From NCBI RefSeq assembly GCF_033153115.1, contig NW_026889758.1, positions 16,616,001-16,680,000 of the forward strand: 64,000 nt of DNA, in the 5' to 3' direction. The stretch's first letter is position 1; each line of letters opens with the position of its first letter. Under the pieces are notes generated by a model. It saw only the letters and a program-made list of their open reading frames with translations. It did no database searches and was not told where the DNA came from. Below, piece by piece: positions 1 to 64,000 of this stretch. This DNA comes from Saccostrea echinata (taxonomy: Eukaryota). Made by a program: the position numbers and the translations under genes.

Positions 1-218
1 TTGAACACTAAATATTGTAATTTTTTGTTCACTTTTGTTTATTAGATCTATTATTCCCAATATACTTTTCTGTGTTGTAACTGATTTCATTGTGGCGGTG
101 GTCGTAATCTAATGATCGCTAGACCAAGATAAAGTTCAATAAAAGATTCACTTCTTCAGCAGAATGGAGTATAATTTTGTTATTTGAAAAACTTCAGTCA
201 GCTTTGATCAGAAAGAAA

Positions 219-19066
<18,848 letters not shown>

Positions 19067-20865
19067 CAGACAGTGAAACACACACTAACTACTATGGTTA
19101 AGAGAGCAAGCATACACCACCAAAGTGATAAAATGCACTGTGGTTCAGCAGCATTCAGGTCTATTGAAGGTTGGCAGAAGGATTCCAGCCAAACGGAAAC
19201 ACTGATCTCATCTGTGGGTATACAGCAGGTAGTCGGGGTGCTCTAATCTATCCCTGTGATTCATAAAGACTGGCTCTGCACATGCTGTGAGAAAGGATGC
19301 TTGAAGCATACGGCTTGTCTTGCATTGATGTGTTTTACTGCATAATGAACAAAAGTCTATACAACACACAAGAAACAGATGATGTACAATTTCTCTCTCT
19401 CTCTCCCCCATACCTTTGTTCTCTGTGATATTGAATGTTTATTGACTGTTTCCTAGTCTCTTTTATGTATGTATAGAAAACAGAGTTACTCACCAAAAAC
19501 ATAGTGCTATCTTGGTGTTCAGAGGGAAATTCTTATCTGCATGTGTTTGTAAGTCTTAGCATTATTGAATTGGTGGATTGATGAAAAGCTGGGATTCCGT
19601 GAAACAATGTTTTTACCTCTTTCAAATTGTAAATTTAATGTAAATTAAATCCACAAAGTGAAAATCAAATTAAAAAAGAAATAAAACATTCCTTGCCATT
19701 GCTGTTAATCACAATTTGAAAGGTTTGCATGTTTACGTTGTGATTTCTAAAGAAAGTATGGCTTTATTGAGTTAATAGGAATAGCATGTTATTTTTATCT
19801 GATTTAACTACATACAAGAAAATGATATTTTTTCTGCCTTATTATTATTATTTAAACATTTACAGTGAATGTTCAGTATTCAATCATGTTTTTAAGAAAA
19901 TACATTTTTTTGTGTTTATCGATTAATTTTGTCTGTATGTGTAGAAACTTGGCCTAATGTTTATGGCATACAAGAAAAACAAAATTGTGTGAATTGACAA
20001 GGGGCCATTTTTCACAGTTGTCTTCCATCAGATGTTCAGCTTTAGTTAAAGGAATAAATTCTACATTCCTGGAGGTATCACCTGCCTTGATTAAATTCAG
20101 AAATAGGAAAATGGATCAAATCCTAATCATTTGTGATATGAGTGATTGAAGAGTTTCAGAGTACTGGTGTCATGTAAAGCAGTTGTGAATGCTGTAATGG
20201 TTGTATCTATTATTAGAGAAAGTATATTTTTAAAAGCAGTAACAAGACTACTTGGAAATAGCTTCATGAACATTCTGTAAAGAGGAAATTAAAAATAAAA
20301 AAAAATATGCTGCATGTTCATTGAGTAAAAATTTTAATTGCTTTTATGGAATTTTTCCTTTTTGCTTAAAGAAGTAAGAACAATACAAGAAGGCAGCATT
20401 TTCTACAGATAAGTTTATGTCATGTTAATCTACAAATTATCACCATACCACAAAAACTAGGATTTCAAAATAGCAGGTATATTTTTGTTAGGTTTTTATT
20501 CTTGAAGGGATTGGCTTACTGTATTTTATGAAAGCATTTGCATTTCTTGTTAAATTTAACTGTTTGTCTTCAGCTTCCGTTTGACAAAATGGTGAAAGAA
20601 GAAACTGAATATTGTGTTGAATTTAATATTACCAAAAAATTATTTAATTTAACAAGGATGTATATATATATTACAGATTTTAAATTATTTATGAAGAAGT
20701 GGCCATTGCAGATATTTTGTTCTTATGATTTATTGGCATCATCTGTTTTTGTATATATGGTATGATGCTAGCTCATTTGATGATGTAAATGTATTTAACT
20801 GCAAATCCCCAACTGCATTTTATCCTTGTCAATGTTTTAGCATTGTAAAAAGTCGGTCATGTTTA

Positions 20866-20899
20866 AATAAAATGACATAAAACAGTGAAAAATAATAAA
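20866..20899 (+). terminator. Candidate polyadenylation signals of PPP4R3 (about 1.8-kb 3'UTR)
   Basis: AATAAA at 20866-20871 and 20894-20899, followed by the GT-rich stretch tttgtatgttgttttt. Earlier AATAAA hexamers also occur in the UTR. Confidence 0.4.
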
Positions 20900-21236
20900 A
20901 ATCATAAACGATATTTGTATGTTGTTTTTAGGCCACATGTTGGTGAAGGAAAAACATTTGCTATGTCCCAGGTGTATATCTGCAATCCAAGTTAAGGGTT
21001 AAAGTATACCCATTTTGCAGAAACTTCAATCTTGATGGGACAAACTTTCAATGGTGATGAATCTGGTACTACTATGTAAGTAAGATGGGTGAACAAGGTG
21101 AGCAAAATGTCTTGTGTGTGACAAATGACAAAGTGAAAAATCTCTATTATGACAAAATTTTCTTTGATATTTCATTTTAACCTGTACTTATGTTAAATCT
21201 CCGCAACTAGCAACAATCTTACAAAGATTAAGTTAT

Positions 21237-23731
21237 TAGCTCACCTCAACGAAGTTGGGGGAGCTTATGTAATACCCTCGGCGTTGGCGTCCAAGGTTAA
21301 GGTTTTTGGAGCAGTTTTCTTTTCAAGTACTTCTATGGCCTACATTAGTCAGAGATGCATGGAGGATGCTTCTAGTGTGTTTTATTGCTCCAGTCAAGGT
21401 TTCAGATGCTGCAATTTCAGCTAAAGAATGACCAGGTTAATGTTTTTGGAGCAGGTTAAAGTTTTTGGAGCAGGTCTCATTTCCAAGTAACTATAAGCCC
21501 TATATTGACCAAACTTGCATGGATGATACATCTAAGGATGCACACTACTGAACTTGCTTCGGATGCTGGATCTGACCTACATTTTCCGGATGAGTGACTA
21601 GGTTAAAGTTTTTGGAGTAGATCTCATTTCAAAGTAACTATAAGCTCTATATTGACCAAACTTGCATGGATGATACATCTAAGGATGCACACTACTGGAC
21701 TTGCTTCGGATGCTGGATCTGACCTACATTTTCCGGATGAGTGACTAGGTTAAAGTTTTTGGAGTAGATCTCATTTCCAAGTAACTATAAGCCCTATATT
21801 GACCAAACTTGCATGGATGATACATCTAAGGATGCACACTACTGGACTTGCTTCGGATGCTGGATCTGACCTAAATTTTTGGGATGAGTGACCAGGTTAA
21901 AAGTTTTTGGAGCAGATGTCATTTCCAAGTAACTATAAGCCCTATATTGACTAAACTTGCATGGATGATACATCTAAGGATGCACACCACTGGACTTGCT
22001 TCGGATGCTGGATCTGACCTATATTTTCCGGATGAGTAACCAGGTTAAAGTTTTTGGAGCAGATCTCATTTCCAAGTAACTATAAGCCCTGTATTGACTA
22101 AACTTGCATGGAAGATACATCTAAGGATGCACACTACTGGACTTGCTTCGGATGCTGGATCTGACCTGAAGAACGAGGGCGCTTTTGATTGGCATTCGGT
22201 AGGAATGTGGGCGCACTTGAAAAGTGAAAATTTCATTGATCTGTCACATGAAATTTTAGCATTCTTTTGATGTATCGGGTTCCTGTGAAATAGGAAAGGG
22301 AAATATTTTCCCGATATTGTATTTTGATTTGCTAAAAAAGAACTTGAAAGTTGGCTAGTTGAGTCATTTGGTACAAAATGTTACATTTTTAAACAGGTTT
22401 TTCTAAAAATTTGCTATCTCTGGGTCATCTCTCCATGATTTTGAAACGTTATTTGTGCGCATTTTAATTCAAAGAAACTAACAAACATTTGTAAAAAATG
22501 GAGAGAAGACCCAGAGACGATAAAAAAATGAACTTTTTCCAAAAAAATTCCAATGTGTAAATGCGGTGCTTCATTGTTGCTTTAAAAAGATTAAAGTCTG
22601 TGTAGCGGTGATAGCTCAGAACTATGCGTTACCCGTTCAGTGCAATGAAAAGGAAATATTTTTGGTTCGATCCTCGCATGGAGCGTTAATGTTTTTTTTT
22701 AGTACAAACAATCAATTCTTTTGTCAGTTTAATTTTATGAACTGATTTATTTTCAAATAGATAAATTCTGGTTCTGTTGCACCGAAAGAAAGCAATTCTT
22801 CCAACCTACTGATACTTTAATATATACAAGTATGTACTTGTAATTGCATTTAACTATATCCTATATGTGTTTATTACTGGTGTGAAGCGTTATAAAGTTT
22901 TAGATGTAGTAATTATTAAGATAAGCGGACTGATATATTAAATTTGGCAAAGTATTTCAAAATATTTACATTTCCAATGTCTTTGTCCGAGATAAAATTA
23001 CAAATTGTAAAAATACTTTATTTCTACATAAATCTACTGGTTCATCGATAGGCGCGGTTAAAAAAAATCACGTGCGGGGCGGGACAAATAGAGACAGAAG
23101 CGGGGCTATTAGCACGGGAATTTGCAGAATCAGGAGCATGTAAATATAAGGAATAACTGTCAGATTTTTTGGATTCATGACGATGATCAATCGATTGGCT
23201 TGCGTGATAATTTTATGCATAAACGCCTTCGGCGTTTATGCAAATTATCACGCAAGCCACTCGATTGATCACATCATGAATCCAAAAAATTAGACAGTTA
23301 TTCCTTAACTAAATGTAACATTTTCCCATGTGCGTGACTCTGTAAAGTATGTCCAGCTGTGGTCAGCCGACCAAATCGTAGACATTTAAACTATAAATGT
23401 TTCGTACGCCTTATTCCTGCATATCACACGCCAAACACGCCCATCTTCTTTTTAGGATGAGTGACCAGGTTAAAGTTTTTGGAGCAGATGTCATTTCCAA
23501 ATAACTATAAGCCCTATATTGACTAAACTTGCATGGATGATACATCTAAGGATGCACACTACTGGACTTGCTTCGGATGCTGGATTTGACTTACATTTTC
23601 TGGATGAGTGACTAGTATAAATGTTGCATCTAGGGATGCACACTCCTAGATTATTAGTTTAGTGTGGGACTTTGCCTTACTTAAAGACAACATTCGTTGA
23701 GGTGAGCTCTGTAATCTCTGATTACCTGTTT
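21237..23731 (+). mobile_element. HINE-like element with about 147-bp satellite units, interrupted by a 1.28-kb insertion (22168-23448)
   Basis: AGCTCACCTCAACGAA / TTCGTTGAGGTGAGCT subterminal IR; 3' hairpin GTAATC-tct-GATTAC; unit taactataagccctatattgaccaaacttgcatggatg... Confidence 0.85.
23147..23307. repeat. Near-perfect 160-bp palindrome (foldback MITE)
   Basis: TAAGGAATAACTGTC...GCATAAACGCC-TTC-GGCGTTTATGC...GACAGTTATTCCTTA. Confidence 0.9.
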
Positions 23732-23800
23732 CGTATATGAAATAGCATAATGATACACCAAAGAGGTTAAAAATGACCATTTCTTCATATTATAACGCAA

Positions 23801-24673
23801 TTTTTAGCTCACCTCGAGGTAGTCGAGATGAGCTTATGCTAATTCCACGGCGTTAGCGTCCCGGTCAGCGTTAGCGTCCCGGTTAAAGTTTTAGGAGCAA
23901 GTCCCATTCCCAAGTAACTATAAGCCCTACCTGGACCAAACTTGCATGGATGATGCATCTAGGGATGGACACTACCACACTTGCTTCGGATGCTGGATCT
24001 GACCTAGATTTTCCAGATGATTAACCAGGTTAAAGTTTTTGGGGCAGGTCCATTCCCAAGGAATTATAAGCCCTACCTGGACCAAACTTGCATGGATGAT
24101 GCATCTAGGGATGGACACTACCACACTTGCATCAGATGCTGGATCTGACCTAGATTTTCCAGATGAGTGACCAGGTTAAAGTTTTTGGAGCAGGTCTATT
24201 CCCAGGAAACTATAAGCCCTACCTGGACCAAATTTGCATGGATGATACATCTAGGGATAGACACTACCATATTTGCTTCGGATGCTTGATCTGACCTAGA
24301 TTTTCCAGATGAGTGACCAGGTTAAAGTTTTTTTGGAGCAGGTCCATTCCCAAGGAACTGTAAGCCCTACCTGGACCAAACTTGCATGGATGATGCATCT
24401 AGGGATGTACTCTAACTAACCTGCTTCGGATTCTGGATCTGACCTAGATTTTCCACATGAGTGAATTTTAGCCATATTTGAACCAAATTAGCATGGATGA
24501 TGATGTATCTAGAGATGGACACTTCCAGACTTGCTTTGGATTCTGAATCTAATATTGATGGATATTAATCTTCGGATGTACACTAACTAGGAAAAAATAT
24601 GATGTGAGATTTGCCTTACTTTCAGATAACATTCATCGAGGTGAGCTTAGTAATCTTTGATTACCTATGTTTT
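23801..24673 (+). mobile_element. Related HINE-like element with about 146-bp units
   Basis: AGCTCACCTCGA / TCGAGGTGAGCT subterminal IR; GTAATC-ttt-GATTAC hairpin; 4-5 units homologous to the upstream element. Confidence 0.82.
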
Positions 24674-26461
24674 CCATAGGAATGGATCTTCGCTTCATTT
24701 TTTTTGAAAGATTATACTAACAATGTACATTTTTTGGTCGACAAAGACAAAGCAAAAATTCACGCTACCTTAAAAATACACATTTATGACACAACATTTG
24801 TATCATTTGAAGTCCATTTAGTCGAGGGTCATATCACATGATTTAAAATCCAATATTTGTCGTAAGCTTCATAGCATAGTGGTTAGGCACTTCGCCCGCC
24901 TTGTTCACCAATCTTCTTTTCTAAATATGAGAAAATTAACTTGAAACAATTAGATTTTATATGGCTGTTAAATAATACATGGAGTGAATCAATCTCAGAC
25001 CAAAGGTCAAGCATGCACAGATGATCTTTGGTCAAGGTCAGGACAAACCCACAGCTCATAAATAAACCTTGAGTTAAGTATAAACTTTCAAGTCTTTTCA
25101 TTGGAATGTTATGTAGAGTGGGCACAAATTGCACTATTCCTCTAGCAATGACCTTGAACTTGTTCAAATGGCCTCAAATGGTCACGACACATTTCCTCAT
25201 TGTAAGCAATCTTAATAAAGTATGAACTTTCAATGGCTCTTCATTGAAATTTAATGGACCAAACAAGATTGTACGGACATATGGATGGATGGACCGATGG
25301 TCAAGGTGATTCTTATCCCCCCTCCAAGTTTCGTTTGTGGGGGATATAACATTCCCTTTGAAACTGAATGCATTTATTACTCAACAATAGTAAATTTATG
25401 AGTAAGCTTTGATCAGAACCAATATAACCAATTTTATGGATACTGTACATGTATTCAGTTTACCCCCACACCTTCAGAAAAGCTTATAGATGCCAGATTG
25501 ATACACAACAATATCGCTACGGAAATTTGGTTTTTGTTATTTTTGAGGAATAAGGTAATTCATCATTCTTTTAACAAATAAGGTAATCAAAATACATTAT
25601 CTCGTACCGAAAACATAATTATATATAGAAAAATGACTAAAAACCAGTGGATTTCCTTGGATACCAGTCTCTTCAAATGTCCAAAATAATTTTTACTTGT
25701 GTTTGAGTATTAGGTAGGAAAACATCAATTATATACCAAAAGCTTTTTGCACTGTCGAAATTTAACCAACTCTATAGACAATTGAAGCATCTTAAATGGA
25801 TTATACATTCCACCCTGAGAAAGGTTTTGCAATGAAGATTTTTGGCGTCTGATATCTTGATACTGTTCGTATACTTCGATATCTAAATTGCGCTCTCTGC
25901 AATTTCTTTTTCGAGTCAGTTATACGAATTCTTAAAGAAGCAAGGTTCCTGAACATATTCGAAAACGCCACGAGCTACATTTTGGCGTCGTCATTGTTGC
26001 GCCAACAGCTATTCTTAATGATTCATTTTACAGAGAGATAAATGTTATTTATAGAAAGATTTTATTGACATTTCTATGTAGTATTCAAAAGATGTTGATT
26101 ATTGTGCATGCCAACTTTTAACTTCATAATACATGTATTAGTGAAACAAAAAATATTGAAAATGTTCGAGTTTTTCTGGGTCAACCCCTACCTCTGGAAG
26201 ATTAATTTTTTCGGTACTTAGATATATGTATGTATATATTCTGAGCTATGGATGTTCTTTCCGATTTTGCACTACACTCCATGTTGTTATTTTCTTGAAA
26301 ACTTAATGGTCAATGAGCCGCAACATTGACCTTGAAATGCACAATACTCCAATTTTAAGTTAGAGGTTGGTGATTTTACAAGATGACATCAAAATGATTG
26401 TTCTCTTCTAGTTCTTACAGAGTCTGGATCAAATGTTGAAAGACACTTGTTATGACGATGG

Positions 26462-26569
26462 ATCTGTCTTTTATTAATTTTCGATCTAAAGTTGAAAATG
26501 ATTACATCACAAATTAATTTGTCATGTAGTCATTTTCAACTTTAGATTGAAAATTAATAAAAGACAGAT
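26462..26569. repeat. Near-perfect 108-bp palindrome
   Basis: ATCTGTCTTTTATTAATTTTCGATCTAAAGTTGAAAATGATTACAT ... ATGTAGTCATTTTCAACTTTAGATTGAAAATTAATAAAAGACAGAT. Confidence 0.9.
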
Positions 26570-27250
26570 AGACCCATATTAATGATTACAGTTTGTTCGA
26601 GAATAGTAGAATTTATATGCAAATAAAAGTGTGGTTTGCTTACTATTGATTTACATCCACTGAGTATTATCTCTGATTAATAAAACAAACAAACAAACTA
26701 AAACATTATCGTTTTTCAATACTTTAACGCCGCTTAACGATTTCGTGAGCAGTGGCTCTTCCATCAATGAAACATGCATTGTATGACGTACATATCGATA
26801 ATACAATACTTAAAAGTTCTTGATCTTCCTTTAAGTATTTAATACAGGCATAATTTTAAACAATAAACTTTGTTACTATGGGAATGAATGTTGTAAGCTG
26901 TCGAAGGGAAAAAAGTACATAATCCGCGATATGTGTTTTTCTTCAACAGCTGCAACAATATAATTCCCGAACTAACTACCAAAGAAAGCATTTTATTGTT
27001 TATTATATATTTTTTATCATGATAAAAATATCAACATTTCACGATTTATATTTTTGTTCTGTTTTTGGTTTGTTTACACCGATGTAAGACAGTGTAATAA
27101 GATGGATCGAGTCTCTGCGTCATGCCTATAAATTAAGTGTTATGACGATTCTAACCCACCATACGTAAATAGTGGTAAATCAAAAATTGATCATCTGTGA
27201 ACCGAAGTTTTAGGACATTAAGCATCACGTCAGGTAGATAAAATACAGCT

Positions 27251-30200
27251 ATGTCGGACCTCTCCCCTGCGACAGTTCTTGGTACCCTCGCGGCAGGTGC
27301 GCTTATTAAGCATCTGAGTGCTGCCTACATAGCTAGCAAAGACTTCGTGTACGTTGGTAAAATCTCTGAGCTGCACGTATGGCCAGTGAAATCATGTGGA
27401 GGGTTAAAAGTAGACAAAGGACAATGTGAACATACAGGGCTGTTTTATGGTGGAATCGGCGACAGGTAGGTTTTTACCTTCACTGCTGATCAGCGTACCT
27501 GACAACACGTGATTCAACATGTTGATTCATTTTATAATACTATGGAAGCACGGTCTACAATTTATAAGCTGCTGCTAGTACTATTCTGTAACAGTTAGAT
27601 GTATATTCTATCCAAACACAAGAAACTCTTTATATTGATGAAAGGATAATGGTTATGGTATAAGGCGTTTGTAAGATCACTAAATAATTATATAAAAGAT
27701 AAATTTATAAATAAATTAAATCGATCCTCTTTCTCTCTAATCAACAAGATAAATATGTTGAATTAATATACCAATTAACATTTTTTAAAATAGTGATGCG
27801 ATTCCATCAGAGCTATATAAGAATTAATCGTGACCAGCTCATTTTGCGAGTAAAATAATGGAATATTTATTCAACTGATTTGAGCCTACAGTGGAGCATC
27901 ATGATGTACCATGTCTAAAATCATAGGAATAAATAACAAAATAAAAAAAAATTGCATTGTGTAATGAACAGAGACTTCGCTGTCAATTCTAACAATATAT
28001 GAATTATATATACAAATAGTATATTTATATTGAATTTGTTGCAGTAATTTACTAGCAAACTAAATATACATGTATACCTATATATTGTGCATGTATGTTT
28101 TTTTCTTATATGGAAGTTCTCACTTAAATGTTGGCATAATAAAACAGCAAACTCAGAATCTTCATTTGACATAATCCATGTAAACAGGTCAAAATTCTTT
28201 AACAGTACTTTTATTTGGAAAAGTTTTATGTACTTAATTTTCCAAATCCTTGTAAAGAGCTGGTACGGATATCTTATTAAAATTTTAAAGATATACACGC
28301 TTTATAAACGCGATTTTTTATGTGAAACAAAATGATTAAATGATTTGAGAAACATGATGTGTAATAAAAAATAATTACTTTCCACAAAGTTTTACTAAAT
28401 AAGTCGTTGTAATTACAAAACAATTAAGCAAGATCTGCAATTAAGAATTCAGCCTATTCATGAATATTGATGAAGGAAGTGCGTAAATAGTATATAGACA
28501 CGCATATCCGCGGGAAATCAAAGACAACGAGGTACGTTGCATTTTGACTACTATTTTGAATAAAAGTTTATATCTGTCATTACAGAGTAGATGGTTAATA
28601 AAGGTTGTTTTCAAAGATAAGTACCTTTAAACATAAAACGTATGCCATCCATGTCAAAAGCTATTTTGTATACCAAACGGCCTACCTCGTTTTCTTGACG
28701 CCATTTTTGTTTATCAATCTAAAAGTAGCAACGGTGTCACATGATGCATGAATTTAAATATAGCATTACTTTCCTAGTAGGATAATAAATAATTATAATT
28801 TGAGATCTTTATAATGCGTTCATTTCCAATTGTGTAATTTACAAATATTTTCGTAACTTTATTTGGTAAACAAATAAATAAATTTCCAACTTTATTTTTA
28901 ACTAGCGCAAGTTATAGCGTGTATATCTTTAAGAAAGTACTACGTAATTGCTTTTTAAAGGTACAATTAAATTTGTTTTCACTTAATTTTTTGCAAAGGG
29001 ACAAATTAATATGTAGTTTTTCATTATAAAATAGCATACTGGAATACTAATTAATGGTGTTAGACCATTGACAGCTGTCTCTAGTAGGTAGATGTGTTTC
29101 CTAGTCTATACCAGTACATAAATGTCACAAAATAATGGATACCTTCCCAGTTCAGAATAGATTTTTTTATTTGTAGAAGTTTTTGATCCTCCCATTATAT
29201 ATTTACTGAATTTCATCTTGAGTTTTTTCTACATTTCAATCTTTAAATGTTCAAAAAGAGGGATACTTTTCCTTCTTGGAGTAACATTAATAACGCTCCA
29301 GTTCTTATTTTTTAAAGATTAATTAATTCTTTAATTTATGTAAAAGAAAACAAACCAAAATATTCACAACACAGTTTACATTTGAGTGATATTGCATTAA
29401 GACATTCAACCTTAAACCAGTCATAGATATGGTTTAAAGTATGTAAGACTGTTAGTTTTTATGGGCCGATTACCTTGAATATTGTGTTACTAACTTTAGA
29501 ACTGGAAAGTGACTGTGTATTGTAAATAAAAACTGAATTAATCCTGGGATAAGTTCATGTTTCTGTTAATTGTGTCCGTTTAGGACTTGGGTCATCGTCT
29601 CACCAGATGGCGGCTACGTCACTCAGAGACAGGAACCAAAGATGGCTCTCATCAAGATCCGTCTCCAAGGCAACATTCTAATCTTGGAAGCTCCTGGAAT
29701 GCCGACATTAGAGCTGCCCACCAAACCACAGACTATTAGATCGCAAGTCGGCAATGTTAAGTAAGAGTATAAATGAAATCAAAGGGCATTGGCTGTTCTT
29801 TTTAGCTCACCGTGGAAGTTCAATTTCTCCTCATATCCAATTTTTTTGAGGCTGATTTCTTTAATAAATATATTTATGCATTTAGAATTAAAGTGGACAC
29901 TACTGAGTTTTTGGACTGCGGGGAGAAGTCTGCCACCTGGATAAACAAATATCTTGGACGACAGGGGCTGAAAATTGGCTTCTCCGCGCCAGACCTTCAC
30001 AAGAGGGACGCCATAACAGCAGAGAAGCTGTGGAAGCATAATGCCAAAAAAGGCGACATGGTAAGTAAAGAAAAAAACCTGTAACTACTAAGTAGGCTTT
30101 GAAGAATCAAAGATGCCTACTGCAGTGAAGTTTACCATTTCTATTATAAATGAACCAAAGTTACTAGTAAGTTGAAAAGAAAAAAAAATAAAAAGGTATG

Positions 30201-31749
30201 TTTTGATATTTCATTAAAATGCAATGTGTATATTTTTTTATTTGTATGTTAAAGGGGCAAATTATAATTGATTGATTGTATGTTGTTTAACGTCCCATTC
30301 GAGAATATTTCACTCATATAGAGACGTCACCGTATGCCGGTGAAGGGCTCCAAATTTAGACCTATACTCGGCGCTGAGGGCCATTGAGCCGTGAGGGTTC
30401 TTTATCGTGCCAACGCCTACTGTGAACCGGGCCCTCGGTTTTTAGGTCTCATCCGAAAGACCCACGACTTTCACTTCTAGTGCCGGGCGCTTCGCGAAGG
30501 AACAGTCACTATCTATGTTTACGTCTTAGGTTTAACGCGGCGCGGCGAACGAAAATCGAACCCGGGCCTCCCGATCACGAAGCGAGCGAATTATGTTATG
30601 CCTATATTAAAAGATGTCTTACTCTTGTCTTGGATAAAGATGCTGTAAGATTGTCTATCTGTTACCAAGCATATAAGCACATGGCCGTAGGAACCGTGTG
30701 TGTGTGTGTGGGGGGGGGGGGGCTTGAGGGGACCCTGCCCTCCCCCTAATAATTTTGCCGATATATAGAATATTATAGAAAACATAGCTACTATATGCTT
30801 GTGCCCCCTCAATAATAACAGCTGATGACTTTTTTTGCTTGTTAAAGAATTTTTGAATTTTTGGTAGTGCCCCCAACTGAAAATGTTTGCTTGTGTCCCC
30901 CAAAACTGAAATTGTTTATTATGGGCCTGAAGCATGCTGTATACCAACCTAAACCCCTTCAGTTCCACAGTAGACTTTCTAGATAATCAATAATCATCCT
31001 CTGTTCCACAGCTGGCTTTCTGTACATTATAAAGACTCATCCTACTTCAGTTTCTCCAGAAAATCAATACTCGACCACTGTTTCTGTAGATTATCAAATC
31101 TTAACCTCTTTTTTGTAGATTATCAATGCTCGTCCACTGTTTCTGTATATTATCAATAAACGTCTTCTGTTTTATCAGTACTCGTCCTCTGGTTTATCAA
31201 TAATCGTCCTCTGTTTCTGTAGATTATCAATACTCGTCCTCTGTTTCTATAGATTATCAATACTCGCCCTCTGTTTCTGTAGATTATTAATACTCGCCCT
31301 CTGTTTCTGTAGATTATCAATACTCATCCTCTGTTTCTGTAGATTATCAATACTCACCGTCTGTTTCTGTATATTATCAATATTCGCCCTCTGTTTTATC
31401 AATACTCGCCGTCTATTTCTGTAGATTATCAATACTTGCCGTCTGTTTCTGTAGATTATCAATACTTGTCCTCTGTTTCTGTAGATTATCAGTACTTGTC
31501 CTTTGTTTCATCAATACTCACCATCTGTTTCTGTAGATTATCAATACTTGCCGTCTGTTTCTGTAGATTATCGATACTCATCCTCTGTTTCTGTAGATTA
31601 TCAATAAGTACTCGCCGTTGTTTCTGTAGAATATCAATACTCGTCCTCTGATTCTGTAGATTATCAATACTCGTCCTCTGTTTCTGTAGATTATCAATAC
31701 TCGTCCTCTGATTCTGTAGATTATCAATACTCGTCCTCTGTTTCTGTAG

Positions 31750-31841
<92 letters not shown>

Positions 31842-34800
31842 GTAATGCGCCATTTGATCCTATTTATTGATCAATCATCTTATTTATTGATCAATCATCT
31901 TATTTATTCAGGCTAATTGAATGAAAATCAAATTATAAGGATTGAAATTAATAGCTACCCTATTTATGCAGTATAAACTGGGTTGGAACAGTTTATACGG
32001 TATAAATTGGTTATAGCTATATATATATATATATATAATTCCAACTCATGATCTTTTTCATAGCTGGCTTTCTCGGATTATTCAAGTTATATGTTGATGT
32101 CTGCAAAATCTATGGATGTCCTCAATAGCAAACTCAAAAAACCGGTGTACATCCTCAACTTCCGACCAAACTTCGTCGTGGAGGGGTGTGAGGCATTTGA
32201 TGAGGTAAAGGGGTTAATTAGCCCTTAATATATCTAATTAAACATACACATAATGAATTAATCTGCAACAATATTAATTATATATTAATAGCAATAATAT
32301 TGCATCATCATACACAAATTTTACTATTGTAGGAACATTGGAGTGAGGTGAAAATCGGCAATGTCAAATTTAGGAATATTGACGATTGTACAAGGTCGGT
32401 TTACTTTCCTGTGTCCGACAGGTGTCGCATAATATTTGGTCCGCCTCGTTTAAAGGTCCGGGGGGACCTAATACGATAACATATAAGGTCCGACCTGCCT
32501 CTATAATAAAAGGTCCGCCTTCGGTTTAATATGCAGATTTTTCTCCTTTATTGATTGGAAATTAATTTGCTTTATTAATCTTTTTAAATTATTTAAGGTA
32601 TAGTTGTTATAAAAGTGTCCCTCTCAGCAAAATGGAGTTCCAGGGACGTACATGTATATACATTGTATATATACTAAAAGGATCAAGTCTTGCGATATCT
32701 CGCTAGTTGCTGGATTTCGTTAGCCTATTTTAATTAATAATATTTCTAATACTTTGATATATCTCGGTACAAAACCTCAAATTATCTATCAAAAAATTAT
32801 TCAAAATTTAATGTTAGCACCGATTAACTGTTAGCTCCTTATCGTAGTACATACCTCCCAGGTAGTGCACAAAACAAAAAATATAAAGATGCAAAGATCT
32901 GTTGATCGAGTTACCTTATGGAAAAATCATGTACGACATGTGTCTTTTATAGTTTAAGTAATATCAATATTATCATTGCAAAATAAAAAAAAATACATAT
33001 ATATAATACGCATACCTTCACTGGCACATTGTTCAGTATAAGGTGTTCGTAAGTCCAACAATGATCATTTCATTACAGTCTCTTTCCTAACAACGTTCGA
33101 CTTCCACTTCCCAAAAAGAATTTTTTCATATCTTTCGAAAGATATTTCATTATATCATTAATAATATTTATGCATAATTCTTACGATTCATATTGTACCT
33201 AACTATAAAATAATTGGAGGGTCACTTTGACAGGGACTTGTGTTACGGTGTACTAGCCTATCCCGTTGTTGTTAAAACAACATGTCTATGCTTTGGGGGG
33301 TAGGCCTATTGTCTCACCTGACGAAACTTGAAGTCGCATATCCCCCGTGTCTTTATAACCATCGTTTCTTATCCAGTTAAAGACTAACGATTATTTCATT
33401 CTACTTGATATTACCCCGGGGTTAACACTGGTTAAGGAAGATGTGCATTAACTGGCAAAATCAAACCAAAGTCAATCGAGTTGAACATTTTAAGCAATAA
33501 AACACCCCCTCCCCCCAAAAAGGAAAAGATTATAAATGGTGTTTTGTATTTTTGGTGGGTGGGGTATAGCAAAATTATGCTGATACATGTCAAATAGTTT
33601 AAAAAGTACTGATGTTGTAGACTTTCCTCCCGCATTAATATTTTTTCCCGGAAAAACGAGCTTGGGTTTAAAGACCCCTCCCCTTTTGGAAAATGAGCCT
33701 AGCATAGGATTTTATTTCCGGAATTTTTTTTTTAAATATTGTTTATTTCATTCCCTACATTTTGTAGTTTTCATTTCTGACGTTTTAAAATTTTCATCTC
33801 TGACATTTATCACCATAAAGTACTTTTCCGGCAATAAAAACAAAATTGAAATTTCCCTTATAAAAAAATTAAAGAATAAATCAAGAATAATTCATTGATT
33901 TCCAAATGATAAGTTCTGCTTATATTTAAAAGAATCTTATGACGATTTTATCCTCGGACACATGTAAGTGTAAGTTGTGAATTTTTGTTCATCTTTTCAA
34001 ATCAAGATAATCAGACTGAATTTGAGATCAGAAAGGTTTAGATAGAATTTAAGACATACAGAAACTATGTTTGACGGAATAAAGTAATCAAAGTAGAGGA
34101 GATTCTGTTTTTCGGTGCTTTCAAACACATATAATTCAGTGGGCATTAAAATTTGGTGATCAAAAATTGCATGTTTTATTATTGAAATTATTGCATTTTA
34201 TTACTAAACTTTGTATTTTTACTAGACTTAGTGTTGATTGTATTGTAAAATGAAAACAAAAAATGTCGGAAATGCAATGCAAAATTTCGGAAACGACATG
34301 CAGCGAGCTCGGAAGAAACAACCCCGGCTTTATTATGCACCATAGGAAATACTCAGTACGCTTCAGTACAGAATTTTCTCCTTTTCCACCTTCTTACTAG
34401 GGAGAATCTTATCCACCCATACTATTTACAGAGGAGTTTTACAGAGCAACTTGACATGTATTTCCCCCTAAAATAAAAAGGAAAGTGTCTGTTGAGATCG
34501 TGACTGATATAAAAATTCATAAAACACCACCAAGTCGTGTTCTTTTGTTAATATTTTTTTTATATTTATTTTGATTTTGGTTTAAATAAGATTTTCTACG
34601 ACTTTAAGCGGCTATTTCTTTTTTATTTATGTGTGTGTGATGGGGGGGGGGGGGGGGGTTATAGTTCTCTTGTTGCACGTCATCAACATTACAAATTAAA
34701 TAATAATATATATCCTTGGTCCCTTCAGAAAGATGTTTATGGTTGCATATAGATATACAATACAGTAGACACATCTCCTGCAAACGTACATAGAGTGGAT

Positions 34801-37800
34801 AATTAATTGACATTAAAGTTTTGTCTTTTTGTCAGCATATTAAATGAAAAAAGAACACTACTACATATAGTATACATGCAATTCTTATGCACAATTAGGC
34901 CATTCCAAGAGTTTTCTAAGTTAATTAAGCGTCCATCCTAAATTTAAAAACCTTATTATCTTTTTACCCTGGAAAAACACACGAACCAACAAAGAAAAAA
35001 AAAACAATAGGAACTTACAGCATTTCCATAATCTTTGCTTTGTAAATGAGATACATGTATGTGGGGAAAAAGAAAAACAGAGGGCGGACTTTTATTATAC
35101 TGCTTTTTAAGGTCCGCCCTGCCATTTTAACGAGTTTTTTTTTTTTACGCTACGATAACTTATAATAAACTCTGTTCAAAATATTCGCCTTGTAATAGTA
35201 AGATATCTGAAATATAGAGGGCGGACCTTTTATTATACTGCGTTTTAAGGTCCGCCCTGCCTCTTTCTCTAGTTTTTATGCTACGAAAATAAACCCTGTT
35301 CAAAATTTTCGCCTCGTAATAGTAAGATATCTGAAATATGGAGGGCGGACCTTTTATTATACTGCGTTTTAAGGTCCGCCCTGTCTCTTTCTCTAATTTT
35401 TATGCTACGAAAATAAACCCTGTTCAAAATTTTCGCCTTGTAATAGTAAGATATCTGAAATATAGAGGGCGGACCTTTTATTATACTGCGTTTTAAGGTC
35501 CGCCCTGTCTCTTTCTCTAGTTTGTATGCTACGAAAATAAACCCTGTTCAAAATTTTCGCCTTGTAATAGTAAGATATCTGAAATATAGAGGGCGGACCT
35601 TTTATTATACTGCGTTTTAAGGTCCGCCCTGTCTCTTTCTCTAATTTGTATGCTACAAAATAAACCCCGTTCAAAATTTTTGCCTTGTAATAGTAAGATA
35701 TCTGAAATATAGAGGGAGGACCTTTTATTATATTGCGTTTTAAGGTCCGCCCTGTCTCTTTCTCTAATTTTTATGCTACGAAAATAAACCCCGTTCAAAA
35801 TTTTCGCCTCGTAATATTAAGATAATTGAAATATAGAGGGCGGACCTTTTATTATACTGCGTTTTAAGGTCCGCCCTGTCTCTTTCTCTAGTTTGTATGC
35901 TACGAAAATAAACCCTGTTCAAAATTTTTGGCCTTGTAACAGTACCATATCTGAAAAAACAGAGGGCGGACCTTTTATTATACTGCGTTTTAAGGTCCGC
36001 CCTGTCATTTTGACTAGTTTTTATGTTACGGAAATAAACCCTGTCCAAAATGTTTGCTTTCTAACAGTAAGACATCTAAATTATAGAGGGCGGACCTTTT
36101 ATTATACTGCGTTTTAAGGTCCGCCCTGCTTCTTTCTCTAGTTTTTATGCTACGAAAATAAACCCTGTTCAAAATTTTCGCCTCGTAATAGTAAGATATC
36201 TGAAATATAGAGGGCGGACCTTTTATTATACTGCGTTTTAAGGTCCGCCCTGTCTCTTTCTCTAGTTTGTATGCTACGAAAATAAACCCTTTTCAAAATT
36301 TTTGGCCTTGTATCAGTACGATATCTGAAAAACAGAGTGCGGACCTTTTATTATACTGCGTTTTAAGGTCCGCCCTGTCATTTTGACTAGTTTTTATGTT
36401 ACGGAAATAAACCCTGTCCAAAATGTTTGCTTTCTAACAGTAAGACATCTAAATTATAGAGGTCGGACCTTTAAATATACTGCGTTTTAAGGTCCGCCCT
36501 GCATCTTTCTCTAATTTTTATGCTACGAAAATAAACCCCGTTCAAAATTTTCGCCTTGTAATAGTAAGATATCTGAAATATAGAGGACGGACCTTTTATT
36601 ATACTGCGTTTTAAGGTCCGCCCTGTCTCTTTCTCTAGTTTGTATGCTACGAAAATAAACCCTTTTCAAAATTTTTCGCCTTCTAACAGTACGATATCTG
36701 AAAAACAGAGGGCGGACCTTTTATTATACTGCGTTTTAAGGTCCGCCCTGTCATTTTGACTAGTTTTTATGTTAGGGAAATAAACCCTGTCCAAAATGTT
36801 TGCTTTCTAATGGTAAAATATCTGAAAAACAGAGGGCGGACCTTTTATTTTACTGCGTTTTAAGGTCCGCCCTGCCTCTTTATCTAGTTTTTATGCTACG
36901 AAAATAAACCTGTTCAAAGTTTTCGCCCTGTAATAGTACGATATCTGAAATACAGAAGGCGGGGCTTTTATTATACTGCGTTTTAAGGTCCGCCCTGCCC
37001 CTTTCTCTATTTTTCATGCTACAGAAAAAAACTCTTTCTCTTTGTAATAGATAGATCAAAACGGGGGATTAAGGTTTTACATAGGAATATCTAGGAAAAA
37101 GTCTTCAAAAATCTTCTTCTTAAGAACAACAATGTCATGATTAGTCATATTAATATGGAAGCATCATCAGTTAGTGTAGATGTACGTTTGTTCAAATCAT
37201 GACCCCCGGGGTAGGGTGGGGTCACAAGGGGGGATCAAAGTTTTACATAGGATATATATATCGAAAAATCTTCTCCACAAGAACAGCAAAGCCATCTTTA
37301 GTCAGATTGATATGGAAACATCCTCAGGTATTGTGGATTCAAATTTGTTTAAACCATGATAACAGGTCATATAAAATTAATTTTCCGCCAGAATATGGCT
37401 GAAATATAGCCGACTCGGCGTTAAACCCTAATCAATCAAACCATGACCCCCTAGGGGTAGGATGGGCCACAATGCACTATTAGGGTTTAGCATGTGAATG
37501 TATAGGAAAAAAAATTCTAAAACCTTTTTTTCAGGAACAACAAAGCCATATTTAGTCACATTGATATAGAAGTATCTTGAGGTAGTGTAAATTCAAGTTT
37601 GTTTAAATCATGACCCCGAGGGGTAGGGTGGGGCTAGCGCTATATCTATAAAAATCATGACACCTGGGGTAGGGTGGGGTCATAATAGTGATTAATGTTT
37701 TACACTGGAAGATATGTTAGAATAAATTTGCTGATGAAAAACAGCAGGGCCTTATTGGTGAGCGTTGTGGCCCATGGGCCTCTTATTTTATGTCAAGGTC

Positions 37801-40529
37801 TTGGAAAATCGTAGGACGATTCTTTTATAAAAGGCAGTGACGAATCTGAATGTATAATGGTAGTACAATGTATATTTACCTAGAATATATTCACCACATA
37901 CAATCAAAAGATATGTTCAGATTTATTATCCATGTATATCACAAAAATGTTATGTTAGAATGATCATTAGTTGTACTGTATCCGTATCTATAGACTTTGA
38001 TTCATATAGCATGAAAAAGAGGGAGTATTTGTTTCTGTATTCATACAATGAATTGGGAAAATAATCACCTTAAAAATAAGAAAGGGGTTCATCAACACTA
38101 CGTACATAATGTATGTGGTAAATGCCTTGTGTGACAAGTAAAAAGAAATCTGTAATACACCAGATGGTGTTTATTTTCTACGTACTTGATACGCAAGGAG
38201 CAGATGGAAATTTAAAGAAGGTGTTATTGCCACCCCTCCCCCTCTTCCTCACCTGAGATGCAATGTATTACCGAAAATTCCTCCAGCCACTACCGAAATT
38301 ATTCATATAACATGCGCAGATCTGGGGGGGGGGAGTCGGGGGACCCCCCCTCCCCCATCTGGAATTTGCAGAGTTATTAAAAGTATATACTGAAGTAAAT
38401 AAAAAATGACTTTGGGCCCCCTTAGAAAACGTGGACCCTACCATCACCACCACGAAATAGGTGTTTTTCACGTTTTGGAAATGGAATTGGATTTTACGTT
38501 TTTTTTCTTCCTTGTCAAGAAATTTTTGGGTTACTAATTTTTTTTACTGGGATGCCCCCCCCCCCTGGAAAAATTCTTGATCCGCGCCTGTATAATCATT
38601 ATTCAAAATTGTTAGGTAATATCCGAAACAACATATGTGCAATGTATAGCATTTATGAAAATCGAACTTCAAAAATTCTGTCATGACTACATGAGACCGA
38701 TTGTATTATTTCCTCCATGGTTACCACGGAGAATGACTGAGGACTTCGAAAAGGATAATTTAAGGAGATTGGCAAAGTTCCTAGCTTTCGTAAAGAATTT
38801 TTCAAAAACTCTTGAGCAGGTGTAGTGGTACTAAACAATACACTTTATTGGTTTTCACCGCGTAGAAAATTCTACACGGGAGATCACTCTCAATCAAGCT
38901 CCAGACAGCTCAGTATTACTCCATATCATTATTCGTAGGGAAAGTAGTTCCCGGAGAGTATGGAGTATGACTCTCAGTCATACTCCATACAGTGTCAATT
39001 CTCCGGGACTACTTGGTATGGAGTTGTAGCGTAACGTAATACTGAGCTGTCTGCAGCTTGGACTCTCATGATGGAAAACCCCATGAATTACCTTTTTTCT
39101 CCGGATAACCGTGAGTTGCCACTTTCCATAAATGAATAAAATAAATAATCAGCGTTTTATAAAAGAAATATATTTTTGATTTAAAATTAGACTGAAACGC
39201 TTCTAGTCGACATCACGAAAATGTACATATCATGAAGCTTGAAATGGGAAATATGATGCACGCTTGACAACGTCCCCAGAAACAATCAGTCAGTATATTT
39301 CTGGGTGCATTTGGGGGGGGGGGGTTATAGCACAAATTAATGTAGAAAATAGAAATTCCTTGATACGCAAAAAAAAGGAAGAGGATCAACTGATGTTCCC
39401 TCGCCTTCCCCCGTTCATACAGACGTGAGATACATAAATGACTTGTATATAGAACTGGACATTCAACTTTGCTCAAAATGCTTCATGTCGGTAATAAAAG
39501 AAAATATTTTACAATAATGATTTCAAATTTTAATCGGTCATGCAATACAGCCTGCTAGATTATCCCACAGTCTGTCTATTATAGTCACAGTAAAATGTGT
39601 AATTTCTTTTTCTTTTGGCCCCCCCCCCCAAAAAAATACAAAAATGAAATATTATTTCATATATAGTTCATTATAACGAGAAAGAGTGATGTTTTTATAA
39701 GAAAGAATTAAATCCAAACCATGATTATACTTTAAATCTGATGTATATGTTTTCAATATTGAATTACCTGTTTTAAGCTTTAACATTACATGTATTTTGT
39801 TTCTGCAGTAAATACAGATAGAATACAACATTAGGCTATATATTACCCTATCCACAAATAAAGGGCAAAATATTATTATAAACTGAAAACAAGTTAATTG
39901 TTAAAACTAAAGGGAAGCATATACATACTTTTATTTTTTATCGGTCTAAGTATTAAACTCTACACTTGGAATAAGAAATTTCTTTAAATATTGTAATAAA
40001 AATAGACTATATATAATTATATAATTATATCACAATTTTGATGTGTACGCATGAATATCATAATAGTATTATAATTTGTTCTTCAGCATAATTTATTAAA
40101 ATAGAGAATTCATATCTATTGATTTAAAGCAAACACATGACCATTACATTGTCATTGCTATCTGCCGCGGGCTCTACCTGCGGGTACCTGTCAGGTATAC
40201 GAATACTTCACACCCCCATTGTTTTATTGCCTATACACACCGGCAGATTTCACACCTTTAATCGTCCTAATTTACACAAAGCAAATGCTGGGGAAAAACA
40301 AACACTGCGACATTTTTTAAAATCATTGCCCTAAACGGTATTGCTAAAAGCACACTAAACATGGAGTAGCAATTCCTGCCCTAAGAGATATATATTGTAC
40401 AAAAAAATAAACACAACAGCTAGGGTAAATCCTTAATCTTTCTTCATATGATGTAAACAAACTCTCTTTAATTTTATGTGTTTAAGTCAAGATTAAAACA
40501 TTTTGCACCACCCGGACCTTTAAACTTAG

Positions 40530-40568
<39 letters not shown>

Positions 40569-42948
40569 AAGGCGGACCTTATATGTTATCGTATTAGGTC
40601 CCCCCGGACCTTTAAACGAGGCGGACCAAATATTATGCGACACCGGGCAAAACAAAATGCTATGATAAAGGTTTAAGGATCGCCCCAATGTAAGATGTGT
40701 TCCCCCATTGTTTACTTCAGGTGTCTCCTGACTACCGTTGATCCTTATACAGGGGAAAAATCAAAGGAAGAGGAACCATTAAAGACATTAAGAACGTACG
40801 TATTTTGTCTAGACTATATACGATGGTCGTCCCAAAATGTGTAAACAAAGAAAACAATTTAGTTTCTCTTTGTGAAATTAAATTTCTTGTCTGTCATAGT
40901 GAAAAATCAACATTTTATGATCATGAATTTCAAGTTTCATGATAAAACCTTTAATAAGAAAATAATGTGAACATGAAGAAAGCATATAAGTGAATATCGG
41001 CGCACGAAAGCAAGCGTAGTTTACATGTCTTATAATATCATGTTCATTGCTTTTTAGTACTATCCCTGTGCTCAACACGCGTCTCTGAAGCATCTCATTG
41101 ATTTTTTAAACTGGCAAACCACTCTTGACTGAGGGGCTAATTAATTAAAATCAATTAATTAAAATTCACAACTGTCCATAGTTTTATTTTTATCAGATTC
41201 AAACTTCAGTCCTCGAAAGGTCGCCTTACATTGTAGGAAGCAGAGAATACACAAATTTTGGTCGAACTTGACCCATAACGTTCCTCAATTTGAATCGTGA
41301 ATTTAAGAAAGAGTACTCTACTTATAGAACTAACTATTTTCGGTACGGAGGTGACAGTCCTTGAATCTCTTATGCCATTTAAAAACAACTTCTCTACTAA
41401 CTTTCTAGTGTGTAATGTCACTTCTGTATCTTTTTCCGTCTCTGAAGCCAAACCACATTTGAATCCCCGTGCGCTGCTCACGCGATTGACGACGCCATTT
41501 GTAGCAAACTCAATTCCAACAACGCTTTGAAAATTACGACAACTATCACTGATGCCATTTATGTGAAAATTTGATATATTAGAAAGATTTTGCTTTTGGT
41601 TTCACTGATATAAATTTGAGTTTTGTGTTTTACATAGTTTACCAGAGAAACAAATTGGAATACATGTAATTACATATGTAAATTATTCCCGATTTTGTTT
41701 GTGCGCCAACATATCATATCAGCCTTCCTATAAATTGTATAATATTATTACCATAAAAGATATTTATTTAAGATTTCACTATCTTAAGGAACATTGAATA
41801 AATGAATTATGGCTATGCAAAATTTGGTTAGTACTGGTTGAATGTTTACCAAGTTATAAACATTGTCTACGACTTTTTGGGACAACCCTCATAGTAGCAA
41901 CAATAGTTAATTTTTACAAAGAGCTTTGCCCCATAAAACAAATGCAAAATATTTCTACTATGGTTCATAAAGCTCACTTGTGTCATCATTCTAACGTCAC
42001 GCCAAACAAATGTGCAATAAGACTACTAATTAAAGGCCTTAAATGTCAACAATTTTAATTTAACATATTATCTTATATTTATTCTCAACGATTTTGATTT
42101 AACGTATTATCTTATTTTTGTTCACAAGCATGAATGTGACATACTTGAAAGTGCTTGCAAATAATTCTGAATATTTCATTTTCACGTAAATTCCTTTGAT
42201 GGCCATGTCTTAATCCCGATGTCAGGATTTGAACGAATTTTAATCTACATAAGAAAGTGAAGCTTTCGCATATGTATTTTTCTGGTACCCAAAGTGGTTC
42301 TTTAGGAAAAAAAAATAATCCTAACCAATCTTGTTATTTTAAAATAAGGAAAATTTGGGAATGGGCATGATCCTTTATTTGAACAAACCCCCTTAAGGTT
42401 CATCGATACTCTAGGAGAGATAACTCTTAATGATATAAATATCTATTATTCCTTTATAAATTTGTCAAGTGTCTTTTTTGTCCAATTTTGCCCCGCAAGC
42501 TATGCTATTATTGTTTGCATTTTACTTAACAGATACATTTCTTTCGGAAAATCATAAGAGTTAAAGAAACATTTTATATGAGTGAGCAGAGGGTTTATGA
42601 ACCTTAATCCAAAAATTATTTGTTGCAAGTTTGGTTAAGATTTGCTCAGCGAGTCAGAAGATGACATCGAAAAAGCTTATAAACGACACTACAGATCGAC
42701 AGCATGCTTATAAACGACACTACAGATCGACAGCATGCTTATAAACGACACTACAGATCGACAGCATGCTTACACTGGAATGTTCTTTATGAAGCAGATC
42801 ATGTAAGGTGATAAAAAAAATTGTCTTTTGTAGGTTTCGTTGTCGACCGGACCGTTATGGCCCTAAACCTGTGATGGGGATCTGCCTGGCCCCCGATTCT
42901 CTGGGTGGGGTCAGAGTAGGGGATGAGGTTTTTGTCAAATACAAGTAA
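27251..42948 (+). CDS. MTARC2: Mitochondrial amidoxime-reducing component (mARC1/2-like, MOSC_N + MOSC), 7 exons, 319 aa
   Basis: Exons: 27251-27465, 29584-29760, 29886-30060, 32064-32204, 32333-32394, 40721-40795, 42834-42948 (960 nt). Motifs: hydrophobic N-anchor, VGKISELHVWPVKSCGG, GDRTW, TQRQEPKMALI, DCGE..ATW, NFRPNFVVEGCEAFDEEHW, CTRCLLTTVDP (Moco-ligating Cys region), EPLKTLRTFR, VRVGDEV. Invertebrate gene, so co-orthologous to MTARC1 and MTARC2. Confidence 0.93.
30267..30590 (-). mobile_element. tRNA-derived SINE
   Basis: On minus: B-box-like GGTTCGATT near 30555-30563 and a (TCAA)n tail at 30267-30279; homologous to the decayed copy at 53880-54977. Confidence 0.75.
30680..30929. mobile_element. 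MITE with 5-bp TSD (hAT5-like)
   Basis: CATGGCCGTAGGAAC ... GTTTATTATGGGCCTG; AAGCA on both flanks; G-tract and C-tract subtermini. Confidence 0.6.
30975..31755. repeat. 30-bp minisatellite (TTATCAATACTCGTCCTCTGTTTCTGTAGA)n, about 24 units
   Basis: Direct inspection; units are most homogeneous at the right end. Confidence 0.92.
31752..31841. repeat. Compound microsatellite (TATC)~16(TTTC)~6
   Basis: Direct inspection. Confidence 0.95.
35078..37020. repeat. 124-bp tandem satellite, 16 units, each with a 12-bp stem hairpin
   Basis: AGGGCGGACCTT-ttattatactgcgtttt-AAGGTCCGCCCT at 35081, 35218, 35342, 35466, 35590, 35713, 35837, 35963, 36087, 36211, 36336, 36460, 36584, 36709, 36833, 36956. Confidence 0.95.
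37040..37790 (+). mobile_element. 5'-truncated HINE-like element (same family as 9770-10857)
   Basis: aatcatgacccc..gggtagggtgggg units and 3' end GGTGAGCGTTGTGGCCCATGGGCCTCTTATT. Confidence 0.7.
37360..37437 (+). mobile_element. 5'-truncated SINE/LINE 3' end with 9-bp TSD
   Basis: ...ATATGGCTGAAATATAGCCGACTCGGCGTTAAACCCTAATCAATC tail, flanked by AAACCATGA at 37351-37359 and 37438-37446. Confidence 0.6.
38311..38590. mobile_element. MITE with 5-bp TSD (hAT5-like)
   Basis: CATGCGCAGATC ... GATCCGCGCCTG; TATAA on both flanks. Confidence 0.65.
38895..39060. mobile_element. Palindromic MITE
   Basis: CAAGCTCCAGACAGCTCAGTATTAC / GTAATACTGAGCTGTCTGCAGCTTG TIR, plus inner IR AAGTAGT.CCGGAGA / TCTCCGG.ACTACTT; ACTCTCA near both ends. 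Confidence 0.65.
42675..42772. repeat. 31-bp tandem repeat x3
   Basis: GCTTATAAACGACACTACAGATCGACAGCAT, three identical copies just upstream of the last mARC exon. Confidence 0.95.
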
Positions 42949-43001
42949 CTCCCCACCAACAGATCTTCATACTTAAATACATACACAAATTTCTGTACTC
43001 C

Positions 43002-43007
43002 AATAAA
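43002..43007 (+). terminator. Candidate polyA signal of mARC
   Basis: AATAAA about 54 nt after the TAA stop. Confidence 0.5.
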
Positions 43008-43346
43008 TACAACGGTGCAATATTGGCATAATTTCAATTTGTACTTTTTCTAAAAAAAAAATATAAATATTTTAAAATTTATTTTAAGCATTATACTTTA
43101 AAGCACATATAGGTGATCCTCTTTTTTTTTTCTCTTTTTCTGTCAAATGGTTTGGTTACTTTTGTATGTAAAATTCTGTTTAACAAATGTTTATGACTAG
43201 TTTATGTTTTATATATTCTATTAAAGCACAGAAAAGGGGCATGATATTCAAATACAAACAGAAATATTGCAAATTCTATGTTTTTTATTTTGTTCATATA
43301 CATTTATGATACACCATTTTTTTTTTATTTGAAAGGATAAGAAAAT

Positions 43347-46300
43347 TCAGGGTGCTGAAAAACAAAAAAAAAAAGAAAATGTAATAAAATTGCAATTTTA
43401 TAATTGAAAGAACAAATGCTTGAATATGATATTATTTTTATAATACTTAATGTACATAATTTTTCTTGCCACTATATATGTGTTTACTCATATTCTAACT
43501 TTCTTGAAAATTTTAGAAATTTTAAGAAACGGAAATTTCATTTAAAATCACTTGTATTGAGCTATGAAAATTATTAAATAAAACAAAAATAATTTTTTCA
43601 TTATGAATACCTTTGCATGTTTGATTTGGGATGAGGTTCCTGAGGTAATCTGTTGTACATCTCTGACACACGTCATCATGTATGGTGATGAAATTTCCGT
43701 CGTTTGTAACCTTTATGCATTCCTCCACCGTTTTACCACGTGACACAAGAGATCGTCTGCCTCTCGTAGCGAGTACTGCTTGTATTTGACCATCAGAAGT
43801 TGCCGTTTCTACCTTGTACTGACATTGTGCCAATATGTCAGATTCATATTCGCAGTCTCCGCTAAGTTGAATGGTTGATCCACAAGTGCTGTAAGTTATT
43901 TGTGTTCTGCATCTTTCACCTGATTAAAAAAATTTTTAAAAAATGAATTCTCACTTCAGAATAAATGCTTTTCTTGATCAAAACAGAACTTATTTCACTG
44001 CTCGTTCTGAAATGCTTCTCACCACCAAGAAGACATTTATGAATTTACAGTAACACTGATTGTGAACTTACGTAACTTATAAACTTAACTGAGGACGTAG
44101 GATAAAATCTAACTCAAACTCTAGATGGTTAGCTTGTAATAAAATCTAAACAGCACGAATTAAACTTGAGTTTTTTTTTTCAAGTAATAAAGTTAACACA
44201 TGAGAACTCACCAGGTGTACCAGTTGGGTCCTCTGAAATCAATGGGAAGTCTTCTATAGGTTCATCAGTTCCTACAGAAATATATATCACCCACTGTGTC
44301 ATTTGTAAACTATGAAGAGTAATTGATTTTCAAGCTGAGTGTTTGCTGTACTCACTTGTACATTCCTTCACACCGTCTCCATCAAAGCCGCGATTACATC
44401 TACATACAAAGTCACCCAGAACGTTTCTACACCGCGCATTCTTATGGCAGGTCATGTGACGAGTGGTCAGCGCCATCTTGTTGATGCCTCCACTTCTTAC
44501 ACACGTCTGGATGATTTCACAGTTTGTAAGAGGTCCATGGGAATTCAGCTACAAAGAAAGCTTAAAATGTAAACACGCTGTCAGAACTAAAAGAAAATAC
44601 AATTTCAATGACAAACAAGACCAAACTTAATTACGTGCATAACAACTAGCATCGTCTCAAGCCACGGTCCGGAGTCCGCGTATAGCTCTCTCTGAGAGGA
44701 TCGTACATTTTGACCTTGGTTTGCAACGATGAACAACTAGATTTTAAATTTTTTTTTAGTTTCATTGAAAAGTAATCTAAGCTTTTAATTTAAAAAAAAT
44801 TAAGCTAATATTTTGTGCCGATTGCTCGGCTTACATGATTCTTTTACTGGTGTAGCAATGCTGTATTACTGTTGCTGACACTTACAGGATAGTATTGATC
44901 ATTGAAAAAGCATCCACATTCGTCCTCTAGAACACACTTCTCTCCACTCAGAATGTATCCCTCTTTACACACACAACCTTCCTGTGGAACAAGATCACAT
45001 TTAGACTCCCCTTCAGGATCTGAACAGGTGCGTGGACATCCAACAATGGCTGGGTTGTATACAGCATTCTCAGAACATGCCAGAGCTGAAAACAATAGCA
45101 GGGTTATACACAGTACTCTAGGAGCAGGTCAGTGCTAAAAACAATAGCAGGATTATACACAGTATTCTCAGAGCAGGTCAGAGCTGAAAACAACAGCAGG
45201 GTTATACACAGTACTCTAGAAGCAGGTCAGCGCTGAAAACAGTCTTCTCCGAGGAGGTCAGAGCTGAAAACAAAAGCAGGTTTATACACAGCTCTCCTAG
45301 AGCAGGTCAGAGCTGAAATGATTTTTACAATGAAGCAAGCATTGCAGCGTTAATACTCTTCATTCCATGTAATCATGGTGATTGAACCGAAAAGTGAAAA
45401 AGAATATAGTATAAAGATCTTACGACAAAAGTCGGTCTTTCTCCACACTACTTTTCCAAATCCTTTGATAAGACACATTTCTGCGAGCGATTCTCCTGCC
45501 ATGCAGGCTGTCTTCATGGCAAAAGCAGGTTTGTCTTCATAAGAACAAACATCGTCCATACATGACTGGTACAGTTCCTTAGCCAAGTTCTCATCCGCTT
45601 TGATGCATCTTGCAAATGGTCCCGATTTATCCAACAAAACACCACAGAACTCATTTGATGCTGCTCGCTTGGACCAAAGAGATGAACACTTGAAATCAGA
45701 GTCAGTGGTGACACACCTAAAACATGCAATTGATTATTTTATTGTTTTTAATTTGTATTTTGTTTTTTTCTGTTTACTTAATGGTTTTAAAGTACTTTAA
45801 AGATACAGACTTAGAGCTTCATGCTTGTATCTGCTGTTTGTACAATTTAGCGTTTTACTTTTCTGCGGACTTTGCGACATCGTCGAACACTTGGTAACTT
45901 TCTCCAATTAGTGAGTACTTGTTGGGTCTCGTGGATACGTCATCACCAGTCTTTGTTCGCAGGTCATCCTTTTTGCCATTACAGTTGCCACAGATGCCTG
46001 TTACATGGTCGCTATATTGTTTTGGTATAGATAAAGAAACTGAATGTACGCCATCAAAACTAACGACAACTCCACACGTTGTGCTGACTGTGAGGAAACG
46101 TCCCTTCGTCGTCACTTTATAAAAACCGTTAAAGGATGTCCATGGTGCAAACATTTTTATACCATTAATCTGTTAACGAAATTAATGACTAATGAACAAC
46201 ATTCAAAATCCTACTTGTGAATAAAGTTATAATTCGTTTAAATTCTTATTCAAGTGTATCTTACTGTTAATTGGTTCTTCTGAAGCAAACGTATATTATA

Positions 46301-49300
46301 TCCGGGCACTTTAACATCAACTAGTCGTGTGAAGGACACCTTGGCATTCTGATGACGTCTTACATTTTTAACCTCTACGTTGAATGAGCACTTGTCCTTG
46401 GAATTGAATTTGGACAGAGTGTACTTACATTCACCCATGAAATGGATCATTTGTCCGTCAAAGGTCCGGTAGTGGGGATCGCCGGACGCCATGCAAGTGC
46501 AAGACTCTAAATAAGAAAATTCGTTTGATGATTTATGAATTCTCTCCCTCTCTCTATTCTTTTGATAGAAGTAACATGTAATATATTTTATTTACTAATA
46601 CATATATGTATTTTAATGCAGAATACAACAAGCTTCCGAGGGCTTAGGACGCACAATTACAATTCAAAGGTTTCAATCCTTTGCTACAACTTGATGTACA
46701 TTGGACGTCCTTTAAACTATAAATGAATTTACAAAATTGTTTTCTTTCAATGTTGCGCCTCCTCCCCTAAATTAAAAATTGAAGTACATGAGATGGTGTA
46801 GGGGTCTAAAAAGTCTTCTAGACGCCATTACTTTCAAATCTGATCCCCAAACATAAAATCATAGGTTTGCATCTAACAATTACAAGTCACAAAGTGAAAT
46901 TCTCTATATTTATGTGATAAATGTTGTTAATTGATTTCACCTTGACAAGAGGAGATTCCATCTCCAAATAATCCTCTGTTACACTGACATATTCCATTAT
47001 CACACCTGGCATTCTCGTGACAAAGGTGTTTTCCACCACACAGTTCTGTAAATTAAAGGAAAGAATGATTCGATATAATCAAGTAGCATATACCGTATGA
47101 TAAGCAAGCAGATAAATGAATTTAATTACGTGTTGGACCTACTTTTACACTCATTGACTCCATCTCCCATATAACCCTCCTTACAGACACATTGTCGAAC
47201 ACCGTCCTTCAGGCCACACAAACCATCAGAATGACAGCGCTCATTGGTACCAAGAACCTGCAAAACTGCCTCCCCATCCCTTCTGATGCACTTCTTTGTC
47301 GTAGTACAGTCATCTGATACAATGACGGCATTTAACTAAAATCAAATTTCCGTTTCTTAATGAATTCATCAGGACTGCCACAAATACATACGTTAGTATT
47401 CTGTATCAAACGTAGAACTTTATATAAAGAATAGGAAAAAAATCGTTAATTGGAAGCTTAAGATAATTTCTAAAACGAGGCAAGCTATTGACAAATATAA
47501 TAAATATAATCTCGTTTAATTTCGCAAATTCTATGGTCGATACAATGACCTTGTTAGCAAATACAATCAATCGTTAAAGTGAATGTTTATGGACGTTTTT
47601 CATACAAACTGTTAGGCCATTATTTTTCACACTGAATTGTCTACAGATTTTTCCGTTTTTATCATGAAAAGGAGCATGTGACCGGTCGACAGAGTACTCC
47701 TCCATGACACCTGATCCCACCTCTAATGTTTTAAAAGGTCCGTGTTTGCTCTGCTCAAAATTTCTATTTTTTCAATGGACTTTTGAACTTGATTACTGAT
47801 CGTTATCTTCATATTTCGCTACTGAGTAGACGGAACGTACTGGAATATAATCCCCGTTAGCAGTCTGACATCCACATTCATTCTCTCGAACACAGCTTGT
47901 TCCACTCAGGACAAACCCTGGAAGACACTCGCATCCCTCCGTGTTGGGAAGGGGACATTTATTAGGCGCATTTGGTGATGTACATGTGGCAGGGCAACCG
48001 CTGACAGAGGTACTGTATCGCTGATTACCTCCACATTTAATTGCTAATGCAAAATAAAAATACGGTAGATTTAACGTGTTTTAATGATAAAGATCATCAT
48101 AAAAGCAATTAAGGACATTTGGGTTTCATTTTATATAGGTGTCTTGAGACTGAATATATCAATTAGACACCCAATTCTTTTGCTCAATTTTTGAAAAAAA
48201 GAGGGTATGTGGAAACATCTTTTCTCCTATTGTGTTACATCAGATTTTATTTATCTTACGACAGAAAGCAGATGATCTCCACTGCACCATAAAACCACTA
48301 GTTTCACAAACGGCCTCCAGTCCTTCTGCTGCCCTACAAGAAGCCTCCTTTCTTTTGGTTACATCATCAAAGTAGGAGCAGACGTCGTAGATACAAGATT
48401 CATACATCTGTGAGGCCAAAGTGGGTTTGTAAGCCAAGCAAATATTAAACGGGGAGCTTCTCCTTGTCTTGGGATTCAGTATTCCGCAGTGACTTTTGTC
48501 TGTAGCTATTGCAAGCATTTCTTTTGAGCACTGCACATCATCTTCTAGAGTTTTACATCTATTAACAAAAACATCAATTTTTTACACAACAAAATAATGC
48601 AACACTAAAATTTCGTTAAGGATTTTTTGATCGTGGAGATGTTTGTTTACTTACACAGTGGATGGTTTTTCCGTGTTGTCGTACACTTCATAACTTTTAC
48701 CAATCAGAACGTATTTGTTGCTCTTCCAAGAAACATCTGCACCGTCTTGGGTGCGATAATCGTTCTTCTTACCATCACAATTTCCGCATATTCCTTCCAT
48801 CTTCTTGCTGTAGGACCTTGGTACACCAACTTGAACTACCGATTTTCCATCCCAATTTACCATGACGTTACATTTTGTGACCAGTTGGACAAATCTTCCA
48901 CTCATCATTATCTTCAAGTCCCCGTTGTTCTCTGAGACGGGGAGGAACTTCTTTTCTCCATTTATCTGAAATGACGCATAAGTATATTCGACAAAGTGAA
49001 ATCATTTTTTCACCGATTTATTATTAATGTTCCTCGTATTTACAAAAATGCAATGAATTATTAATAATGTTCAAATGTTAAAACAATCTTTATTTGTAAA
49101 TGCAGAGATTCATAAACGTACATAAACTTTATGATTTGGAGCTAATCGTACGACTTTGCCATATATTTTAACATAAACGCTTCTGGTATATGCTACACGT
49201 CTGTTTCGCCCTCTGTGTTCATTTTTAACCTCTACGCTGAACGCACACGGGTCATTTCTTTTCAGAGATCTGGTCATCGTATATTTACAGATGCCCATAA

Positions 49301-52300
49301 AGTGAATCATCTGACCGTCATATGTTCTGTAATGAGGGTCACCGCTTGCACTACAGGTACACATCTCTACAAATGAGAGACATCGAGGCAGTCAAACATA
49401 AAATGTTAAAAGTTTACAAGGATAAACGGTTACGGATTTGTATTTACAAAGTGTAAAATTGAAATGGTTCAATAATTCTTATGTAAAAATCAGTTTTTGA
49501 AACAATTGTTTCATTGGTTATAAGAGAGAAACAATAGAACTCTAAAAGAATTCATACTTTCACAGCTGTTCTCCCCATCACCAAATAATCCACGCCTACA
49601 CTGACACCTGCCCTTCTTACAAGTGGCTTTCTTGTGGCACCGATATTTACCACCACACAAAGCTGCAAGGTAGATCATATATATATGTACTACAGTATTT
49701 TTTTTAAATTAATAAATGATCAAGCAAATGTCAAGGGCGACATACTACTAAGCAATGAGCATCGATACAAACCTCAAGATTTTTTGGAAATATGACTTAC
49801 GCTGGCAGGTTTTGTATCCATCCCCGTAGTACCCTTTTTTACACTCGCAACTTCTTTCACCATTCTCATCCAGACGACATTGGCCTCTCCGGTGACATCT
49901 GACGCCCGAGGAAGTTTTCACTAACACAGCTTTGCCACGAACCTTCTTACATTCAAATACTTCTGCACAGTTGGTGGCACGAATTTTGCTTCCAATCTGA
50001 ATTAGAAAATAGAATGGCAAAATTGTTTCACCAGTTAATGCTGAAGCAGTTTCCAGCGTTTGTTAAGTATTTGTTGTTTATTACTTGTTGTGATGGCCCT
50101 AAACTCGTAAAAATTCAAATATTCACAAATTGTGTTTTGTTGAAAATCAAAAATATGTCAAGTTAAAAGTAGGTAAACTGGCTCCTTTGAGATTTTTTTT
50201 CTCTATCTTTATTACGAAGTATAACCGTTAGTTACCGGGAAGTAATCCCCTTTGTCATTTCTGCACCCACACTGCTCTTGTTTTACGCAAACTCCGTCAC
50301 TTAGCACAAATCCCTCCCGACAGAAACAGCCTTCTGTTGGTTCTATAGTGCACGAGTCCTCAGCCTTTGGGTCCAGACAGGTGGCTGGACAGCCTGGGCC
50401 ACTGCTTCTGTATTCCGCATTCTTGTCCTCACATTTAAAGGCTGCAAAATAGGGAGATTTATTTTTCCGATAATGGAATAAAAGATTAAATGCTATATAT
50501 GCATGTTATCCAAATTAATTGAAATAGCAGATTAAAGTACCCAGTCAAATTTAAAGGTGCTTAGACACAGATTTGAACTTAATATTTTCTCAAATTTTCT
50601 GTATAATATCACGACTTATATATTGCAATAGCATTTCACACGAAAATATAATTAAAAACTTAGTTTATCTGGAAATTATTGGAACTACGAATTCCGGGAC
50701 GCGTTTGATTAACACCTCTTTGCACTTACACAAATTTTAACTTTATCCTTAATATTTAAGAAAAGAAGCGATTTTGTTATGTATTAATGAAAAATATTAC
50801 ATCTGTAATCCAGAAAATTCAGAGTAGAAATGTTCAAAAGCAAAACCAAATCACCAGTATTGTCAGTCCGTGCTCTGTGATGTGTACAGAGTTTAACAAA
50901 TTGAACACACCCGTGAAACGTAAACTGTTTTTGTAAACAGGGCACGAGCTCTGTTATTGTTAATGTTTACGATTCACCGGGTGTGTTCAATTGTTAAACT
51001 CTGCACAAACCACTGAGCACGGACTTATAAAATACTGTGAGTGGGTTTTGCTTTCGAACATTTATACTATGAAATTTCTGGGTTATAGTTTTACTATTTT
51101 CATTAATACACAACAAAATTGCCACTTTTCTCAAGTACTAGTATTAAGAATAAAATTAAAATATGTCAAAGCGCAAGGATGTGTCAATCCAACGCGTCCA
51201 GAAATTCGAAGTTTTAATAACTTGGAGATGAAATAAGATTTTTATTATATTTTAGTATGAAGTGCTATAGCAACATATAAGTCATGAAATTATACAGAAA
51301 ATTTGAGAAAATATTAACTTCAAATCTGTGTCCAAGCACCTTTAAGGCAAATAACGTTTTGTGCATTTAATCACCAGGTTCCTATAATTCTTCTTCCTAT
51401 AAACTTTTAAAGAAGATATTTAGAAGAATTACATATGTTAACATTCATAATTTTCCTTGCCGAAATAAATCATGGCATGCAATATATGGAGTTAACGAAC
51501 AGTATTCAAGCTCAAAAGTCCATTAAACAATATAAATTTTGGAGCAGAGTAAACACGGACCTCTAAAACATCAGAGGTGGGATCAGGTGCCATGGAGGAG
51601 TGAACATCTAATCCCATCTCTGATGTTTTTAGAGGCCCGTGTTACTCTGCTCCCAATTTGTATTGTCCCAATGAACTTTTGACCTTAATTACTTTTCGTT
51701 ACTTCATATTATATCTTTCAAGTACGGTTGCTATGAAGTTGTTGATAAAAACATTGGGTATTTTATAACTTCAGTGTCCATATGTAACATTGATAACTTG
51801 ATAACTATTTGTGAGAATTCAAGAACCTTTGATAAGGTACCAATGGGAATTTCCGAAAATAGCTTAAACTCCCTCCCCCCGAAATTAATTACTTTTCTGC
51901 GAAAAAGCTATCAAAAGTAAATTTACGACAAAATGCTGTTGTCCTCCATTTGATCGTGATTCCGTTATCTGCGCAGTCCTCCGCAAACGCCTCCACTGCC
52001 TCACATTTGGCCACCTCTAGATTAGTTCCCTCCAATGAACACACATCAATCCGACACGATTCAAAGTACTCCTTTGCCATTTCTGGAAACTTGGCAATAC
52101 ATTCTGCGAATGGTCCCTTCTTGTTCTGGATCCAACCACAATATTTGTCAGTGGCCAACAGGTTACTCATTTTTGCATCGCACGTAAACGCATATGGTGT
52201 GTCCTGCTCAGTCTTACATCTAAACAAGTAATTATGAATTTAATGTTAATTTTACTGACATTTACAAATTTAAATAAGCCACTATTCATTTCGTGCACGA

Positions 52301-55300
52301 CATAAATATAGTTACAGATTTCAAAAGGAGTGCTATATGAAAATTTCTGAGCAATATTTAAAAGCTATTGTTCATTATAACGTTGCAAGAGGACTAAAAT
52401 ATTATGTGAAGTACTTCTCTTCTCCAATATTTGTGTCGTCATCCACCTCATAGCTGTTTCCGATGAGAGAGTACCTTAATTTCTCCCTTCTGACGTCACG
52501 TCCTGTACTGGTTCTCATGTCGTCACGTTTACCGTTACAATCACCACACAGACCAGTTAGCTTCCCCCGGTACTTACCGGGAACTGTTACCGACACAGCA
52601 TGTACACCGTCAAAGTTAACCTTTACTCCACACGAAGTCCAAATCTGGACAAAACGTCCACTTCTGAACACCTTCAGTCTTCCATCGAGTTCGCTTACTG
52701 GTAAAAACTTCTTTTCTCCGTCAATCTACAAAGATATTTAATGAATGGACCACGTGCAAATTAGTCATCAGAATCGTTGTAAGGATTTATTTGGTTCTAG
52801 GGTATGAATCCTGAATTTCAATCTCAATTTCTATAGTCTCAAAAGTGCTTTTATAAAATATTTTTATAAACAGTACGAATTAGACGTAGCTTTTGTTAAA
52901 CAAAAACTTATGTCTCCCTCTTTTGCGTTAAAGTCAAGAAACACATTCCAGTTGTTGATAAAGTGCATTACAATCAACTGATCAAGAGTAAAAACCCAGA
53001 CAAAATGACGTGATAGATAAACGGACAGAAAATTACAAAAAATACCCCCTTGTATGGGGAGGCAGCATTATAGATAACATACTGTAAACTGGACATATTA
53101 TCCATGCAAAAAAGTTACCACTGCTAAACCCTTTAGACGTAAACTGATTCTCTTTCCTAAGATGTCCACATCTACTCTCCGAGTGAAGGAAACTCGTGTA
53201 TTCTTGTTTCTGTGTTCATTTTTCACGGTGACCTGGAAGCCGCACGCATCATTTGGTGTCAGTGATTTCGTCAGAGTGTACTTGCATGTACCCATGAAGT
53301 GAATCATTTCACCGTCATACGTTTTATAGTGAGGGTCCCCGGACGCCATACAGAAACACGACTCTAACAATGTGAGAAGTATATGAATGATAATTATGGA
53401 TACTTTCAATTAGTTAAGTGTTATTGTAGCTTTTGATCACACTTAAATTACTTACTTGTACAAGTGTTGTAACCGTCACCATGAAAACCTCGATTGCACC
53501 TGCATTTTCCTTTACGGCATGATGCATTCCTGGAGCATTGCCTTCCTCCGCAACTTGAAATTCTCAATTTTGCTGCAAAGAATGGAATAAAGAATTCACC
53601 CCTTTTACTCTCAGAAAAAATCACTTTAAAGTTTTATGTCCACAATTATACCGCAAACGTACGTCTGCAGGACCGGAATCCATCCCCGGTAAATCCTTTG
53701 TTACAAACACACGTTCTCTCGCCTTCTTTGTTCAGACCACATTTGGCGTTTTTATGACACCTCAGTCTTCTGGATACTCTAGTAAAAGATGACACTCCTC
53801 GAGAATTTCTACATACATAGGTGGATCCACAGTTAGAGCTCTGCAACTTGGTTCCAACCTGAAAAAATATAATTAGTTCATTGATTGTTTTTGCTTTACG
53901 TCCCTTGAAAGATTATTTCAGACATGTGAGACGTCATTGAATGTCAGTTAAGGGCTCCAAATTTAAACCCCAGTCACATTTCAAAAAACGACCATCGGCC
54001 GACGGTTTTTGAGGCAAAAAATGGGATTCCTCGGGTGACAGTCGGCACTTCATCGGCCGTTGTCTTGCCCGATTTTGACCTATTTTTTCGTTAGACGACC
54101 AATTTTGTGTCTGTCGGTCCCACTTATAATAATTTTTTCTGCGTCTGTGGCCGATTTTTTTTAATTGAAGTAGTCATTGAATAGTTCGTCGACTAACCCT
54201 CGATCATCAGCCAACCATCGGCAGGCAGTTTGTTTAGTCGGTCGGTCGATATTTAGGTATTGGGTTTTCGTAAATGTCGACCAGCGGCGAAAATCAAACT
54301 GCGTTTTCAGCGCTTGCTGATAGGGCGACGGTTGGTCGACATATGAATATTTAAACTTTTAAAATCATCGGTGTTCCTAGGAATTAATGTGACTGTTCCA
54401 CAATGCCCGATATTAGTGTCGGCCGATCATGTTTTTTTCAGCTAAACATAGAGAAAAATTTGATCGCCCGACCATCGGCTTAAATGTGACCCAGGTATTA
54501 GACCTTAACTCGGAACTTAAAGTCATTGAGCAGCGAGGGATCTTTATCGTTTCAACGCATGTAGTGATACTGTGGAATCATTATATTTCATGGTGGCTCA
54601 ATTTTCGTGGAATTCGTGCGTATCTCTCATCCACGAATTAACATCCTCCACGAATTAATAAATTAGGATTATAAAATCATATTTCCTTTTGTAGGTATAA
54701 TGGAAAACACGAAATTACATCCCCATTAACCTGTAAGATATAAGCAATCCACGAAAATTGGCCCCCACGAATTTTAATGATTCTACAGTATGGGGCCTCA
54801 ATATTTGATGTCTCATCCAAAAAGAACCGCAACTCTCACGTCGAAGTGCCGAAAGCTTAGCAAAGGAACTATTTTTTTTTTACTGAAGTTTATTCGACTT
54901 TGGTCTGTTGCCGCCAGACCTTGAACCTTTCACCTTTCGATCACTGAGCGAGCGCTCTAATGACTGTGCTACTGTGACGGTTGAAAAAGATATAATGTCA
55001 TTCATGAAGTATATACAATGTAAAATATCTCTTGTCTCTTTTATAATTAAAGCATAAATGGCCATCTTGAAGAAGCACTGCAAATTTGATGTTTAATGAT
55101 GATCGTTGCTACACGTAAAATTGAGGAAACGATCATTTATAGTATGTTCTACATTTTTCAATATTTGAAAGTGAGGCAAGTTTATGAAAATGATCAGTTA
55201 CCGGGTAATAGTCGCCAGCTTTTGTTTTACATCCACACAGCTTCTGCGGAACGCAAGCTCCATCACTCATCAGATACCCGGCTTTGCAGAAGCATCCTTC

Positions 55301-64000: not shown

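Follow-up and report, generated by a model that had tools for sequence, protein, structure and literature searches.

The minus strand of the window (the whole 64,000-nt stretch of Saccostrea echinata DNA analyzed here) carries a 35-exon gene, extending from 61258 to 43347, for a large secreted protein, and we confirmed that this gene is real. Its architecture, the spliced RNA contigs, the S. cucullata gene model, the nearness to FCGBP, the retained cationic head, and the literature on analogous proteins together suggest that the product is probably a secreted, multi-subunit, glycan-binding cross-linker of the FCGBP/Sfp1 type, approximately 290 kDa in size and equipped with a polyanion-binding head. 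The protein is already present in databases as ‘zonadhesin-like’ and appears to be a reasonable candidate for cross-linking a mucus or an adhesive; by analogy with known systems, the adhesive or cement role proposed in the first-pass annotation is plausible.

Gene structure and transcript support

Every intron of the 35-exon chain is GT-AG, and the exons join into a single open frame of 7941 nt (2646 aa), with the ATG at 61258 and the stop at 43349–43347; no N runs occur in the window. The rebuilt model had the same start, end, and exon number as the first-pass annotation, and Pfam placed all of the domains listed there (SUEL, FAMeT-like, WSC, EGF, and four VWD-C8-TIL-EGF sets, besides the signal peptide and the K/R/G/S repeat) at the positions in Table 1. 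The open frame and signal peptide also bear out the claim of one gene for one secreted multidomain protein. Pfam, family, and fold searches were run exon by exon on stop-free translations, and the joined 2646-aa model was used only for frame checks and for local alignment to already retrieved proteins.

Spliced contigs of public RNA runs, present in three runs from two studies, contained seven of the predicted junctions, including that from the repeat exon to SUEL. Two runs, X2 and X3, showed donor 59673 of the repeat exon spliced to 59535, and exons 3, 4, and 5 were joined in one contig; the joints 59257|59143 and 59114|58992 in run X1 revealed the 30-nt micro-exon and were the sole route to exon 4. 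In module 1, the joints 57200|56426, 56116|55978, and 55686|55407 connected VWD1 to C8 and then to TIL. A contig from a related species (X5) spliced past the 51-nt exon 6, with its joint at about 58552|58227. This support consists of assembled contigs of four small runs (5951 bases compared) and reaches VWD1-C8-TIL1 at most: the junctions of exons 1-2, 7-8, 8-9, and 9-10 and all of those beyond TIL1 lie outside the contigs or outside the bases compared, and those of exon 1-2 and of WSC-EGF-VWD1 rest on orthologue models, not reads. The exon 8 donor (GTATGT) and exon 9 acceptor are weak by consensus, yet collinear with XP_061173301.1 and XP_062587284.1.

The S. echinata record XP_061173301.1 (‘zonadhesin-like’) was 100% identical to the rebuilt protein over 2287 aa and therefore represents the same gene. 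However, its start is placed at an internal ATG (window 60062), from which the repeat exon is read in a different frame; it has no signal peptide and joins SUEL via a junction 4 nt off that in the RNA contigs. The S. cucullata record XP_062587284.1, also ‘zonadhesin-like’, was 85.7% identical over 2646 aa and collinear over its full length, from the signal peptide, K/R/G/S head, SUEL, micro-exon, FAMeT, linker, WSC, and EGF to the four modules and the C-terminal domain. The MRLY...AEVEGKK start is common to the orthologues of S. cucullata, O. edulis, C. gigas, and C. virginica, and the ...NQTCKAP end to all oyster orthologues. The S. cucullata model, together with the Ostrea and Crassostrea orthologues, supports the predicted frame of the repeat exon given in the first-pass annotation, and the N-terminus of the S. 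echinata RefSeq model is corrected here. Neither XP_061173301.1 nor XP_062587284.1 carries functional annotation; as had been anticipated, automated labels read only ‘zonadhesin-like’ or ‘IgGFc-binding protein-like’.

Table 1. Features of the gene and its flanks, in window coordinates and in order of transcription
Feature	Coordinates	Strand	Basis
TATA-like box TATATAAG	61305..61312	−	54 nt 5' of ATG; read from sequence alone
Exon 1, signal peptide MRLYIILLLLTVLIIVAEVE/G, phase-1 donor	61198..61258	−	Sequence and orthologue starts
Exon 2, K/R/G/S polycationic repeat, 1011 nt, 338 aa	59673..60683	−	Sole open frame; RNA contigs over exon
Exon 3, SUEL (rhamnose/galactose-binding) lectin	59257..59535	−	Pfam PF02140, E 6.5e-24, full-length match
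Exon 4, 30-nt micro-exon (ATPSKPLRTS)	59114..59143	−	RNA contig; also in XP_061173301.1 and XP_062587284.1
Exon 5, FAMeT-like (Methyltransf_FA)	58552..58992	−	Pfam PF12248, E 1.2e-34
Exon 6, 51-nt linker (GKPPVLQEEPQIQRPSK)	58352..58402	−	Identity to XP_061173301.1
Exons 7 and 8, WSC domain	58225-58092, 57996-57864	−	Pfam PF01822, profile positions 1-45 and 39-82
Exon 9, EGF-like	57549..57653	−	Weak Pfam EGF matches, cysteine pattern, collinear orthologues
Module 1, VWD-C8-TIL-EGF-EGF	57444-57200, 56426-56116, 55978-55686, 55407-55202, 53858-53663, 53572-53456	−	Pfam VWD, C8, TIL, EGF_3; RNA
Module 2	53363-53119, 52725-52415, 52219-51927, 50441-50236, 49996-49801, 49662-49558	−	Pfam
Module 3	49366-49122, 48965-48655, 48558-48260, 48043-47841, 47335-47143, 47045-46941	−	Pfam and model
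Module 4, one EGF only	46506-46265, 46169-45859, 45716-45424, 45085-44886, 44548-44356	−	Pfam and model
Exon 33, 60-nt acidic linker (RTDEPIEDFPLISEDPTGTP)	44212..44271	−	Identity to XP_061173301.1; kept in 4 oysters
Exon 34, 102-aa C-terminal domain, 8 Cys, RGRR site	43611..43919	−	Model; no Pfam family
Exon 35, final 8 coding bases (...K-A-P-stop)	43347..43354	−	Orthologue ends
AATAAA polyadenylation signal, 18 nt past stop	43324..43329	−	Read from the DNA itself

The first-pass annotation had taken a TATA promoter to fit gland-specific expression; a TATA-like box is indeed present, but such a box is uninformative on gland specificity.

Domain architecture

The head encoded by exon 2 is rich in K (25%), G (19.5%), S (16%), and R (11.5%), with K+R at 37% and no Cys; it has a net charge of +78, a pI of 10.8, 14% acidic residues, and two RRKR sites. 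The K/R/G/S frame of this exon contained no stops, versus 13 and 34 in the other two frames, and none of 5000 composition-matched shuffles was open (mean 15.3 stops). Its tandem-repeat periods (33, 66, 111, and 309 nt) are each a multiple of 3. The repeat spans 338 aa if the exon alone is counted, or 344 aa if measured between the signal peptide and the first cysteine; the first-pass annotation gave 345 aa. Oyster, scallop, and Mytilus relatives carry a cationic, cysteine-free head as well (net +44 to +130), whereas the repeat sequence itself differs. Across these predicted proteins, the cationic head thus recurs, with its composition conserved, among mollusc VWD proteins labelled only ‘zonadhesin-like’.

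Downstream of the disordered 338-aa head, the predicted protein has two kinds of carbohydrate-binding domain (SUEL and WSC) and a FAMeT-like beta domain. The SUEL exon carries the YGR, DPC, and KYL motifs, and the WSC domain is split by a 95-nt intron, its two exons matching at E 1e-07 and 2.6e-07. phmmer returned 2351 FAMeT relatives, and VWD was likewise present in only two of the best 150, a scallop orthologue and an FCGBP-like protein; a search for relatives of the SUEL-FAMeT region returned only the gene's own cluster. FAMeT was not found in the Crassostrea and Ostrea orthologue models, which places it outside the conserved core.

In each of the four modules, VWD (divided between two exons), C8, and TIL scored above the Pfam cut-offs, with EGFs single or paired between modules, and GDPH was present in each of the four VWDs (aa 757, 1213, 1665, and 2117). 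Module 2 shared 72% amino acid identity with module 1, and 78% DNA identity across the shared intron, indicating a fairly recent tandem duplication. The nearest solved chain to module 1 was mouse FCGBP (8RDE, E 3.8e-68). No Lectin_C match was obtained in any exon by Pfam, EGF_CA fell below its cut-off, and neither a mucin PTS region nor a transmembrane segment was found in the predicted protein.

The C-terminal domain matched no Pfam family, and its eight cysteines are invariant among 10 bivalve sequences. An AlphaFold2 model (pLDDT 81) was all-beta with one helix, and Foldseek against PDB returned nothing below E 0.03 for this domain. In a wide VIA search, viral and gamete class II fusion proteins scored best (Z 6.4), and VWD domains reached Z 4.5–4.8; all of these scores are in the range common for chance, and we therefore claim no fold for this domain.

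Comparison with known proteins

Like mouse FCGBP (8RDE/8R0T), the oyster protein has tandem VWD-C8-TIL modules with GDPH at the VWD starts, within C-x-ASGDPHY-x-TFDG motifs, and both proteins are without a PTS mucin region and a cystine-knot end. The deposited FCGBP chains start exactly at the P of the GDPH aligned to the oyster VWD. In contrast, FCGBP has 12–13 modules and the oyster protein four, with EGF pairs between them; the latter adds the polycationic head, SUEL, FAMeT, WSC, and a distinct C-terminal domain, and none of its exons matched by Pfam the IgGFc_binding domain (PF17517) present in vertebrate FCGBPs.

The first-pass annotation had given the domain lists of two temporary-adhesion proteins, and the literature agrees with both: D-Gal lectin, FAMeT, VWD, C8, TIL, and EGF in Sfp1 (PMC9382459), and lectin, VWD/C8/TIL, EGF, and K/R-rich regions in Mlig-ap1 (PMC6410801). 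Judged by published descriptions, Sfp1 of Asterias rubens resembles the oyster protein in combining a galactose/SUEL lectin, FAMeT, VWD-C8-TIL, and EGF in one chain, which is also rich in cysteine and has sites of autocatalytic cleavage (PMC9382459, PMC6410801). The oyster protein differs in having WSC and the polycationic head and in domain order and number, and no exon gave a Pfam match to the discoidin domain (F5_F8_type_C, FA58C) of Sfp1. Mlig-ap1 of Macrostomum lignano is likewise secreted and joins a K/R-rich disordered region to lectin, VWD/C8/TIL, and EGF. However, its K/R regions, located at both ends, exceed 3600 aa, and their pI is reported to be above 14, whereas the oyster protein has one, N-terminal and far shorter; Mlig-ap1 has a C-type lectin, one VWD unit, and a long array of calcium-binding EGF instead of SUEL, WSC, and four VWDs; and no homology was detectable between the Mlig-ap1 and oyster repeats. 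The proposed likeness to Sfp1 and Mlig-ap1 is one of domain composition only. FAMeT, the element most like Sfp1, is missing in the orthologue models of Crassostrea and Ostrea, and the K/R region is milder and about 10 times shorter than in Mlig-ap1.

Within molluscs, P-vulgata_4 of the limpet Patella vulgata is also a VWD protein with positively charged repeats; it occurs in the adhesive mucus of the foot, and glands of the pedal sole express it (PMC7333891). It differs in having 830 aa, one VWD, and short C-terminal cationic repeats, and lectin or FAMeT domains have not been reported in it.

Proposed function

If the protein is a cross-linker of this type, its VWD modules, judging from their motifs, would self-cleave at GD/PH after entry into the secretory pathway, leaving five pieces held by disulfide bonds, and the VWD-C8-TIL units would link molecules into networks, both disulfide-bonded and non-covalent. 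Glycans on partner glycoproteins or in the substrate film may be held by the lectin domains, and the cationic head, from its composition, would bind polyanions by charge (for instance, polysaccharides bearing sulfate or carboxyl groups, and surfaces with negative charge), so that the secretion would condense to a cohesive gel. The protein would most likely act in an external mucous or adhesive secretion, that is, the crawling mucus or cement of the larval foot, or pallial mucus. Several reports on analogues are in keeping with such a role: in the footprints of sea stars, Sfp1 and Sfp2 are cohesive proteins (PMC9382459); Mlig-ap1 binds polyanions through its K/R regions, and attachment is blocked by heparin (PMC6410801); the quagga mussel footprint is enriched in zonadhesin/FCGBP-like proteins (PMC12993968); five zonadhesin-like models of C. 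gigas (CGI_10010553-57, EKC18864-68) are pediveliger-specific (PMC6337334); and acidic polysaccharide is abundant in oyster larval foot glands, with a possible sulfated-polysaccharide band in footprints (PMC6193008).

FCGBP being the nearest solved relative, the protein might instead serve mucosal immunity as an agglutinin, a constituent of gill or mantle mucus similar to FCGBP that traps microbes rather than attaching the animal, with SUEL and WSC binding microbial glycans and the cationic head binding or damaging bacterial surfaces. We regard this as possible but rather unlikely. IgGFc-binding proteins occur in C. virginica mucus, according to a citation in PMC6337334, and rise with immune proteins at C. 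angulata metamorphosis (PMC7525975); the spliced contigs, moreover, came from public oyster RNA runs, which are presumably mostly of adult tissue. However, a structural function in mucus or adhesive would fit the same features, and one role does not exclude the other. A function in the periostracum or the organic matrix of the shell, with secretion at the mantle edge, is improbable: the protein is a cysteine-rich secreted matrix protein, and FAMeT-domain proteins appear in mollusc biomineralization gene sets according to a citation in PMC9382459, but it has a basic pI and no acidic or Asp-rich regions, which is atypical of matrix proteins that bind mineral, and FAMeT is lost in the models of Crassostrea and Ostrea. 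A part in gamete recognition or in the egg coat, suggested by the domain names and the automated annotation name, is very improbable, as that name reflects VWD-module similarity only and the protein is without zonadhesin's MAM domains (no Pfam match in any exon), mucin-like region, and transmembrane anchor, its ...NQTCKAP end having no hydrophobic segment.

Returning to the cross-linker, we tentatively offer a wider reading, which we consider doubtful: a mollusc, possibly lophotrochozoan, family combining a cationic disordered head, lectins, GDPH-cleaving VWD-C8-TIL modules, and the new eight-cysteine domain might form the cohesive backbone of larval and pedal adhesives, condensing by charge with acidic polysaccharides in the way put forward for flatworm ap1. 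If so, the adhesives of sea stars, flatworms, and molluscs would be variants of one old design, and FAMeT in adhesives would not be limited to sea stars. If the protein belongs to ordinary pallial mucus, the value of these results is limited to annotation.

The oyster larval adhesive has been resistant to proteomics, and its protein backbone is not established (PMC6337334, PMC6193008); a K/R-rich head would account for poor tryptic coverage. The gene described here is well defined and shares ingredients of the two best-studied cohesive proteins of temporary adhesion, which makes it a concrete target for larval adhesive work. It is also single-copy as judged by its C-terminal domain, of which the genome contains a single strong copy and one distant paralogue.

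Gene structure and transcript evidence

We scanned the stop-free open segments of the minus strand between 61258 and 43500 against Pfam, exon by exon. SUEL_Lectin was the first domain in gene order (E = 6.5e-24) and Methyltransf_FA, which is FAMeT-like (E = 1.2e-34), the second; then came WSC, divided between two exons, and an EGF-like domain. Four successive modules follow, each with a VWD encoded by two exons, a C8, a TIL and either one EGF or two. Neither the long purine-rich segment nor the terminal 133-aa segment had a Pfam match. A starting chain of 31 to 32 exons was obtained from splice-site scoring and comparison of the four modules; a 30-nt micro-exon was added from an RNA contig, and two further small exons and the final splice from orthologue alignment. 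The completed model has 35 exons, all 35 bounded by GT-AG, and a 7941-nt CDS encoding 2646 aa (pI 9.3), and fully confirms the start, end and exon number of the first-pass annotation. Phase 1-1 predominates among the domain exons, the pattern expected of extracellular modules that have been shuffled.

The RNA search found five small public runs, and contigs of four of them were compared with 55350-61300. The contig joints end in CT..AC, that is, GT..AG on the minus strand, and spliced RNA of the gene is therefore present in public runs; among contigs over this interval, none spanned the exon 1-2, WSC a-b, WSC-EGF or EGF-VWD1 junctions. The contig of run X5 (a related species) skips the 51-nt linker exon that separates FAMeT from WSC. 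Saccostrea and scallops have FAMeT, and the Crassostrea and Ostrea models lack it; given this distribution, the skip and the 1-1 phase of the FAMeT exon, the linker and FAMeT exons may be subject to alternative splicing or confined to certain lineages.

Features of the gene and its surroundings in the window
Feature	Position	Strand	Runs
Model start	61258	minus
Stop codon	43349-43347	minus
Dispersed repeat, intron 1	60725-61125
Palindrome in intron-1 repeat	61042-61070
Exon 2, K/R/G/S repeat	60683-59673	minus
RefSeq reading of repeat exon, from internal ATG at 60062	59539-60062
Joint, repeat exon to SUEL	59673/59535	minus	X2, X3
Joints, SUEL to micro-exon to FAMeT (single contig)	59257/59143 and 59114/58992	minus	X1
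Linker exon, 51 nt	58352-58402
Joint, FAMeT to WSC (linker skipped)	about 58552/58227	minus	X5
Joint, VWD1a to VWD1b	57200/56426	minus	X1
Joint, VWD1b to C8	56116/55978	minus	X2
Joint, C8 to TIL	55686/55407	minus	X2, X5
Long open exon, neighboring gene	7470-8147	plus

The polycationic head and the RefSeq N-terminus

The exon 2 repeat is coding. Its K/R/G/S frame holds no stops, against 13 and 34 in the remaining frames, and composition-matched shuffles averaged 15.3 stops, none of 5000 being open. The tandem-repeat periods (33, 66, 111 and 309 nt) are each divisible by three, and the 309-nt unit occurs twice in copies 97% identical. The 338-aa product (K 25%, G 19.5%, S 16%, R 11.5%, E 10%) has no cysteine, a net charge of +78, a pI of 10.8 and two RRKR sites.

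RefSeq already lists the gene under a name given by similarity, 'zonadhesin-like' (S. echinata XP_061173301.1, P0153), as the first-pass annotation had anticipated. The last 2287 aa of this protein are 100% identical to our model. Its first 130 aa come from reading the repeat exon in a different frame, are E/K/A/G-rich, lack a signal peptide and require a SUEL acceptor 4 nt upstream of the RNA-contig junction. Starting from the FAMeT exon, phmmer led to a scallop protein (P0082), and a search from the latter led to the oyster orthologues. The protein of the sister species S. cucullata (XP_062587284.1, P0230) is collinear with all 35 exons from signal peptide to …NQTCKAP (85.7% identity) and reads the repeat in the K/R/G/S frame, and the O. 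edulis, C. gigas and C. virginica orthologues start with MRLY…AEVEGKK followed by GGKSKE-type repeats. These sequences show that the repeat frame and first exon originally proposed are correct, and the S. echinata RefSeq N-terminus is thus probably wrong. In these orthologue models a single protein contains both the N-terminal part and the VWD modules, in line with one gene instead of two.

Conservation across relatives

Scallop P0082 combines a K/S/E/H-rich head, two SUEL, FAMeT, EGF, three VWD-C8-TIL and the same C-terminal domain. Across oysters, scallops and Mytilus, the repeats of the cysteine-free head turn over while its composition and charge are retained (net +44 to +130, pI 9.9 to 11.8), and abalone, sea slug and nemertean have cationic heads of different sequence type ahead of VWD modules. 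Oysters and Mytilus have WSC, which scallops lack. Scallops have three modules and O. edulis five, compared with four here. Modules 1 and 2 of this gene share 72% protein identity, and 78% DNA identity across a common intron, which points to a fairly recent tandem duplication.

In the 102-aa C-terminal domain, eight cysteines are invariant in all 10 bivalve sequences and an RGRR site is conserved. AlphaFold2 predicts an all-beta fold with a final helix (pLDDT 81), and Foldseek and a wide VIA search with this domain gave no fold match beyond the chance range. The 923-Mb genome holds one strong copy of the domain and a single distant paralogue (27-32% identity; contig C2, about 8705000-8725000, loci L002-L004), the latter downstream of several additional VWD-C8-TIL-EGF exon sets (25-49% identity).

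Protein class and proposed role

The nearest solved protein was mouse FCGBP (E = 3.8e-68), whose VWD shares the motif C-x-ASGDPHY-x-TFDG…FMGTC. GDPH occurs in all four VWDs, and FCGBP fragments as deposited start at exactly the proline aligned to it; cleavage at GDPH into five pieces held by disulfides is a fair prediction from these motifs. A mucin, a true FCGBP orthologue and a zonadhesin orthologue were ruled out because the protein lacks a PTS mucin region, cystine knot, IgGFc_binding domain, MAM domain and membrane anchor. The first-pass observation stands in full and its interpretation in part: there is a good basis for classing the product as a secreted cohesive protein of FCGBP/Sfp1 type that bears a polycationic head. 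Such a cross-linker would have three working parts: the VWD-C8-TIL units would form a network, SUEL and WSC would hold glycans, and the cationic head would bind polyanions or negatively charged surfaces.

The first-pass annotation had likened the protein to sea star Sfp1 and flatworm Mlig-ap1, and its domain lists for both agree with the published ones (PMC9382459; PMC6410801). The resemblance is compositional and goes no further: the discoidin domain of Sfp1 and the C-type lectin of Mlig-ap1 are missing, WSC is extra to both, and Mlig-ap1 has a far longer and more extreme K/R region. A VWD protein of limpet adhesive mucus, different from this one, bears polycationic repeats (PMC7333891). Zonadhesin/FCGBP-like proteins are enriched in the quagga mussel footprint (PMC12993968), and five adjacent 'IgGFc-binding (zonadhesin-like)' models are pediveliger-specific in C. 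gigas (PMC6337334), neither set being proven orthologues. Acidic polysaccharide is abundant in oyster larval foot glands, and a band in oyster footprints was assigned to possible sulfated polysaccharide (PMC6193008). By analogy, a role in adhesion or cement is plausible, though the protein may instead serve in general or defensive mucus. The design is of a known kind, and the new points are modest: the family-wide cationic head, the C-terminal domain without a family match and the corrected N-terminus.

Intron 1 contains a repeat of about 400 bp that is dispersed in the genome, with 922 candidates at first look; the 40 scored were full length, 80-89% identical and spread over many contigs. It is abundant in RNA contigs of all four runs (depth up to 270), holds a near-perfect 14-nt palindrome and resembles a SINE- or MITE-type element. 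Elsewhere in the window, a long open plus-strand exon apparently belongs to an unrelated neighboring gene; its translation resembles the conserved N terminus of protein phosphatase 4 regulatory subunit 3 (SMEK).
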